Shown: positions 1-64,000 of the stretch, one piece after another
Numbering within the stretch: position 1 is the first letter of the stretch
Layout of the letters: each line of letters begins with the position of its first letter
Origin: a virus
IMG/VR virus record: IMGVR_UViG_3300033143_002031
Location: 96,001-160,000 of that record
Reading direction: 5' to 3' (one strand)
DNA length: 64,000 nucleotides
Program-made: the position numbers and the translations under genes
Notes under the pieces: generated by a model
The model's input: the letters and a program-made list of their open reading frames with translations, nothing else
What the model was told of the DNA's origin: nothing
Databases searched by the model: none

Positions 1-1
1 G

Positions 2-262
2 CACCGGAACAAACATCACTGGCAGTTCTGGCGTCTCAGGGAAGACGACGGCGGGACGAAGCTGATCCCCATGCCGCCGAAGTACGTGAAGGAGATGCTC
101 GCCGACTGGCGCGGGGCCGGTCGCGCGCAGGGCTTCGACAAACTCGGCCCCTGGTACGCGAAGAACCACCTCAAGATCGAGCTACACGCGGAGACGCGCG
201 ACCTCCTGCACTCCCTCATGGAGCCCGACGAGCTACCACCGAAGGTGCGGGAGAAGTCATGA
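2..262 (+). CDS. C-terminal part of a DUF5662-like (HD-related) phage protein; truncated by window edge
   Basis: Frame open from base 2: HRNKHHWQFW...MPPKYVKEMLADWRGAGRA...WY..N, resembling the HHWxxW / MPxxYxxEMxxDWxGA pattern of this family. Confidence 0.6.
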   Translation, partial: HRNKHHWQFWRLREDDGGTKLIPMPPKYVKEMLADWRGAGRAQGFDKLGPWYAKNHLKIELHAETRDLLHSLMEPDELPPKVREKS

Positions 263-879
263 GCACCCCTGGCACCGCAACGTGGCTCCGCGCGCAGGCG
301 CAGGACCACGAGGACTTGGCCGAAGGGCTCATGCGTGCGGCGAACCGTATCGACCGACTACAGGCCGAACTGGCGAAGCAGAAGACGGGTGTGGACCAGA
401 CGCACTGCCCGGCTCCGGTCCCGCGCCGTCCGGCCTCATATTTCCCCCGGCCCACAGACAGGCCGCAGCTACCGATCTTCCGCATTCGGCTGCCCGAGGG
501 GGAGCTTGCGTCGGACCGTGAGGCCCACGAGCGTGTCTTCGACTGGATCAACGGCTCGGAGCACCTCGGCATGGGCCTGCTCGACCCCTGCCAGGTGTTC
601 GTTCTCGGAGAGCCCGACGCAGAGGGCGGAACGTGGGACTACGACACGGTGATCGGCATCTCCACGCTCCACACGGACGCGCACGACAAGGGGTTCGTTC
701 GCATCACAGGGGTCAGCCGGAAGGGGCCACTTGGGCTCTTGCAGAAGCGCCTCGGGAGCATCGACCTGACAGGGTGCACCATCCTGGACGTAGAGTCGGA
801 CAACGAGACGATCATCGAACTCGTGGCGCTGGGCGAAGAGGTCGTGAAGGCCGAGGAAGACGAGGCAGGCGATGAGTGA
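259..879 (+). CDS. Hypothetical protein (206 aa)
   Basis: ATGA overlap with the upstream stop and overlap with the downstream gene; GC3-rich codons; acidic C-terminus. Confidence 0.7.
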   Translation: MSTPGTATWLRAQAQDHEDLAEGLMRAANRIDRLQAELAKQKTGVDQTHCPAPVPRRPASYFPRPTDRPQLPIFRIRLPEGELASDREAHERVFDWINGSEHLGMGLLDPCQVFVLGEPDAEGGTWDYDTVIGISTLHTDAHDKGFVRITGVSRKGPLGLLQKRLGSIDLTGCTILDVESDNETIIELVALGEEVVKAEEDEAGDE

Positions 880-1843
880 GACCATGATGAAGCTGACGGT
901 GCATTGCGTCTGTGGCACGAGCTACGACATCACCCCGGACACCTCGTCAGAGGACGCTCCGGGCCTGTGCCCCGGCTGCGGCGGCGTGCCTCCGCGCCCG
1001 AGCCTAGACGAGCGCGCCCAAGAGGCCACAGAACTCGAAGAGAGGGCTCTCGCCGACTTCACTGGTGCTATGGAATCGGTCCGCAGCAAACTCGCAAGTG
1101 CGCTCAGTGTCGATCCGGACACGAAATGGGAGAGGCTGGTGCCAGCCGCTCAAGAACTCCACGGCGAGTGGCAGGAAGTCACGACCGAGATCGACTCGCT
1201 GCGCTTCGCCCTGCACATGGTCCGAGAGCAGGTCGTCAAGGCCGACAAGTTGGTCTGGGACACCATCGGGGGTCGGCCGCCGGGGGAGGCGGAGTACGCC
1301 AGCGACCTCGTGGAGAGCGTCGGGGCGCTCATCGGTAAGATGGAAGAGGGGAAGGAGGTCCGAGAGCGACTTCACACCGAGATCGAGTCTCTGGAGGAGG
1401 ACGTAGCGGTGCTTCGCGCGGGGGACGAGACGTCTGCCGGAACGTGGAAGGCTCACTTCCTGGACCTCGCCATGGCGGTTGGGGTCCCGCGCGTGGCCTA
1501 CGGCGTCGTCACGGCCCCGAACGTGGACGCCGTGATGACCTACGTGGGGCAAGTCATGCCCGCCTACAAACTCCTCCAGCGCGTGGACGAACTGGAGAAG
1601 CGGTTCAACACCACGGCCGCGCCGCAAGGGACCGAGACCGGAGGGCTGAACCGGGTGCGGTGCCCCCACTGCGGGACAGGCTACCCCGCAGGAGTCATGT
1701 TCTGCCCGCGCTGCGGAAAGGACCCCTCCCCAGCGACCCCAGAGGGCTGCGAGACGTGCGAAGACGCCCCGGACGACTGCTACCCCGACCCGCCCGGCGC
1801 GGGCTCCTGTGAGCACCACAAGCCCAAGGGAGGTGCATCATGA
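872..1843 (+). CDS. Hypothetical protein with N- and C-terminal zinc ribbons and central coiled coil
   Basis: CxCG..CPGCGG at the N-terminus; CPHCG..CPRCGK..CETC at the C-terminus; heptad-like middle. Confidence 0.7.
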   Translation: MSETMMKLTVHCVCGTSYDITPDTSSEDAPGLCPGCGGVPPRPSLDERAQEATELEERALADFTGAMESVRSKLASALSVDPDTKWERLVPAAQELHGEWQEVTTEIDSLRFALHMVREQVVKADKLVWDTIGGRPPGEAEYASDLVESVGALIGKMEEGKEVRERLHTEIESLEEDVAVLRAGDETSAGTWKAHFLDLAMAVGVPRVAYGVVTAPNVDAVMTYVGQVMPAYKLLQRVDELEKRFNTTAAPQGTETGGLNRVRCPHCGTGYPAGVMFCPRCGKDPSPATPEGCETCEDAPDDCYPDPPGAGSCEHHKPKGGAS

Positions 1844-2346
1844 GCCACACCTACAAGGACGAGACGGGGATCATCTTCCACTACAACTCGGACCTGTCCG
1901 GCGGCGTGGAGATTGTTGTCCCGCCCAACAACCCGCACGGTGATGGTACTTCGATCTCGATCGAGGCCGACGTCCTGAGCCGGTTCGTCTTTCACGCCAT
2001 GATGGACCCCGAAGAGACGCTGACGTGGCTCGAAAACATCCGGGACTGGATCAACCGGCACACGAATGCTGTGACGCAGTACCGCGAGGAGCGCACCCTG
2101 GGGCTGACCACCCCTAACACCGACCCGAGCCGGTACAAGTTCGCGCCCGGTGACAAGGTGTTCCTGACCTTCGCCGAGGCGAACGGGGAGACGGGCATGG
2201 TCACGAACGTTGGGCACCACTCCTCCGGGGGCGGGAGCTACGAGTACGCCGACGTGAACCTGGACAAGGACGGCACGCAGACAGGGCCGTTGCCGGTCAC
2301 GTGCGTGCGGATGAGGCGGCCGGAGGACCAGCTATGTACATCGTGA
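1840..2346 (+). CDS. Hypothetical protein with KOW/SH3-like C-terminal segment
   Basis: ATGA overlap; YKFAPGDKVFL...GETGMVTNVG resembles a KOW-type beta motif. Confidence 0.6.
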   Translation: MSHTYKDETGIIFHYNSDLSGGVEIVVPPNNPHGDGTSISIEADVLSRFVFHAMMDPEETLTWLENIRDWINRHTNAVTQYREERTLGLTTPNTDPSRYKFAPGDKVFLTFAEANGETGMVTNVGHHSSGGGSYEYADVNLDKDGTQTGPLPVTCVRMRRPEDQLCTS

Positions 2347-2636
2347 TCGAGATGACCGCGAACAGGACAGACCCGCAGGGCTACGGAGGGTTCGTGAAGA
2401 TCCATTCCGACCTGACTTCCGGCAGCCTGCACGAGCAGGAATTCGCGGATGTCTACCATGAGGTCTGCAAACTCCTCGGGGTCGAGCAGGCGAAGATGAT
2501 CCACACCATGGGTGTGTACGGGGCGAGCAATGCGGGGATGGCCTATGAGGACGTGAAGTCGGACGGGGAGGTCCAGCTATTCACTGAATTTCAAGACCGA
2601 AGGCGAGTGTGGATCTTCGAGGTGCCGGCGGAGTAG
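2334..2636 (+). CDS. Hypothetical protein
   Basis: ATG at 2334 preceded by GGAGG; in frame with ORF 2301-2636. Confidence 0.6.
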   Translation: MYIVIEMTANRTDPQGYGGFVKIHSDLTSGSLHEQEFADVYHEVCKLLGVEQAKMIHTMGVYGASNAGMAYEDVKSDGEVQLFTEFQDRRRVWIFEVPAE

Positions 2637-2646
2637 GATCGTCAAC

Positions 2647-3000
2647 ATGGGGAGTATCACAGTTATCAGGTATGAGAAGCTCATCATGGCCGATGTCAGG
2701 TGGGCGGACGACGTGGCGGTCGAGTGGGCCGGAAACGATGGAGTTTACATCGTCCGGGCTGCTCTCGATTACACTGGCGCGGACGCAAGGATCATTCTGC
2801 GCCATGGCCCTAATGAGACGATCCTGGCTTCTGGGCTTGGGAGAGAGATGAGTTACTTCGGCAAGCATGCGGTTGCCGAGGGGGATGAGGTCGTGCTTCA
2901 GTGGCGCGCTCTTGTTCCATCGAGGCCGGCAGTGTCGGAGGTGGCAGAACTGCTCCTCGAAACCACTTCGGGTCGGTCCGATGACGAGACCAGACCGTAG
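2647..3000 (+). CDS. Hypothetical protein
   Basis: Fills the gap between + strand genes; codon usage slightly more AT-rich. Confidence 0.5.
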   Translation: MGSITVIRYEKLIMADVRWADDVAVEWAGNDGVYIVRAALDYTGADARIILRHGPNETILASGLGREMSYFGKHAVAEGDEVVLQWRALVPSRPAVSEVAELLLETTSGRSDDETRP

Positions 3001-3107
3001 GACACAGGGTGCGGGATGAGGACGGTGTGGGATGGTGATGGCGGTGCTGGGTGTTGTCGTGGCCCTGACGGTTCACGACGTGGTGGTGTGGCTCAAGAAC
3101 CAGGACG

Positions 3108-3383
3108 ATGGAGGAGCTTGTGGGTTGGAGCCTTTGCGGGAAGAACGACCACGGGCAGGAGATAGGCTACAGCGTGGAGGCGGTCTGCGACGAGCCCGGC
3201 TGCGAGGTCGCGATAAATAGGGGCCTCGCATACCTCTGTGGACGGATGCACGAGGACTCCGAGACCTGCCACAAGTACTACTGCCAGGAGCACTTGTACC
3301 ACGCCGACGTGGGGCCAGGAGGCGGGCTCTGTGCGAGGTGCTTGGAGGAGCGGGAACGGCGAGAGGGGCTGGAGGACGAATGA
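3108..3383 (+). CDS. Small Cys/His-rich phage protein
   Basis: GWSLCG..IGYSVEAVCDEPGC..INRGLAYLCG.MH pattern typical of a recurrent phage hypothetical family; overlaps next start. Confidence 0.65.
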   Translation: MEELVGWSLCGKNDHGQEIGYSVEAVCDEPGCEVAINRGLAYLCGRMHEDSETCHKYYCQEHLYHADVGPGGGLCARCLEERERREGLEDE

Positions 3384-4027
3384 AGGTACCTAGCAAAGCG
3401 CAGATCGAGGAGATGGGGGCTCATATGGAGGAGATGGCCCGAGAGACGCAGGGGCTCGGGCCGCCGGACCCTGAGCATCTGAGTGACTGCGGGGACGGCG
3501 AGGTCAGGCCGGTCCTGGTCTATCCGAGCCCTCGACTGCGGGACGAAACAGCCGAAGTCCCGGAGTTCGATGACCGGCTCCGCAAACTCGTGGCTGACCT
3601 GGCGACGACGATGTACACGTTCAACGGCATCGGGCTCGCTGCCACGCAGATCGGCGAGCCGGACCGGGTGTTCGTCGTGGACGTCTTGAACGGTGCCCCG
3701 CCCCAGAAGGGGCGACCGACGAACCAGCTTCTCGTCGCTGTCAACCCGATCGTGTGGCCCGTACCCGGCAAGACCAAGCGAGACGCGGAGCGATGCCTCT
3801 CGTTTCCAGATGCCGTGGAAGTGGTGGAGCGACCGGCGAGTGTCATCATGAAGGCGTTCGACCACCATGGGAAGCCCTACGCCCTCGGCTGTAGCGCCGA
3901 CCTCGGCCGCGCGATCCAGCACGAGTACGACCACCTCGAAGGCCGGCTGCTCATCGACTACATGGCGAAGAAGAAGGCCCGCGACCTGCGGCGTCGGATT
4001 CACTCCAACGGGCGGCGAAGGTGGTGA
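3380..4027 (+). CDS. def: Peptide deformylase
   Basis: Motif 1 GIGLAATQ, motif 2 variant ERCLS (normally EGCLS), motif 3 QHEYDH; YP.PRLR start of the domain. Confidence 0.92.
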   Translation: MKVPSKAQIEEMGAHMEEMARETQGLGPPDPEHLSDCGDGEVRPVLVYPSPRLRDETAEVPEFDDRLRKLVADLATTMYTFNGIGLAATQIGEPDRVFVVDVLNGAPPQKGRPTNQLLVAVNPIVWPVPGKTKRDAERCLSFPDAVEVVERPASVIMKAFDHHGKPYALGCSADLGRAIQHEYDHLEGRLLIDYMAKKKARDLRRRIHSNGRRRW

Positions 4028-4233
4028 GCGACTACTCGGATCGAAAACTCCCTCGGGAGGGGGACGAGCCAGAGAGAGTCGTCCATGTCCTCGACAGTGG
4101 AGTCGCTCTCTGCGGGCTGGGTAAAGGGCAGTTCCCGGGCGAGTGGCCTCCGGGGCATGTCTGGACCTACGCGCACGACCTCGACAACGTGACCTGCGAG
4201 AGGTGTCTTGCCGAAGCGAAGAAGGTGCGTTGA
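4021..4233 (+). CDS. Small putative zinc-binding protein
   Basis: VH..ALCG ... VTCERC; overlaps the def stop. Confidence 0.55.
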   Translation: MVSDYSDRKLPREGDEPERVVHVLDSGVALCGLGKGQFPGEWPPGHVWTYAHDLDNVTCERCLAEAKKVR

Positions 4234-4399
4234 GCCCGCGCAGTACCGATGCCTCACCTGCGCCTACGAGTGGCACAGGACCCCGGACAGCGGCCACCCG
4301 AGCGGGGTGACGCCCCCGACCTGCCCGAAGTGCGGCGCGCTCTACCTGGAGTGGATCGACTTTGAGGGCTGGCGCGAGCGCAACCCACTTTCAACTTGA
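4208..4399 (+). CDS. Small zinc-ribbon protein
   Basis: CLTC...CPKCG..YLEW; start codon uncertain. Confidence 0.55.
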   Translation: MPKRRRCVEPAQYRCLTCAYEWHRTPDSGHPSGVTPPTCPKCGALYLEWIDFEGWRERNPLST

Positions 4400-4424
4400 C
4401 TTTCTCGCGTCAATAGCATACGTT
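4396..4424 (+). promoter_or_regulatory. Sigma70-type promoter
   Basis: TTGACT-17-TACGTT upstream of the gene at 4467. Confidence 0.65.
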
Positions 4425-4466
4425 AGGTGGGACGAGTGGGACGTGTCCCGCTAGGAGAGGAAGCAC

Positions 4467-5171
4467 ATGAACCCAGCGACCTACAACCTGTTGGAAGGCA
4501 TCGTCCGCGCGATCACCACGGTTGCCGAAGCCTCACTTCCGAAAGAGGCCATTGCAGAGTCCCGCAGCGACCTCCACGGAAAGCTCATGTCCGTCAAGAA
4601 CGAGATGAGGCGAGAGGACGGTGAGGATATCGTGCAGGCTACTGCGAAAGCAGCGCTCGCCTTGGCTCGATACACACTCAGCTTCAAGGTGGATATGGAC
4701 AGCGAGCGCGTGCAGAAGAAGCACCTTCTCTCCGTTGTCAAAGAACTCACCAATCGCTCCGAGCGCCGACACGCACTGACCGAGGCCACGTTGCACCCGA
4801 CCGGGCACTGCACGTGCGAAGGGCAACTCACGAACGGCCAGCCTGAAGGCGAGTGCGAGTGGTGCCGGGAGCACTGCGTGGAGTGCGGCATGGAACTCGA
4901 TATGGATAGGCACTGCCCCAACTGCTACGAGGACGGCAAGGCGCTGGCCGAAGAGGTGCTTCCGGACCTGGGGGATGAGCAAGCTCCCGAGGAGCCCGTC
5001 ATCGACGAGTACGTTGACGCAGGTCTCGACTCGACCAAGTGGCGGCTGATCAACGACACCGCTGGCAACCCGGTGGCAGCGCTCTGGTTCAACGGCCAGA
5101 AGGACTCGCTCACGCAGGAACAGGTCGAAGATCTGGAAGAGGCGATCAGCGAGGTCGTTAGGCAATGGTGA
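4467..5171 (+). CDS. Hypothetical protein with Cys cluster
   Basis: SD AGGAG upstream; HCTC..CEWC..CVEC..CPNC. Confidence 0.7.
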   Translation: MNPATYNLLEGIVRAITTVAEASLPKEAIAESRSDLHGKLMSVKNEMRREDGEDIVQATAKAALALARYTLSFKVDMDSERVQKKHLLSVVKELTNRSERRHALTEATLHPTGHCTCEGQLTNGQPEGECEWCREHCVECGMELDMDRHCPNCYEDGKALAEEVLPDLGDEQAPEEPVIDEYVDAGLDSTKWRLINDTAGNPVAALWFNGQKDSLTQEQVEDLEEAISEVVRQW

Positions 5172-5278
5172 GGTACGACAAGAGGCCGTGGGATTGGATG
5201 CTGGACGGGGTGGCGCCCTTCATGGGCGTCTTGATCGGCCTGAGTATCTTCCTAGCGGTCATGGACTGCCTTGGGTAG
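5168..5278 (+). CDS. Small membrane peptide (36 aa; not in ORF track)
   Basis: GTGA overlap with upstream stop; MRYDKRPWDWMLDGVAPFMGVLIGLSIFLAVMDCLG contains one hydrophobic span. Confidence 0.45.
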   Translation: MRYDKRPWDWMLDGVAPFMGVLIGLSIFLAVMDCLG

Positions 5279-5290
5279 GCAGATTGTGGC

Positions 5291-5320
5291 TTGACAATCG
5301 CCGGGCTATGTGGTACGACT
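5291..5320 (+). promoter_or_regulatory. Sigma70-type promoter
   Basis: TTGACA-ATCG...TGTGG-TACGACT (17-nt spacer), same motif as at 13145, 24942 and 29851. Confidence 0.6.
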
Positions 5321-5362
5321 GAGGGAGATCGAAAGTGGGATGACTTCCCGCTAGGAGAGACG

Positions 5363-6691
5363 ATGAAGAAGAAACGCCCGCCAGTCCCCGATAACGATTG
5401 GCTCCGTCACGGGGCCTCTGGACCCGTTCCGATAGGCACGCCTTCGGGCGACCGCAGGACGTTTCGTCAGACGGCTGATCCAGTGGGCAAGGAACTGAAG
5501 CGTCACGCGGAAGCGACGTGGAACACATGGAAGCGCGGAGAGCCCGTCTTCCGCCTCGTCACCGCGCTCCGAACGATGGTGACGCTCGCCATGTTCGAGG
5601 GCAAGGTGCCGACCGACCTCCAGTGGATCAGCGACTTCTTCGATCCAGAGGCATGGTTCTACGAGCCCTTTCTGGGCGTGAACCAGATCAATGCAGGCGA
5701 GGACAACAGTGCTTCACTGAACGCGACGCTCGCGTTCACGGCCATGCAAGCTCTCCAGGTGAGCGACACGCCGGCCTGGTTCGAGCTACGGGACGGGCTC
5801 GCTCACTCGCTCCTCGCGACGCGCTTGACCGGCGTGCGGCCGAGCGACGTCAAGATGCCGCTTCCGGGCTTCTACATCGAGCTACCGCCTGACCTCATGT
5901 ACCTCACGAACAACCTGACGGGACGCCACGAGGTCCGTGCGCTGTGCGTGGCCGAGGGCTGCCCGACCAAGGCTGCCAGCGATATTGTGGCGTCGTTCCC
6001 GATCGACGACTCACCGTTCCGCGAGTCCGAGGATGTGGGCTATGGACGCCGCCTCCTGATCGTCGTGTTCTGCGAGCCAAACGAGAACAGCATCACGCCA
6101 GAGGATGACAACATCCTCTATTTCTCTCTGCCGCTGTACGACGACGAGAGGACCGTAGGGGAGTTGATCGAGTACGATCACACGGTCACTGGTGACGACT
6201 GGAGAGACGACAAGATCGGCGGAGCGTTTGCAGGGGTGGGCCGCACCAATCTCCAGCTACGAAACCTGCTCCGCTCGTTCGTCGTCAACTTCCTGCTCTA
6301 CCTGAATGCACCTGAGTCGGACATCTGCCACAAGCACGCCGACCACGTGTCGAAGCTACGCAAGGGCAAAACGACGCGGCGAGTGCGGGAGCAGATCAAG
6401 CGTCTCCGGCGGAAGCCCTTCTGGGTCGTCGGGAGCCGTGTCGTGGTGGACCCGAGCATCCGGGAGGCCGTCCGGCACGCAGGGACGAAGAGAGGCCCTC
6501 AGAAGGCCGTCAACGTCCTCGTGATGGGGTACTGGCGCAAGCAGTGGAGCGGGCCAAAGTCGGAAGAGTGCCCGAAAGGGACCAAGTGCCGTCCGAAAGA
6601 GATCAAGCCCTACGTCCGGAACAAGGTCGAGGGCTCGCCCGTGTTCGCTCACGAGTACAAGGTCAAGAATGGCAACGGGAGCCGGAAGTAG
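5363..6691 (+). CDS. Conserved phage protein of unknown function (C-terminal VxGxWRxQ-type motif)
   Basis: ATG 5363 after AGGAG; C-terminal VLVMGYWRKQWSGP resembles the VRGHWRxQ motif of a widespread phage family. Confidence 0.65.
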   Translation: MKKKRPPVPDNDWLRHGASGPVPIGTPSGDRRTFRQTADPVGKELKRHAEATWNTWKRGEPVFRLVTALRTMVTLAMFEGKVPTDLQWISDFFDPEAWFYEPFLGVNQINAGEDNSASLNATLAFTAMQALQVSDTPAWFELRDGLAHSLLATRLTGVRPSDVKMPLPGFYIELPPDLMYLTNNLTGRHEVRALCVAEGCPTKAASDIVASFPIDDSPFRESEDVGYGRRLLIVVFCEPNENSITPEDDNILYFSLPLYDDERTVGELIEYDHTVTGDDWRDDKIGGAFAGVGRTNLQLRNLLRSFVVNFLLYLNAPESDICHKHADHVSKLRKGKTTRRVREQIKRLRRKPFWVVGSRVVVDPSIREAVRHAGTKRGPQKAVNVLVMGYWRKQWSGPKSEECPKGTKCRPKEIKPYVRNKVEGSPVFAHEYKVKNGNGSRK

Positions 6692-6711
6692 ATTCTGGCT
6701 AGGAGGGCAGC

Positions 6712-8040
6712 ATGTTCATACTACCGATCAAGAGCACCTACGTCTCTCACTGGGGGACATGGGAGTGTGTGCGCGAAATCGTCCAGAACGCTAAGGACGA
6801 GGAGGAGGAGAACGGTCACAAGATGACCGTGAAGTACGAGCGCGGGTGGCTGCGCCTTTCCAACATCGGGGCCGACCTCGCGCGCAACGCGCTGCTCCTC
6901 GGGCAGACCAGCAAGGCGTCACGAGACGACCTGCGAGGTGAGTTCGGCGAGGGCCTGGACCTGGCGCTCCTCGCAGGTGTTCGAGCCGGCTACGAGATGC
7001 GCGTCTACACCAAGACGGAGGTCTGGACGCCGACGATCGAGTTCGTGAAGAAGTTCGGCGACCTCGTGCTGGTCGTCCGCACCCGCGCGAGAGAGATCGA
7101 GGGACCGGGCGTTGAGGTCCGGATCAAGATGCCGCTCGACGACTGGAAGGAGGCGCGCAAGCTCTTTCGTTTCCTCGTGGACGACGAGCCTCAGTTCAAT
7201 ATCAAAGTCGATGAGGGGGTCATCCTCACGCACCCCGATCGCAAGGGGCAGATCTACGTCAAAGGGATCTACTGCACGACGATGCCGCAGATGGAGTACG
7301 GCTACGACCTGAAGAAGGCGAAGATGGACCGCGACCGTCGCATGGTGGAGGTGTGGGACCTCCGCTGGCGGCTCTCAGCCATGTTGAAGGAAGGCGTGGC
7401 GAAGGACCCCGGAAAGCTCGCCCCGGCCGTCTACAAGATGCTCAAGGACAAGGCCGAGGAGGTTCAGTCCATGGGCTACAACAACTCGGACGAGTTCGCC
7501 GAGGCGATGGCTACGCAGTTCAAGTCCGAGCACGGCGAGGGGGCTATCCCTGTCGAGGGCATGGCCGAGAGCAAGCAACTCGATCACCTCGGAGCCCAGG
7601 GCGTCGTCGTCAGTGACACCCTGAAGAAGGTGCTGGAGAGGAAGGTCAGGAGTGCCTCTGAGGTGAGGCAGGAACTCGCCACGGCGGCCGAGGCGGAGTA
7701 CTCCTGGCAAGATCTCGAAGAGGAGGAGAGGACCGTTCTGGGCGAGGTGACGACCCTTGTGCACGAGGCCACAGCCGAGTGGCGAGGGCGTTGGGGCCTG
7801 AGCCCGCTTCTCGACCGGCTGCACGTCGTGGACTTCAAGCAAGAGGCGCTGCTCGGGACCTGCGATCGCAAGACCCGGCTCGTGAAGATTTCGCGCCGAC
7901 TGCTCGTGGATGCGGAGGAGGCCCTGACCACGCTCATCCACGAGGAGGCTCACGCGCTGTCAGCCGCCTCGGACGGAGAGAAGCAGCACATCGACATGGT
8001 GGAGCGCATCTGGGCGCGGCTCTTCTTCTCCCGGTCTTGA
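6712..8040 (+). CDS. GHKL-type ATPase with C-terminal HExxH metalloprotease-like motif
   Basis: REIVQNAKD (N-box), LLLGQTSK, GEFGEG (G-box); C-terminal LIHEEAH. Confidence 0.75.
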   Translation: MFILPIKSTYVSHWGTWECVREIVQNAKDEEEENGHKMTVKYERGWLRLSNIGADLARNALLLGQTSKASRDDLRGEFGEGLDLALLAGVRAGYEMRVYTKTEVWTPTIEFVKKFGDLVLVVRTRAREIEGPGVEVRIKMPLDDWKEARKLFRFLVDDEPQFNIKVDEGVILTHPDRKGQIYVKGIYCTTMPQMEYGYDLKKAKMDRDRRMVEVWDLRWRLSAMLKEGVAKDPGKLAPAVYKMLKDKAEEVQSMGYNNSDEFAEAMATQFKSEHGEGAIPVEGMAESKQLDHLGAQGVVVSDTLKKVLERKVRSASEVRQELATAAEAEYSWQDLEEEERTVLGEVTTLVHEATAEWRGRWGLSPLLDRLHVVDFKQEALLGTCDRKTRLVKISRRLLVDAEEALTTLIHEEAHALSAASDGEKQHIDMVERIWARLFFSRS

Positions 8041-8062
8041 CTATCGCGGGGCTTTGTAGGAT
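8037..8062 (+). promoter_or_regulatory. Probable promoter
   Basis: TTGACT-ATCGCGGGGCTTTG, closely similar to the 5291 motif; the -10 match is weak. Confidence 0.4.
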
Positions 8063-8074
8063 AGGAGAAATAGC

Positions 8075-8593
8075 ATGGGAACGAATTTCTATCTGACGCG
8101 ACACACCTTCGAGTTCGAGCCCGAAGACGCGGACTTCTACACCGAGAGGGACCAAGATGAGTCTCTCGACTCGGACGACCCTCGGTTTCACATCGGCAAG
8201 CGTTCGGCGGCAGGCCCCTATTGCTGGGACTGCGGTGTGACGCTCTGCAAGGACGGGGAGGCGCGTGTTCACCACGACTCGAAGTGGCACGACGAGTGCC
8301 CTGTCTGCGGCAAAGCCCCTGTGCCTGTGGACGGGCTCAAAGAAGGAGCAGGAGCGGTCGAACTAGGCTTCGCGAAGCCTGCCAGTGTGCGTCCGGAGGA
8401 GGTGCGATCGTGTGCCTCGTTTACGTGGGCGCAACCGCTAGGCCACTTCCAAGTGTTCGCGCGGGAGCACCTGGACGAGGAGATTGTCGTGGACGAGTAC
8501 GAGCGGTCTATGACAGGACGGGCATTCCTGAAGATGCTGGAGATGAACTGCCCGATCCAACTCAAGAACTCGATCGGGGGGTGGTTCTGCTGA
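8075..8593 (+). CDS. Conserved phage hypothetical protein
   Basis: MGTNFY...HIGKRSAAG pattern; two CxxC pairs; SD AGGAG. Confidence 0.7.
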   Translation: MGTNFYLTRHTFEFEPEDADFYTERDQDESLDSDDPRFHIGKRSAAGPYCWDCGVTLCKDGEARVHHDSKWHDECPVCGKAPVPVDGLKEGAGAVELGFAKPASVRPEEVRSCASFTWAQPLGHFQVFAREHLDEEIVVDEYERSMTGRAFLKMLEMNCPIQLKNSIGGWFC

Positions 8594-8651
8594 GAGGTAC
8601 AATGCCGGAGTCGCAGGGTGTGGTGATCGAGAGGAAGGACTGGGACTGGTA

Positions 8652-8897
8652 ATGGTCAACGACAAGACGCTGCAAGACGAGATCACGGAACCGACCACCT
8701 CGCAGAGCATGAAGTCTCTGAAGCTCATTCGGCTCATGAAGGGCGATGTCGCGACGGCCTTGCAGGACGAGGTGCCGCTGGTTGTCGAAGGCGAAGGGCC
8801 GCTGACGGCTCTCATGACCGTGATCCAGGTCGCCGAGCACGCGACCCTGAAGGCGATGGCTCCAATCCTCGGGGCTGACGGGAAGATGGTGTCGTGA
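8652..8897 (+). CDS. Hypothetical protein
   Basis: Tightly packed + strand ORF overlapping the next gene. Confidence 0.55.
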   Translation: MVNDKTLQDEITEPTTSQSMKSLKLIRLMKGDVATALQDEVPLVVEGEGPLTALMTVIQVAEHATLKAMAPILGADGKMVS

Positions 8898-9526
8898 TGG
8901 GTGACGTCGTGGAGATGAAGCGCAAGGTGGAGGCCGAGGTACATCGCTTCGGCCACCACTTCTGCGTGGAGTACAGCACGGGCAGGCACCCGGCCACGGC
9001 GGACCCACAGGCAGCCCTGTACGTGGACGGAGCTTTCTTCACCTGGCTCGCGGTGGGCTTCCGCGTGCTCGACTGGAAGGCGCTCTACCTCGATCTCGAC
9101 AACGACCACGTGCTCATCCGGCCCGAAATGGTTGGCATGAGCCCAACGACTGAGGGCACCAAGGACCATCGGTTCCTGCTCGAAACGGAGGAGTACATCC
9201 TAGCCCTACTCACGGAGGGGCTCGTGCGGGCGCTAGGAGCGTCCGAGGAGAGCGAACCCGAGCCCAAAGAGGTTCCCGACCCTCGGAACCTTCACCCGCG
9301 CGAGAGGGCGCTGAGAGCCGTTGCAGCGTGGCATGACCACGGCAAGGACGAGAAGCGGCTGCCCGACCTCATCGCCATCGAAATCTACGACGCCCTGGAC
9401 GGTATGGGTATGACCGTCGCCGACTCCCTGGACGAGGACGAAGACGTGCCACGTGAGGAGTGTGGGGACGCGGTGCGGAACCTGATCGAAGAGACACTCC
9501 AGACGTGGCGAGGAGGTGCGGAATGA
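8894..9526 (+). CDS. Hypothetical protein
   Basis: GTGA-type overlap; GC3-rich. Confidence 0.65.
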   Translation: MMGDVVEMKRKVEAEVHRFGHHFCVEYSTGRHPATADPQAALYVDGAFFTWLAVGFRVLDWKALYLDLDNDHVLIRPEMVGMSPTTEGTKDHRFLLETEEYILALLTEGLVRALGASEESEPEPKEVPDPRNLHPRERALRAVAAWHDHGKDEKRLPDLIAIEIYDALDGMGMTVADSLDEDEDVPREECGDAVRNLIEETLQTWRGGAE

Positions 9527-9723
9527 GACCGAAGCAGGTTCTCCTGATCATGGTAGCGACGGCGCTCATGTCGATCGCACTATTCAGTGCGGCTCGGAAG
9601 CAACTGCTCCCCGAGGCCCACGCGCAGGTGGGACAGACCATCGAGGAGCGCCAGGTCATCGCGCTGGAGAGGATGGCCAGCGAGATGGGAAGGATGCGAC
9701 GTGACGGAATCAAGTGCCGGTAG
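9523..9723 (+). CDS. Small protein with signal peptide or TM anchor
   Basis: ATG 9523 after AGGAGG; MRPKQVLLIMVATALMSIALFSAA followed by AHA, a possible signal peptidase site. Confidence 0.6.
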   Translation: MRPKQVLLIMVATALMSIALFSAARKQLLPEAHAQVGQTIEERQVIALERMASEMGRMRRDGIKCR

Positions 9724-9907
9724 GACGGTCGTGATGGAGGTGGTGCGGCAGATCGCGCCGCAGTTCTTTGCCGAGGGCCACGAGCGCGTGTACGTGACGA
9801 CGTGCTGCGGCCGGCTCCTCGTGACGACCCGAGAGGTGCTGAAGTGCCGCACGTGTGGCGGCAAACCGCGCGGCCTATGGGTGACCAAGGATGAAGTCGG
9901 AGCCTGA
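9701..9907 (+). CDS. Small zinc-ribbon protein
   Basis: TCCG...CRTCGG; start GTG 9701 is uncertain. Confidence 0.5.
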   Translation: MTESSAGRTVVMEVVRQIAPQFFAEGHERVYVTTCCGRLLVTTREVLKCRTCGGKPRGLWVTKDEVGA

Positions 9908-9978
9908 GCTTCCCCGCGACCCTCGGGTGTAACTGTGGCAAGTCCTACTCTGCTATTCTGAGAAACTTAGGAGGCGCC

Positions 9979-10848
9979 ATGTATGACCTGAACGACACCA
10001 GCCTCGGGCTCTGGATTGACCTCTCCAAGCGGATGGTCCTGACGCCGGACTTCTTCCGATGGTTTGCGGAGACCCTCAAGTTCGACCTCATGTCGATCAT
10101 GATCGACGACGCTGACCCGGCTGTAGAGTTTTCCTGGTCGGCCAAGGACGTCGAGAAGGCCCTGAAGCTGGCCGACAAGTACGCCATCGAGATCGCTCTC
10201 ACGACATGGCCCTACCCGGACGTGAACCAGCTTCGCGTCATGGAGCAGAAGATGGACGCGCTCCTCGGGGTCGGCCCCATAGGGGAGTGGGAGACGGATG
10301 AGGAGTTCAACTGGCAAGAGGACGACGTGGCCGGCTTCGCCAACCTCGACAAGGCTGGCGACGCCCTGGTTGATATCAAGGGCCGGTTGTGCTCGAAGCA
10401 CGAGGTCCGCAACACGATCACGACCTTCACCTATCACCGCGAGAACAGCGCACGCGCGGACACGGCGCAGCACATGGACCGCGTGATGGTGCAAGCGTAT
10501 GCGGTGGACGAGCGCGGCGGTAAAGAGGTCACGTGGGACCACCGTTTCGGCCCGGGTCGGATGCAAACTCTGACCCTGAATCGCACTCTGAAGATCCCCG
10601 GTGTCGCACAAGGCAAGCCGGAACTCGCTGTCGGTCACGCAGCGTGGAACCAGGACCACTTTAGGCGCAAGATGGACGGCCGCTGGGCCACCATGTCGGC
10701 CAACGACGCGATGAAGGCGTCCTTCGAGGCATCGCTCCACTACAAGCCCGTTGCGCACAACTGGTGGAGCGCGAAGTATGCCTACCCGTCGAGTCCGAGA
10801 CACCATCCCTACGCCGAGACCTTTCTCAAGAGCCTGCGCGCTGACTGA
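9979..10848 (+). CDS. Putative TIM-barrel glycoside hydrolase-like protein
   Basis: SD AGGAGG; alternating beta/alpha pattern with a DxE-like motif (ETDEE) after the fourth strand and DRVMVQAY later, reminiscent of GH25/GH18-like barrels. The CDS is certain, the function tentative. Confidence 0.45.
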   Translation: MYDLNDTSLGLWIDLSKRMVLTPDFFRWFAETLKFDLMSIMIDDADPAVEFSWSAKDVEKALKLADKYAIEIALTTWPYPDVNQLRVMEQKMDALLGVGPIGEWETDEEFNWQEDDVAGFANLDKAGDALVDIKGRLCSKHEVRNTITTFTYHRENSARADTAQHMDRVMVQAYAVDERGGKEVTWDHRFGPGRMQTLTLNRTLKIPGVAQGKPELAVGHAAWNQDHFRRKMDGRWATMSANDAMKASFEASLHYKPVAHNWWSAKYAYPSSPRHHPYAETFLKSLRAD

Positions 10849-10858
10849 CCCTTTGCTC

Positions 10859-10887
10859 TTGACGTTTCGTCCTCTCTCTGGTACGTT
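10859..10887 (+). promoter_or_regulatory. Sigma70-type promoter
   Basis: TTGACG-17-TACGTT; preceded by TTTGCTC as at 48283. Confidence 0.65.
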
Positions 10888-10931
10888 CTAGGCAGATGCG
10901 AGAAGTTTTCTCGCAAGAAGGTGAAAGGTAA

Positions 10932-11483
10932 ATGAGCGACCCTCCGAACTTCAGCGGACCAGCGTACAGCCAGCCGCTCGACCAGGATCGGTTAGCTGGC
11001 CAACACGAACGCATCCGTGACCTCATGTCGGACGGAGAGTGGCGGACGCTCCAAGAGATCAAGTCCGTGACGCACGACCCGGAGTCGTCCGTCTCGGCAC
11101 AGCTTCGCCACCTACGGAAGCCGCGTTTCGGCAGCCATGATGTCGACAAGCGCCGTCGCGGGGGAAGCGGGTCGTGGGAGTACAAGGTCTACCCGGCCGG
11201 GACGAACACGAGGACAGGCCAGCCTGGAGCAGCTACCGGGGAGGGGCTCACTCGCGCGGAAGCGAGGAGGGTTAGGGAAGATTTATTCGCGGCCCTGTCA
11301 GTGGCAAACGCTCACAATTTCACGTATCGCTATCGCCCGGCCGTCGAGACGCTCCTGAAGTACCTGGAGGATCTCGCAGGCGACAGCGGCAAGGTGTGCT
11401 CGGTCTGTTCTGGAAGGGTCGCTCGAACATACGACGGGATGTGGTGCCCAGAGCACGGGCTTGTCGAGGTCAAGTACCTATGA
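10932..11483 (+). CDS. Winged-helix DNA-binding protein with C-terminal zinc ribbon
   Basis: RIRDLMSDGEWRTLQEI...ESSVSAQLRHLRKPRFG...WEYKV; CSVC..WCPEH. Confidence 0.7.
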   Translation: MSDPPNFSGPAYSQPLDQDRLAGQHERIRDLMSDGEWRTLQEIKSVTHDPESSVSAQLRHLRKPRFGSHDVDKRRRGGSGSWEYKVYPAGTNTRTGQPGAATGEGLTRAEARRVREDLFAALSVANAHNFTYRYRPAVETLLKYLEDLAGDSGKVCSVCSGRVARTYDGMWCPEHGLVEVKYL

Positions 11484-12160
11484 GGTGGGGTCACATCTGG
11501 GAGTGCCCCTACGACGACGAGGGATGGAAGGCGTGGATGGAAGAGAACATCGGCAAGGTCTCACTCCAGACGGTGTGGGAGAAACAGGTCAAGGACTGCA
11601 CCCGCTGCCGTCTCCACGAGGGCCGGGACAAGATCGTCTACGGCATGGGCAACACGGAGTCGCCTGACTTCCTTTTCATCGGTGAAGGCCCCGGGGCGAA
11701 GGAGAACGTGACGGGGGAGCCGTTCGTGGGTCCCGCTGGCAAACTCCTGGACTCGATCCTCGGCCACATGGGCTACAAGCGGGAGGACATCTACATCTGC
11801 AACGCTGTGGCTTGTCATCCACCTGGCAACCGGGACCCGAAGCCCGACGAACTTGAAGCCTGCATGCCGATCTGGACCTCTCAGGTCGTCGCGGTTCGGC
11901 CCAAGATGATCATCGCGCTCGGCAAGGTCTCCGGGAACGTGCTTCTGGGGACCAAAGGGCAGGCTGTCGGCCAGATGCGGAAGAAGATCCACACCTGGGA
12001 CAAGCTCCCTCTCCAGGTGACGTATCACCCGTCTGGGATGCTCCGGAACGAGGAGTACAAGCAGCCGGCATGGGACGATCTGAAGAAGGCCATGCGCCAC
12101 CTGAAGGCCATGGAGGTGCGCTCGCGGGACGCGGGACCGCTGTTCGGGGGCGAGGCATGA
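11480..12160 (+). CDS. udg: Uracil-DNA glycosylase, family 4 (4Fe-4S)
   Basis: CTRC.L, IGEGPG, PFVGPAG.LL, N...CHPPGNRDP...C, TYHPS. Confidence 0.92.
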   Translation: MRWGHIWECPYDDEGWKAWMEENIGKVSLQTVWEKQVKDCTRCRLHEGRDKIVYGMGNTESPDFLFIGEGPGAKENVTGEPFVGPAGKLLDSILGHMGYKREDIYICNAVACHPPGNRDPKPDELEACMPIWTSQVVAVRPKMIIALGKVSGNVLLGTKGQAVGQMRKKIHTWDKLPLQVTYHPSGMLRNEEYKQPAWDDLKKAMRHLKAMEVRSRDAGPLFGGEA

Positions 12161-12408
12161 ACGACTCGGTACGAAGGAAACGCAAGCGGGCGCGTTTCAC
12201 GCACGACCCCGCGCTTGTCCAACTGGCGGAGGACGCGCAGGTCATCACTCGCGAGCAGGTGGAAGGCGTCGTGCATGTCATCGGGAAGGACTCTGCGGCG
12301 GCCGACGCTTTGGAGCGAGCAGACGAACACAGAGGCCCTGTGCGCTTCTGGTACTCGAAGTCGCGGGGCATGTTGAGCGTGGAGTTGATCAAGGACACGA
12401 GGCACTAG
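12157..12408 (+). CDS. Hypothetical protein
   Basis: ATGA overlap with udg; basic N-terminus. Confidence 0.55.
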   Translation: MNDSVRRKRKRARFTHDPALVQLAEDAQVITREQVEGVVHVIGKDSAAADALERADEHRGPVRFWYSKSRGMLSVELIKDTRH

Positions 12409-12437
12409 TTGTGGCTACCAGCAAACTCCCCTATAGT
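12409..12437 (+). promoter_or_regulatory. Promoter for a probably leaderless transcript
   Basis: TTGTGG-17-TATAGT, then 7 nt to in-frame GTG at 12445; no SD. Confidence 0.5.
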
Positions 12438-12444
12438 CAGGCCC

Positions 12445-12672
12445 GTGGGTGCAAGGAAACAAGACCGTTGTGTGGTCTGTGGCAAGCCTGTCACGACAAA
12501 GGCCATCCGTATCGCAAAGGGCACGATCAAGAGCGGAGAGTGGAAGGAGCGGTCCCTCTTCGGGGTCGCGCACGAGTCGTGCTTCGCGTCAGCAGTCGAG
12601 TCCCCCGACATGGTGGTAGACGAACTGCGGCGGGTGTCTCGTGAGCCGCTTGCTGGACAACCTACACGCTGA
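12445..12672 (+). CDS. Small zinc-finger protein
   Basis: CVVCGK...HESCF; start reassigned to GTG 12445. Confidence 0.6.
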   Translation: MGARKQDRCVVCGKPVTTKAIRIAKGTIKSGEWKERSLFGVAHESCFASAVESPDMVVDELRRVSREPLAGQPTR

Positions 12673-12895
12673 ACTCGAAGCCGCCGGCCTGAAGCCTGGC
12701 TCGGAGCCCTTTGAGAGGGAACTCCGGGATCGGAAGGTCCAACTCTGCAAAGAGGCCAAGGCTCTCTCCTCGTGTTGGGACTGTGACTACTTCGACCACT
12801 GCGATCTCGTGAAGGCGCACTTGCGCGACATGTACAAGGTCCAACAAGCGAAGAAGGGAGGTACGGGTGGAGGCTCGACCCCAGCATCCTCTTGA
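12641..12895 (+). CDS. Small Cys-rich protein
   Basis: CKE..SCWDCDYFDHC. Confidence 0.55.
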   Translation: MSRLLDNLHAELEAAGLKPGSEPFERELRDRKVQLCKEAKALSSCWDCDYFDHCDLVKAHLRDMYKVQQAKKGGTGGGSTPASS

Positions 12896-13148
12896 AGACC
12901 GGGCGCTTCTGGCGGAGATTGCCAGGGCACTCGTAGACACCCCCGTGCACGTTCGAGTGGAAGAGGAGCAGGTCGGCCCGAAGCTGGTCCTGCACCTCTA
13001 CGTGCTCCCCCAAGACCGGGGCCGGATCATCGGCAAACGAGGCCGCACGATCCGAGCCCTACGGCAGGTGTTCTCCGCGATCGGCATGGCTGACGGCCGG
13101 CAGGTCGTGGTCGAAGTGGACGAGTCGGACGAGCCTCATTACGATTGA
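12867..13148 (+). CDS. khpA: KH-domain RNA-binding protein, KhpA/YlqC family
   Basis: IARALVDTP..VRVEE...LHLYVLPQDRGRIIGKRGRTIRALR..VVVEV: single type-II KH domain with GxxG loop. Confidence 0.88.
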   Translation: MEARPQHPLEDRALLAEIARALVDTPVHVRVEEEQVGPKLVLHLYVLPQDRGRIIGKRGRTIRALRQVFSAIGMADGRQVVVEVDESDEPHYD

Positions 13149-13174
13149 CAATCGCCATTCTTTGTGGTACACAT
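13145..13174 (+). promoter_or_regulatory. Sigma70-type promoter
   Basis: TTGACA-ATCGCC...TGTGG-TACACAT. Confidence 0.6.
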
Positions 13175-13243
13175 GAAGAGTGAATCAGGCACTCTGGCCG
13201 GAGCACGGTTGCTCCCGCTGATTGCCGGAAGGAGAAGATCGAG

Positions 13244-13819
13244 ATGACATTCGAGGAAGCAGTAGAGAAGTACGTCGAGCCGATCTTGACGGGCGACATC
13301 ATGACCTCAGACGCCGAGGAGGCCAACGTGGCCAGCGTCGTCCAGTCGTGGGTCCTCCTGAAGCACACGAAGGAGCGCATCGAGGAGCGCATGAAGGGGC
13401 TCCGGAACGTGCTTCTGGGCCGCGCCGAGGAGTTCGGGAAGGAGACGGAGAAGGGCGGCAGCAAGCTCTCGGTGGAGGGCTCCCTCGTCCTGCGCGAGAG
13501 GCGTCAGGCCGCGCTCCCCGACGAGAAGAAGATGCGAGCGATCCTGGACGAGCACGGGGTCAAGCCCGACCAGGCGTTCACCAAGGTCTCCAAGGTCGTC
13601 CTGGACGCCTCGAAGGTCCAGGGGCTCGTGGACCTCGGGAAGATCCCGGAGAAGAAGGTCGACGACGCGAAGAAGGTCACCTGGGCGCTCCGCGTGAAGG
13701 AGAGCCACGAGTTGGCTGAGTCCCTCGACCGGATGGTCGGCGAGGCCGGGGAAGAGATCGTCGAGAAGGCTCCCAGGGCGAAGCGCGCCGAAGCCAACGG
13801 GAACCGGAAGGAGGGCTGA
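13244..13819 (+). CDS. Hypothetical phage protein (coiled coil plus beta region)
   Basis: SD AAGGAG; strong GC3 bias. Confidence 0.7.
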   Translation: MTFEEAVEKYVEPILTGDIMTSDAEEANVASVVQSWVLLKHTKERIEERMKGLRNVLLGRAEEFGKETEKGGSKLSVEGSLVLRERRQAALPDEKKMRAILDEHGVKPDQAFTKVSKVVLDASKVQGLVDLGKIPEKKVDDAKKVTWALRVKESHELAESLDRMVGEAGEEIVEKAPRAKRAEANGNRKEG

Positions 13820-13820
13820 C

Positions 13821-14660
13821 ATGGGGGACATGACCGTCGAGAGGCTTCCCAACGACGCCTTCACCCCGAAGGGCGACCTCATCTACGAGGACGTGGCGGA
13901 GCACCTCCCGCTGTTCGACAAGATCGGGTTCAACGCGAACCTCATCCTCGTCGGGCCGAAGGGGGTCGCCAAAACTCTCTCCATCGCGTCCTGGGCTCAC
14001 GAGAACGATCACCCGATCGTTACCTTCGATTGCAGTGAGGACATCCGCCGGGCGCACCTGCTCGGCATGTTCACGCTCAGGGGTGATGAGAGCCCGTTCA
14101 TCCTCGGTCCGCTCCCCACGGCTATCGAGGTCGCGAACGAGGTGGGCCGGTGCATCCTCTGCCTCGAAGAGATCAACGCCCTCACCCCTTCCGTCCAGAA
14201 GATGCTCAACGCCATCGGAGATTACCGGCGGCGGATCGAGGTCCCCGAGTGCAAGCGGGTCTTCGAGTTGAAGAATGGGGCGCAACTCTGGCTCTGCGGG
14301 ACCATGAACACCTCGGTCTACGGTGGCGTCTACGAGTTGAACGAGGACTTGAAGAGCCGCTTCCGCATGCTGCCGGTGGAGTACCCCTCGAAGGGCGAGG
14401 AGACGCGCATCCTGAAGAAGGTCGTCGGCGGCGGGGTGAAGAAGGAGACGATCAAGGACGTGCTCACGCTCGCGCACGAGACGCGCCAGAAGAGCCTCGC
14501 CTACTCGCTGTCCCCGCGCGACACGGTGCAGATCCTCGAAGACATCGGCTACTGCGGGCTGGAGGACGCGCTGCGCCTCGCTTCCGGGAAGTTCGAGGGC
14601 CAGGACCGAGACTATTTCCTCACGAGGGTGCAGTCGGTCTTCGGTATCACACTCAAGTAG
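13821..14660 (+). CDS. MoxR/CbbQ/NirQ-type AAA+ ATPase
   Basis: Walker A GPKGVAKT, Walker B LCLEEIN, TMN, E.LKSRF, SPR. Confidence 0.85.
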   Translation: MGDMTVERLPNDAFTPKGDLIYEDVAEHLPLFDKIGFNANLILVGPKGVAKTLSIASWAHENDHPIVTFDCSEDIRRAHLLGMFTLRGDESPFILGPLPTAIEVANEVGRCILCLEEINALTPSVQKMLNAIGDYRRRIEVPECKRVFELKNGAQLWLCGTMNTSVYGGVYELNEDLKSRFRMLPVEYPSKGEETRILKKVVGGGVKKETIKDVLTLAHETRQKSLAYSLSPRDTVQILEDIGYCGLEDALRLASGKFEGQDRDYFLTRVQSVFGITLK

Positions 14661-14670
14661 CGGGGGCGCC

Positions 14671-16638
14671 ATGTCTGACATCGACGTTGACGCCCTCCTG
14701 AAAGCGGGCGTGGATTCATCCCAGAAGGCGATGGCGTACAAGACGGTCGACGTCTTCGCCGGGATAGTGGAGCGAAAGCTCTGGCTCAAGGACGCTCGGG
14801 ACGGACAGCCGAAGACCAACGGCTACCTGATCGAGGTGCCCTTCATGCACCCCCGCGCGTACCAGTACACCGAGCACGAGATCAGCCACATCCTGTTTCA
14901 GAGCGACTTCCTGGCGAAGCAGAAGTTCGTGGAGGAGTACTCCGAAAAGATCGGGCAGGTCGCCAAGGGGGCCGGGACGCCGATCAACGAACGGATGCTC
15001 CGCGCGGGCCTGGACGGCATCATAGGCGTGCTGGACGACGAGCGGGTTATCTCGCTCTGGGGGCTCCTGTACAAGGGCTCCGAGGCCATCATGCGGCGTA
15101 TGAAGGCGGACGAGGTGAAGCCGTATCTGGGTATGGTGCACGAGGACTTCATCTCGCTTCTCATCTGTGTGGCGAGCGGCAACGATGTCCCACCGGGAAA
15201 GCTCGACCGATTCGTCCCGTACATGCGCGAGGCGCTCCGCAAGGTGCACCTCCGGGACTACTTCGGCTGCCTCGTGGCCGCGAAGTGGCTCATCGTGCAA
15301 CTGGTGAGCGAGATCATCCGGGAATCGAGGGGTGAGGAGCCCCCTCCAATGCCCTCATTCCAGCCCGGGGCCGGGCAGGACGGTCAGTTCGGGGCCAAGA
15401 ACGCCCCTGACGGCCTTCCAGACGACTCAGAACCCTCCGGGCCGCCATCCATGCCCTGGGAGGCCGGAGACGCTCAGGAGGGCTCTGAGACCCCTTCTGG
15501 GGGCCACGGAGGGGATGCTTGGGAGCCCCCGAAGGTCCAGGCCGGTCTGGAAGCCCGTTCCAAGGCCATGCAGGACACGATTGACAGGCTCGGGGTCGCC
15601 CCGAAAGACCTCACGAGCGAGGTCGGAGAGTCACGCTACAAGAAACGCGGCGAGGAGACCAAGGCCAACCGTCGGGCTCGGGCAGCGATCAACGCTGACG
15701 TGAAAGACGGCGACAAGTTGGAGACGGCCCTGGAGATTTCTTCGGAGCAAATGATCCAGATCGTGGAGAAGGCCCGCCACGCGACCAAGAATACCCCGAA
15801 CCACGACGATAAGATTCGGCAGGAGAGCTACGCCAAGGTGGTCTTCAAGGACGTGATGCCCTCCCCGCACAGCGACCCGCACGCCAGGATCGAGGACGAG
15901 GACGAGGACACGGTGCGGCGCCTGCGCGCGATGTTCCACCGGGTCATAGGGCGCCGCGTGAACACCTTGGAGGACTCTGGGTCGCAAGTCGACATTCCGG
16001 CTCTTATTGAGCGCCGGATGACCGGGGAGCCCCTTCCCGTCTTCCGCGTGGACAGCTTCGGCCGGGGCTTCAAGACCGTCGTCCTTGTGGACCGCTCCAT
16101 CTCCATGAAAGGGAAGCGAACGGCGCAGGCCGAGAGAGCTTGCAGGATCATCTCTCGGGCGCTGGACTTCCCGTTCGTCGCGCGCACCGTTTGGGGCTTC
16201 CAATCGTGGAAGGACGGCGAGGTAGACATCACACGATTCAAGGCCGGGCAGGAGGTCTTCGAGTCGGAGGCAGCGGCAGTGGGCGGCCACACGCCCTTGC
16301 ACACGGCTATCCGGGTCGCGCTCCGAGAGTTGGAGGACGGCACGGATAAGAAGCACCTGTTCGTCATCTCGGACGGCTTCCCTGTCTTCGCTCGGCGTGA
16401 CGGCGCGCACTTCGGGACCCAGACGCTCATGGCGTTCGTCCGGAGCAACGTCATGACTGCTCGCTCGAAGGGCATCGGGGTCACTGGGGTGATGATCGGC
16501 CACGACATCAAACCCAAGGGGATGTCGTTCATGTTCGGATCGTCGAAGTTCTGGCGGATCATGGGGGAGGACTCCTTCGGCAACGACCTGGTGCAACTCG
16601 TCACCGGGGCGTTTGTTGAGTACCTCCGGACGAGGTGA
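14671..16638 (+). CDS. vWA-domain protein (CobT/NorD-like) with N-terminal HExxH
   Basis: EHEISH near the N-terminus; MIDAS VLVDRSISM, GGHTP, VISDG.P; adjacent to the MoxR ATPase. Confidence 0.85.
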   Translation: MSDIDVDALLKAGVDSSQKAMAYKTVDVFAGIVERKLWLKDARDGQPKTNGYLIEVPFMHPRAYQYTEHEISHILFQSDFLAKQKFVEEYSEKIGQVAKGAGTPINERMLRAGLDGIIGVLDDERVISLWGLLYKGSEAIMRRMKADEVKPYLGMVHEDFISLLICVASGNDVPPGKLDRFVPYMREALRKVHLRDYFGCLVAAKWLIVQLVSEIIRESRGEEPPPMPSFQPGAGQDGQFGAKNAPDGLPDDSEPSGPPSMPWEAGDAQEGSETPSGGHGGDAWEPPKVQAGLEARSKAMQDTIDRLGVAPKDLTSEVGESRYKKRGEETKANRRARAAINADVKDGDKLETALEISSEQMIQIVEKARHATKNTPNHDDKIRQESYAKVVFKDVMPSPHSDPHARIEDEDEDTVRRLRAMFHRVIGRRVNTLEDSGSQVDIPALIERRMTGEPLPVFRVDSFGRGFKTVVLVDRSISMKGKRTAQAERACRIISRALDFPFVARTVWGFQSWKDGEVDITRFKAGQEVFESEAAAVGGHTPLHTAIRVALRELEDGTDKKHLFVISDGFPVFARRDGAHFGTQTLMAFVRSNVMTARSKGIGVTGVMIGHDIKPKGMSFMFGSSKFWRIMGEDSFGNDLVQLVTGAFVEYLRTR

Positions 16639-17117
16639 ACGTGGCGAAGAGGAAGCAGAAAGCTCCTCCCAAGAGGCGCCTGGTCTACGAGGGGCCTGTG
16701 GGCCGCTGTCCGTGCTGCGACAAGCCGACGGAGGTGAGACTAGGCGGGACCCTCGGAGACCCTGAGACGACGGGCTGGACGGTGCCTACGGATGTTCTGG
16801 AGGTGCTCTACAGGCAGGTCGCGGTTCGCACCCAAGAGAAGGCCGGGAAGCTGTACGTGACCGACCCGAGCGAGTACGACGCGACGCGACGGTCGAAGCT
16901 GTTTTTCGTGGATGGTGACGATGGCATCGCTGGCCCCTTCGGTCAGTTGGGCCTGAAGGTCTTTCTCGGAACTCACTTCGGTGAGGACCACACTGAGGAC
17001 GTCCGCATTTATGTCGTCGCTACGACCCCCCGAGCCCTCGCCACCATCCGCGATTCCCCCTTCGCGCGGGAGCCCGACGAGCCCGACGACCTCGACGGGT
17101 CGGCTGACCTGTTCTAG
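16635..17117 (+). CDS. Hypothetical protein
   Basis: GTGA overlap; CPCC motif. Confidence 0.6.
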   Translation: MNVAKRKQKAPPKRRLVYEGPVGRCPCCDKPTEVRLGGTLGDPETTGWTVPTDVLEVLYRQVAVRTQEKAGKLYVTDPSEYDATRRSKLFFVDGDDGIAGPFGQLGLKVFLGTHFGEDHTEDVRIYVVATTPRALATIRDSPFAREPDEPDDLDGSADLF

Positions 17118-17121
17118 GCTG

Positions 17122-17136
17122 GCGACCAATGGTCGC
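17122..17136. promoter_or_regulatory. 15-bp palindromic operator-like site, copy 1
   Basis: GCGACCA-A-TGGTCGC; also at 27242 and 61386; 18 nt upstream of ATG 17155. Confidence 0.7.
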
Positions 17137-17154
17137 AAGAGAAGGAGGGGTAGG

Positions 17155-17862
17155 ATGTCATCCTGGTTCAAAAAGCCGCTCAACATCGGCATCACCATTG
17201 GCGCGGCGCTGCTCACCGCTGCCGCAATCTTCCTGATCGTCTGGGGTGTGACGCACCACACTGAAGGTGAGATGCTGGAAGTGTGCTGGGCCGCTGACGG
17301 CTCGGCGCGTTATGTGGAAGGCTCGGAGAGAGACCATGGGGCATGTGAGGGGGCTCAAGAACTACGTTGGCCGCAGGAACAGATACCGCTCACCCTCGCG
17401 CCCGTGTCGTCTGAAGGGCAACCACTGGCAGCAGACGCGCCTGAAGTCCGGGTTCTCGGCCAGGCCGTTTCCGACCTCAATCGCCAAGTCGGCTTCGAGC
17501 TTTTCCGGATGGGAACCGGACTACAGCCCTCCGACGCGGAAGTTCGCTTTGGTGGAGCGTTTCCTTGCGGCGAAGGGGCCGCCACCCCACCCCCGGGGTA
17601 CACCACCCACACGCGGTTGGGCGGCACCTCTACATACCGAGGTCACGTCTGGATACGGTCAGACGTGGGATCAGAGGACCGTCTACTATTTCTTGTCCTA
17701 GAGCACGAACTGCTACATCTCGCCGGGCTGGCCCACGACGACTTCACCATGTCGATCATGTTCCCTCTCACCCATGAGGAGTGGGAGACCGGCGTCATGA
17801 CCACGGCGCATGTAACAGACCGGGATATCAGCAATCTTCAAGCACGGTATCGTCGGCAGTAG
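17155..17862 (+). CDS. Membrane-anchored matrixin-like (metzincin) metalloprotease
   Basis: N-terminal TM helix; HELLHLAGLAH zinc motif followed by Met-turn SIMFP. Confidence 0.8.
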   Translation: MSSWFKKPLNIGITIGAALLTAAAIFLIVWGVTHHTEGEMLEVCWAADGSARYVEGSERDHGACEGAQELRWPQEQIPLTLAPVSSEGQPLAADAPEVRVLGQAVSDLNRQVGFELFRMGTGLQPSDAEVRFGGAFPCGEGAATPPPGYTTHTRLGGTSTYRGHVWIRSDVGSEDRLLFLVLEHELLHLAGLAHDDFTMSIMFPLTHEEWETGVMTTAHVTDRDISNLQARYRRQ

Positions 17863-17868
17863 GTGATC

Positions 17869-17897
17869 TTGACTATTCACCTGCTAGGTGGTAAGGA
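17869..17897 (+). promoter_or_regulatory. Probable promoter
   Basis: TTGACT-17-TAAGGA, with GG before TA as in the other copies. Confidence 0.4.
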
Positions 17898-17905
17898 GAG
17901 GACGA

Positions 17906-18229
17906 ATGCAGGCTTTGAGAGGACTCAGCAAGGCGGACACCTTGCGGCTTGTGGGGATCGAGCAGTACGTCAAGACGGGCAAGCGCTCGGACGGTCTCCA
18001 GGTGACGGACGAGTGGGTGGACGAGTCGATGGCGTTCCTGGCCGGGAACATGCGACCGAAGCTGGAAGCGTGGGCCGAGATCGCAGACCAGTCCGACAAG
18101 GATGCTCTCGTCGCGCTAGCCGCTCGAAAGCTGTGCCGATTGTGGAAGCGAGGCGTGAACGGCGAGCAGCGTGAGGCCGCTTTCCGGGAGCTAAAGCAGC
18201 GCATCCTGGAGTCCGGCGAGCGCCTCTGA
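17906..18229 (+). CDS. Hypothetical protein
   Basis: ATG 17906 after AAGGAG. Confidence 0.6.
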   Translation: MQALRGLSKADTLRLVGIEQYVKTGKRSDGLQVTDEWVDESMAFLAGNMRPKLEAWAEIADQSDKDALVALAARKLCRLWKRGVNGEQREAAFRELKQRILESGERL

Positions 18230-18357
18230 GTGGCAAGATCGTGCCTCTCTGTGTTATGTTCTGCGGCCGTGAGCAACGCTCTGCACACCGATCTTTCCCT
18301 GCATGTTGAATAGCGACGACTGATCCCGGTGTGCCGGGCTCAGGAAGGAGGTAGCCG

Positions 18358-19425
18358 ATGGCTACGTGGCGAGGAGTGTCGAGCAAACTCAGGGGGGCGA
18401 TGGTCATAGGAGCAATCCTCGTGGCCATTGCGGCTGGGGCGTCCGTGACCCCTTTTCTCGTGTCTTGCGAGGATACTGCGGAGGCTGGTCCGGACCTAGC
18501 ACGACAGCGCCAACTGGCGAGGGAGGACCGGGTTCGGGAGGCGGCCGAGTTCCGCCAGCAATGGGAGCGACACGAGCAGGAGAGGGAGGCTTGTTGGGCT
18601 CAGGAGGAGGAGGAGTCACGCCAGCGGTCGGAAGCCCTGGAGGCGGAGTTTGCGAAGGCGCCCCCAAAGCGTGTCCGCCGTGTTCGCAGGTTCCGATGGG
18701 AGTCGCCCGCAGAGAGGCGGGGCGAGATCTGGAATGTACCTGTCGAGGAGAGTCACGAGGCCCTTCTGACAGCCCTGCTCCGAGTGTGCATAGCCGAGGC
18801 CGACGGCAACCCCCAGGACTGCACAGGCATCTGGCAGGTGGTCAAGAACAACCGCCGCCGGTCCTGCGACCGGGGGATGATCCGACGCATCACAGAGTGC
18901 GTAGAGGGCGAAGGGGAGACCTACCTCTCGGCCCTACGGCGGCACCAGCGTCACGTGCTCGGGATGATCAAGGCCCAGAACCAACGCGCGATCTGGGTCG
19001 GCAAACTCACCCCCAACTGTGAGATGCCCGAGGGGTACCCGAAATCCGGGAACCACTGGGATTCGCACTACGGCTCGAAAGCCTGCCCCCAAGCCGTGGC
19101 TGACGCTCGCCGGCTGCTTGCTGGGAAGTTGCCCGAGTCGAGGCCAGGTCACCGTGTCCAGTGGTTGCCGGGGCGGCCTATCACGTGGGGAGGTCGCTGT
19201 GAGAGCGGCAAGGCGGCCTGCGACGATCAAATCGCGTGTTCCCGGGGGCTGGTACGCCTCCAAGGGACCAACACCCTGAATGCGTTCTGGAGACGCCCCA
19301 CCAGCCCAGAAGAGATCGACCCTGTCTGCTCTGAGATGGGGTACAAGGCTCCCAGCCCTCCTTCAGAAGTAGCAGAAACCGTGACCTCGATCGCGCCAGA
19401 AGATCCCTCCGACGAAAACTCTTGA
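18358..19425 (+). CDS. Membrane-anchored protein with SleB/Hydrolase_2-like cell-wall hydrolase motif
   Basis: TM/lipoprotein-like N-terminus; LLRVCIAEADG...TGIWQVVKNN resembles the LAR.I.AEA.G...AVA.VI.NR motif; SD AAGGAGG. Confidence 0.5.
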   Translation: MATWRGVSSKLRGAMVIGAILVAIAAGASVTPFLVSCEDTAEAGPDLARQRQLAREDRVREAAEFRQQWERHEQEREACWAQEEEESRQRSEALEAEFAKAPPKRVRRVRRFRWESPAERRGEIWNVPVEESHEALLTALLRVCIAEADGNPQDCTGIWQVVKNNRRRSCDRGMIRRITECVEGEGETYLSALRRHQRHVLGMIKAQNQRAIWVGKLTPNCEMPEGYPKSGNHWDSHYGSKACPQAVADARRLLAGKLPESRPGHRVQWLPGRPITWGGRCESGKAACDDQIACSRGLVRLQGTNTLNAFWRRPTSPEEIDPVCSEMGYKAPSPPSEVAETVTSIAPEDPSDENS

Positions 19426-19450
19426 CCCTTCGCCCCTTGGAGGGCAGTAT
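19422..19450 (+). promoter_or_regulatory. Probable promoter upstream of the structured RNA and initiator
   Basis: TTGACC-17-CAGTAT. Confidence 0.45.
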
Positions 19451-19535
19451 CGGTGGTCCTGATTCGGTGGCGGCCCAACTACCGGACGGGGATTTAGCAA
19501 TGACTATAAACTTTCTATGTGATAGAGTCCGTTTC

Positions 19536-19672
19536 AGCGCGAGCCCACTAGGAATTCGGGTTCGAGGATTGGCGTTGGCGTAAGCCACGCCCAAAGGCGC
19601 TCCACGCGCCGACGTCACATCGTCATTGCGTCCTCGTCTCCGTTGGGCCTCCTAGTGGGCTCGTGCTTTTTT
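19536..19672 (+). ncRNA. Candidate multi-stem structured RNA or attenuator ending in a U-tract
   Basis: 18-bp outer stem 19536-19553/19650-19667 (one G-U), inner stem 19563-19568/19631-19636, three hairpins (one with a GUAA tetraloop), followed by a T run. Confidence 0.65.
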
Positions 19673-19701
19673 ATGCGCGGGCCATGAGGGGGAGGTGGTC
19701 C

Positions 19702-19863
19702 GTGCTCTCTGATTTCTACTCCGCGCTCTACACCCACCCGGCTGCGCTCGACGCACTGCCCGTGATCGGTGTTGGCCCGAAGGTCGTCCTGGAGATCCTT
19801 CTACGTCACTCTCAGCCGACTGAGTTTGAAGGGGAGGAGGTGGAAGATGCGCGGGGGGTCTGA
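19702..19863 (+). CDS. Small protein, possible helix-hairpin-helix motif
   Basis: GTG 19702 after GGAGG; LDALPVIGVGPK; overlaps the initiator start. Confidence 0.45.
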   Translation: MLSDFYSALYTHPAALDALPVIGVGPKVVLEILLRHSQPTEFEGEEVEDARGV

Positions 19864-21268
19864 AAGCTACCTGATCAAGGACTCTGCCTTCTACCAGTCG
19901 AAGATGGCGGCGGCGCTCGGGGTAGACACCGTCGCCGTGTACGAAGAACTACGCGCTCACGTGTGGCGGTCGCGCTCCCGAGGCAACGGGAAGATGCGAG
20001 CCGAGGTCCGAAAGGGGCACCTCTCGGTCGGTATCCGTCGTCAGACCTTGGCCGACTCGACCGGCCTCTCTGTGAAGACCGTCCAGCGTCGCGTGAACCT
20101 GCTTCGAGAGATCGGTTGGGTTCGGTCTGAGAACGGTCAGCCCTTGGGTGGGGCTCTCGTCTACGAACTAGGCCACGTCATCCAAGGCGGCATGGAGGTC
20201 TTCTACGCGGATATGGACTGCCGGGAATTCTGTCTCTACTTGGAGGAGCTTGCAGACCGGACCGAAGAGCAGGTGTACAGCATCCCCGTGCTCGAACGGG
20301 TTCGGCTGGCGAAGGAGTGGGTCACGCGGAAGGACAGAGGTCTGTACCGAGCGAACGGGGGTGGGTCAGAGAGTCCCACCCCCTCGGTCACAGAGTCCCA
20401 CCTACCCCCGGGGGGTGGGTCAGAGAGTCCCTCTGTAATAGATAACCCTTCGGGAGAGAGAATAGATAAGTCCGAGGAATATGTAGGGCGCTGCGCGCCA
20501 ACACACTCGACCGGCCCCGAGCCAGAGCATTGGAATGACCCCGCCGGACAAGAACGTAGAAGAAGATCTCAAAAGAAGAAAAAAGATCAAGAAGGGAGTA
20601 GCGCTGAGTTTGCTATTGACTCTGCTCTTGACTCCAGGCAGGATGAGGATAGGTTCGCCCGCGCGGCGGAGGCGGGGACGATCGGCAAGACCAAGGCGGA
20701 CCATCAACAAGCGGCCAAGGTCGAGAAGGTGACGGAGCGATTGACAGCGAAGCGCACAGAGCAGGTCCAGAAGGGTGACGCCGATGAGCAGCGAGTCCGG
20801 AACCTGAAGGGTGGGACCAAGTTCACCCACGCCGTGCTCAAAGCCTCACGTTGCGCGTGGGACCTCTACACGACTCTGACCAAGGACAGCTACCCCATGC
20901 TGCCAGTGGTGCGATGGAACGCCGAGGGTAACGCGAAGGCGCGCGGGCAGATGTACCGTCTCGTGGATATGTATGGTGGCGATGCGGTGGAGCAGACGCT
21001 ACGCTTTGTGGTAGGCAATTGGGATTCGATCAATGTGCGCTTCTTCAAAAAGGGACCAGGAAGCGTCCCAAACTTCGCGCTGCTCCTCTCCATGCACGAG
21101 TCTCTGTTCCGAGAGGCCGCGATGTGGGGGGAGCATCGGGAGGTCATGGAGGAGTGGGAGGCGTGGCAGAGCGGTCACGAGGACGACGACGAGACGCCGC
21201 CCTCGGAGTTGCAGGGGCGGTATGAGACGGCGAGAACAGCGCTGGAGTCTCTTGGGCTCGGGAGTTGA
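19847..21268 (+). CDS. Replication initiator (wHTH, lambda O/DnaD-like architecture)
   Basis: SD GGAGGAGG; HTH RRQTLADSTGLSVKTVQRRVNLLREIGWV; internal direct repeats; directly followed by DnaC-like and DnaB genes. Confidence 0.75.
   Translation: MRGGSESYLIKDSAFYQSKMAAALGVDTVAVYEELRAHVWRSRSRGNGKMRAEVRKGHLSVGIRRQTLADSTGLSVKTVQRRVNLLREIGWVRSENGQPLGGALVYELGHVIQGGMEVFYADMDCREFCLYLEELADRTEEQVYSIPVLERVRLAKEWVTRKDRGLYRANGGGSESPTPSVTESHLPPGGGSESPSVIDNPSGERIDKSEEYVGRCAPTHSTGPEPEHWNDPAGQERRRRSQKKKKDQEGSSAEFAIDSALDSRQDEDRFARAAEAGTIGKTKADHQQAAKVEKVTERLTAKRTEQVQKGDADEQRVRNLKGGTKFTHAVLKASRCAWDLYTTLTKDSYPMLPVVRWNAEGNAKARGQMYRLVDMYGGDAVEQTLRFVVGNWDSINVRFFKKGPGSVPNFALLLSMHESLFREAAMWGEHREVMEEWEAWQSGHEDDDETPPSELQGRYETARTALESLGLGS
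20364..20431 (+). repeat. Iteron-like direct repeats within the initiator gene (candidate origin)
   Basis: GGTCA(G/C)AGAGTCCC at 20364, 20386 and 20418; followed by an A-rich tract with AATAGATAA twice (20438, 20461). Confidence 0.7.
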
Positions 21269-21286
21269 CGATGCCTGGAGGTCGGG

Positions 21287-21895
21287 ATGATCGACACGGC
21301 GCAATTCAGGAGAAAGCTAGGTCGTGTGGACCTGGAGCGCATGAACCTGCCGGAAGACCTCTGGCTGGCGAAAGTGCAGAACGTCAGCGACGAGGCTCGC
21401 GAGAAGGTCGAGACCTACCTCCGCAACGTGGACGAAGCTATGGCTCACGGAGCCGGGCTTGTCATCCACGGGTCGACGGGTACAGGCAAGACAGCCATCG
21501 CCTCCCTCATTGCGAAGGAGGCCCGCTCGCGCGGGTATACGGCCCTGTTCGTTCGCCTCTGGGAGCTACGCGAGATGATCCGCTCCCGCATGAAGTACGA
21601 CGACGACTCGTCCATGGCGCAGCGTGCCCGAGAGGTCGAAGTGCTTGTCCTAGACGATCTGCGTCAAGAGGACGCTGGCGAGAAGTTTTTCACGTTCTCC
21701 GAGATCAACGAATTGGTCCGGTACCGAGCGTCTCGGCGCCGCGTGACGCTCCTCACGACACGGCTCGACAAGGGCGCGCTCACTGGCCCGCCGATGAACT
21801 CGCTGTTGGATGTTTTGCTCTTGTTCAAGGTGTCCGGTCCGAACCTGCACGACAGCCGGAAGCAAGCAGTAAAAGAAGCGGTCCTCGGGACCTGA
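21287..21895 (+). CDS. DnaC/IstB-like helicase-loader ATPase
   Basis: Walker A GSTGTGKT, Walker B LVLDDL, E..RYR..TLLTT. Confidence 0.85.
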   Translation: MIDTAQFRRKLGRVDLERMNLPEDLWLAKVQNVSDEAREKVETYLRNVDEAMAHGAGLVIHGSTGTGKTAIASLIAKEARSRGYTALFVRLWELREMIRSRMKYDDDSSMAQRAREVEVLVLDDLRQEDAGEKFFTFSEINELVRYRASRRRVTLLTTRLDKGALTGPPMNSLLDVLLLFKVSGPNLHDSRKQAVKEAVLGT

Positions 21896-21916
21896 GACGT
21901 TAGGTGGGGGTAGGGC

Positions 21917-23314
21917 GTGGACCTTGACACGATCTTTGTCGCTAGTGCGCTGAAAGCGGGGCACAGCACCGTTCGTCTCGCTATCGAGAAGGGCGTCGAT
22001 GAGGAGTGCCTTTCGGGGCAGGGTCTCACGGCCTGGAAGTGCGTTCTCGACTACCTGAAGCAGTACAGCGCCGTTCCGGACCCTGCGTTCGTGGAGGGCA
22101 AGACCGGCGTAAAACTCGACGATCCCCCACCCGGGACACCACCGGAGGTCTGGATAGACGAGGTTCTCAACCGCCGGCTCCACAACGCGATCGGGGACCA
22201 ACTGCTAGCCATCACCAAGCACTTCGAGGCGCGGGACCCCCAGGCGGCCTATGCGGAGTACGAGGACGGCATCCGGGAGCTACGGAAGCTGGGGGTCGCC
22301 ACGGCGAAGACCGTGAGCCTGCCGTCCCTCGGTCCGGAGTTCCTGGAGTACTACGACAAGATCAAGGCCGGCTACCGGGGCATCCTCACGCCGTGGCCGA
22401 CGATCAATGAGTCAACCCTCGGCTTCTGGCCGGAAGATTTCGTTCTGTACGTCGCCCGCCTCGGGGTCGGCAAGACATGGGCTCTGGCAATCATCGCCGA
22501 CCACGTATGGTCGGTCCAGAAGAAGCGAGTGCTCTTCGCCACGACCGAGATGTCCCAACTGTCGATCATTCGTCGCTGGCTCGCGATCCATTTCAGATAC
22601 CCGTACAACGACCTCCGGAAGGGCTTGCTGAGTGCGTTCGCCGAGCAGAGGATGCGCGACGAACTCGTCACCTTGGCACAAGAGGAGGGGCTCTACATCA
22701 TTGGAGGTGACTTCGACTTCAGGATCGAGAGCCTGGAAGCGGCGATCGAGGAGTGCGAGCCGGACGTGGTGTTCATGGACGGGGCATACCTTCTGAAGGT
22801 CAAGGGCGAGGGGCGTATCGAGAAGGCGGCCAACTCGTTCGACGAACTGAAGCGGGTGGCGAAGCGGAACCACCTTCCGCTCGTGGCCTCGACTCAGTTC
22901 AACCGCGAGGTGAAGGGGAACAATCTCTCGTCTGCCGGCCCTGAGAAGATCGCCCTGTCCGACGCGGCAGGCTGGAACGCCGACCTCATCTTCGGGCTCC
23001 TCCGGACGGACGACATGAAGCGGGACCGGAGGATGGTCCAGCTACCCCTGAAGTTCCGGGAGGGGGAAGGCGAGGAGATCGAGACCCACTGGGACTTCGA
23101 TACCATGTGCTTCGATGAGCTACCCAAGGGCGCACAGGCGGCCGTAGCGGGCGCGGGAGGGGCTGGAGGGGCCGGAGGGCCTGGAGGCGGTCAGGGAGGC
23201 GCAGGAGGCGGCTCAGGCGGCTCAGGCGGCGGTTCTGGGTCTGATCCCGACCCCTACGGTTCTGGGCTCCTGTTCAAGGACGACGACAACACGAAGGACC
23301 AGGTGCCTTTCTGA
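21917..23314 (+). CDS. dnaB: Replicative DnaB-like helicase with Gly-rich acidic tail
   Basis: ARLGVGKT, FATTEMS, FMDGAYL, STQFNR, DAAGWNAD; tail ends DDDNTKDQVPF. Confidence 0.88.
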   Translation: MDLDTIFVASALKAGHSTVRLAIEKGVDEECLSGQGLTAWKCVLDYLKQYSAVPDPAFVEGKTGVKLDDPPPGTPPEVWIDEVLNRRLHNAIGDQLLAITKHFEARDPQAAYAEYEDGIRELRKLGVATAKTVSLPSLGPEFLEYYDKIKAGYRGILTPWPTINESTLGFWPEDFVLYVARLGVGKTWALAIIADHVWSVQKKRVLFATTEMSQLSIIRRWLAIHFRYPYNDLRKGLLSAFAEQRMRDELVTLAQEEGLYIIGGDFDFRIESLEAAIEECEPDVVFMDGAYLLKVKGEGRIEKAANSFDELKRVAKRNHLPLVASTQFNREVKGNNLSSAGPEKIALSDAAGWNADLIFGLLRTDDMKRDRRMVQLPLKFREGEGEEIETHWDFDTMCFDELPKGAQAAVAGAGGAGGAGGPGGGQGGAGGGSGGSGGGSGSDPDPYGSGLLFKDDDNTKDQVPF

Positions 23315-23315
23315 T

Positions 23316-23777
23316 ATGCCTGCGAAGCAGATACCAGTCCTGGTCAAGCACTGCGCGCTCGCGATCTACAAGAGCGGCTACTGCACCGGAACCAAGGTCG
23401 AGCGCGTACAGGAGTCGCTGGACATTGCTGTCAGCCGACTCATCGAATACGGATTTCTATGGAAGAATTCTGGGAAGGTCACCCCGGAGAAGATCAAACT
23501 CAAGACCAAGGGGCAGAAGGCCGAGAACCGCCACCGACGGGAGAAGGGCGGCAGCGTCAAGACGCAAGCGTGGAATGCCCTGTACGTGCTGATCAAGGAA
23601 GAGGTTGAGGAGCCCGAGGGTTCGGGCGCCACGTCAGAGGATGCGGAGCCTGTGACGGAAGAGCCTCACGAGAGCCGGAAGCTACAAAGACGACGACGCC
23701 TGGCAAAGGTGGCTCGCTCCTCGGCGCGCAGGCAGCCGAAGAGGGTGAAGCGAGCCAAGCGGGCCAAGCGAAGGTGA
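23316..23777 (+). CDS. Basic hypothetical protein
   Basis: Lies between dnaB and dnaG; Arg/Lys-rich C-terminus. Confidence 0.65.
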   Translation: MPAKQIPVLVKHCALAIYKSGYCTGTKVERVQESLDIAVSRLIEYGFLWKNSGKVTPEKIKLKTKGQKAENRHRREKGGSVKTQAWNALYVLIKEEVEEPEGSGATSEDAEPVTEEPHESRKLQRRRRLAKVARSSARRQPKRVKRAKRAKRR

Positions 23778-23781
23778 GGAC

Positions 23782-24945
23782 ATGGACGTTGGCGAGATCC
23801 GGTATTTCCTGAGCGCGCTCAGGTGCCAGAAGATTTCTGTCGGGGCGAAGTGGGTGCGCTCGACGTGCCCTATGACCCACCTCCATAGCGGGGGTAAGGA
23901 TCGGCAGCCGTCGTTTGCCATCTCGATCAACCCTGGGGACGAGAGCAATTGTCGGTGCCAGGCGTGTGGTATCTACGGAGGGCTCCTCCCGCTCGTGTGG
24001 CGCCTGAGCGTGGAGGGGCGACGACCCAAGCCCGACCTCTTCGACTATCTGGTCAAGCACAATAAGATCGACGTCGAGAAGTTCGATCTCGATCTCCCTG
24101 AGCCGGCCGCCAACGACCTCGAAGGACGGATACGCGCGGCTCGCAAGTACGCCGCCGGACCGACGCGCAAGAGTAAGTTCGTCCATCCGGACGACGAACC
24201 ACAGGCCGAGGTTCCCGAGCACGTCCTGAAGAAGATGATCGAGGACATGCCGGACTACGTGCGGGAGTACCTGACACGGCAGGACGACCCGCTCATGGGC
24301 GTCAAGGGCCGGAGGCTCTCGGACCTGACTGTCGTGGAGTGGGAACTCGGCTGGCACAGCTTCAAGCACCGCATCGCCATTCCGATTCGCGATGAAGATG
24401 GCAAACTCGTCTCGATCAGTGGGCGTACCTTCGATGACAGCGTGTGTTCTTTCTGTGGGGCCTCCGTCGTGAAGAAGGAATGCACGCGGTGCGGGAAGTC
24501 CCCTCCTCCGAAGTACTTGCACAGCCCGTTCAAGCGGGACCGCGTTCTGTTCGGGGGGCACAAGCACGATTCCAGCATCCGGACTGGCTACCTTTTTGAG
24601 GGCTTTTTCCAGACGATCTACACCTGGCAGTGCGGCTACCAGAACACCCTTGCGCGCATGGGTACGCACCTGAGCCGGCAGCAGTCGGAGAAGCTGGTGC
24701 GCTGGTTCGATCACCTGGTCATCGTTCCGGATGCGGACAAGGCTGGGACGGAGGCTGCCGAGCGCGACCGGCTCGCCCTTCGAGACTTGGAATTCCCTGG
24801 GCGGCCGTTCGACCCTCCAGGCAAGGGTGGGAACACCTTCCGAATCGAACAGATCGACATCGTTGACCTACCTGGCAAGGGGGACATCGACGCTCGAAAA
24901 CCCGAGGAAGTGCAGTCACTTCTAGGGCCACGAAATACCGCTTGA
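23782..24945 (+). CDS. dnaG: DNA primase (DnaG-like)
   Basis: Zn-binding CP..H...SF.I...C..C; RIAIPIRD..G..V..SGR; KYLHS; TOPRIM FEG and PDAD.AG. Confidence 0.88.
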   Translation: MDVGEIRYFLSALRCQKISVGAKWVRSTCPMTHLHSGGKDRQPSFAISINPGDESNCRCQACGIYGGLLPLVWRLSVEGRRPKPDLFDYLVKHNKIDVEKFDLDLPEPAANDLEGRIRAARKYAAGPTRKSKFVHPDDEPQAEVPEHVLKKMIEDMPDYVREYLTRQDDPLMGVKGRRLSDLTVVEWELGWHSFKHRIAIPIRDEDGKLVSISGRTFDDSVCSFCGASVVKKECTRCGKSPPPKYLHSPFKRDRVLFGGHKHDSSIRTGYLFEGFFQTIYTWQCGYQNTLARMGTHLSRQQSEKLVRWFDHLVIVPDADKAGTEAAERDRLALRDLEFPGRPFDPPGKGGNTFRIEQIDIVDLPGKGDIDARKPEEVQSLLGPRNTA

Positions 24946-24970
24946 CAATCGGATCGCTATTAGGTAGTTT
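24942..24970 (+). promoter_or_regulatory. Sigma70-type promoter
   Basis: TTGACA-17-TAGTTT; two small hairpins in the leader. Confidence 0.65.
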
Positions 24971-25019
24971 TCGAGTTGCCGTGTAGGCAATTGATGGCCT
25001 TGGGCCAGGAGGAAGTAGC

Positions 25020-25718
25020 ATGACTGTCCGGACGAATTCGGTCCAAACCTGCGACCGATGTGAGAAGCCTTTCAACGAAAAGCACCTGAAAGCGGCCGAC
25101 GTCGTGCCGACTTTCAAACAGCATGGTCTCGTCGTCACGGAGACCAAGGGGACGAACAAGGACCCGGAGCCGAAGTTCACTGTGGTCATTTCCTTTGACG
25201 ACATGTGCCCCGACTGCCAGAAGGCGATCGACAACCTGATCGCGAAGATGCGTTTGGACGGGAAGAAGAAGCGCGGCCCGGCGAAGAAGCGCGGCGAGAA
25301 GAAGCCCGAGGAGAAGAAGCCTCCGAAGACCCCGGAGTACTCCGAGAACCCGGAGGACGACCCAGCGAAGGCCGAGGGCGAGACCGTGAAGGAGACGGCA
25401 GAGAAGGTCGAGAAGGCCGCCGAAAAGGCGACCGAGACCGGAGAGCCGCAGGTTACGGCGGTGCAGGGTGAGGAGGAGCCCGAGAACCCGGAGGAGCCCC
25501 CAGCCGATGCGCCCGCCGAAAACTCCGAGCCCGAGGAACCAGAACTCGCGAATGAGCCAGGCGAGACCTCGGATGGGGACAACGGTGCGGAAGCGACTTC
25601 CGAGACCGATGACGGGCTCGTGGAAGACCCCTTGACGGGCGACAGGTACGACCCAGAGACGGGGGAGGTCAAGGTGCGGGGGAACAAGGGACAGAACGGG
25701 GAGAAGCACCCCTTCTAG
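25020..25718 (+). CDS. Zn-binding protein with Lys-rich and long acidic disordered tail
   Basis: CDRC...CPDC, KKKRGPAKKRGEKK, E/P-rich tail ending HPF. Confidence 0.7.
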   Translation: MTVRTNSVQTCDRCEKPFNEKHLKAADVVPTFKQHGLVVTETKGTNKDPEPKFTVVISFDDMCPDCQKAIDNLIAKMRLDGKKKRGPAKKRGEKKPEEKKPPKTPEYSENPEDDPAKAEGETVKETAEKVEKAAEKATETGEPQVTAVQGEEEPENPEEPPADAPAENSEPEEPELANEPGETSDGDNGAEATSETDDGLVEDPLTGDRYDPETGEVKVRGNKGQNGEKHPF

Positions 25719-25763
25719 GCCGGATGGCCACATAACGATCATGTAGATCGAGAGGAGAGAATC

Positions 25764-26564
25764 ATGGGCGACGGATCATGGTACGACACTGGGTTTGAGG
25801 GGATCAGCGGCGAAGAGGCCGCACTCGACGCCGCGCAGGGACCGCACCGCTTGTGGATTCCCGGTGGGGCATCCAAGGACACCGTGTGGGTTGATGACGA
25901 GCCGGTTTGCGTGCACGAGCACAACCCCAAGATGAACGGCAACTACCGCAACTGGCTCACCTGTCAGCAGGGAGTTTACGACGAGGTGGTGTGCTGCCAG
26001 AAGCTCGGTCCGAGGGGCCGCTACTACGTCGGGTACCTCACGGCGGTGGACTGCTCCGAGTGGACGGATCAGCGTGGGAACAAGCACCAGTACGAGATGC
26101 GGCTGGTGCCGATGAAGCTGCGCTCCCTGAAGAAGTTCCGCCGGAAGAAGGAAGACCGGGGCTCGATGGTCGGGACGATGTGGAAGATGAACCGCGAGGA
26201 CGACAACGCGGCGAGCATCGGCGACGACTGGGACTTCCAGCGCGATATCGACATGGAGAAGATGTTCGATTTCGTGAACTACCGTGGCACCAAGTTGTCC
26301 GAACTCTGGGAGCAGGCCGAGGCCGACCCGGAGGTCATGGCACGGGTCACGCGGACCTTCCAGGTCAAGCCGGATGAGGAGGGCAAACTCCCTCGTGTCG
26401 TCCCGGCGTTCAACTACATGGAGGTCTTGAAGCCGAAGACCCCGAAGGATCTGCGTCTGCTCCTCGGCGCCGTCCAAGAGGACGACGAAGACAACAAGCG
26501 AGGCGCGTCGGGTGGCGGGGGTGGCGGGGGTGGAGCCTCGAAGGAGGACAAGGTTCCGTTCTAA
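25764..26564 (+). CDS. Putative gp32-like single-stranded DNA-binding protein
   Basis: HxH..C..CC putative Zn site; Gly-rich acidic tail ending EDKVPF; located in the replication block. Confidence 0.6.
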   Translation: MGDGSWYDTGFEGISGEEAALDAAQGPHRLWIPGGASKDTVWVDDEPVCVHEHNPKMNGNYRNWLTCQQGVYDEVVCCQKLGPRGRYYVGYLTAVDCSEWTDQRGNKHQYEMRLVPMKLRSLKKFRRKKEDRGSMVGTMWKMNREDDNAASIGDDWDFQRDIDMEKMFDFVNYRGTKLSELWEQAEADPEVMARVTRTFQVKPDEEGKLPRVVPAFNYMEVLKPKTPKDLRLLLGAVQEDDEDNKRGASGGGGGGGGASKEDKVPF

Positions 26565-26572
26565 AAGGGTAC

Positions 26573-26601
26573 TTGTAGTCTCGTCGGGAGGGCGCTAGTC
26601 T
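26573..26601 (+). promoter_or_regulatory. Promoter for a probably leaderless HNH transcript
   Basis: TTGTAG-17-TAGTCT, then 6 nt to ATG 26608. Confidence 0.5.
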
Positions 26602-26607
26602 GGTTGC

Positions 26608-27039
26608 ATGGAAGAGCAGAAAACATGCTTCAAGTGCGGCCGGGCGAGGCCCCTCGACGAGTTCTACCAGCACCCGGAGACGGCCGACGGACGTCTCAAC
26701 AAGTGTAAGGAGTGCGCGAAGGCTGATGTTCGAGGCAACTACAGGAAGACTCGTAAGAAGCGGCAGGGGTACGAGCGGAAGCGCGAACAGTCCCCTGAGC
26801 GGCGAGCGAAGAAGCGGGAGTACGCCAGGAGAGCCCGGCAAGCTCACCCTGAGAAGTACAGGGCGAACACAGCCATCAACAATGCAATCCGAGACGGCAA
26901 GGTGGTGCGGGGGTCTTGTGAAGCGGAAGGGTGCGAACGACCGGCCGAGGCACATCATGAGGACTACTCGAAGCCCTTGGAGGTGCGGTGGCTTTGTCGG
27001 AAGCACCATCGAGCGGAGCATGGACAGGTAGCGGATTGA
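26608..27039 (+). CDS. HNH-like endonuclease with N-terminal zinc finger
   Basis: CFKC...EFY..CKEC; AHHEDYSKPLEVRWLCRKHH. Confidence 0.8.
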   Translation: MEEQKTCFKCGRARPLDEFYQHPETADGRLNKCKECAKADVRGNYRKTRKKRQGYERKREQSPERRAKKREYARRARQAHPEKYRANTAINNAIRDGKVVRGSCEAEGCERPAEAHHEDYSKPLEVRWLCRKHHRAEHGQVAD

Positions 27040-27060
27040 CGGGCCTACGCCCCCGGGCCT

Positions 27061-27238
27061 TCCTCGGTTCGACCATCCGAGGAGAAGCAGGATGCTGTAG
27101 GGGGCACTTGATCGGGTTGGAGTCGAGGGCAGGGAACAGTGGTGGGGCAACCGCGCCATGGAGCGGCCACTCGGCCCCCCTGCTAGCGGCGATCAGTGGG
27201 CGACTCCTGCTGCGGGTCCGGGTGGAGGCGCAGCACCC
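27061..27238 (+). ncRNA. Candidate structured intergenic RNA
   Basis: Hairpin 27061-27083; nested stems 27086-92/27205-11, 27105-14/27190-98, 27129-34/27178-83, 27138-42/27167-71; apical GCAA tetraloop. Confidence 0.4.
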
Positions 27239-27241
27239 CTA

Positions 27242-27256
27242 GCGACCATTGGTCGC
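27242..27256. promoter_or_regulatory. 15-bp palindromic operator-like site, copy 2
   Basis: GCGACCA-T-TGGTCGC, directly abutting the AGGAG SD of the gene at 27263. Confidence 0.7.
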
Positions 27257-27262
27257 AGGAGA

Positions 27263-27505
27263 ATGATGGACGACACGACCCCCAAACTCCGATTCGTCCG
27301 GCTCTATCTGGGCAAGAGCAAGATGGATGTTGCTCTGGACGACCCGCTCTCGGAGAAGCCTCGACTGGTGAAATACAACTGGAAAGCCCTGGAGGCCAAG
27401 GACGTGCCTCCGGACATCTGGCACGAGGCTGTGCTCCGGGAGGTCCAGCACCAGCGGGGGTTGGAGCACAGGCGGCGGACGGGGCGAGCGTTGCCCGGGG
27501 AGTAG
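27263..27505 (+). CDS. Hypothetical protein
   Basis: ATG 27263 after AGGAG. Confidence 0.6.
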   Translation: MMDDTTPKLRFVRLYLGKSKMDVALDDPLSEKPRLVKYNWKALEAKDVPPDIWHEAVLREVQHQRGLEHRRRTGRALPGE

Positions 27506-27508
27506 ACC

Positions 27509-29854
27509 GTGGATGTGACAGTCACAGGGTGGGCGTGGTTGCCCAAGGCGGACCTGACGCCAGACCAGATCGTGAACATGGAGCGCATGCTCACGGTTCA
27601 CCCGCAGAAGATCGGGGACTACCCGGGCGACGAGCCCCTGCCGATCCACCTGTATGCGAACGAGAGTGACCGCTTCGGCGTCCCCCGCGAGTTCTTTTTC
27701 AGCAATCGGCGTGCGACTCACAACATCGACCTCCAGGTCACAGAAGGATCTAAGGACTGGTGGCCGGCGGAGTTTGTCGGCCTCCTTCGGACGGAGCAGA
27801 AGACCGCTCTGAACGAGGTGGTGGCGATGTTCCGGGCCGGGCGGATGGGCGGGATCATCCAAGCCAAGCCGGGCTGGGGGAAGTGCCTGGGTATCGGAAC
27901 TCCCGTGCTCATGTTCGATGGAGCGATAAAGCCTGTCGAGGACATTCAAGATGGCGATCTTCTCATGGGGCCGGACAGCCGACCCCGCCGCGTTTTGTCT
28001 ACGACACGCGGCACCGGACCGCTATACGAGATCGTTCCGTTGCGTGGAGAGTCCTGGGTGTGCAACGACGCTCACATCTTGACTCTGGTTCACTCCCTGA
28101 CAGGAGAAGTACAGGATATTGAGGTGGGGGAGTACCTGAAGCTATCGAAGACGGAGCGGCATTACCTCAAGCAGTTTGCTCCGGAGCAAGGGGTCGACTT
28201 TCTCTCAGCCGAGCCACTTCTGCTGGACCCGTACTTTTTGGGGGTGTGGTTCGGGGACGGTACGAAGGGTGCGGACGAGGGGGTCTTGAGGAAGGTAGCG
28301 GTCACTAAGCGGGACGAAGAGATCAAGAAGCTGTGCGAGGATGTGGCGTCGAGGTACGGTCTCCATGTCCGCGTGGAAACTTCTGGAGGTACGCGGTGCC
28401 CTACCTACCATCTCACAACTGGCAGGACGGGAGGAGGCCGGAACGCGCTTCTCGATCTTTTGCGTCGTGTCGTGGGGGACGCATCTGAGGTCCCTCGTCA
28501 GTATCTCACCGCGTCCAGGTCGGATCGAAGGGCACTGCTCGCGGGTTTTTTGGACTCGGACGGCCACCTCAATAACGGTTATTTCGACATCGTGCAGAAG
28601 CGGCGCTCTTATGCGGAGGCCGTCATGTTCCTCGCCCGATCTCTTGGGTTTCGGGCGAGGGTGTCGGAGAAAATTGTACACGGGGAGGTCTACTGGCGCA
28701 TGGGTCTGTCCGGCGATTTCTCTACACTTCCCCTGCGTGTGTCCCGAAAGAAGGCCCCTCCCCGGCGACAGAAAAAGGTGCCTACTCGGACAGGGTTCGA
28801 TGTTCGTTTTGCGGGGACCGGGGCGTATGCGGGGTTTACGTTGGACGGGGACGGGCGGTTCCTCCTCGGAGATTTCACCGTGACTCACAACACGGTCGTG
28901 GCGCTGGCTATCGCTGCCGAGCTAGGTGTGCCTACCCTCGTCGTAGTCCACAAGGAATTTCTGATGGACCAGTGGACGGAGCGGATCGAGAAGTTCCTTC
29001 CGGCGGCGAAGATAGGTCGCGTCCAGCAAGACACCTGCGACTTCCGGGGCAAGACTGTGGTCATGGGCATGGTTCACTCCCTTGGAGGAGAGCAGCCCTA
29101 CCCTGAAGACCTGTGGGAGTGGCCGGGTTTGGTCATCGTGGACGAGGTGCACCGTATCGGAGCCCGCACGTGGGCTCCTGTTCCTCCGAGGTTCCAAGCC
29201 AAGTACCGCCTCGGATTCACGGCGACGCCCCGGCGCAAGGATGGCGCCGACGACGTGTTCTGGCAGCACATCGGTCCGATTATCTTCGCGGGGAAAGAGG
29301 AGCGATTGAAGCCCGTCGTCAAGCGAGTGTGGACCAAGTTCAAACTCGTGAAGACGGACCGCTTCAATCCGAATCTGGCCCCGAAGGCGCTCATCACTCG
29401 GTTCCTGGTCAAGAGCCGCTACCGCAACGATCTGATCGCGGAGCAACTCGTCTCAGCCTTGGAGGCGGGGAGGAAGATCCTTGTGCTGAGTGAGCGCTTG
29501 CAGCACCTACAGGACATGGAGTCGCAGCTTCGGAATATGTGGCCAGCGGTGGCCGGAGACGTTTCGATCGGTCAGTACGTCGGAGGTCGAACCAAGGTCC
29601 AACTCGAACGGTCGGCGCAGGCTAAGGTCATCTTCGCCACGTCTCAGTACGCGGCCGAGGGTCTGGACATCCCGGCGCTGGACACGCTGTTCCTGACCAC
29701 GCCAATGAGCGACGTGGAGCAGGCGGTGGGTCGTATTCAGAGGCCGCACCCGGACAAGAAAGATCCTATCGTGGTGGACTTCCGCGATGACTCGATTCCT
29801 ATGTTCGAGGCGATGGGTAGGAAACGAGAGAAGTTCTACACGAGGATAGCTTGA
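27509..29854 (+). CDS. Superfamily 2 (UvsW/XPB-like) helicase containing an intein
   Basis: AKPGWGK|T Walker A split by the intein, DEVH, GFTATP.R.DG, LDTLFL, EQAVGRIQR. Confidence 0.9.
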   Translation: MDVTVTGWAWLPKADLTPDQIVNMERMLTVHPQKIGDYPGDEPLPIHLYANESDRFGVPREFFFSNRRATHNIDLQVTEGSKDWWPAEFVGLLRTEQKTALNEVVAMFRAGRMGGIIQAKPGWGKCLGIGTPVLMFDGAIKPVEDIQDGDLLMGPDSRPRRVLSTTRGTGPLYEIVPLRGESWVCNDAHILTLVHSLTGEVQDIEVGEYLKLSKTERHYLKQFAPEQGVDFLSAEPLLLDPYFLGVWFGDGTKGADEGVLRKVAVTKRDEEIKKLCEDVASRYGLHVRVETSGGTRCPTYHLTTGRTGGGRNALLDLLRRVVGDASEVPRQYLTASRSDRRALLAGFLDSDGHLNNGYFDIVQKRRSYAEAVMFLARSLGFRARVSEKIVHGEVYWRMGLSGDFSTLPLRVSRKKAPPRRQKKVPTRTGFDVRFAGTGAYAGFTLDGDGRFLLGDFTVTHNTVVALAIAAELGVPTLVVVHKEFLMDQWTERIEKFLPAAKIGRVQQDTCDFRGKTVVMGMVHSLGGEQPYPEDLWEWPGLVIVDEVHRIGARTWAPVPPRFQAKYRLGFTATPRRKDGADDVFWQHIGPIIFAGKEERLKPVVKRVWTKFKLVKTDRFNPNLAPKALITRFLVKSRYRNDLIAEQLVSALEAGRKILVLSERLQHLQDMESQLRNMWPAVAGDVSIGQYVGGRTKVQLERSAQAKVIFATSQYAAEGLDIPALDTLFLTTPMSDVEQAVGRIQRPHPDKKDPIVVDFRDDSIPMFEAMGRKREKFYTRIA
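27884..28891 (+). mobile_element. Intein with LAGLIDADG homing endonuclease (336 aa)
   Basis: Starts CLGIGTPVLMFDG, ends FTVTHN followed by Thr; LGVWFGDG and LAGFLDSDG blocks; more T-rich codons than the host gene. Confidence 0.93.
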
Positions 29855-29879
29855 CAATCGGGGCCTATTTGGTAGAGGT
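29851..29879 (+). promoter_or_regulatory. Probable promoter
   Basis: TTGACA-ATCG...GG-TAGAGGT, ending about 6 nt before ATG 29886. Confidence 0.5.
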
Positions 29880-29885
29880 AGGGGG

Positions 29886-30686
29886 ATGCCCAGAGCCCCG
29901 AAAGCTCAGGACTACTTCCAGAAGTGGTATGACGACAATCGAGACGATCTGAATGAGCGTCGGCGTGAGAAGTACGCTAGTGACCCTATGTACCGAGCGA
30001 AGGTGCAGAAGTGGAACCGGGACGCCAGGGCACGCCGCCGGAAGGACGTCGAGAAAGAGGGGCTCCGAGCGAAGCGGGCTGTGAAGATGCAGACATCCGG
30101 GGCATGGAAGACGGTGCAGGTCGAGGTGGATGGCGTCATGGTACGCATGTTCACCATTGGGGCTCTTGCTCGTGCTATCGGAAAAGGCATCTCTACCATC
30201 CGCGTCTGGGAGCGCAACGGCACGCTCCCCCAGACCCCCTACAGGTCAAAGAAGGGGGACAGGCTCTACACCCTGGAGATGGTTGAGTCGATTCAGGTTG
30301 CGCTTCGCAAGGCAGGAAAACTCGAAATCGGTGCGCTGAAAGAGAAGAAGCGTCCGACCTACGTGGAGAAGGATGTCCGGTTCAAACGGCTAAAGACGCC
30401 GATCCGGATGAGGCTCTACAAGATCGGAACGCTCGCCAAGGCTGTGAACAGGACGGTGGTGGCTCTCACGCAGATGGAGAAGCGTGAGGTGCTGCCCAAA
30501 ACACCGCTCGTGTCGTCCTCCCTGTCGTACCGACTCTATACGCTCGACATGATCGAGGTCGTGCAAGGGGCGTTCGACAGGAGGGGAGGAGCGATCCGAG
30601 GGCAGTCCGAGTGGGAAGATTTCTACGACGAGATCGTGGATGGATGGACGAGGTTAGGAGTCATGGACGCGAGGTTGGAAGAATGA
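29886..30686 (+). CDS. Protein with two MerR-type HTH domains
   Basis: FTIGALARAIGKGISTIRVWERNG.LP...RLYT and YKIGTLAKAVNRTVVALTQMEKREVLP...RLYT. Confidence 0.8.
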   Translation: MPRAPKAQDYFQKWYDDNRDDLNERRREKYASDPMYRAKVQKWNRDARARRRKDVEKEGLRAKRAVKMQTSGAWKTVQVEVDGVMVRMFTIGALARAIGKGISTIRVWERNGTLPQTPYRSKKGDRLYTLEMVESIQVALRKAGKLEIGALKEKKRPTYVEKDVRFKRLKTPIRMRLYKIGTLAKAVNRTVVALTQMEKREVLPKTPLVSSSLSYRLYTLDMIEVVQGAFDRRGGAIRGQSEWEDFYDEIVDGWTRLGVMDARLEE

Positions 30687-31138
30687 AAACGAGTCCAGTC
30701 GAGGATGCTCACCCGACCCTTGAAAAGCAGGTCGAGGCGGACATGGAGCAGGTCGAGGAGGCCCTGACGGAGACGGTGGAGCCGGGAGGCATCGTCGCCA
30801 TGAAGCCCATCGTGATGCGAGTGCGCCGGCAGTACAAGGAGAGCGGTGACCTCGTGATCGACCCTGAAGAGGCGGTGGAGGAGATCCTGGTGCAGGACTT
30901 CCACACGGACCCCGCTCACGCGGGTCTGCGTGTGAACCACACGCTCAACCTCGGCAACTTCTGGTCTCTGTCGGTGCAGGTCTCGCTCGACGTACCGTGC
31001 TACCGCGAGGAGTACGCCGAGGCTCTGGAGTTTGTGGCCAAGACGGTCGGTGAGCGACTGGCCACGGAGATCGAGACCGGCCAGGAACGTGCTGCCGAGC
31101 TACGCAAATCCAAGGGCTCCGGGAAGCATCTGTTTTAG
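30683..31138 (+). CDS. Hypothetical protein
   Basis: ATGA overlap; in frame with ORF 30611. Confidence 0.6.
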   Translation: MKTSPVEDAHPTLEKQVEADMEQVEEALTETVEPGGIVAMKPIVMRVRRQYKESGDLVIDPEEAVEEILVQDFHTDPAHAGLRVNHTLNLGNFWSLSVQVSLDVPCYREEYAEALEFVAKTVGERLATEIETGQERAAELRKSKGSGKHLF

Positions 31139-31146
31139 GGGGACTC

Positions 31147-32256
31147 ATGGCGAAGTCGAAAGAGGACCGATTCAAAGCGCTTATGGCGAGCGAGTTGATC
31201 GCCAAGATCAAGAAGAAGCACGGCAAGAACATCCTCACGCCGGCCGACGAGTTCCGGATCAAGAAGATCCCGCGCATCCCCACTGGCATCTTTTTCTATG
31301 ACTACGCCCTCGGGGGCGGGGGTTTCCCCGGGGGGCGGACGAACATCGTCTGGGGGCACAAGAGCACCGGCAAGACGGTTATCTGCCTGCGAGCCATGGG
31401 CAATGCTCAGAAGCTATGTGCCAATTGCTACACGTTCCCGGACGAGGAGACGGGGGAGTGCCAGTGCGGGAAGTTCCGCGAGACCATCTGTTGCTTCCTC
31501 GATGTCGAGGGTTCGTGGGATCACGAGTGGGCCAGGCTACACGGGGTGAACCCTGACCGGGTGCTTCTGTCCGTTCCCGAGTACGCAGAGCAAACTCTGG
31601 ACATCGCCGAGGCGCTGCTTCGGTCGGGTGACGTGGACTTTCTTGTCATCGACTCGTTGGCTTTCCTCACGCCCGCGAAGGAGATCGAGGAGAGTGCCGG
31701 CAAGGCTCTCCAGGCGGAGCAGGCGCGTGTTCTCGGCCGAGGCATCCGCAAGTTCGGCGCGGCTCTAAACCACATGGGCAACGTCACCGGGCGCCGACCC
31801 ACCTTGCTCTTCACGAACCAGATTCGGATGAAGGTCGGGCTGCTCTTTGGCAATCCAGAGACGCAACCGGGCGGCTACGCTCCGGGCTTCTCTGCGACGA
31901 CCGAGACCAAGACCTACGGCGGCAAGTACGTGATGGACGAGGTGACCGGGCGACCCCTTCACGTGGATATGTCGTTCCGGGTCGAGAAGAACAAGTCGTC
32001 CGGGGCGAAGATCGAAGGGGAGTGGCGGCTCATGCTGGCCGACACGACCATCAAAAAGAAGGGCGAGGTCTACGAGGAGCCCCCTATGGTTGACATGGGG
32101 ATCAAGATCGGGCTCGTCGAGAAGTCTGGGAACGGTTGGACATGCCTCGGAGAGAAGTACAAGTCGAAATCTCTTCTGGTCACAGCGATGGTGGAGAACG
32201 CGGCCCTGAAGAAGCAGTTCGGGGAGACGCTGATGGGCGTGTTGACGGCGGCGTAG
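31147..32256 (+). CDS. recA: RecA-family recombinase
   Basis: IPTG, Walker A GHKSTGKT, LVIDSLA.L, NQIRMKVG..FGNPET.PGG, VEKNK. Confidence 0.93.
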   Translation: MAKSKEDRFKALMASELIAKIKKKHGKNILTPADEFRIKKIPRIPTGIFFYDYALGGGGFPGGRTNIVWGHKSTGKTVICLRAMGNAQKLCANCYTFPDEETGECQCGKFRETICCFLDVEGSWDHEWARLHGVNPDRVLLSVPEYAEQTLDIAEALLRSGDVDFLVIDSLAFLTPAKEIEESAGKALQAEQARVLGRGIRKFGAALNHMGNVTGRRPTLLFTNQIRMKVGLLFGNPETQPGGYAPGFSATTETKTYGGKYVMDEVTGRPLHVDMSFRVEKNKSSGAKIEGEWRLMLADTTIKKKGEVYEEPPMVDMGIKIGLVEKSGNGWTCLGEKYKSKSLLVTAMVENAALKKQFGETLMGVLTAA

Positions 32257-32648
32257 ACGGCCCCAGACCCAAGGCGTTCGATGCCAACTATGACCGGGCG
32301 AAGAAGTCCTCTCGGGAAGAGAAGAAGGTCGCCAAGCGACTTGGAGGGCGCACCCACGCCCGCTCTGGTGGGCTCCCTTGGTCGAAGAGCGACCCCACCA
32401 CGGTCTGCGGGGACATCACCACCCCCGACCTCCATATAGAGCACAAGCGGATTGAGCCCAACACCAAGTCGATCGGTGTCAAGCGCGACTGGCTTCGGAA
32501 GGTCACGGTCGGGGCCAAGCGTCGGATGAAGATCCCGGCGATGGTGTTCCACTACGAGGGGGCGTCAGGCTATGCCGAGGACTGGCTCATGTTGCCGATG
32601 GACGTGGCCGAGCGGTTGTTGGCCATGATGCGAGAGGGTGACGAGTGA
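32142..32648 (+). CDS. Hjc-like PD-(D/E)XK nuclease / Holliday junction resolvase
   Basis: E.KVAKRLGG...SG...GDI....IEHK; the only available starts overlap recA, so the start is uncertain. Confidence 0.7.
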   Translation: MPRREVQVEISSGHSDGGERGPEEAVRGDADGRVDGGVDGPRPKAFDANYDRAKKSSREEKKVAKRLGGRTHARSGGLPWSKSDPTTVCGDITTPDLHIEHKRIEPNTKSIGVKRDWLRKVTVGAKRRMKIPAMVFHYEGASGYAEDWLMLPMDVAERLLAMMREGDE

Positions 32649-33010
32649 CTGGCAAGCCGATGCTCCTAAAAGACCTCGAACGCATGCGGCCGTATCTCCA
32701 TGTGTCAGCCTTCGATCGTGTGCGAGTGATCATAGGAAGAGGGGACCGCAATCTCCAACTGGACCTGGAGTGCGTCGCCTGTGAAGACCTGCTAGAATGG
32801 GACGCCTCTAAGGGCTGGTGGGTCTGTCCAGGCTGCCAGCAAGAGACGACGGACCGGGAGGGCGCCGACCTGCTCCGGGCCTGCTACAAAGGGCTCGGAG
32901 AGGTGCTAGGCGAGACGGATGACGAGGTGGCTCACACCTGCGAGCCAAAGGACGCTGGAAGGGGTATAGGACGATGGGTACGGAGGCTCACGGGGATCTC
33001 AAGCCGCTGA
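32645..33010 (+). CDS. Zinc-ribbon hypothetical protein
   Basis: CVAC...CPGC; GTGA overlap. Confidence 0.6.
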   Translation: MTGKPMLLKDLERMRPYLHVSAFDRVRVIIGRGDRNLQLDLECVACEDLLEWDASKGWWVCPGCQQETTDREGADLLRACYKGLGEVLGETDDEVAHTCEPKDAGRGIGRWVRRLTGISSR

Positions 33011-33864
33011 TTCGTAGCTCCATTCCGGAAGAGCGAGAGAAGCCGCCACTAACCGAGGACTCGTGGATCAGAGTCTCCGGTCTCGCAATGATGTGTGCTC
33101 GGGAGGAGGTGCTCGCTGTCCGGGGCGAGATCATCCGAGCCGACAACGTGGGTGCCGACCTCATGCTCATCTTCGAGCACGGTAATGGGCTCCACTGGGA
33201 CCTCCAGAACCGCATCCTGCCGCAGACGAAAACTCTGTTCGGGCGCTGGCTCTGCGCGGTGTGCGGAACCCACCACGGAGGTCGGTCGCTATGGGGCGAG
33301 CCTGACCCCGAGGAGACGTACCCGATCTTTCCGGACGAGCCCGAAAGGGACCACACGTTCGAGGATTCTCAGATACTCCGCCCCGAGGTGTGTCCGAAGT
33401 GTGGGAGCGTCCTCACGTCCGACAACAGCATCTTCGAGGAGCAGTGGATCAAGGACCCGGAGTACCGCCTAGCGGGCCACCCAGATGGCTTTCTGCGCTT
33501 GGAAGGCATGCCAGGGCTTGGGGTCCTAGAGGTCAAGTCGATCAGCCCACGAGGGGCCTACGAGGTCCGCACCTGCGCGAAGCTGGACCATGTGACGCAG
33601 GCGCAATGCTACATGTGGATGACCGGCTGCCAGTGGGGCAAGGTGCTCTACTGGGACAAGGGTACGGGCGGTATGAAGGGCCTGATCGAGCACACGGTCG
33701 AGTACGACGAGGACCACGTGGAGGCCATGCAGAACCTCGTTCGTGACATCTGGACCGGCGTCAAGGACGAGACCAGCAAACTCCCCGAGCGCATCTGCGC
33801 GTCTTCGGACTGCAAGCGGGCGGACCTCTGTGCCTGCGTCGAGCCTTGTTTCGAGGCCGACTGA
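32974..33864 (+). CDS. Cas4-like PD-(D/E)XK exonuclease
   Basis: HG..LH..LQ, GHPDG, LEVKS, Q.QCYM, C-terminal Cys cluster. Confidence 0.8.
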   Translation: MGTEAHGDLKPLIRSSIPEEREKPPLTEDSWIRVSGLAMMCAREEVLAVRGEIIRADNVGADLMLIFEHGNGLHWDLQNRILPQTKTLFGRWLCAVCGTHHGGRSLWGEPDPEETYPIFPDEPERDHTFEDSQILRPEVCPKCGSVLTSDNSIFEEQWIKDPEYRLAGHPDGFLRLEGMPGLGVLEVKSISPRGAYEVRTCAKLDHVTQAQCYMWMTGCQWGKVLYWDKGTGGMKGLIEHTVEYDEDHVEAMQNLVRDIWTGVKDETSKLPERICASSDCKRADLCACVEPCFEAD

Positions 33865-34298
33865 TGGGGCACGACACGATCATCGACGACCCTGCATTCC
33901 TCCAGGTCGCCTCTCCCAAGTTCGTCTTCCTCGATCCAAAGGTGCTCCGTCCCCTCCCCCAGTCGCTCTGGAACATCTCATGCGAGGAGTGCGACAAGCG
34001 CCAGTCGGTCTGGGAACATTTCCCACCGGAACTTCCTTCTGGGGTTCGGAAGGGTACCCCCGTGTGCTCCCTGTGCTGGCTCTATGAGTCGGCGTGGGGG
34101 AAGGAGAACCGGGAGGCTGTCGACTGCATGATTCGCGCCGTGGAGGTCCAGAAGGAAGAGATCTTCCGCAAGGCGGGCGACGGCTGTCTCTGGTCCTGTA
34201 GGGATGCAGATCGTATCCTCGGAGCGATCGGTGTGACGTCAAGGATTGCAGAGCACCATGCACGAATGGCGATGTTCGGGGGAGACGATGGATCGTGA
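33864..34298 (+). CDS. Zn-binding hypothetical protein
   Basis: CEEC...CSLC; TGATG overlap. Confidence 0.6.
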   Translation: MGHDTIIDDPAFLQVASPKFVFLDPKVLRPLPQSLWNISCEECDKRQSVWEHFPPELPSGVRKGTPVCSLCWLYESAWGKENREAVDCMIRAVEVQKEEIFRKAGDGCLWSCRDADRILGAIGVTSRIAEHHARMAMFGGDDGS

Positions 34299-34878
34299 AG
34301 TTTACATTCTTGGGTTGGACCCCGGGTTTGCATCGTTTGGTTTCGGGATCGTGCGGCTATCCTCCTCGTCTGAGAAGGTGATGACGACTGATGTCATCCG
34401 CACTCAGAAGTCCGAGAAGAAGAAGGGCGTCAAGGCTGCCGACGACAATTTTCACAGAGGTCAGGCTATCTCGGCTGTGCTCCATGAAACCGTGAAGGAG
34501 TGGAAGCCTATGGCCATTGCAGCGGAGGCTGCATCGTGGCCCCGGAACGCCGGAGCCGCTACGAAAGTTGCCCTGTCGTGGGGCATCATTATCGACCTCT
34601 GCTACATCTACCAGTTGCCGATGGTCCAGGCGAGCCCGCAGGAGATCAAGAAAGCTCTCTGCAACAACAAGTCGGCTACGAAAGAGGACGTCCGGCGTGT
34701 CCTAGAGGCTCGCTACCCGTGCCAGTTCGACGGGTTCAAGGCACGCTTCCCGGCCAGGAAGCCTCCCCAGCCCAACGGTCAGTGGGAGCACGGCTTCGAT
34801 GCGGTAGGCGCCGTGGTCACATGTCTGGACAGCGACGTCATCCGCATGGCAAGAGGGATGGCATCATGCGAGGAATAA
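34288..34878 (+). CDS. ruvC: RuvC-like Holliday junction resolvase
   Basis: ILGLDPG...GFG, IAAE, EIKKA....ATKEDV, H..DA. Confidence 0.85.
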   Translation: MDREVYILGLDPGFASFGFGIVRLSSSSEKVMTTDVIRTQKSEKKKGVKAADDNFHRGQAISAVLHETVKEWKPMAIAAEAASWPRNAGAATKVALSWGIIIDLCYIYQLPMVQASPQEIKKALCNNKSATKEDVRRVLEARYPCQFDGFKARFPARKPPQPNGQWEHGFDAVGAVVTCLDSDVIRMARGMASCEE

Positions 34879-35177
34879 ACAAGGTGATCGTCTCGGGCAA
34901 CGTGTCTCGCGAGATCAACTATGGCACCCTGCCGGACGATTCGCCGGTCCTATCGTTCACGATGGCGTCGGACCGCGCTGCCAACGGTGCCACCATCACG
35001 GCATGGGCGAAGATCAACGTCTACATCGACATCCTGGTTGAGCAGTGTCGCACGCATCTCTTTTGCGGGGGGTATGTCATCGTGGAGGGCGAACTCATGA
35101 ACCGTGAGGGGCGCCATGGAAAACTCATGGAGGTGCGAGCGAAGGAGATCATCTTCGTGAAGGAGGGTAGGAAGTGA
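34866..35177 (+). CDS. ssb: Bacterial-type SSB OB fold lacking the acidic tail
   Basis: INKVIVSGN, F.MA.DR, G.YV.VEG.L, EV.A.EI.F; ends right after the fold. Confidence 0.85.
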   Translation: MRGINKVIVSGNVSREINYGTLPDDSPVLSFTMASDRAANGATITAWAKINVYIDILVEQCRTHLFCGGYVIVEGELMNREGRHGKLMEVRAKEIIFVKEGRK

Positions 35178-36040
35178 GCAACGTGGCGGCGATTGCGGAA
35201 CTTCCGGGATCGGAAGCGTGGGGCGCGAAGATACGAAAGCGAGCGCGAGCACTGGTCAAGACCATCGACCAGGGCTATATGGAGTTGGCGGAGATCCTCC
35301 ATACTGTCTGGGCCACCCCGATCAACAACGAGTCCCACAATGCCTGCGTCACCGTGGCGTGGGGTTACGAGAGCTACGTCCAGTGGGGCGAGGAGGAGCT
35401 AGGTCTCCACAAGCGCAAGATCGAGCGCTTGAAGGCCATATGGCACCACTTCCACATCACGCTGGGCGGAAAACTCGATCGCCCGACTCGGAAGAAGATC
35501 ATCGCGCTCGGATGGACTAAGGTCCGAGAGTTGATCCGCGTCATTGACGCGGATAACGCGGAGAAGTGGGTCGAAGTGGCAGAGCACCTGAACTACGACG
35601 AGTTGTGTGAGGCCATCCGTCGCGCGCTGGAAGCCCGAGAGAAGCACGACCAGGCGAGGGCGGTGGGCACCGCCGACGACGAGGACGACGACGAGTTCAA
35701 GGGGGCTCCCCCACCGGACGACGCGGACCGCTTCAAAAAGATGTGGTTCAACCTCACGCCCGAGCAGAAGGCCAACATCGAGATGGCCATCGGGCGCGCG
35801 AAGCAACTGGCAAACTCGGACAGGCCGGGGCACTGTCTGGACCTCATCTGTACCGACTTCCTGAGCACGAACGACTTCCGGAAGGCCGACGACCCCAACA
35901 GACACCTTATCTTCCTCGCCAAGTTCGAGCGACTGCTGGGCAAGAGACTCGTCGTGATCGACGCGGCGACGTGGGTGATCGAGTACGGCATGGATGCCCT
36001 GTCGAGGGCTGCCGAGGTCTTGGAGGCGAACGATGAGTGA
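35174..36040 (+). CDS. Hypothetical phage protein, possible HTH
   Basis: GTGA overlap; GC3-rich; helical pattern. Confidence 0.7.
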   Translation: MSNVAAIAELPGSEAWGAKIRKRARALVKTIDQGYMELAEILHTVWATPINNESHNACVTVAWGYESYVQWGEEELGLHKRKIERLKAIWHHFHITLGGKLDRPTRKKIIALGWTKVRELIRVIDADNAEKWVEVAEHLNYDELCEAIRRALEAREKHDQARAVGTADDEDDDEFKGAPPPDDADRFKKMWFNLTPEQKANIEMAIGRAKQLANSDRPGHCLDLICTDFLSTNDFRKADDPNRHLIFLAKFERLLGKRLVVIDAATWVIEYGMDALSRAAEVLEANDE

Positions 36041-36272
36041 TCTGAATCTGGTGCTACCCATAACCCCAGACAACCTGCACACCGAGTTGGAGCACATCGA
36101 GGCGACCGTCAAGAAGTGGCGGGAGTACATTGGCCAGGGCATTGTCGGGATCGACAAGCCGGCTCCGGACTCTGACGAGAAGCTGGACGCCTTCCTCCGG
36201 CAGTTTACCGGCGAGATGTTCTTTGTCGCTGGCAAGTGCCAGAACATGGCTGTCGTGCTGTCCGAGCGATGA
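36033..36272 (+). CDS. Hypothetical protein
   Basis: ATG 36033 after GGAGG; overlaps both neighbours. Confidence 0.55.
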   Translation: MSDLNLVLPITPDNLHTELEHIEATVKKWREYIGQGIVGIDKPAPDSDEKLDAFLRQFTGEMFFVAGKCQNMAVVLSER

Positions 36273-37090
36273 CCCATAAGAAGAAGCTAGAAGGCAGAAC
36301 GATCTTTGAGATGCTGGACCCGACCCTTCTGGACAACAACCCTTGGAATCCGAACACGCTGGATCAGGACGACTTCAATCGGCTTGTGAGCGAGATCGAG
36401 GACGTAGGATTTATAGCTCCTGTGCAGGTCATCCCAGTCGATGGTGGGAGGTATCGGATCATCGGAGGAGAGCACCGCGTCGCGGCGGCTGTGGACCTAC
36501 GTCTTCCTTCTATTCCGGCCATGGTGCTCGATGGACCACGCTGGAAGGATGAAGACCTCCAGAAGCTCGTCACGGTGCGCCTGAATGTCCTGAGAGGGAA
36601 GCTCAACCCGGACAAGATGGCGCTGCTCTATCACCAGATGGCGAAGAGGTACGGAGAGGACGCTCTCCAGAGCCTCTTCGCCTACACGGACACGCACGGC
36701 TGGGACAAGTTGGTCAGCGGGATCAAGCAGGGCCTCTCGAAGGCGGCGCTGCCGAAGGACAAGCAGAAGGAGTTTGCTGAGAAGGCGAAGGAAGCCAAGA
36801 CCCTGAAAGACCTCGAACGCATCCTCAACGAACTGTGGTCGAGCTACGGGGACACGGTGCAGCTATCCTTCATGGTCTTCACCTACGGCAAGCGGGAGCA
36901 CTTCTACATCGCCATGGATAAGAAGACCCGGGAGGCGGTCAGGCGCATCGGAGACCACTGCAAGGGCCACGCGAAAGACATCAACACCGTCCTCGGTCCG
37001 GCACTCCAAGCGCTCGCTGACGTCCTCGACAAGAGCGAGTCGAAGAAGACCTCCAAGGCGAAGCCCCAGCAAGATGACGTCGGCTTCTGA
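36269..37090 (+). CDS. ParB/Srx N-terminal-domain protein
   Basis: NPWNPN, GFIAPV.V, YRIIGGEHRV.AA. Confidence 0.82.
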   Translation: MTHKKKLEGRTIFEMLDPTLLDNNPWNPNTLDQDDFNRLVSEIEDVGFIAPVQVIPVDGGRYRIIGGEHRVAAAVDLRLPSIPAMVLDGPRWKDEDLQKLVTVRLNVLRGKLNPDKMALLYHQMAKRYGEDALQSLFAYTDTHGWDKLVSGIKQGLSKAALPKDKQKEFAEKAKEAKTLKDLERILNELWSSYGDTVQLSFMVFTYGKREHFYIAMDKKTREAVRRIGDHCKGHAKDINTVLGPALQALADVLDKSESKKTSKAKPQQDDVGF

Positions 37091-37139
37091 CCTGTGGTAC
37101 TCCTAAACTCGGCCGAGAGATCGGTAGGGGTAGACGACC

Positions 37140-40100
37140 ATGGGCATGTTGAGCGAGGCCATTCCGCACACTTCAGGGCTCCTCGTAGAGGCCCCGAAGG
37201 CGCCGAACCCGGAGAAGTTCGTTCCGGTGTTCTCGTGGACCATGAAGCGTGTCTGGGTGTGGGTGAAGAAGGGCGGCAAGGTCTTTGGCCCCACAGAGAT
37301 CCCTCACGGCCAGGTCAAGAAGTACAAGGGAAAGCTCGGGTGGCTCCCGACAAAGACTGAGTACGTAGCGCTCTTGGACCCGAGCGCCTACACCGGCCCA
37401 GACGACCTGTACCCCCCGGGCTGGAAGTACGGGGATTCACTGGACACGTCCACGTTCGTGGGCAAGCCTGTGGACATTCCGATCCTGGCGAAATTTGAAC
37501 CGCTGGTGAAGCCCAAGGCGAAGAAGAAGGCCCCGAAGCTACCACCTGAGTTCACCCTCACGGGCAAAAAGGACCCCCATGGATTCCCCACGGTCGACGA
37601 CGACACCTCCGGAGATGTGTTTTCGATCCTCCCTGACGGACGTGTCATGGAGTTCGACCCTGACGACGGGCTCTACTACGAGGTGAAGAAGGAGGGAGCC
37701 ACCTGGTTCACTCAGGCCGCCCCCACCTACTCGCCCGCCGACCTGAAGCCGGGGCCAGCCATAAAGCCAAAGGCGAAGCCGCAGCCGATGGAGCCTCCGG
37801 AGGACTTCGAGCTACCTCCGAACTACACGATCAAGAAAGTCACGCCGTCGCATGTGGTCGCCATAACGCCGGACGGCACGGACGTGAAGTGGATCAAGGT
37901 CACGAACCATTGGGTCCACGCTGACGACCCCACAAAGGACCACGAGCCCCTTCAGTCCGCGACTCTCAAGACCAAGACCAAGACCAAGGCCAAGGCCAAA
38001 TCCAAGGCCCAGTCAAAGAACCCGTTCAAGGTCACCACGAAGAAGAAGCCCGGGGCGCCGTCGAAGAAGTACAGCACCAAGAAGGGCAAGCCCTCCACGA
38101 AAGCTCCGGAGCAGGAGAAGGTCGTTGCGCCTCACGCCGAACTGGCGCCTCACCTCACCAAGTACACGGGTCAGGTCGATGTGAACGGCCTCCCGCTCGT
38201 GGACGAAGTGATGGAGGTGGCTTCCGACGATGAGCAGGTGGCGAAGGGCCTGACGCTCATGCCGGACGACCGTGTGGCCCGATGGCGCCCGGACAGTGGC
38301 GTCTACCTGCTCTACGACTACGATCCCTACTACGGGTTTATGTTCTCGAAGTCGGGGGAGACCGTCTCCCCGGACGAGGCCAAGAAACTCATGACGGTCT
38401 TGTCCCTGACGGTCAAGAACGGCCGCTATCACCAGTTCCAGAACGTGGGGGCGGACAAGGCCCAGCCGTCCACCTACAGCGTGCCCTTGCCGAACGACTG
38501 CAAGTCGATCTCGCAGAAGGACACGAACGGCCTTCCCATGGTGGAGTCGATCCCAACCGACGATATGGACGACAACCACAAGTTGACGCTCCTCCCCGAC
38601 AGCCGCCTGGCCAGGTGGGACCCGCTGTCGATTCAGTACCTCGTGTGGGAATGGAGGGACATCCTCGGGGACTACAACTACTACCCGACCCACCCGACCG
38701 TGTACGTCACCTTGAAGGAGGTCAAGAAACTCCAGGCTCAGGTGCCCTCTGTGCCCGTCAGCACCCCCGTGGAGCCTCCGGAGTGGAAGCCCAAGGCGAA
38801 GCCCAAGGCGAAGCCCAAGGCGAAGCCTACGGGCGCCCTGGAGCCCGCAAACGCCAAGGACCCCAGGGGCTACCCTGTCGGGCTGTACAAGGGCAGCACG
38901 TATGCCATTCTGCCGGACGGCAAGGTCGGCGTCTGGTCCAAAGCGAACGGCGCCTACGTGCTCCACCAGTATGACGCGCTCGGGGACAGCTACTACAACT
39001 CGGGCTACATGTGGACTCCCCCGGGGATGCACCAAGCCCTGGCCCCGGACCACGGTACTTTCAGTGCTACCTTGGCCCATGTCGTGGACCACGACGGGAA
39101 GTCGGTCCTGGTGCTCCCGAACGGGAAGTTTGCCGAGCACAAGTACATCGACGGCAAGTCCAAGATCGTCATCTACAAGGCCGACCCGGCGCAGGGGAAG
39201 AAGTTCGTTCCGACCGGAGAGATACTCGACCCATCGGACCTGAAGGACGTGATAGGGGAGCCTGACTACAAGACCCTGAAGCCCACGGGTGAGGTGGATG
39301 ACAACGGCCTCCCAACCTACAAGGTTGTGCAGGGAGACTCCAAGCACCTGAAGCCCTTGGCGATGCTCCCGAACGGCTCCATGGCGGCGTGGAACCCCAA
39401 GGCGAAGACATACCGCCTGATGGAGTTTGACCCGCAGTTCGCGGTGTGGGAATTGTCCTTCCCGAAGGAGACATTCGATCTCAGCGACATCGACGCGATG
39501 TATCTGAAGTCCGGGGTCACCCCGATATCTGAGCCGCCGGCCCCCGCGAAGGCGATGACCCCTCTGGTGCCGGCGAAGGCAGTGAAGTCGGACGAGCCCG
39601 AGGCACCAAAGAAGCCCCCGAAGATGCCGGCAGCGGCGGCGTTCGTCACTCCGCAGGCCGACCTCCCCGACCCCGACACGCTGGAGGACATCGGGTCGGC
39701 CGGGATGAAGGGTGCCGGAGCCAAGACGCGACTCAAGGACCCGGACACAGGCAAGCTCTATCTGTTCAAGCCGTCGATACCGAAGAGCGGCCCGAAGAAG
39801 ACGCAGGCGTTCCGCGCCAAGTCGCAGGAGGGTTTCGCCGCCGTGGCGGCCGTAGCTCGCCCGGATGCCTATGTCCCTGTCGAGACGGTGAAGTACAAGG
39901 GGCAACTCGGGACGCTCCAACCGATGTTGGACCTGGACCCGAATCAGGAAGACCTCGCGGGCGTGGCGCCCGAGGAGTTGACGGAGCAGCAGAAGCAGGA
40001 CGTCGCCGAAGAGCACCTGCTCGATTGGCTCATGTCCCAGCACGATTCCTTCGCCGCAAACTTCGTCATCACGAAGGAGGGCCGCGTCGTCGGGATCGAC

Positions 40101-42203
40101 AAGGAACAGGGCTGGAAGTACGTCGGTCACAAGTCCCACCCCGACGAGTTGAGTACGGAGTACCGACCCAACAGCGACCTCTACGGCGAGCAGGAGCCCT
40201 ACTACAACAAGTTCTGGCGGGCGTTCGGCGGCGGCACGATGGACTTCGATCCGAAGTCCATGAACAGCGCCCTCAAAAAGCTGGAACAGATGCCCGTCGA
40301 GACCTTGACCAAGGCCCTGGAGGGGTACGCGGCCACGAACAAAAAGATGCTCGGAGCGGACAAGGAATACGAGCGCTACGCTTTCGTGAAGAAGATGGTC
40401 TCTCGCCGGGCGACGCTGCGTCGGGACTTCGAGGAGTTCATCACGGAGAAGTACGTGAAGCGCGAGGGCGAGACCGGGAAGTTTACGTTCGCGGCGGGGT
40501 GGGTGAGCGACGCCTCGGAGGCGGCCGGGCCGCAGTCCACATTCCAGGAGGTCTCGGACACCCTCCGAGGGCTCATCCTGAAGCATCTCGGCTCGAACGC
40601 CCTGAAGCCGCACAAGTCGGACCCGGACCTCACGGTCGTGCGTGTCCAGAATATGGAGCCGATCACAAAGGTCACGGAGTACCTCCAAGAACTAGGTGTC
40701 GAGGTGGTGGGAGAGCCGAAGATGGGCTCGAACTACAACATGGTGTTCGTGAAGAGCGGTGACCTCGACAAGACGATCACCAAGACGATCGAGATCAAGT
40801 CCGAACCAGGGCAGAAGTACCAGGACTTCAAGGGCTCCCCGACGTACCAGTCTGAGGCGTTCGCGCCCCAAGAGGCTCCTGCCAACATCGACGAGATCAT
40901 CACGGTCGAGCAGGACCACCTGGGCCACGTCGGGAAGCAGTTCACCCTGGACGGCAAGGCTGTGGAAGGGCAGTCAGCTAGCATTCAGAGGGTCATCCTC
41001 ACGAACGGGAAGAAGGCCCACGTCGTCCACTTCAAACTCCGGAAGCCCTACTGGAAGGACATCACCGGGGGCGAGCCTGGCGAGTACAAGTGGCACCTCG
41101 GCGCCTACGACGAGGGCGAGGACGCGGTGCGTTACTCGTCGAGCGGGGGGCACTCTGAGAAGGCGCTCGTCTTCAAGGGGCCGAAAGGTTCGGAGATGTT
41201 CGTGCTCGGGCCGAAGGTGGACCACTCACACTACGGCAACAAAGCCAGTTACTCCTTCCAGGGGTCGGTGTACGCGATCATCCCTGAAGGGGCTGGGAAG
41301 GTGAAGACGGTTCTGAAGAAGCTGCTCGATGAGATCGGACTCGCGAAGGAGGTTCTGAAGAAGCCGAGCAAGTCGGACGTCGAACTGTTCCATCTATCGC
41401 AGGCGCTCTGGTCGGTCTCCCCGAAGGTCCACGACAAACTCATCGAGGATGACGTTGAGTTGACGATCCCCCTTCTGAAGAAGAAGCTGAAGGGCAAGTT
41501 GAAGAAGGACGAGATCGAGGCCATTCGCACAGTCCAAGGCCCACTCGGAAGGGCGTCGGCGATCATCCCAGGTCGGTGGAAGACGCTCGGAGGCGGGACC
41601 GAGGACGACCCGGTGGTCCGGTTCCCGTTCTGGCAGGTGGACAACCCTAGCAAGGTGGCCAACATACTCAAGACCGGAGGCGTAGGCGCTCACGAGCGGA
41701 TGCGGATGGGGCTTGGTACTGGGGGCTCGTCGGTCCACTCCGACATGGAGACCGGCGGCTCGGACAACGTGACCACGCGGATCGCGATGAAGGACCACTA
41801 CGGCTCGATGGACCAGGGAAATGTCCAGGGCGCTATCAAACTCGTCATCGCACCGGAACTCCTGGACCGGCTTGACGTTCACCTTGCGCGGGGGGACTCC
41901 TACGGGGCCACCAAGCCTGGGCATTCGTCGTTCTACGACAACCGGAAGGGGCTGAGCAGCGCGGTCAAGGCGGAGAACGCAAGCAAGCACTCGAACACGG
42001 AACTGGTCTTGCGGCGTGGGTTCCCGGCCTCCATGATCAAGCGCATTGCGACGGGGGGCGAGAGCACGCGGAAGAAGGTTCTGGCAGCCCTGGATAACGC
42101 CGGCATCACCGAGCACAATGGGGTGCCCATCGAGGATTTCGTGGTCGTTGAAACGGATCAGAAGGCTATGTACACCAAGTACCTGAAGCCGCTGGGGTAC
42201 TGA
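37140..42203 (+). CDS. 1687-aa multidomain protein: about 7 short repeats, HipA/PI3-4K-like kinase domain, putative ART-fold C-terminal domain
   Basis: Repeats of D.NG.P...L.(L/M)PD.R.A.W; kinase motifs GMKGAG, YLFKP, DWLMSQHDSFAAN, VVGIDKE; C-terminal NILKTGG...TELVLRRGFPASMIKRI. Confidence 0.7.
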   Translation: MGMLSEAIPHTSGLLVEAPKAPNPEKFVPVFSWTMKRVWVWVKKGGKVFGPTEIPHGQVKKYKGKLGWLPTKTEYVALLDPSAYTGPDDLYPPGWKYGDSLDTSTFVGKPVDIPILAKFEPLVKPKAKKKAPKLPPEFTLTGKKDPHGFPTVDDDTSGDVFSILPDGRVMEFDPDDGLYYEVKKEGATWFTQAAPTYSPADLKPGPAIKPKAKPQPMEPPEDFELPPNYTIKKVTPSHVVAITPDGTDVKWIKVTNHWVHADDPTKDHEPLQSATLKTKTKTKAKAKSKAQSKNPFKVTTKKKPGAPSKKYSTKKGKPSTKAPEQEKVVAPHAELAPHLTKYTGQVDVNGLPLVDEVMEVASDDEQVAKGLTLMPDDRVARWRPDSGVYLLYDYDPYYGFMFSKSGETVSPDEAKKLMTVLSLTVKNGRYHQFQNVGADKAQPSTYSVPLPNDCKSISQKDTNGLPMVESIPTDDMDDNHKLTLLPDSRLARWDPLSIQYLVWEWRDILGDYNYYPTHPTVYVTLKEVKKLQAQVPSVPVSTPVEPPEWKPKAKPKAKPKAKPTGALEPANAKDPRGYPVGLYKGSTYAILPDGKVGVWSKANGAYVLHQYDALGDSYYNSGYMWTPPGMHQALAPDHGTFSATLAHVVDHDGKSVLVLPNGKFAEHKYIDGKSKIVIYKADPAQGKKFVPTGEILDPSDLKDVIGEPDYKTLKPTGEVDDNGLPTYKVVQGDSKHLKPLAMLPNGSMAAWNPKAKTYRLMEFDPQFAVWELSFPKETFDLSDIDAMYLKSGVTPISEPPAPAKAMTPLVPAKAVKSDEPEAPKKPPKMPAAAAFVTPQADLPDPDTLEDIGSAGMKGAGAKTRLKDPDTGKLYLFKPSIPKSGPKKTQAFRAKSQEGFAAVAAVARPDAYVPVETVKYKGQLGTLQPMLDLDPNQEDLAGVAPEELTEQQKQDVAEEHLLDWLMSQHDSFAANFVITKEGRVVGIDKEQGWKYVGHKSHPDELSTEYRPNSDLYGEQEPYYNKFWRAFGGGTMDFDPKSMNSALKKLEQMPVETLTKALEGYAATNKKMLGADKEYERYAFVKKMVSRRATLRRDFEEFITEKYVKREGETGKFTFAAGWVSDASEAAGPQSTFQEVSDTLRGLILKHLGSNALKPHKSDPDLTVVRVQNMEPITKVTEYLQELGVEVVGEPKMGSNYNMVFVKSGDLDKTITKTIEIKSEPGQKYQDFKGSPTYQSEAFAPQEAPANIDEIITVEQDHLGHVGKQFTLDGKAVEGQSASIQRVILTNGKKAHVVHFKLRKPYWKDITGGEPGEYKWHLGAYDEGEDAVRYSSSGGHSEKALVFKGPKGSEMFVLGPKVDHSHYGNKASYSFQGSVYAIIPEGAGKVKTVLKKLLDEIGLAKEVLKKPSKSDVELFHLSQALWSVSPKVHDKLIEDDVELTIPLLKKKLKGKLKKDEIEAIRTVQGPLGRASAIIPGRWKTLGGGTEDDPVVRFPFWQVDNPSKVANILKTGGVGAHERMRMGLGTGGSSVHSDMETGGSDNVTTRIAMKDHYGSMDQGNVQGAIKLVIAPELLDRLDVHLARGDSYGATKPGHSSFYDNRKGLSSAVKAENASKHSNTELVLRRGFPASMIKRIATGGESTRKKVLAALDNAGITEHNGVPIEDFVVVETDQKAMYTKYLKPLGY
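38787..38822 (+). repeat. Three copies of a 12-nt tandem repeat (KPKA)
   Basis: AAGCCCAAGGCG x3, encoding a basic linker. Confidence 0.9.
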
Positions 42204-42204
42204 C

Positions 42205-43398
42205 ATGTCACTGGACTTCAACACCGTCTACAAACTCAGGCTCGGGAGCGACCCGGCTCACCCCGAGATCGTCATGGCTCCTGTGCCGCTCCCTGCGGGG
42301 AAGGGGTGGTGGGTCCGTCGCACCTCTCCAGACCATCCGGAACGCATCCTCCGAGGCGACACGTTCGAGGGGGAGGGTGGGAAGGTCGTCGTGGTGACTA
42401 AGGACGGCCCAGCCACCTTCGAGCCTCTGACGCTGGACCTGTGGAAGGGGATGAACCCTTCCGATTCCTCCCACCTGCCGTTCGACTCGGATGGCGATTT
42501 GCAGGAGTTTTACTGGCACGATTGGATGACGGCCTCGGAGGAGACCGGGGTGGGGGACATCGACTCGATCTCCAAGGCCCTCGCCATTCAGTACGGGGCT
42601 GAGATACAGGAGGGCCGTAAAGCCAAGCCTGGCGAGGTCCACCAGTGGAGCGACGGCTCCTACCTGAAGCTGCGCGATGGCACCTGGCAGAAGATACCCG
42701 GCACGGAGCCCGCCGCCGAGGGCGCGGAGATAATGGCCGAGACGATCACGCGACTGAATGGGATGGTCGGAAGCGGCGAGTTGGCTCCCGGGATGGACAT
42801 TCAGGACCACATCGACCAGGCCCGTGGCGTCGTGGACGCGCATAGGAAGGGTGTGGTCGCGTTCGGCGCGAAGCTGGAGGAGATGGCCGGGGGTGGCGCG
42901 AATGTCCAGGGCCGGGTGAAAACTCTCGGCTCGGTCCTCGGGAAGATCGCTACCAAGCCGCACTGGTTCAAAAAGGCGGATGACGTGCAGGACGGCACAG
43001 GCTACCGGATCATCCACGACAGCCTAGACGACGTGACGCGCTCCGTCGGGAAGATCAAGAAACAGTTCAAGGTGAAGGCGGAGCGGGACTACATCTCGAA
43101 CCCGCAGGGCAGCTACCGATCGCACCACCTGATCGTGGAGGACGAAGACGGCCTGGAGAAAGAGATCCAGGTCCGGACGCGCCGGCAGCACGAGATGGCG
43201 GAGTGGTCGCACGACGTGTTCAAGCCACGGACGTCAGAGCAGAAGAAGAAGGTCGACGCCAACCGCAAAGAGATCGAGAAGACCCAGGCGAAGATTGCCG
43301 AGTGGGCATACGAGAAAGACAAGGGCAAGGACCCCGGCCCCCAGCCGGAGTGCCCCGAGCAGGTGTCCAACGCAGTCGGGTGCCGATCACTAGGGTGA
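42205..43398 (+). CDS. Small alarmone synthetase (RelA/SpoT nucleotidyltransferase domain) with long N-terminal extension
   Basis: GRVK...S..GK, D.TGYRI, YISNP..SYRSHH, EIQVRT..QH..AEWSH. Confidence 0.88.
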   Translation: MSLDFNTVYKLRLGSDPAHPEIVMAPVPLPAGKGWWVRRTSPDHPERILRGDTFEGEGGKVVVVTKDGPATFEPLTLDLWKGMNPSDSSHLPFDSDGDLQEFYWHDWMTASEETGVGDIDSISKALAIQYGAEIQEGRKAKPGEVHQWSDGSYLKLRDGTWQKIPGTEPAAEGAEIMAETITRLNGMVGSGELAPGMDIQDHIDQARGVVDAHRKGVVAFGAKLEEMAGGGANVQGRVKTLGSVLGKIATKPHWFKKADDVQDGTGYRIIHDSLDDVTRSVGKIKKQFKVKAERDYISNPQGSYRSHHLIVEDEDGLEKEIQVRTRRQHEMAEWSHDVFKPRTSEQKKKVDANRKEIEKTQAKIAEWAYEKDKGKDPGPQPECPEQVSNAVGCRSLG

Positions 43399-43403
43399 GG
43401 ACG

Positions 43404-43628
43404 ATGGCGAAGAAGACAGACATGGAGAAGCGGCTCGAAGCGAAGGCGAAGATGATCCCGAAGGAGGGGTTCAACCTCGTCGGGTTCGACGACTTCGAGG
43501 AGCCTGGAGATGAGCTACACCTGGCGGCGCGATTCGACACGCACGAAGAGGCCGACGCCGCCATGAAGAAGCGGATGAAAGACGACCCGAGCCAGCGCTT
43601 CTTCATCTACGGCCCCGACGACCACTAG
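43404..43628 (+). CDS. Small protein downstream of the SAS (possible antitoxin)
   Basis: ATG 43404 after GAGG, 5 nt after the SAS stop; 74 aa. Confidence 0.6.
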   Translation: MAKKTDMEKRLEAKAKMIPKEGFNLVGFDDFEEPGDELHLAARFDTHEEADAAMKKRMKDDPSQRFFIYGPDDH

Positions 43629-43967
43629 CCATGCCTGGCACGTCCGTGTTGGCTGCGATCGTCCCTCCTCGCGTGTGGCTGCGACGGAGTTTGTGACCGC
43701 CCTCACCGACAACGGTATCGAGGCTCGCGTCGTCGGGCTGTGGGCTGCCAAAGTGATGACTCCGCTGGGGCGTGAGAGCAGGGTTGCGGGTGCGCTCGTA
43801 GCTGCTATTCTGTCGGTCGATCTGAGGCGTACTCGCGCGCACGCGAAACTGCTCGGGGTGCGCCTGCTAGCCCTTGAAATAAACGGATGCCCTTCAAGAG
43901 CAAACGTGGTATAGTCCCAACTATGGATGTTGGGAGCGATCACTCCCAAGGATAAGGAGATCGGACG

Positions 43968-44429
43968 ATGGCTGATTCAAAAGTCGCAGGTGTCGCCGCA
44001 GCCGTGAAGAAGGCCAAGGGGAAGCCAGTGAAGAAGCGCGGCGAGGCAAAGGCGAAGCCCCACAAGGTGACCAAGCCGAGGAAGAAGAAGGCCGCCGCGA
44101 AGAAGGCGCCCCCGAAGAAGACTGCTGAGAAGAAGACCCCGACGAGCGGTCAGAGCGCTCCGTCCATAGAGCTTTCCACGGACGGTCTCAACACGAAGGA
44201 GGACAAGGTCTTCGCCGCGCTCAACGGCCCCGGTTCGGGCGTGCGGACGATCCTGACCATCGCGGAACTGTCGGAGACGTGCTTCAAGTCGCGCGGGAGG
44301 CGGCAGGCCAACTCGTGGACCCGGAACTCGCTTCGGCGCCTCGTGCAGGCCGGGCTCGTGGAGAAGGTCGCACGTGGCAAGTACCGCGTGTCGGAAGCCG
44401 GCCGTAAGAAGCTGGCCCGCGCCGCGTAG
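43968..44429 (+). CDS. Lys/Ala-rich tail plus winged-helix DNA-binding protein (linker-histone-like)
   Basis: N-terminal KKAKGKPVKK..KKKAAAKKAPPKK; C-terminal wHTH TIAELS..RNSLRRLVQAGLVEKVARGKYRV. Confidence 0.72.
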   Translation: MADSKVAGVAAAVKKAKGKPVKKRGEAKAKPHKVTKPRKKKAAAKKAPPKKTAEKKTPTSGQSAPSIELSTDGLNTKEDKVFAALNGPGSGVRTILTIAELSETCFKSRGRRQANSWTRNSLRRLVQAGLVEKVARGKYRVSEAGRKKLARAA

Positions 44430-44431
44430 TC

Positions 44432-46228
44432 GTGCTGGACTACGACTTCATCACGCGAGCGGACGACCTGAACCGCGTCGCGCAGGACGTCCTACAGGCC
44501 GACGTCCTCGGCCTTGATATCGAGACCACCTCCCTAGACCCTCGCTACGGAGACATCCGTCTGGTCCAGTTGGTCGTGCCCGGGGTGGAGAACGACGGGC
44601 GCGGTCGCATCTACGTCATCGACCTCTTTCAGACCAAGACTCTCGGCCCTGTGCTCGAAGCCATGCGGGAGACCTCCGCAATCTTCGTGATCCACAACGC
44701 CAAGTTCGAGCAGAAGTGGATGTGGTGGAAGTTCCGCCTTCGCATCTGGCCGGTGTTCTGCACGTTCCGGTCGAGCGCGATCACGTACAACGGGAAGAAG
44801 GGGCTCAGGCACAACCTTGACTCCGTGATCATCCGCGAGTTGGACGAGCACCCGGTGAACGTCGGGCAAGGGAAGTCGAACTGGTCCGGGACGCTCAACC
44901 AACAGCAGAAGGACTACGCAGCCGAGGATGTTTTGCGTTTGCTCCCCCTTCGGGTGGCTCTGAAGAAGAAGCTGACGGAGTACGGGCTGCTCACCACCGC
45001 GCTTGTGGAGTTTGGCGTGGTGTTCGCGGAGTGCCGGACCGAGTTGAATGGCTTCGCCCTCGATGAGGAGAAGTGGACCACCCTCGCGAAAGCCAACGCG
45101 GCAGCGCGATTCAAGTCCCGCGAGGAGCTACTCTACGAGCTACCGCACCCGAAGGACCAGATGGCGCTGCCGGGGATGAGCGGGCAGTGGAACGTGGACT
45201 CGCCGCAGCAGATGCTCGCTTCCCTGAAACGGCTCGGCCTGAAGATCGAGAACACGCCGGAGATCGTCCTCGCGCAGCACGCGGGTAAGTATCCCCTCGT
45301 GAAGAAGGTGCTCGACTACCGCCACATCGCACAGCGCGTCAAGACGTTCGGAATGACCTTCTTGCGCCATCTAGACGAGGACTCCCGTGTCCACACGGAG
45401 TACTTCGGGCTGCTCATTACGGGCCGCTACAGCGCGAACAAGAGCATGCACCAGATCCCACGGGCGCTGGAGTTCCGGGACTGCTTCGAGGCGCCAGAGG
45501 GGCGTAGGCTCACGGGAGCGGACTACTCAGGGATCGAGATGCGCCTGTGTGCTGAAATCTCCGGGGACCCAGCGCTGACGCAGGTGTTCATCAACGGGGA
45601 GGACGCGCACAGGGCGACAGCGGCAGTCATCATGGACATGGACCCCGACAAGGTGTCCAAGGCCCAGCGGCAGAACGCGAAGCCAGTGAACTTCGGGTTC
45701 ATCTACGGAATGATGCCAGACAAGTTGGTCCTCTACGCCATGTCGAACTACGGTGTGGCGTTGACGCCCTACCAGGCGAAGACCTACCGCAAGCGTTACT
45801 TCGAGCGCTACGCAGGGGTCGAGCAGTGGCACCGACGAGTGCTACGAGACGGGCAGCGCAACGGCTTCTCTCGGACGCTCTGTGGGCGCATCCGCTACCT
45901 GGACCCGCATGAGGCGTTCAATGAGTTCTACAACACCCCGGTGCAGGGCTCCGGAGCAGACGCCCTGAAGACCTCGCTGGCGATCGTGCAGGACGCCATC
46001 GACAAGCGCTTTGGGGTCACCTCACCGGAAACTCCTGATGGTCCCGTGAAGATCGTCCACCACGTCCACGATGAGATCATCCTGGAAACGGACGACACCC
46101 ATGAGATGGTCGCGGAGGCCGAGAGCCTGCTCAGTGAGGGCATGGTCGAGGGCATGGAGAAGTTCGTTCACCACGTGCCTGTGGTCGTAGACGCCTCCAA
46201 CGGAAAGTCATGGGCAGACATTCACTGA
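44432..46228 (+). CDS. polA: Family A DNA polymerase with 3'-5' exonuclease (no 5'-3' exonuclease)
   Basis: LDIETT, HNAKFE, YAAED, TGRYS, ADYSGIEMR, R..AK..NFG..YG, VHDE. Confidence 0.95.
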   Translation: MLDYDFITRADDLNRVAQDVLQADVLGLDIETTSLDPRYGDIRLVQLVVPGVENDGRGRIYVIDLFQTKTLGPVLEAMRETSAIFVIHNAKFEQKWMWWKFRLRIWPVFCTFRSSAITYNGKKGLRHNLDSVIIRELDEHPVNVGQGKSNWSGTLNQQQKDYAAEDVLRLLPLRVALKKKLTEYGLLTTALVEFGVVFAECRTELNGFALDEEKWTTLAKANAAARFKSREELLYELPHPKDQMALPGMSGQWNVDSPQQMLASLKRLGLKIENTPEIVLAQHAGKYPLVKKVLDYRHIAQRVKTFGMTFLRHLDEDSRVHTEYFGLLITGRYSANKSMHQIPRALEFRDCFEAPEGRRLTGADYSGIEMRLCAEISGDPALTQVFINGEDAHRATAAVIMDMDPDKVSKAQRQNAKPVNFGFIYGMMPDKLVLYAMSNYGVALTPYQAKTYRKRYFERYAGVEQWHRRVLRDGQRNGFSRTLCGRIRYLDPHEAFNEFYNTPVQGSGADALKTSLAIVQDAIDKRFGVTSPETPDGPVKIVHHVHDEIILETDDTHEMVAEAESLLSEGMVEGMEKFVHHVPVVVDASNGKSWADIH

Positions 46229-46243
46229 CCAGGAAGTTTGCCA

Positions 46244-46272
46244 TTGACTATCCTCCACCTTGCTGGTAGTGT
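46244..46272 (+). promoter_or_regulatory. Sigma70-type promoter
   Basis: TTGACT-17-TAGTGT. Confidence 0.65.
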
Positions 46273-46292
46273 CGCGTGCTTGGGAGGGAAAC

Positions 46293-46940
46293 ATGCCTGA
46301 GTTGATTGCCCCGCAATACGTCATCCTGGAGTACCCCGAGGACGCGCACTTGCGAATCGAGCGAGCGGCGCGCATCTGCTACAAGTCCGAGGACAAGATC
46401 ACGGAAGGGTCGGCCGAGAAGCTGACGCGCGGGCTCATTGAACGACGGCACTACGCGATGGTCGAGTTCGGTGGCTGGATCGTGGTCAAGTTCTTCTCCA
46501 ACCGGGGCTTCACCCACGAACTGGTTCGGCACCGGCTATCCTCGCTGGCGCAGGAGTCAACGCGCTACTGCAACTACTCGAAGGGGAAGTTTTCCGGAGC
46601 GATCACCTGTGTCGATCCCTCGGCCATGCTGGAGATGAAGGTCTCCGATCCAGGGAAGCGGGCTGAGTTCAAGGCCGACATGATAGAGTCCTGGGCTCAG
46701 TGCGAAGCGAAGTACATGAGCATGGTCGAGTGTGGGTGCCCGGCGGAGATCGCGCGAGAGGTGCTCCCCATCGGCTTGAAGGCGGAGATCGTCATCGGCG
46801 CCAACGTGCGCGAGTGGCGGCACATCTTCTCGCTACGGTGCTCGAAGAAGGCCCACCCCCGCATGCGCGAACTGATGCTCCCGCTCCGTGAGGAGCTACA
46901 GAGCCTCGTCCCCGTTGTGTTCGATGACCTCGGAGAATAG
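46293..46940 (+). CDS. thyX: Flavin-dependent thymidylate synthase
   Basis: H.AMVEF, THELVRHR..SLAQESTRY, AREVLP, N.REW.H...LR....AH. Confidence 0.95.
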   Translation: MPELIAPQYVILEYPEDAHLRIERAARICYKSEDKITEGSAEKLTRGLIERRHYAMVEFGGWIVVKFFSNRGFTHELVRHRLSSLAQESTRYCNYSKGKFSGAITCVDPSAMLEMKVSDPGKRAEFKADMIESWAQCEAKYMSMVECGCPAEIAREVLPIGLKAEIVIGANVREWRHIFSLRCSKKAHPRMRELMLPLREELQSLVPVVFDDLGE

Positions 46941-47222
46941 ATGAGTTACGACGATCAGTACCCCCGTGCGGTTCGAGAACCATCTCCACCCCACGGCGAG
47001 CGCGATCCTGTCATCCTGAAGCCGGTGGAGGTGCTGGTCACTGACGGCAAGTTGGACAAGGCCCTCCGCAAACTCACGAAGAAGATGGCTGCCGAGGGGG
47101 TCCTGAAGGAACTGAAGAAGCGCCGCCGGGCTACCAAGCCAAGCGATCGGAAGCGGCGCAAGCGAGTGGACGCGGCTCGACGACGCAGGAAGCGCGCACG
47201 GGCTGCTGAGAAGAAGGGGTAA
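46941..47222 (+). CDS. rpsU: Ribosomal protein bS21 with N-terminal extension
   Basis: V.V.DG.LDKALRKL.KK...EGVLKELK.RR..KPS..KRRK...ARRR. Confidence 0.85.
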   Translation: MSYDDQYPRAVREPSPPHGERDPVILKPVEVLVTDGKLDKALRKLTKKMAAEGVLKELKKRRRATKPSDRKRRKRVDAARRRRKRARAAEKKG

Positions 47223-47228
47223 GTCGCG

Positions 47229-47708
47229 ATGGATAACGACAGGAAGGGCAACGACAGGCCGCGCAATCCCATCGACCACTGGGAGACGGTGGAGATGTTG
47301 CACAGCGATCTCCAGAACGTGGGTAAGGATGCCCTTGGACTCGTGATCGAGGTCCAGCGACCTGTGTTCGAGGGCGGACGCACGGGTCACGTGGCGATGG
47401 GTGTCGTCCTGAAGCGGGGAGAGCGCATGCTGCGGTTGAAGTGTCATGGCGGAGAGACCACGGAAATCTCCGCTCTCCGCGAGATGCTCAACCGCCTGGA
47501 CGACGCGAAGCTGGACGAGACCAAGGATCGCTTTGCGGAACTGCGGAAGGAGCACGACCCGCCCCCGCGCCCGCAGCGACAGGAACGAGGTTCCGGGCCG
47601 AGTAGGGTGGGCGGCGGGGCCGGCGGTCTCGGCCAGTTCTCGGCGCCTGGCAAGACGGCGCGGAAGCGCGAGAACAAGGCGAAGCGGGCCAGGGGCGAGA
47701 CGGTATGA
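47229..47708 (+). CDS. Hypothetical protein
   Basis: Tightly packed; basic C-terminus. Confidence 0.65.
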   Translation: MDNDRKGNDRPRNPIDHWETVEMLHSDLQNVGKDALGLVIEVQRPVFEGGRTGHVAMGVVLKRGERMLRLKCHGGETTEISALREMLNRLDDAKLDETKDRFAELRKEHDPPPRPQRQERGSGPSRVGGGAGGLGQFSAPGKTARKRENKAKRARGETV

Positions 47709-47998
47709 AGGAGCACGACCTCAAGACCTGGCCCCGGGAGTTTGCTGCCGTCGCTGGCTGCGCCAAGCGGTTCGAGTATCGGAAGGACGACCGAGGCTTC
47801 GAGGTCGAGGACGTGCTCATCTTGCACGAGTGGGATCCAGCCGCCGGGGCGCAGTTCGGTACTGGCGGCGAGTACACCGGGAGGGTTCTGCGAGCGCACG
47901 TGACCTACATTCTCCATGGTCCGGACTTCGGTGTACCTACGGGCTACGTGGTCATGTCCATCCTGCCTGACCCGCTGGGGGAGCCGTGGGTAACATAG
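47705..47998 (+). CDS. ASCH/DUF3850 (PUA-like) domain protein
   Basis: HDLKTWP..F.AV...K.FE.RKDDR.F.V.D.L.L.EW...YTGR...VTYI...GYVVMSI. Confidence 0.88.
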   Translation: MKEHDLKTWPREFAAVAGCAKRFEYRKDDRGFEVEDVLILHEWDPAAGAQFGTGGEYTGRVLRAHVTYILHGPDFGVPTGYVVMSILPDPLGEPWVT

Positions 47999-48228
47999 GC
48001 GAGGACGTCACTCTGGCTGAGATGCACCGCCAGCACGCCGACGCCCTCCGGATCATTGCCGAGCTACGTGAGCGTGCGGAGAGGGCCGAGCGCAAGGCGG
48101 CACGCTGGAAGGAACTGTACGAATCCTCTCTGGCGATCGTCCGCTGCTACCAGGCCGAGCGGGAGAGTTTGCTGGCTCGCGTGCAGGCCGCGCTCCTCGG
48201 AATCGCCTCCGCCTCCGACTCTGACTGA
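47986..48228 (+). CDS. Coiled-coil hypothetical protein
   Basis: Heptad pattern. Confidence 0.5.
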   Translation: MGNIGEDVTLAEMHRQHADALRIIAELRERAERAERKAARWKELYESSLAIVRCYQAERESLLARVQAALLGIASASDSD

Positions 48229-48282
48229 CACCTACACTTCTCCACAAATCGACAGAGCGCCGATCTTTTTTCACGTTTGCTC

Positions 48283-48311
48283 TTGACGCCGTCGGCTGGC
48301 TCGTGCATGAT
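48283..48311 (+). promoter_or_regulatory. Probable promoter
   Basis: TTGACG-17-CATGAT; leader hairpin CGCGGT/ACCGCG before AAGGAGG. Confidence 0.55.
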
Positions 48312-48355
48312 GGGGTTATCAGGTCGCGGTTGCTACCGCGAAGGAGGAAGCGCAG

Positions 48356-49030
48356 ATGAGTCTCAGTAACTACACCGCTCTCAAGAACGTCGACATCCAC
48401 GCCGCGCCCCCGTGGGCAGCCCTCATGTTGGGGGCGATCCCGCGCATCGAGGCCGACGCGAAACGCTGGCGCCAGGCCGCGCACGACGTGGCAGTCGCGA
48501 ACGGTGTCGGCCCGAATGACTCCGTGTGCAGACCCTACTTCAAGCGTGCGGGTCGGCTCGACAAGCGTGCGAGCATGTTGGCCATGGGCGCGGCTCTCGA
48601 AATCGCCGGGCGCGACGTGGCGAACCTGGACGCGGAGATCCTGTCCTGCTTCACCAAGAAGGGGCGCCACAAGAGCGAGACGATCATACGGCGCCTCTTC
48701 AAGGTGTCTTGCTGGCTCGAATATGAATGGGAGCGCACGATCGAGAAGCGCCTCCGTCGTCTGGTGAACGAGGGTCGGCTCTGGACGGACTACGGCCGCA
48801 CGAGCGACACCCTTTACCTGCTTCCGACTCCCGAGCGCGTCGCGGCGGAGGCGGCGGAGAAGGCGACCCATGCGAAGCACGACGCACTCGTGAAGGTGCG
48901 CAAGGCCAGGCAGGCGGCCGTGATCGATCTGCTCAAGTCGAAGGGCTGCGAGAGCCCGACGAAGCACCGCTACGACGACGAGCGCGTGACCATGAGCGTG
49001 AGCGACCTGGAGAAATTGCTGGGCCTGTAG
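48356..49030 (+). CDS. Hypothetical protein
   Basis: SD AAGGAGG; GC3-rich. Confidence 0.7.
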   Translation: MSLSNYTALKNVDIHAAPPWAALMLGAIPRIEADAKRWRQAAHDVAVANGVGPNDSVCRPYFKRAGRLDKRASMLAMGAALEIAGRDVANLDAEILSCFTKKGRHKSETIIRRLFKVSCWLEYEWERTIEKRLRRLVNEGRLWTDYGRTSDTLYLLPTPERVAAEAAEKATHAKHDALVKVRKARQAAVIDLLKSKGCESPTKHRYDDERVTMSVSDLEKLLGL

Positions 49031-49042
49031 AAGGAGGGTAGG

Positions 49043-49720
49043 ATGCCGAGAGTCAACCAAGTGAAGCGGAGCCAGAAGGACCAGGGGGCGTGCGGGCGCT
49101 GCGGGAAGGCGCTTCCGAAGGGCTCGCCCTACGTGTGGATCAAGTTCCGCCACGGTGGCCGGCGTATCCGCTGCACCGACTCGGCCTGCCGGTTCCGTCC
49201 GAGCGACCTCACGCAGTCGAAGATGAGCGGTGTCTACGCGGCGCAGGAGAACGCCGAGGACAGCATCGGCGACCTGTGCAGCGTCGAGGGTATCAAGGGC
49301 CTCGCCGAAGAGACGGCCGACTCGATCGTGGAGGTCGCCGAGGAGTACCAGGAGAGCGCGGACAGCATTCACGACTCCTTCTCCGAGTCGACCACGGCGG
49401 ATGAGTGTGAAGAGAAGGCCGAGGGCTTGAATGACTGGGCCGAGACGATCCGCGACTCCGTGAGCGACTTCGCGGACGAGTTCGAGCCCACCAACAGCTT
49501 CAATGCGGATGGGGACCGCGTGTGCTCCGAGTGCGGCAGCGAGGTCGAGGCGGACGCCACTTATTGGATGTGCTGCGACACCATAGGGTGCGGCGCGCAC
49601 GACGACATCGACCCGAACGAGGACACGGAGCCGCGCGACGACGAGGAGCGCACCCACGAGGAGTGGGTCGAGGCCGCGCGGGATGCCCTCAACGACACCC
49701 TCGGCGAGTGCCCCTGCTAG
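49043..49720 (+). CDS. Zn-finger and acidic coiled-coil phage protein
   Basis: CGRCG..I.KG..Y.W.KF...C...RPSDLT.S; second Cys cluster CSEC..CC..C. Confidence 0.72.
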   Translation: MPRVNQVKRSQKDQGACGRCGKALPKGSPYVWIKFRHGGRRIRCTDSACRFRPSDLTQSKMSGVYAAQENAEDSIGDLCSVEGIKGLAEETADSIVEVAEEYQESADSIHDSFSESTTADECEEKAEGLNDWAETIRDSVSDFADEFEPTNSFNADGDRVCSECGSEVEADATYWMCCDTIGCGAHDDIDPNEDTEPRDDEERTHEEWVEAARDALNDTLGECPC

Positions 49721-49840
49721 CCCCTCCCCCGCGCGCCCGCGCAACCCCCTCTCCCTGACCCCCTGACAGCCCCTCTAAGCCCCGCAAGCCCGGACAGCCC
49801 CTTGGTAGGGCCGGAGCCCTACGAGGCCCCGGAGCCCCTC
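49719..49840 (+). repeat. C-rich intergenic tract with roughly 9-10 nt phased AGCCC(C) units
   Basis: AGCCC(C) at 49719, 49768, 49778, 49787, 49796, 49815 and 49833, upstream of the small terminase candidate. Confidence 0.6.
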
Positions 49841-49878
49841 AGAGCGCTGCTAGCTGGCTCTCCCTGCCAGGTTGCCCT

Positions 49879-50556
49879 ATGATGGTCAAGATGGGTAGAA
49901 AACGATCCAGCGGGAAGCCCCCCGGCCGGAGCACCCGATTCAAGAAGCTGCGAGCCCTCGCGTGCTACCAAGAGGTCTACGAGCGCATTTGCGCTGGGTG
50001 GCCTCTCGCGCAGGTGGCGCGGTTCGTCCAGGAGGAGCGGCGCGAGTACACCGCAATCTCTTGCCACGGGCTCGAACAGCAGTTGGCCGAGTTCCGGAAG
50101 GAGATGCCTCCAGGGGACCTTGTGCAGAAGCGGTTTCCGGAGGTCTTCGACGAGGCGAAGAAGAAGGTCGAAGAGGGCATCGACGAACTGGTCGAACTGG
50201 AGGAGCTATACCGAATCCAGATGCACCGTGTTGGAGTGGACTTCGCCACTGAGAAGGGGATCGGAAAACTCATGCCGTCGATGACGGGAGAGATCCGAGA
50301 GGCCCGGAACATCTTGAAGGACATGGCCGACCTGAAGCTGGAGATGGGCGTCCTCGGTCGTGCGCCTCGGGGTGTGGATGTCAACGTCGGTGTCGAGGTG
50401 GAGGCTACGCTCTCCGAGAGCGTCCTAGCCAAGTTCGGTGACGGGGCTGTCGCGAAGGTGTTGGAGGACCCCGAATCACGCCGGAAGGTCATGGGGGTCA
50501 TGGAGCGGTTTCTGCGGTTGCCAGAGGGCACCAAGCCTCCCGAAGGGTCCAACTAG
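49879..50556 (+). CDS. Putative terminase small subunit
   Basis: Immediately upstream of TerL; N-terminal HTH-like segment and coiled coil; true start may be ATG 49891 (leaderless, after TATGAT). Confidence 0.6.
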   Translation: MMVKMGRKRSSGKPPGRSTRFKKLRALACYQEVYERICAGWPLAQVARFVQEERREYTAISCHGLEQQLAEFRKEMPPGDLVQKRFPEVFDEAKKKVEEGIDELVELEELYRIQMHRVGVDFATEKGIGKLMPSMTGEIREARNILKDMADLKLEMGVLGRAPRGVDVNVGVEVEATLSESVLAKFGDGAVAKVLEDPESRRKVMGVMERFLRLPEGTKPPEGSN

Positions 50557-50565
50557 GACCACCGC

Positions 50566-53500
50566 ATGATCGAGTACGAGAATGGCCACTGGCGGTCAGT
50601 GCGGACGCCGCAGGAGGGGACCGGGCTCCTGGAGAGAGACCTGGAGACCCTCACCTCCGAGGAGCGCGAGACGATCGGGGTTCTCATGGCCGAGCTAGCG
50701 GACCCCGCCGCGTCTGCCGGGCTCCTCCAGACCATCGGCAACCTGGAGTGGCTACGCACCCCGGTGGACATGCAAACTTTCTGCATGGACCCGTACTACC
50801 TCGGGAACACCTGCGACAACCTGTACCCGAGGCTCCTGGAGGACATCACCGCGCTGTTCGAGGAGGGCTATCGGGAGGCGGTCCTCACGGGCGCGATCGG
50901 GTGGGGGAAGACCTTCGCTGCGTCCATCGGCATCTGCCGGCTTCTGTACATCCTGAGTTGCATGCGGGACCCCCACCGTTCTTTCGGAATCGCAGCCAAC
51001 TCGAACATCTCGATCGTCTGCCTCTCGGTCAACGAGATCCTGGCCACCAAGGTCGCCTACGAGAACATCGCTACCAAGATCGAGGCGAGCCCCTACTTTC
51101 AGGAAAACTTCCCGTTCGAGAAGACAAAGAAGGAACTTCGCTTCCCACGCAAGGTGTGGGTGGCCGCGCGTGCGAGCAACGACGGCTCGGTCTTGGGGCT
51201 AAATGTTATTGGAGGCTTGCTGGATGAATGTGTGCCAGTCGGGTCGCTGGTGCTGCTCGGGGATGGTAAACAGGCTCGTGTGGAGACGTTGGTCGGTCGG
51301 ACCGATGTGGTGGTCGAGACGTTCGACTTCGAGCTAGGTCACGCTGTGCCAGCACAGGCGTTCGTGAAATGGTCGTCGGAGCAGCCGTGTTACGAGTTGG
51401 AGTTGGATAACGGTGGAGTGATGCGCGGGTCGGCCGATCACCCTGTTGCAGTTCGACAGGTTGACGGCACCTTCACTTTCAACGTAATGGGCGCTATCCT
51501 GGACGGGCAGGAGGTTGTGGTTCATGCCCCGATGGACGGAGGAGCGCCGGAAAGCTCATTCGGAGCGGATGAAGGCTCTGTGGGCGGAGGGACGATACAA
51601 GGACCGGGAGATGTCACCCGAGGGTCGCGAGAGGCAGGTTTCGGCGGTGCGGCAGATGCACGCGGAGGGACGGGGCTTTGTTCCGCCTCCGATGGAGGGG
51701 ACCGACAACCCGATGTATGGGAAGCGGCTCTCCGACTCGCAGAAAGAGCGCATAGGCGAAGTGAGCAGAGGCAGGCGGTGGTCGGACGAGGACCGCAAGC
51801 GCATGTCCGAGCAGCGGACCGGGAAGCCGGTCCACTCACAAGAGTTCAAGGACGCGCTGGCCGAACGCAACCGGGAGCGCAAGGGCAAGTTCAAGCACAC
51901 CGAGGAGACCAAACAGAAGATCTCCGAATCGAACATCTGGAAACTCCGCAAGGGGGACTTCCGCTACTTGGGTTGGGCGCAGACGACCAAGGCAGGGCGT
52001 GTCGGTTTCCGCAGTCTGTACGAATTGAGAGCCATCGAGTTGTTGGAGGCGGACTCCTCTGTGACGCGGTTCGAGTACGAGAAGCTGGCGGTCTCCTACT
52101 CGTTGAACGGGACGACCCGCCGCACGGTGCCGGACTTTCGAGTCTGGGGCGACAGGGATCGTGTGATCGAGGTCAAGCCCCGGGGCTTCACCTACCATTG
52201 GAAGGAGAAGCTCAAGATGGGTGCCGCGCGGCGCTACTGCGAGGAGCACGGCTTGGAGTACGTAGTCTGGGACGAGAGCTTTCTGTGGCCCGCGTCGTGT
52301 CCAAGAGAGACGTGGGAGTGCAGCCTACCTACGACGTTTCGGTCCCAGGGTACGAGTGCTTCGTCGTAGACGGGGTTCTCGTCCACAACACCAACTTCAT
52401 GCCCAAGGCGAGCAAGGGGCAGGACCCGAGGTTCAACCTTCAGGACCGGGCCGAGGTGCTGTACAACGCCATGCAGCGCCGGATGAAGTCCAGGTTCGAG
52501 CGCAAGGGACGGCTGCCCGGCATTCTGTTCGTCGTCTCCTCGAAGCAGACCAACGATGACTTCACGGCCAAGCGGGTCAAAGAGTCGATTCTCGACCCGA
52601 CAGTGTTCGTGCGGGATTACGCTCTTTGGGACGTCAAGCCGGACATCTACTACTCTGACGACTGGTTCCATGTGGTGGTGGGGAACGAGCAAGCTCCCAG
52701 TCGAATCATCGAGGTCGATGAAGACCTCGATGAGGTGAGGGTGCTGCTCCCCGAGGACTGCGTTGTGATCGAAGTTCCGGAGGACTTCCGAGTAGACTTC
52801 GAGAAAGACTTGGAAGGGGCCATCCGGGACCTTGCGGGCGTGGCCACCGTCTCCGTGAGCCCCTACATCCAACGCCGTACCAAGATCGTTGAAGCCATCC
52901 GTCCGGGCATGAAGCACCCTTTCAGCGTGGAGGTGTACGACCCCTCGCAGCCGGGGAGGTTCTACTGGCACAAGATGCTGCGGGCTGCTTCGGACGCCGA
53001 GGGCGGCAACAGGCCCATCCTGAGCCCCTACGCTCCCCGACACATCCACATCGACCCGTCGATGACAGGCGACTCCACAGGCTTCGCCATGGGGCACATC
53101 TCAGGCTGGCGTGAGGTCGTCCGGAGGGACGACGAGGGGAACAAGTACCCCGAGCGTGCTCCGGAGATCACGTTCGACGTGCTCTTGAAGATCGTCCCGC
53201 CTATCGGAGGGGAGATCGTCCTCGGCGAGATACGAAAACTCGTCTACCAGTTGAGCAAGCACGGGTACATGATCACCTGCGTGTCGATCGACTCGTGGAA
53301 CTCCGCCGACGCGATCCAGAAGTTGAATCAGCGAGGCTTCAACGCGATCCAGTTGTCGATCGACAGGACGATGGGACCCTACGACCTTCTGAAGACGGGC
53401 CTCTACGAGGACCGCATCTACTACTACGAATACGAGCCTCTCCTTCGGGAGCTACGCGAGGTCGAGCACGACCGCATGAAGCACAAGGTGGACCACCCGC

Positions 53501-53742
53501 TGCGTGGCTCGAAGGATATTTCAGACGCAGCGGCCGGGGTCATGTGGACGCTCACTGAAAACTCCTCCGCACTGCCTCTCCCCATCCTCCGCAGCGTTCC
53601 GCAGAACGGGGATGCGTGGATGCAGGAGCACCAGCAAGCGGCGATGGCGAGGAGCTACGGGAGCGAGGACACCTCGGATATGTCGGAGAGTACGGCTTTG
53701 CCTCCGTTTCTGGTAGGCTCTGGAAGCGATTGGGGCGACTGA
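50566..53742 (+). CDS. terL: Terminase large subunit containing an intein
   Basis: Walker A TGAIGWGKT, Walker B GLLDE immediately before the intein, VSS, nuclease HIHID.S...DSTG, KDISDA. Confidence 0.93.
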   Translation: MIEYENGHWRSVRTPQEGTGLLERDLETLTSEERETIGVLMAELADPAASAGLLQTIGNLEWLRTPVDMQTFCMDPYYLGNTCDNLYPRLLEDITALFEEGYREAVLTGAIGWGKTFAASIGICRLLYILSCMRDPHRSFGIAANSNISIVCLSVNEILATKVAYENIATKIEASPYFQENFPFEKTKKELRFPRKVWVAARASNDGSVLGLNVIGGLLDECVPVGSLVLLGDGKQARVETLVGRTDVVVETFDFELGHAVPAQAFVKWSSEQPCYELELDNGGVMRGSADHPVAVRQVDGTFTFNVMGAILDGQEVVVHAPMDGGAPESSFGADEGSVGGGTIQGPGDVTRGSREAGFGGAADARGGTGLCSASDGGDRQPDVWEAALRLAERAHRRSEQRQAVVGRGPQAHVRAADREAGPLTRVQGRAGRTQPGAQGQVQAHRGDQTEDLRIEHLETPQGGLPLLGLGADDQGRACRFPQSVRIESHRVVGGGLLCDAVRVREAGGLLLVERDDPPHGAGLSSLGRQGSCDRGQAPGLHLPLEGEAQDGCRAALLRGARLGVRSLGRELSVARVVSKRDVGVQPTYDVSVPGYECFVVDGVLVHNTNFMPKASKGQDPRFNLQDRAEVLYNAMQRRMKSRFERKGRLPGILFVVSSKQTNDDFTAKRVKESILDPTVFVRDYALWDVKPDIYYSDDWFHVVVGNEQAPSRIIEVDEDLDEVRVLLPEDCVVIEVPEDFRVDFEKDLEGAIRDLAGVATVSVSPYIQRRTKIVEAIRPGMKHPFSVEVYDPSQPGRFYWHKMLRAASDAEGGNRPILSPYAPRHIHIDPSMTGDSTGFAMGHISGWREVVRRDDEGNKYPERAPEITFDVLLKIVPPIGGEIVLGEIRKLVYQLSKHGYMITCVSIDSWNSADAIQKLNQRGFNAIQLSIDRTMGPYDLLKTGLYEDRIYYYEYEPLLRELREVEHDRMKHKVDHPLRGSKDISDAAAGVMWTLTENSSALPLPILRSVPQNGDAWMQEHQQAAMARSYGSEDTSDMSESTALPPFLVGSGSDWGD
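51229..52389 (+). mobile_element. Intein (387 aa) with out-of-frame internal endonuclease gene
   Basis: Starts CVPVGSLV, block B SADHP, ends YDVSV...FVVDGVLVHN followed by Thr; the in-frame middle of about 250 aa has no recognisable domain. Confidence 0.92.
51524..52369 (+). CDS. NUMOD3-repeat / TnsA-like PD-(D/E)XK homing endonuclease in the +1 frame of the intein
   Basis: AGGAGG SD at about 51509-51514 and ATG 51524; NPMYGK..S, HTEETKQKIS; FRS.YE...YE...PDF...IEVKP. Confidence 0.88.
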   Translation: MPRWTEERRKAHSERMKALWAEGRYKDREMSPEGRERQVSAVRQMHAEGRGFVPPPMEGTDNPMYGKRLSDSQKERIGEVSRGRRWSDEDRKRMSEQRTGKPVHSQEFKDALAERNRERKGKFKHTEETKQKISESNIWKLRKGDFRYLGWAQTTKAGRVGFRSLYELRAIELLEADSSVTRFEYEKLAVSYSLNGTTRRTVPDFRVWGDRDRVIEVKPRGFTYHWKEKLKMGAARRYCEEHGLEYVVWDESFLWPASCPRETWECSLPTTFRSQGTSASS

Positions 53743-53781
53743 TCGGTTTCCACGCTCGGTCGCACGTGGTATTAGAGCAGC

Positions 53782-54123
53782 ATGGACAGCGAACTCAGGC
53801 GGCAACTGGAGGAGATCTTCGGAGGCGACATGAACGTCGCACCCGGGGGTACAGGAGCCGTGCTCATTCGCCCATCGAAGTTGTCTTTGGAGGTCGCGCA
53901 GCAAGCCGTCAGGGCTATGCCGATAGACGGGTTGTATCGAGACGTAGGTGCTGTCGCAGCGCGTGTCCTAGCGGATGAACTGGAGAGGCAGTCTCTCCGG
54001 CCGGCGGACTACGCTAACCTCCCCGATCTTCCGAAGGCAGCAGCGAAGCGAATCGTTGGCTACCTTCTCCGGTCGGAGGAGTTTGCTCGGTCGTTCTCCG
54101 AGCACCTGGCCGCGAGGGGATAG
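53782..54123 (+). CDS. Hypothetical protein
   Basis: Between TerL and portal; possibly leaderless (TTTCCA-17-TATTAG-6-ATG). Confidence 0.6.
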   Translation: MDSELRRQLEEIFGGDMNVAPGGTGAVLIRPSKLSLEVAQQAVRAMPIDGLYRDVGAVAARVLADELERQSLRPADYANLPDLPKAAAKRIVGYLLRSEEFARSFSEHLAARG

Positions 54124-55919
54124 TGGGCGCTGTACAGAATGTTGTTGATCGCCTGCGTGGTGCGTTTGTCTCGGATAAGGAACGGGGAGGGCAACTACTC
54201 GCCAAGGGCAGCACCTCTCCAACGTATCCGGACTCTGGGTACGACCTGCTTCAAGCCTACGGCTACGATGCTCTGTCGGACTATCTCCGGTTGGAGCACG
54301 ATCTCCTCAGTCGCTATGTCGACTACGAGGAGATGGACGACTACCCCGAGGTCTCGTCGGCCATCGACATCTACGCGGACGACGCCTCACAGCCGGACAC
54401 GCAACTCCAGCGCACCGTGTGGGTGTCCAGTCCGGACAAGACCCTTCAGGGCGTGCTCGACGATCTGTTCCATAAGCGGCTCCGCCTGGACGAGGAAATC
54501 TGGGAAATCGTGCGCTCCCTGGTGAAGTACGGGAACGACTACGAAGAGTTGCTCGTCAATCAGGATGGCGTGGTCGGCTTGAACTTCCTTCCGGCGCCGA
54601 CTGTGCGCCGGGTGGAAGGCCCTCGTGGGGAACTGTACGGGTTCGTCCAGGACTTCAAAGGCCGGTTCGGCTACTCTCCGCAGGAGTTTCAGAAGATCCT
54701 AACCCAGCGCACGGACGCTATCCGTCAGGTCACGCAGCCGGGCGCCGCTCGACCCCCGGGCAACATGCTACAGCGCGTCTCTGCGCTGGAGCCTTGGGAG
54801 GTGTCGCACTTCCGCTTGCGCGGGAAGCACCGCCGGAGCGTGTACGGCTACTCGGTCCTCGAATCGTCACGGTGGATATGGAAGCGGCTCATGCTGCTCG
54901 AAGATGCCGCGATGATTTATCGACTCCAGCGAGCGCCCGAGCGCTTCGCCTTCTATGTCGACGTCGGCGATCTACCTCCGGCCGAGGCGTTGGCGTTCGT
55001 CAACAAGATCCGGCAGCAGCACAAGAAGAAGCGGTTCGTCAACCCGTCTACCGGCAAACTCGATATGAAATTCGAGCCGCTGTCCCAGGATGACGACTTC
55101 TGGGTTCCGGTGCGTAAGGGTGTGGAGGGTACGCGGATCGAGGTACTCGGCGGCCCGTCCTGGCAGCACATGGACGACGTAGAGTATTTCCAGACGAAGC
55201 TGTTCACCGCAATGAAGGTGCCCAAGGCGTACCTGGCTCAGGACGACAACACGGCAAGAGCGGTCCTCTCTAGCGAGGATGTCCGGTTCGCACGGTCTGT
55301 CTTGCGAGTCCAGCGGGAGGTCCGCAACGGTCTTCGCAAGGTGGCCCGGACGCACCTGGCGGCGCTCAATATCGACCCCTACGCGAGCGACTACACCATC
55401 CACATGACCGTGCCTTCGGCCATCTTCGAGTTGGCTCAGTTGGAGGTACGGAACGCGCGGGCTGACTTGGCTTCGCGTATGCGCGAGCATGTCTCGCTGC
55501 GGTGGGTGTTGGAGAACATCTACCAGCTATCGGACGAGGACATCAAACTCATCATTCAAGAGCGGTCCGAGGATGTGATCCGAGAGGGCAAGGCTCAGGC
55601 CGAGGTCGAGAAGATGAGCGCCATGGCGCAGGCTTCGGTAGAGCAGGCATCGGGTGGAGGTGGAGGTGGTGGCGGTGGCGTGGAGTCGCTCGCAGCCCCT
55701 TCGGGTATGCGGAGGCTCGAACGCAAGATCGCTGCGATACCCCGTCAGTTGCGTGGGGCTATCACCGAGAAGGAGCTTCTAAGAGGGAATCGCGAGGCCG
55801 AGAAGCGGGCCGAGGGAAAGTTGGACAGCATCCTCCGGTCGAACAGTGCGAACAGCCAACGCTTGCGGGAGAGCGTGGCGCTTCTCCGAGAGGTCGTGGC
55901 AGCGGCGCATGGCCGCTGA
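54123..55919 (+). CDS. Portal protein, T4 gp20-like
   Basis: YEEMDDYPEVSSAID, LEDA.MIYRLQRAPER..FYVDVG.LP, DDFW.P.R.G..GT.I..L.G, DVEYFQ.KL..A.KVP, EDVRF. Confidence 0.93.
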   Translation: MGAVQNVVDRLRGAFVSDKERGGQLLAKGSTSPTYPDSGYDLLQAYGYDALSDYLRLEHDLLSRYVDYEEMDDYPEVSSAIDIYADDASQPDTQLQRTVWVSSPDKTLQGVLDDLFHKRLRLDEEIWEIVRSLVKYGNDYEELLVNQDGVVGLNFLPAPTVRRVEGPRGELYGFVQDFKGRFGYSPQEFQKILTQRTDAIRQVTQPGAARPPGNMLQRVSALEPWEVSHFRLRGKHRRSVYGYSVLESSRWIWKRLMLLEDAAMIYRLQRAPERFAFYVDVGDLPPAEALAFVNKIRQQHKKKRFVNPSTGKLDMKFEPLSQDDDFWVPVRKGVEGTRIEVLGGPSWQHMDDVEYFQTKLFTAMKVPKAYLAQDDNTARAVLSSEDVRFARSVLRVQREVRNGLRKVARTHLAALNIDPYASDYTIHMTVPSAIFELAQLEVRNARADLASRMREHVSLRWVLENIYQLSDEDIKLIIQERSEDVIREGKAQAEVEKMSAMAQASVEQASGGGGGGGGGVESLAAPSGMRRLERKIAAIPRQLRGAITEKELLRGNREAEKRAEGKLDSILRSNSANSQRLRESVALLREVVAAAHGR

Positions 55920-55932
55920 GTCTACCTTTCGT

Positions 55933-55962
55933 TTGACAGACGGTTCGAGGAACAGCTAGTGT
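55933..55962 (+). promoter_or_regulatory. Probable promoter (leaderless)
   Basis: TTGACA-18-TAGTGT, then 8 nt to ATG 55971. Confidence 0.5.
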
Positions 55963-55970
55963 CGCCCAAG

Positions 55971-56852
55971 ATGATCGAGAGCCCCAACAAACTCCTACCG
56001 GATGCCGAATTGCGGCGTCTTCGGTCAGGGAGCTACGAGGTAAAGATCGAGGAGGTCGCCCGAGCGGTCCGTGCGGGCCTTGGGGACGTTCCTTTCGAGG
56101 TGGTGGCGACGCAGGAGTACGGGGCTGTGGTGTACTCCGGTGGGAAGTACGTTCGCGTGGAGTTGACCGAGGATGGCCCGACGCTCTCGGACCTCGATGT
56201 CGAGGTATTCGACATGACAAGCATGCACGGTTTCGTGGGGAGGGAGGCCGGCGTTGTTGTCGACCTGTTCCTTCGTGGCGAGATGAAATCCGCTGTGTCC
56301 CGATTGGAGAATCTAGTTCCGAAGACCCGTGTCTCGGGCGGCAAGGTTGCAAAGATCGAGGGCATGATAGCGGCCCCGCGACCGTGGAGGCGGCTCTTCG
56401 AGGCGCGTGAGGACCACATTCTCGGCTTCATCGAGGGCGATGTGGAGGCTCTCGAAGAAGGCCGGTTGCGCCAGAAGTTCGGTAAGTTGTATGATGGGGC
56501 GATCGAAGAGGGCAAACTCAGTGCCTACGAGGATCGCGTGACAGAAGGTCTGAGGATCGTGATTGACAGGCTGGGTCAGATTCGAGACGAGGTAGGGACA
56601 GCGTTGGCAGTAGCGACCACTACCCTTTCCGAGTCCACCGGGCCTATCGCTGATATGTTTGCTCGATTTGCTGACGATCTGTTCGCCGACCTCTGTGCGA
56701 TCCATGAATCAGGCTCCCACGCAATTGAGGCGGTAGACGATATCCGCTCCCGTGGTAGACTCTGCGACACGCTCGTCGGAGGGTTGCACGATCGGGAGGT
56801 CGCTGGCCGCTTCGTCGTGGTGGTGGCCAATAGAATGGTCGAGGCCAGCTAG
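55971..56852 (+). CDS. Hypothetical protein in the head module
   Basis: Between the portal and the acidic core protein; ORF track start is GTG 55959. Confidence 0.7.
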   Translation: MIESPNKLLPDAELRRLRSGSYEVKIEEVARAVRAGLGDVPFEVVATQEYGAVVYSGGKYVRVELTEDGPTLSDLDVEVFDMTSMHGFVGREAGVVVDLFLRGEMKSAVSRLENLVPKTRVSGGKVAKIEGMIAAPRPWRRLFEAREDHILGFIEGDVEALEEGRLRQKFGKLYDGAIEEGKLSAYEDRVTEGLRIVIDRLGQIRDEVGTALAVATTTLSESTGPIADMFARFADDLFADLCAIHESGSHAIEAVDDIRSRGRLCDTLVGGLHDREVAGRFVVVVANRMVEAS

Positions 56853-56862
56853 GAGGAATGGT

Positions 56863-57774
56863 ATGACTTTGCTCAGGCACGCGGTGGTAATCACCTCCCT
56901 GGAGGAGGACTTCCGGCGCATTGGCCTCATCAAGGAAGATCACCCCGGCGAGGGAGAGGACGTCCTTGCGGAGTCCGAGTCCGAGGAGACCGACGAGTCC
57001 GATTACGACGTGGACTTCGACGACGACGAGGACGAGGCAATCTCCAAGGCCCGCCCCGACTCCGACGAGGCCGACGAGGCCGACGAGGCCGACGAGTCCG
57101 ACGAGTCCGACGAGGATGTCGCTATGGCCGAGGCCGTTGCTTTCCACGAGAGTGCGAAGGCGATGTGGCAGGAGTTCGGTGAGGATGGCATCGAGACGAT
57201 CGATCTCGACTCGGGGCAGATGTCCGCTCTGGAGGGCATGGGGGATACCACCACGCTCCCCGGCGGTGTCATCGACGAGACCATCGACGCTGACGACGAG
57301 GACGAGGCCATCGACGAGGACGACGACGAGGATGAGGGCGAAGACGCCCCCAACCCGTTCGAGTCCGTGTCCGAGGCCATGAGCGCCATCGAGGCCATCC
57401 TGGACGAGGACGCGCGGCCGACCGACTCTCTGGAGGAGGCCACCCCAGCGTTCGCCAACCTCGCGCTCATCTCGGAGAAGCTGTACGGTTTCTTCACCGA
57501 GACCGCCGAGGCTCAGGACGATGCCGAGTACGCGGAGATTGCCGAGGCGTACAAGAGCATCGCGCAGTACTCGGCAGCGATCGTGGACACGCTCAAGACC
57601 GAGAGTGCCGACACGATCAACTTCGAGGCCCTCACGGAGACGTTCCAGGACTACCTGGCGACGGTCCTCCAGGGCTTGGAGACCTTCGCCATCCTCCGGG
57701 AGGCCGATGAGGACGAGGACGAGGACGAGGACGACGGTGAGGAGCAGGACGAGGGCGATGAGGGAAACGGGTAA
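56863..57774 (+). CDS. Highly acidic putative prohead core protein (T4 gp67-like position)
   Basis: AGGAGG SD, ATG 56863; D/E-rich tracts; ends in G GGA AAC GGG TAA. Confidence 0.75.
   Translation: MTLLRHAVVITSLEEDFRRIGLIKEDHPGEGEDVLAESESEETDESDYDVDFDDDEDEAISKARPDSDEADEADEADESDESDEDVAMAEAVAFHESAKAMWQEFGEDGIETIDLDSGQMSALEGMGDTTTLPGGVIDETIDADDEDEAIDEDDDEDEGEDAPNPFESVSEAMSAIEAILDEDARPTDSLEEATPAFANLALISEKLYGFFTETAEAQDDAEYAEIAEAYKSIAQYSAAIVDTLKTESADTINFEALTETFQDYLATVLQGLETFAILREADEDEDEDEDDGEEQDEGDEGNG
57062..57115 (+). repeat. Six copies of a 9-nt tandem repeat
   Basis: CCGACGAG(G/T) x6, encoding (A/S)DE units. Confidence 0.9.
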
Positions 57775-57830
57775 GGCGACGACTCCGCGCGCTGGCCCTC
57801 CGTAAGGGGCGTACAACACGGCGTCGTCGC
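57762..57830 (+). promoter_or_regulatory. Candidate programmed -1 frameshift signal
   Basis: Slippery heptamer G GGA AAC (57762-57768) one codon before the stop; 7-nt spacer; 8-bp stem 57776-83/57823-30. Confidence 0.65.
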
Positions 57831-58022
57831 ACAGCGTATTCCTCGGGGAGACGGGAAGTGGTAGGGATGGAGAAGAGTCCAGTGAAGCGTCAGACTCGAA
57901 GCGTAGGAGGATCGCGTTCGGGGCTGGATTTCACTGTCGACCTTCCCAAGACGAGCATACGGTCCGACGCCAGTCTGGACCGTGGGCCGTTCCGGTCCAA
58001 CTTCCGCTGGAAGGTGTCATGA
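57768..58022 (+). CDS. Arg-rich 84-codon -1-frame extension (or a standalone 51-aa ORF from ATG 57867); not in ORF track
   Basis: RVRRRLRALALRKGRTTRRRRTAYSSGRREVVGMEKSPVKRQ...FRWKVS; the stop overlaps the protease start (ATGA). Confidence 0.6.
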   Translation, partial: RVRRRLRALALRKGRTTRRRRTAYSSGRREVVGMEKSPVKRQTRSVGGSRSGLDFTVDLPKTSIRSDASLDRGPFRSNFRWKVS

Positions 58023-59722
58023 TGGGACAATTGACTGCGACTTCCCCATCCACCGAGAACCAGTTGATCGACGAGCAGGTTCACCCCTGCAAGCTCGAAC
58101 TGGTCGAGGGGGAAGGCGAGAAGAAGGGCCGCGTGTTTGCACGTGGGGAGTTCGGCCATGCGGTCAACCCCACAGCGAACGGACGCCGATACCGGCACAA
58201 CATCTGGGAGAACAATTTCTCTCGCCTCCAGTCGAACCTGGAGTCCAAAAAGGTGCTGGGCGAACTCGACCACCCCACGGATGGGCGCACGGCACTGCAA
58301 CGCGCTTCGCACGTTATCACCGGCCTCCGCTTGGAGGACGACAAGGTGATGGGTGAGGCCGAGATCCTCGACACGGCCAAGGGCCGAGACCTGAAGGCGA
58401 TCCTCGCGGCGGGTGTTCCGGTGGGCATCAGTTCCCGTGGTTTCGGGAGCACCAAGCCGGGCAAGGACGGCATCGAGGAAGTCCAGGAGGACTACAAACT
58501 CGTCACCTTCGATTTCGTGGCTGAACCAGCCGACCCGTCGGCCTATCCCGAGGTGGTCTTCGAGAGCGCCGAAGAGGGCGCGGCCATGATGTTCGAGGGT
58601 GTGGCCTTCGAGACGGCCGAGCCGGAAGGTGCTTCTGAGGGTGAGGACGAGGGCGATGACGAAAACGTCGCTCCTGTCGTAGGTTCAGCACCTCCGGGCG
58701 AGGCAGAGATGGCCAAGCGCTTCGGAGAGAAGGTGGCTGCCGAGGCTGCCGCTGCGCCGAAGTCCGCCGAGGCAGAGATGGCCGCGCGGTTCGCCGCGAA
58801 GGTTCTGTCCGACGCCGAGGGAAACGATGTCTCGGTCGAAGACCTCCGGCAGGAGTTTGCGGACCAGATCGTAGATCGTATCGCTGCCCTCCGGGGTGAC
58901 GTCGAGAAGCAGGTTCGCGCTGAGATGGCAGCGGACCCCGCAGTTGCAGGTGCGAGAGCGGCCTTGGAAGACGTGCAGCGGGCGTTGCTCCCGTTCGCCC
59001 TGACCGAGGATGCCCACGCGCTGGTCGCAGAGCGCGACGATGAGATACACGCGCTCCGGTCCAAGCTCGAAGAGGTGGAGCAGACGATCGAGCAGCACGA
59101 GACGCTGATCGAAACGCTCACCGAGGCGGCTCGGGAGGCAGGCTACAGGTACCACCTGGAGTGCTTGCTCCATGAGGATGACGCAGAGATCGAGCGGCTT
59201 CGCGTGATCGTTGGGGATGTCTCGCAGTACGACTCCCCGGATGCGCTTCGCACTCGTGTCGAAGAGGCGTATCAGGAGATGCAGACGTTCCGTATCGAAG
59301 AGGAGCGTGTGCAGCAACAACGGTCGGAGGAATCTGATCGTCTACGCGGCAAGAACCAGGCATTGGCGGAGGGGCTGGAGAAAGCCCTCGTCGCCAACCG
59401 GGACCTGGCTCTACAGGTCTACGCATCCAAGAGGTTGCAAACTCACCCTCAAGGTGCGAAGATCCTCCGCATGCTCGAACGATCAGGGCTTCAGTCCCAG
59501 GAGCAAGTGGATGCACTGATCGAGGACTTCCGTGAGCCGAAGCGCGACGCGGACGACCTCGAAGCAGTGCGTGCTCGCGTTCGTGCTCAACTGCATGGTG
59601 GGGCGGAGTATCTCGAAGAAGACACGCAACCCTCTGGGCCGCGTGGTAGTGGATCGAAGGACTACAATGGTCTCGGAGCGTCCCTGGCTGACTTGAAACA
59701 CCTGGCAGGACTGCGAGACTGA
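58019..59722 (+). CDS. Prohead protease (T4 gp21-like) fused to a scaffold-like coiled coil
   Basis: N.NGR.Y, LGELDHP, ASH.I, GEAEILDT..G, VGISSRG.GS, FDFVAEP; acidic coiled-coil C-terminal half. Confidence 0.9.
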   Translation: MMGQLTATSPSTENQLIDEQVHPCKLELVEGEGEKKGRVFARGEFGHAVNPTANGRRYRHNIWENNFSRLQSNLESKKVLGELDHPTDGRTALQRASHVITGLRLEDDKVMGEAEILDTAKGRDLKAILAAGVPVGISSRGFGSTKPGKDGIEEVQEDYKLVTFDFVAEPADPSAYPEVVFESAEEGAAMMFEGVAFETAEPEGASEGEDEGDDENVAPVVGSAPPGEAEMAKRFGEKVAAEAAAAPKSAEAEMAARFAAKVLSDAEGNDVSVEDLRQEFADQIVDRIAALRGDVEKQVRAEMAADPAVAGARAALEDVQRALLPFALTEDAHALVAERDDEIHALRSKLEEVEQTIEQHETLIETLTEAAREAGYRYHLECLLHEDDAEIERLRVIVGDVSQYDSPDALRTRVEEAYQEMQTFRIEEERVQQQRSEESDRLRGKNQALAEGLEKALVANRDLALQVYASKRLQTHPQGAKILRMLERSGLQSQEQVDALIEDFREPKRDADDLEAVRARVRAQLHGGAEYLEEDTQPSGPRGSGSKDYNGLGASLADLKHLAGLRD

Positions 59723-59780
59723 GAAAGAACTTCTGGCGGGCGACGACGATCCGCCGTGGGAAAGACTAAGGAGGCAAGCC

Positions 59781-61289
59781 GTGGAAGCTCGACAGATGCT
59801 TCAGGAAGAGGGTCGTCGAACGATCGCCGACCAGAGCTACGTCGGGGCCTTGATCCGGAAGTGGGGAGACTTCCTGGAGGGCCTCGCCGATCGATCCGAG
59901 CAGGACAGGTACATCCTCGGATGCACCGCCATGCTCATGGAGAACGAGAGCCTCTGGCTCCAGTCTCTCACGGAGGAGACGCGCACGGTGAACGTCGGTT
60001 CGTTCACCAAGTTCATCTTCCCCGTTTTGAGGCGAGTTTTCCCGAACCTCATCGCCAACGAGATCGTCTCGGTCCAGCCGATGACGGCCCCGATCGGTGC
60101 TGTCTTCTTCCTCGACTACGTGTACGGTTCGACCAAGGGCGGCACGACCGAGGGGAACGTGTTCCCACGTGACTTCGATCGTGACTACTCCAGCGAGTAC
60201 GTCAACGGCGAGTCGATGGTGACCGGCGATGGCGTCAACTTCGGTGGTGGTGGTGGTGCGCTCGACCTCACCGGGACCCTCGCGTGGACCCCGGTTCGGC
60301 CCCTCGATGCTGCTCGTGAGTTCTCGTGCGCCATCCGGGAGGTTTCGGCGGCGGACGGGTCGACCGTGCAGGAGGCCGTCGACGATGGGGCGGGCGGCTT
60401 CACGTTCACCCCGGCCGGTGGACTCACTTCAGGCTCGATCAACTACGCGAACGGCGCGGTGACTGGGTTCCAGTTCCAGAACATCCCCGCCCTCGGGAAC
60501 CAGGTCAAGGCGTACTACTACTTCGACGGGGAACTCAACACCAAGGTTCCCGAGATCAAGCTCGACATCAAGAAGGCGCCGGTCGAGGCCAAGCCGCGTC
60601 GACTCAAGGCCCTGTGGTCGAGCGAGGCGGCGGAAGACCTCCGTGCGTTCCACGGTCTCGACGCCGAGACCGAGATCGTGTCGATCATCGCTCAGGAGAT
60701 CGCGCTGGAGATCGACCGCGAGATCATCAACGACCTCTTCCTGGCTTCGACGGGGACCACCGGCACGTTCGACCGCATCCCGCCCGGTGGCATCTCGGAG
60801 ATCGACCACATCCGAGCGCTGATCACGCAGATCAGCACCGTCTCGAACCTCATCCACAAGAAAACCCTCCGCGCCCCGGCGAACTGGATCATCACGAGCC
60901 CCGAAATCTCGGCGCTCCTGACCCAGTTGACCACGCACGGCGACTTCAAGCCGATCTGGTCGTCGGACATGAACCCGAACTCGCCGACCGACGTACCTCG
61001 GCCGCGCACGGCGCATGGGCAGTTCTCGATCTACAAGACCGGGACGCTCATGAACAAGTGGGTCGTCTACGAAGATCCCTTCTTCACGACCAACAAGATG
61101 ATGGTCGGTCTGAAGGGCGGCAGCTTCCTGGAGTCCGGCTACTGCTGGGCGCCCTACGTGCCCCTCCAGGTCACGCCGACCTTCCTCGATCCGAGCGACT
61201 TCAGCTTCCGCAAGGGCCTCCGGACCCGCTACGCGAAGAAGCTGCTTCGCCCGGACTTCTACGGCCAGTTGACGATCAACAACCTGTAG
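59781..61289 (+). CDS. Major capsid protein, T4 gp23-like
   Basis: RRVFPNLIANEIVSVQPMTAP.G..F, RLKA.WS.EAAEDL.AFHGLDAE.E, EIDREII, APYVPL, G..TRY. Confidence 0.96.
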   Translation: MEARQMLQEEGRRTIADQSYVGALIRKWGDFLEGLADRSEQDRYILGCTAMLMENESLWLQSLTEETRTVNVGSFTKFIFPVLRRVFPNLIANEIVSVQPMTAPIGAVFFLDYVYGSTKGGTTEGNVFPRDFDRDYSSEYVNGESMVTGDGVNFGGGGGALDLTGTLAWTPVRPLDAAREFSCAIREVSAADGSTVQEAVDDGAGGFTFTPAGGLTSGSINYANGAVTGFQFQNIPALGNQVKAYYYFDGELNTKVPEIKLDIKKAPVEAKPRRLKALWSSEAAEDLRAFHGLDAETEIVSIIAQEIALEIDREIINDLFLASTGTTGTFDRIPPGGISEIDHIRALITQISTVSNLIHKKTLRAPANWIITSPEISALLTQLTTHGDFKPIWSSDMNPNSPTDVPRPRTAHGQFSIYKTGTLMNKWVVYEDPFFTTNKMMVGLKGGSFLESGYCWAPYVPLQVTPTFLDPSDFSFRKGLRTRYAKKLLRPDFYGQLTINNL

Positions 61290-61337
61290 GCGTACCGCCT
61301 GCGGCGCTGGTCTGAGACTGACCCCGGTTCGTTCATG

Positions 61338-61377
61338 ACGGCCGCTGGCTCCCAAGGGGCCGGCGGCCGTTTGCTTT
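61338..61377 (+). terminator. Intrinsic terminator after the capsid gene
   Basis: About 14-bp GC-rich stem ACGGCCGCTGGCTC/GGGCCGGCGGCCGT followed by TTGCTTT. Confidence 0.75.
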
Positions 61378-61385
61378 GAGAGGCT

Positions 61386-61400
61386 GCGACCAATGGTCGC
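61386..61400. promoter_or_regulatory. 15-bp palindromic operator-like site, copy 3
   Basis: T-GCGACCA-A-TGGTCGC-A (17-bp palindrome), 20 nt upstream of ATG 61421. Confidence 0.7.
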
Positions 61401-61420
61401 ACCTGGTAAGGTAGAGGACG

Positions 61421-61615
61421 ATGGCGAAGACGAGCACGGACGATGTGTTGGCCGACTTGAAGCGAGTCGGCGCGGTTGGGGGCGCCCTGAAAGCTCCTAT
61501 ACTCCCTGAGAGTGTGGTCACCGAGGTGGAGGTCGAGCAGGGGCCTCCAAGCGTGGTCCTTCGGGACCTCCGAGGGACGAAGGCAGCCGAGGCCATAGAT
61601 GACGCGGTGCGCTAA
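61421..61615 (+). CDS. Hypothetical protein
   Basis: ATG after GAGG. Confidence 0.55.
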   Translation: MAKTSTDDVLADLKRVGAVGGALKAPILPESVVTEVEVEQGPPSVVLRDLRGTKAAEAIDDAVR

Positions 61616-61627
61616 ACAGACGACGCC

Positions 61628-62038
61628 GTGAGGGCGTTCGAGGGACTCCGGGAGGCGCTGACGCGACTCCGAGAGGTCTGGGCGCCTGTCGATGACGTCG
61701 ATGAGGGGCTGGAGACAGTCCTGGAGACGCCTGAGACGCCTCTGGAGAGCGCAGAAGCGACGGAAGCACCTTCCACACCCCTGAGCCCCCCGAAGCCGTC
61801 AGAGGGCACCCAGGAGCCTCCGATTCCTGACGAGGAGGCCCTAGCCCGCGCCCGAGAGGCCGCGCGAAGGAAGATCCTCGGAGAGGACATCCCCGAAGGA
61901 GAGCGCGAGGGAGACGAAGCAGAAGAGAACGTCCCGTTCGTCGGGATGGAGCGGGCGATGCCACCGGGGCAGGAGCCCGAGGAGATAACGATCGGTACGG
62001 TCGGCAAGATCAAGCCGAGTTTTCCAGCGGAGGGATGA
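61628..62038 (+). CDS. Acidic/Pro-rich hypothetical protein
   Basis: Packed + strand ORF. Confidence 0.5.
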   Translation: MRAFEGLREALTRLREVWAPVDDVDEGLETVLETPETPLESAEATEAPSTPLSPPKPSEGTQEPPIPDEEALARAREAARRKILGEDIPEGEREGDEAEENVPFVGMERAMPPGQEPEEITIGTVGKIKPSFPAEG

Positions 62039-62039
62039 T

Positions 62040-62420
62040 ATGGCACGTAGGTTCAGGAAGAAGGCAGGACTGGGGGCTTTGTGCCTCCCTGGTGTCGGTG
62101 GCATCGGCAACGACTCGATCGTGGAGGGCGACGAATACGCCCGCTTCTGCCCGGCCGTACTCGAAGAGGTCTTCGACGAGGCCCCTGTCGTGCCCAAGCC
62201 AGTCGCGAAGAAGGTAGCGGCGACACCGCCACCGCCTCCTCCTCCGGCTCCTCCGGCCGATGACGAAGAGCCCGAAGGCGAGGATGAGGAGCCCGAGCCC
62301 CCGAACATGGACTGGCTCAAGTCTGAACTCGTCGAGTATGCCAGGGGGCTCGACCTCGATGTGGACGGGATGACCAAGCGGCAGATCCTCGGTGCAATCG
62401 AGGAAGAAGAGGGAGAGTGA
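62040..62420 (+). CDS. Protein with C-terminal Rho-N/HeH-like helical motif
   Basis: WLKSELVEYARGLDL.VDGMTKRQIL..I after a Pro/Glu linker. Confidence 0.65.
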   Translation: MARRFRKKAGLGALCLPGVGGIGNDSIVEGDEYARFCPAVLEEVFDEAPVVPKPVAKKVAATPPPPPPPAPPADDEEPEGEDEEPEPPNMDWLKSELVEYARGLDLDVDGMTKRQILGAIEEEEGE

Positions 62421-62421
62421 T

Positions 62422-62586
62422 ATGGACTGCCCAAAGTGTGGGAGCCCAGAAGCCCTTGTCGAAAGCAAGCCGAACGGGGACAGGCGCGTGAAGTGTGAGA
62501 AGTGCGGCCTGGACGAGGTTAGGGACAGCCAGGGACGAAAACTGCTCCTCGATACTGTGGGTGGTGGCGACGTCCTGCTATCCTGA
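62422..62586 (+). CDS. Small zinc-ribbon protein
   Basis: CPKCG...CEKCG. Confidence 0.6.
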   Translation: MDCPKCGSPEALVESKPNGDRRVKCEKCGLDEVRDSQGRKLLLDTVGGGDVLLS

Positions 62587-62605
62587 TCAGTGAGAGGTGA
62601 CGCCG

Positions 62606-63343
62606 ATGGCCCGTCCGCCTGGAAACAAACTGATGAACCGGGAGGAGTTGGGGGAGTGGATTCTCCGCCGCCTCGGCGCCCCTTTCTGGGACATCGAACT
62701 CTGCAAAGACCACGTCAAGGATGCGGTGGAGAACTCCGTTCGGTGGTTCGCTGGGAAGAAGGGCGTCATGAAGCTCTTCCCGATCCAGGCGCAGTCTGGC
62801 GTTGTAGAGTACCAACTCGACTCGGAGATCGACCGCGTGATCGACGTGGCCTACGAGACGAACAAGTTGGACCTCTCCCTCATCTTTTCGCCCTTCACAC
62901 TGCTCGAAGAGAAGATCCCGTATGACGTGTTCGCCTCGGGGGGTTCGGGCGGTCTCTATTCCAGCTACGTCCAGGCTCTCCAGTACATCGAGACGGCGAA
63001 GCGGATTTTGAGCGCCGAGTTCGAGTGGACTGAGATCAATGACAAGCTCTTCATCGCCCCTCCGCCAGCGAACTCTCGCCGCATCATTATCCTGGCCAAG
63101 ATCAACTTCACGCAGATCGAAGACCTGGAGGAGCGCGACCACGAACTGATCAAGCGGTACGCCCTGGCAAAGGCCCGGGAAGACCTCGCGTGGGTGCGAG
63201 GGAAGTACGGCGACTACCCGAGCGCGCAGGGGTCCACGACCTTGAACTGGGACCGGCTGCTCGACGCAGCAACTACTGAGATCGAGAAGCTCGAAGAGGA
63301 GATCATGGGCGCTGGCTATCCAATGGGATTTTGCTCCGGGTAG
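62606..63343 (+). CDS. Neck/head-completion protein, T4 gp13-like
   Basis: ELGEWILRRLGAP..DIEL...HV.DAVE..V.WF; IKRYALAKARE..A..RGKY...P. Confidence 0.85.
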   Translation: MARPPGNKLMNREELGEWILRRLGAPFWDIELCKDHVKDAVENSVRWFAGKKGVMKLFPIQAQSGVVEYQLDSEIDRVIDVAYETNKLDLSLIFSPFTLLEEKIPYDVFASGGSGGLYSSYVQALQYIETAKRILSAEFEWTEINDKLFIAPPPANSRRIIILAKINFTQIEDLEERDHELIKRYALAKAREDLAWVRGKYGDYPSAQGSTTLNWDRLLDAATTEIEKLEEEIMGAGYPMGFCSG

Positions 63344-63358
63344 CCAGGGAGGTGTGGA

Positions 63359-63943
63359 GTGCCTATCACGAAGAAGTGCGATGGCATCGTCAGTTGCGAG
63401 TTTGCTCGACTGGAGAAGAGTGGCCCGCAGACGTGCGGACCGTTCGAGTTGGATGGCCGCGATGCAGCCATGTATGACCACTTCGCGCAGGAGCACGTGG
63501 ATGCAGTCGGCACAGACATGCTGCTCTGGCACCAGAACCTCGAAGAGACCCTCCGCGACCCGCTCTACGACGAGCCCATCGACCGTGAGTGGCTCGGGCC
63601 GTTCAAATTCAAGGCGTTCGTGGAGTACATCGCCGGGACGCCTCAGATGACCGAGAACGGGATGACGGTCCGCTGGCAGGGGAGCCTCTGGGTCGCTCGG
63701 AAGACCTTGGAGGACGCTGGAGTGCCGGCTCCTCTCGAAGGGGACGTGATCAAGTACTGGGACAACAAATTCTTCGCGGAGCACGGCGTCAACGCGGAGC
63801 ACGGCGTCCACGGAGGCTACTACTACGACGTGATCAACGTGGACGATGAGGGGCACGTACAGGACTCAGGCCATTTCGTAGGTCTCACGATCAATATCCT
63901 CCGCCGCACGGAGTTTACGCCTGAGCGACGCCTCAACGGCTAA
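63359..63943 (+). CDS. Neck protein, T4 gp14-like
   Basis: E.VDAVG.D......DPLYDEP..R.W; P.EGDVI; follows the gp13-like gene. Confidence 0.7.
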   Translation: MPITKKCDGIVSCEFARLEKSGPQTCGPFELDGRDAAMYDHFAQEHVDAVGTDMLLWHQNLEETLRDPLYDEPIDREWLGPFKFKAFVEYIAGTPQMTENGMTVRWQGSLWVARKTLEDAGVPAPLEGDVIKYWDNKFFAEHGVNAEHGVHGGYYYDVINVDDEGHVQDSGHFVGLTINILRRTEFTPERRLNG

Positions 63944-63960
63944 CGGACAAGGGTGAGGAC

Positions 63961-64000
63961 ATGGACTTGGTGAAGATCGGGCTCGCTGTGAAGAGCGGCG
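63961..64000 (+). CDS. Start of the next gene, truncated by window edge
   Basis: GAGG SD then ATG 63961. Confidence 0.5.
   Translation, partial: MDLVKIGLAVKSG

Follow-up and report, generated by a model that had tools for sequence, protein, structure and literature searches.

A probable programmed -1 ribosomal frameshift in the T4-type head module of an uncultivated phage lineage

The gene for an acidic head-core protein in an uncultivated T4-related phage ends in the heptamer G GGA AAC, at which a programmed -1 ribosomal frameshift very probably leads into an overlapping open frame that encodes a basic tail. The locus lies in the window, i.e., the whole stretch of 64,000 nucleotides that was analysed, which covers positions 96,001 to 160,000 of the 184.7-kb IMG/VR virus record IMGVR_UViG_3300033143_002031. 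The frameshift reading is drawn from the conserved relation between the two frames among relatives, nine interchangeable heptamers, a coding signature that lies 5' of the ATG of the extension, and a conserved stem-loop.

The head module falls within the window (Table 1), where the Portal_T4, Peptidase_S77 and Gp23 families follow one another in the order 20-21-23 and mark it as a T4-type module of a distant Straboviridae-like phage. In every relative, a homologue of the acidic gene occupies the place between portal and protease. The closest cultured phages show 34-43% identity, confined to the protease domain, and searches of 50,697 phage records with the head module (blastn) and with the tail (tblastn) gave no match, the tail being found in no cultured phage. 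A look-up of sequencing runs returned no RNA run; the two runs that it gave were of DNA from sediment and had small word shares. A tail-chaperone frameshift was also sought in the same genome as an internal control for how the host responds to the heptamer, and the candidate pair was rejected as an HNH endonuclease and a baseplate hub.

Table 1. Coordinates of the head module and of the candidate recoding site, numbered within the window
Feature	Position	Strand	Remarks
Large terminase	50566-53742		
Portal	54123-55919		Portal_T4, PF07230, 3e-72
297-aa ORF, no assignment	55959-56852		
Acidic head-core protein gene, 0-frame, 303 aa	56863..57774	+	AGGAGG Shine-Dalgarno 5' of ATG
TGA closing the -1 frame	57759..57761	+	immediately 5' of slip site
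Slippery heptamer G GGA AAC	57762..57768	+	X XXY YYZ register
0-frame stop TAA	57772..57774	+	one codon past heptamer
-1-frame extension	57768..58022	+	84 sense codons (CGG 57768 to TCA 58019) and TGA; basic, predicted disordered
Two-tier stem-loop, 7 nt past heptamer	57776..57830	+	outer helix 57776-57783/57823-57830, inner hairpin 57795-57799/57806-57810
Most conserved extension block (RRRRTAYSSGRREVVG)	57819..57866	+	5' of the extension's only ATG
Apparent gap, 92 nt	after acidic ORF, before ATG 57867		
In-frame ATG	57867..57869	+	start of 51-aa ORF; not conserved as start codon
51-aa ORF that a gene caller might pick	from ATG 57867		
Prohead protease (Peptidase_S77) with scaffold-like C-terminal part	58019..59722	+	PF03420, 2e-18
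Gp23-type capsid gene	59781-61289		PF07068, 8e-73

The acidic protein is rich in Asp and Glu and consists of a conserved helical domain, a variable Asp/Glu tail and a terminal E-G-N-G directly before the stop; the Asp/Glu tail differs in length and sequence among relatives, and the terminal E-G-N is fixed. The first-pass annotation of this DNA had described an acidic ORF ending G GGA AAC GGG TAA, with a heptamer one codon before the stop and a -1 frame that is shut by TGA 57759 and then open for 84 codons up to an ATGA overlap with the protease. The sequence bears out each of these points: the ORF ends in GAG GGA AAC GGG TAA, reading in the -1 frame is uninterrupted from 57762 up to TGA 58020-58022, and this stop overlaps the protease start (ATG 58019) as ATGA. 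As a consequence of the upstream TGA, the -1 frame can be entered only within the final 4 codons of the acidic ORF. An open -1 frame alone is weak evidence, since it is expected in about 40% of cases for 30 codons at the local G+C. GGA is the rarest Gly codon in the head genes of the window (9.7%), yet it is fixed at the slip site. Over the whole window GGGAAAC is not over-represented (4 found versus 9.4 expected). E. coli ribosomes slip less readily on X XXA AAC than on X XXA AAG, which may not be the behaviour of the host of this phage.

Arginine and lysine account for 14 of the first 33 residues past the slip, as had been counted before. Three linear motifs are conserved in the tail, RRTAYSSGRxExIG, KRKTRxVG and TPFRSNFRW, and the invariant residues of its best conserved block are R20, R22, R23, Y26, S28, G29, R30, E32 and G35. 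An AlphaFold2 model from a 24-row alignment has a mean pLDDT of 55.6 and contains no secondary structure, and the tail is accordingly predicted to be disordered; the grouping of its invariant positions into three short motifs would suit docking onto partners. The WRxRR block is immediately preceded in many lineages by a T4-type [LV]-x-E site. Comparison by eye of the C-terminus of the tail with the N-terminal arm of the capsid protein revealed no resemblance, a word-index protein search with the 86-aa -1 product returned no match, and neither the acidic ORF, the short ORF nor any of the 24 tails was assigned to a family of Pfam or PHROGs. The first-pass remark that the ORF track misses this frame extends to the relatives, in which gene callers likewise leave a stretch of ~200 nt uncalled.

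Relatives were collected in two sets. Protease-based searches of IMG/VR and of JGI metagenomes, plus two look-ups of distant protease homologues, gave a first set of 26 distinct loci whose protease identity lies between 84% and 40%. The first 15 IMG/VR relatives among them (protease identity 78% to 44%) each possess an in-register canonical heptamer. In 26/26 of the loci of this set the basic ORF is shifted by -1 relative to the acidic ORF and spans the acidic stop without interruption, and all but one carry a canonical in-register heptamer, mostly G GGA AAC one codon 5' of the stop and otherwise G GGA AAA, A AAA AAC, A AAA AAG, G GGA AAG or C CCA AAA. Translations of the -1 frame can be aligned from the slip site on, best in the block RRTAYSSGRxExIG. 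The second set came from an IMG/VR scan with a profile of the tail, which is independent of gene calls and returned 68 loci; pooling and de-duplication left 63 distinct metagenomic loci with the tail motif. The full layout (class A), defined as a long 0-frame ORF that ends inside an open -1 frame and contains an in-register X XXY YYZ in which Y is A or T, is present in 49 of the 63.

Nine different heptamers occur among these 49 loci: GGGAAAC in 33, GGGAAAA in 6, AAAAAAG in 3, CCCTTTC in 2, and CCCTTTG, AAAAAAC, GGGAAAG, CCCAAAA and AAAAAAA in one each, so that eight canonical heptamers stand in for GGGAAAC in the rest of class A. The heptamer is situated 0-1 codon 5' of the stop in 39 of the 49. 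Outside this position, the same ORFs contain in-register heptamers at a rate of 0.00106 per codon, from which 0.12 are expected 0-1 codon before the stop, versus 37 observed (58 loci), i.e., the slip position exceeds the background rate by ~300 times; owing to the relatedness of the loci, these counts do not stand for independent events, but the nine different heptamers do. The -1 relation is retained over stop-to-motif distances of 9 to 25 codons, and the comparative pattern as a whole is far beyond chance. Conservation of the heptamer, the stem and the -1 ORF in related genomes had been suggested as a check on the recoding, and all three are kept, the heptamer and layout in the 49 loci of class A. 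The first-pass annotation had set against recoding a pattern in which relatives retain the ORF from ATG 57867 and lose the heptamer or the Arg-rich stretch 57768-57866; the reverse was found, heptamer and Arg-rich stretch being conserved and ATG 57867 not.

The minimum-energy fold of 57769-57835 leaves a 7-nt spacer and forms an 8-bp helix that encloses a hairpin, with -29.6 kcal/mol, and thus reproduces the stem with an inner hairpin that had been pointed out 7 nt after the heptamer. Most relatives fold alike, with a two-tier stem-loop of ~55 nt from 7 nt past the heptamer as the minimum-energy structure; the first helix begins at exactly this distance in 22 of the 49 loci and at 5-9 nt in 33. 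The window segment ranks among the most stable 1.6% of equal-length windows of its own locus, and across the 49 loci the median rank is 1.7%, with 32 at or below 5%. The arms differ between lineages and the pairing is kept (GCGACGAC/GTCGTCGC, CCGGCG/CGTCGG, GTCGGT/ACCGAC, CCGCCTGA/TCAGGCGG); pairing in the outer helix reaches 88% on a plain alignment, with compensatory changes, and the covariation score is higher than that of all 500 shuffles and all slid controls. RNAalifold on the plain MAFFT alignment recovered only five outer-helix pairs. Such a fixed-column consensus understates the structure, because CGN repeats allow the arms to slide by one codon between lineages, the arms being composed of the tail's own Arg codons. 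The window hairpin taken alone is modestly more stable than dinucleotide shuffles (z = -1.65), and on synonymous-codon resampling (z = -0.07) it is not exceptional for its Arg/Pro/Gly-rich peptide; resampling across the loci with usable codon tables, from which eight with tables that were too small dropped out, gave a mean z of about -1.5. The few C CCT TTN candidates and the locus L071 possess no stable downstream fold. A search of 57600-58100 against Rfam found no family. No promoter-like or terminator-like site was detected in 56700-58200, and the hairpin therefore does not qualify as an intrinsic terminator.

Two ordinary genes would place the start of a 51-54-aa basic protein at ATG 57867 or GTG 57858 and turn the part upstream into an untranslated regulatory RNA or ribosome-binding region, an arrangement that we regard as highly improbable. 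In its favour, an ATG occupies the equivalent position in the window, L005, L006, L008 and L023 and a GTG does so in several others, L005 has GGGAGGAG 8 nt 5' of the ATG, and gene callers accept neither reading. However, the equivalent codon is ATG, GTG or TTG in only 16 of the 63 loci; it is not a start in the other 47, other codons there being TTC, GCT, TAC, GTT, GCC, TTT, GTC, CAC, TCG, GCG and TGG, i.e., Phe, Ala, Tyr, Val, His, Ser or Trp. Moreover, the strongest protein conservation lies 5' of the ATG. From the slip site to ATG 57867, pN/pS is 0.47 in the -1 frame versus 1.47-1.48 in the other two, and downstream of the ATG it is 0.51 versus 1.15-1.20, figures from a codon alignment guided by the -1-frame protein that favours this frame somewhat. 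Third codon positions of the -1 frame are the most variable, and when the window is compared with L005 over the RRRRTAYSSGRRE block, 5/5 nucleotide differences fall at third positions and are synonymous. Judged by these substitutions, the segment 5' of ATG 57867 evolves as coding sequence in the -1 frame only. An untranslated element, furthermore, would not keep a -1 relation over spacers of 9-25 codons, and the G-rich run that resembles a Shine-Dalgarno sequence consists of the codons of a conserved G-R-R-E. With ATG 57867 and GTG 57858 in frame and G-rich sequence 5' of them, the window may give rise to an extra short product.

Non-canonical initiation or termination-reinitiation, for instance at CTG 57792, would generate a separate protein of ~75 aa and no fusion; it is very unlikely, despite a precedent within the clade. 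In L072, L094, L083 and L093 the basic protein is encoded separately and starts at an ATG: the upstream ORF lies in the frame of the basic ORF, and its stop is followed within a few codons by this ATG, with GAGG upstream; the tail can therefore work unfused. T4 genes 67 and 68, with their one-base overlap, are likewise separate. On the other side, the -1 frame lacks any ATG, GTG or TTG from its upstream stop to the motif in 37 of the 49 loci, and in 16 loci this frame opens no more than 8 codons before the 0-frame stop; on these counts, conventional initiation is shown to be unable to reach the tail in most relatives. Reinitiation needs no heptamer, yet one is present in register far above background and is replaced by other canonical ones, nor does it impose a -1 relation, the lineages with their own start sitting in frame 0. 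The start may be a GTG in L096 and L098, and in six loci the -1 geometry persists although a canonical heptamer is absent, some of them having C CCT TCY or G GGG GAA at the corresponding position. The separate-gene and heptamer-less loci make the frameshift the majority solution in the clade, not the sole one. Transcriptional slippage by RNA polymerase, or an assembly error that hides one continuous ORF, has a practically negligible probability. Runs of 6-7 A at the site in L031, L033 and L056 would suit slippage, but efficient polymerase slippage needs runs of about 8 or more, for which G3A3 is too short. An assembly error is at odds with the two-frame layout of 49 independent assemblies from many samples and with the failure to find an in-frame fusion of the acidic and basic parts among the relatives examined.

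For the programmed frameshift, the following course is proposed. Most ribosomes would terminate at TAA 57772 and release the 303-aa acidic protein. A fraction would pause with tRNA-Gly and tRNA-Asn on GGA AAC, the pause being caused by the stem-loop 7 nt downstream and possibly also by the neighbouring stop codon, and these ribosomes would re-pair on GGG AAA and translate 84 codons of the -1 frame as far as TGA 58020. This would yield the acidic protein with a basic, disordered C-terminal tail. We infer that this trans-frame protein is in fact produced; it would be a minor component of the prohead scaffolding core, its dose set by the slip, and the basic tail presumably contacts DNA or an acidic partner, either the core or the acidic propeptide of the capsid protein. 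A further and rather unlikely reading takes the locus as a dual-use RNA/peptide sequence whose basic tail, cut off by the prohead protease, stays in the head. The CGN runs that encode Arg in the two basic clusters may then supply the stem arms, and Pro/Gly codons the inner hairpin, RNA pairing and peptide composition may co-evolve, and the retained tail may be a DNA-associated basic internal peptide with a dose set by frameshifting.

The first-pass annotation had compared this locus with T4, citing the order portal-gp67-gp68-gp21-gp22-gp23, an acidic gp67 and a basic C-terminal half of gp68. All of this agrees with NC_000866, in which the order is 20-67-68-21-22-23, gp67 (80 aa) finishes with a run of Asp and Glu, and Lys and Arg abound in the C-terminal half of gp68. 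In T4, gp67 and gp68 are components of the scaffolding core that are degraded by the protease gp21 (PMC9958956). The frameshift locus shares with them the place between the portal (gp20) and protease (gp21) genes, an acidic end like that of gp67, and the basic composition of the C-terminal half of gp68. However, T4 makes gp67 and gp68 as distinct proteins, whose genes share a single base, and the acidic protein described here, of 303 aa versus the 80 of gp67, has no detectable sequence relationship to it. The acidic ORF of the window had no match in Pfam at E <= 1, whereas T4 gp67 itself scores 163 bits against PF17634; hhalign gave a probability of 1% for the acidic profile A6 against T4 gp67, and 0.06% and 0.3% for the tail profile A5 and A6, respectively, against T4 gp68. 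The analogy with gp67/gp68 is thus one of position and composition only. Of the earlier proposal that gp67-like and gp67+gp68-like proteins arise from one gene by recoding, the -1 frameshift is supported by the relatives, and homology to gp67 or gp68 was not found.

Several known systems offer likenesses. The mechanism itself is textbook, and -1 slips that lengthen phage structural proteins at the C-terminus have been described before. The major head protein gp5A/5B of Lactobacillus phage A2 is reportedly extended by a -1 frameshift, and in phage T7 gene 10A/10B a -1 frameshift occurs near the 3' end of the head gene. The present locus resembles both in the X XXY YYZ slip proposed near the stop of a head-morphogenesis gene, which would give a long minor and a short major form. 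In A2 and T7, however, it is the capsid shell protein that is extended, whereas here the recoded gene encodes an acidic protein in the internal or scaffold position of a T4-type module, to which a long, basic tail, predicted to be disordered, would be added.

The lambda G/GT frameshift is said to be conserved among tail-assembly chaperones. It shares with the present locus a near-identical heptamer (G GGA AAG in lambda), a layout of overlapping 0 and -1 ORFs that is kept across very divergent phages while the sequences drift, and the presumed purpose of setting the short-to-long ratio. It differs in belonging to the tail module, with unrelated proteins, and lambda G/GT needs no downstream structure, in contrast to the stable stem-loop that is conserved here at a 7-nt spacing. 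With E. coli dnaX (tau/gamma) and the IS3-family transposases the locus shares the bacterial -1 frameshift architecture, in which a heptamer is followed by a stem-loop 5-9 nt downstream, and the 0-frame stop near the site recalls the early -1-frame stop of dnaX. The dnaX signal combines A AAA AAG with an upstream stimulator that resembles a Shine-Dalgarno sequence, and its shift truncates the protein; the shift proposed here would extend it. The frameshifts of A2 gp5A/5B (Garcia et al. 2004, J Bacteriol 186:1714) and of lambda G/GT and the tail-assembly chaperones (Levin et al. 1993; Xu, Hendrix and Duda 2004) are both cited in PMC5221750. Full-text literature searches returned no report of a frameshift in T4-type head-core genes, and the passages of the PRFect frameshift-prediction paper reached by a look-up do not mention scaffold or prohead genes.

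The finding adds a well-supported recoding event to the head module of T4-related phages, in a large branch without a single cultivated member. Over the extension, standard gene callers report nothing, or else a short ORF or a spurious reverse-strand ORF, and correct annotation restores a conserved head protein in dozens of genomes. The nine interchangeable heptamers, together with the separate-gene lineages, constitute a natural series for the evolution of frameshift signals. From the layout, these phages would seem to set the dose of the basic component in the gp68 position by translation and not by a second gene.

The basic protein, which in most relatives is predicted to be fused to the acidic head-core protein by the frameshift, is encoded by a separate gene in four of the related metagenomic loci (L072, L094, L083 and L093), where it lies in the same frame as the preceding ORF, 3' of the stop codon of that ORF, and begins at its own ATG. 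These separate proteins carry additional N-terminal residues (MSNELQRLIDEARDVLEAW... or MSLIPLSLLLGEG...). In L014, the head-core protein has a much enlarged acidic tail with long Asp/Glu runs, and A AAA AAC takes the place of G GGA AAC as the slip site. Another G GGA AAC in the X XXY YYZ register is located within the protease/scaffold gene of the window, and the −1 frame there reaches a stop after 26 codons.

Coordinates of the features
Feature	Sequence	Position
Large terminase ORF (1058 aa)	Window	50566-53742
Second G GGA AAC heptamer	Window	58819-58825
Capsid protein (Gp23-type)	Window	59781-61289
Head-core protein with enlarged tail	L014	3703-4770
Intein-containing portal gene	L039	1-1272
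Separate basic gene	L072	1423-1659
Separate basic gene	L083	1492-1692
Separate basic gene	L094	
Separate basic gene	L093	
HNH endonuclease gene	L110	7508-8092 (G000:C1:167508-168092)

The large terminase ORF contains an intein-like insert with C...HN-T boundaries, and its mid-part resembles off-frame text. The portal gene of L039, a relative with a protease identity of 43%, carries an intein (Intein_splicing and Hint matches in the gene table), and its product is 896 aa long versus 598 aa in the window. In the tail module of the window's own genome (L110), an HNH endonuclease gene shares an ATGA overlap with the start of the baseplate-hub gene.

In many of the more distant lineages (L055-L108, −1 frames), [LV]-x-E immediately precedes an A/G-W/P/K-R-x-R-R block, as in LSEAPRKRR, VTEAWRYRR and LIEAWRCRR, forming a putative site that resembles, by its sequence, those cleaved by T4-type prohead proteases; the window's subgroup lacks [LV]-x-E before the block and has GGSW or GRTT instead. 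The capsid protein has an acidic N-terminal propeptide of roughly 65 residues and, with the propeptide included, is 81-90% identical between relatives whose proteases share only 45-78% identity (alignment A7); the constraint on the capsid propeptide is unusually strong.
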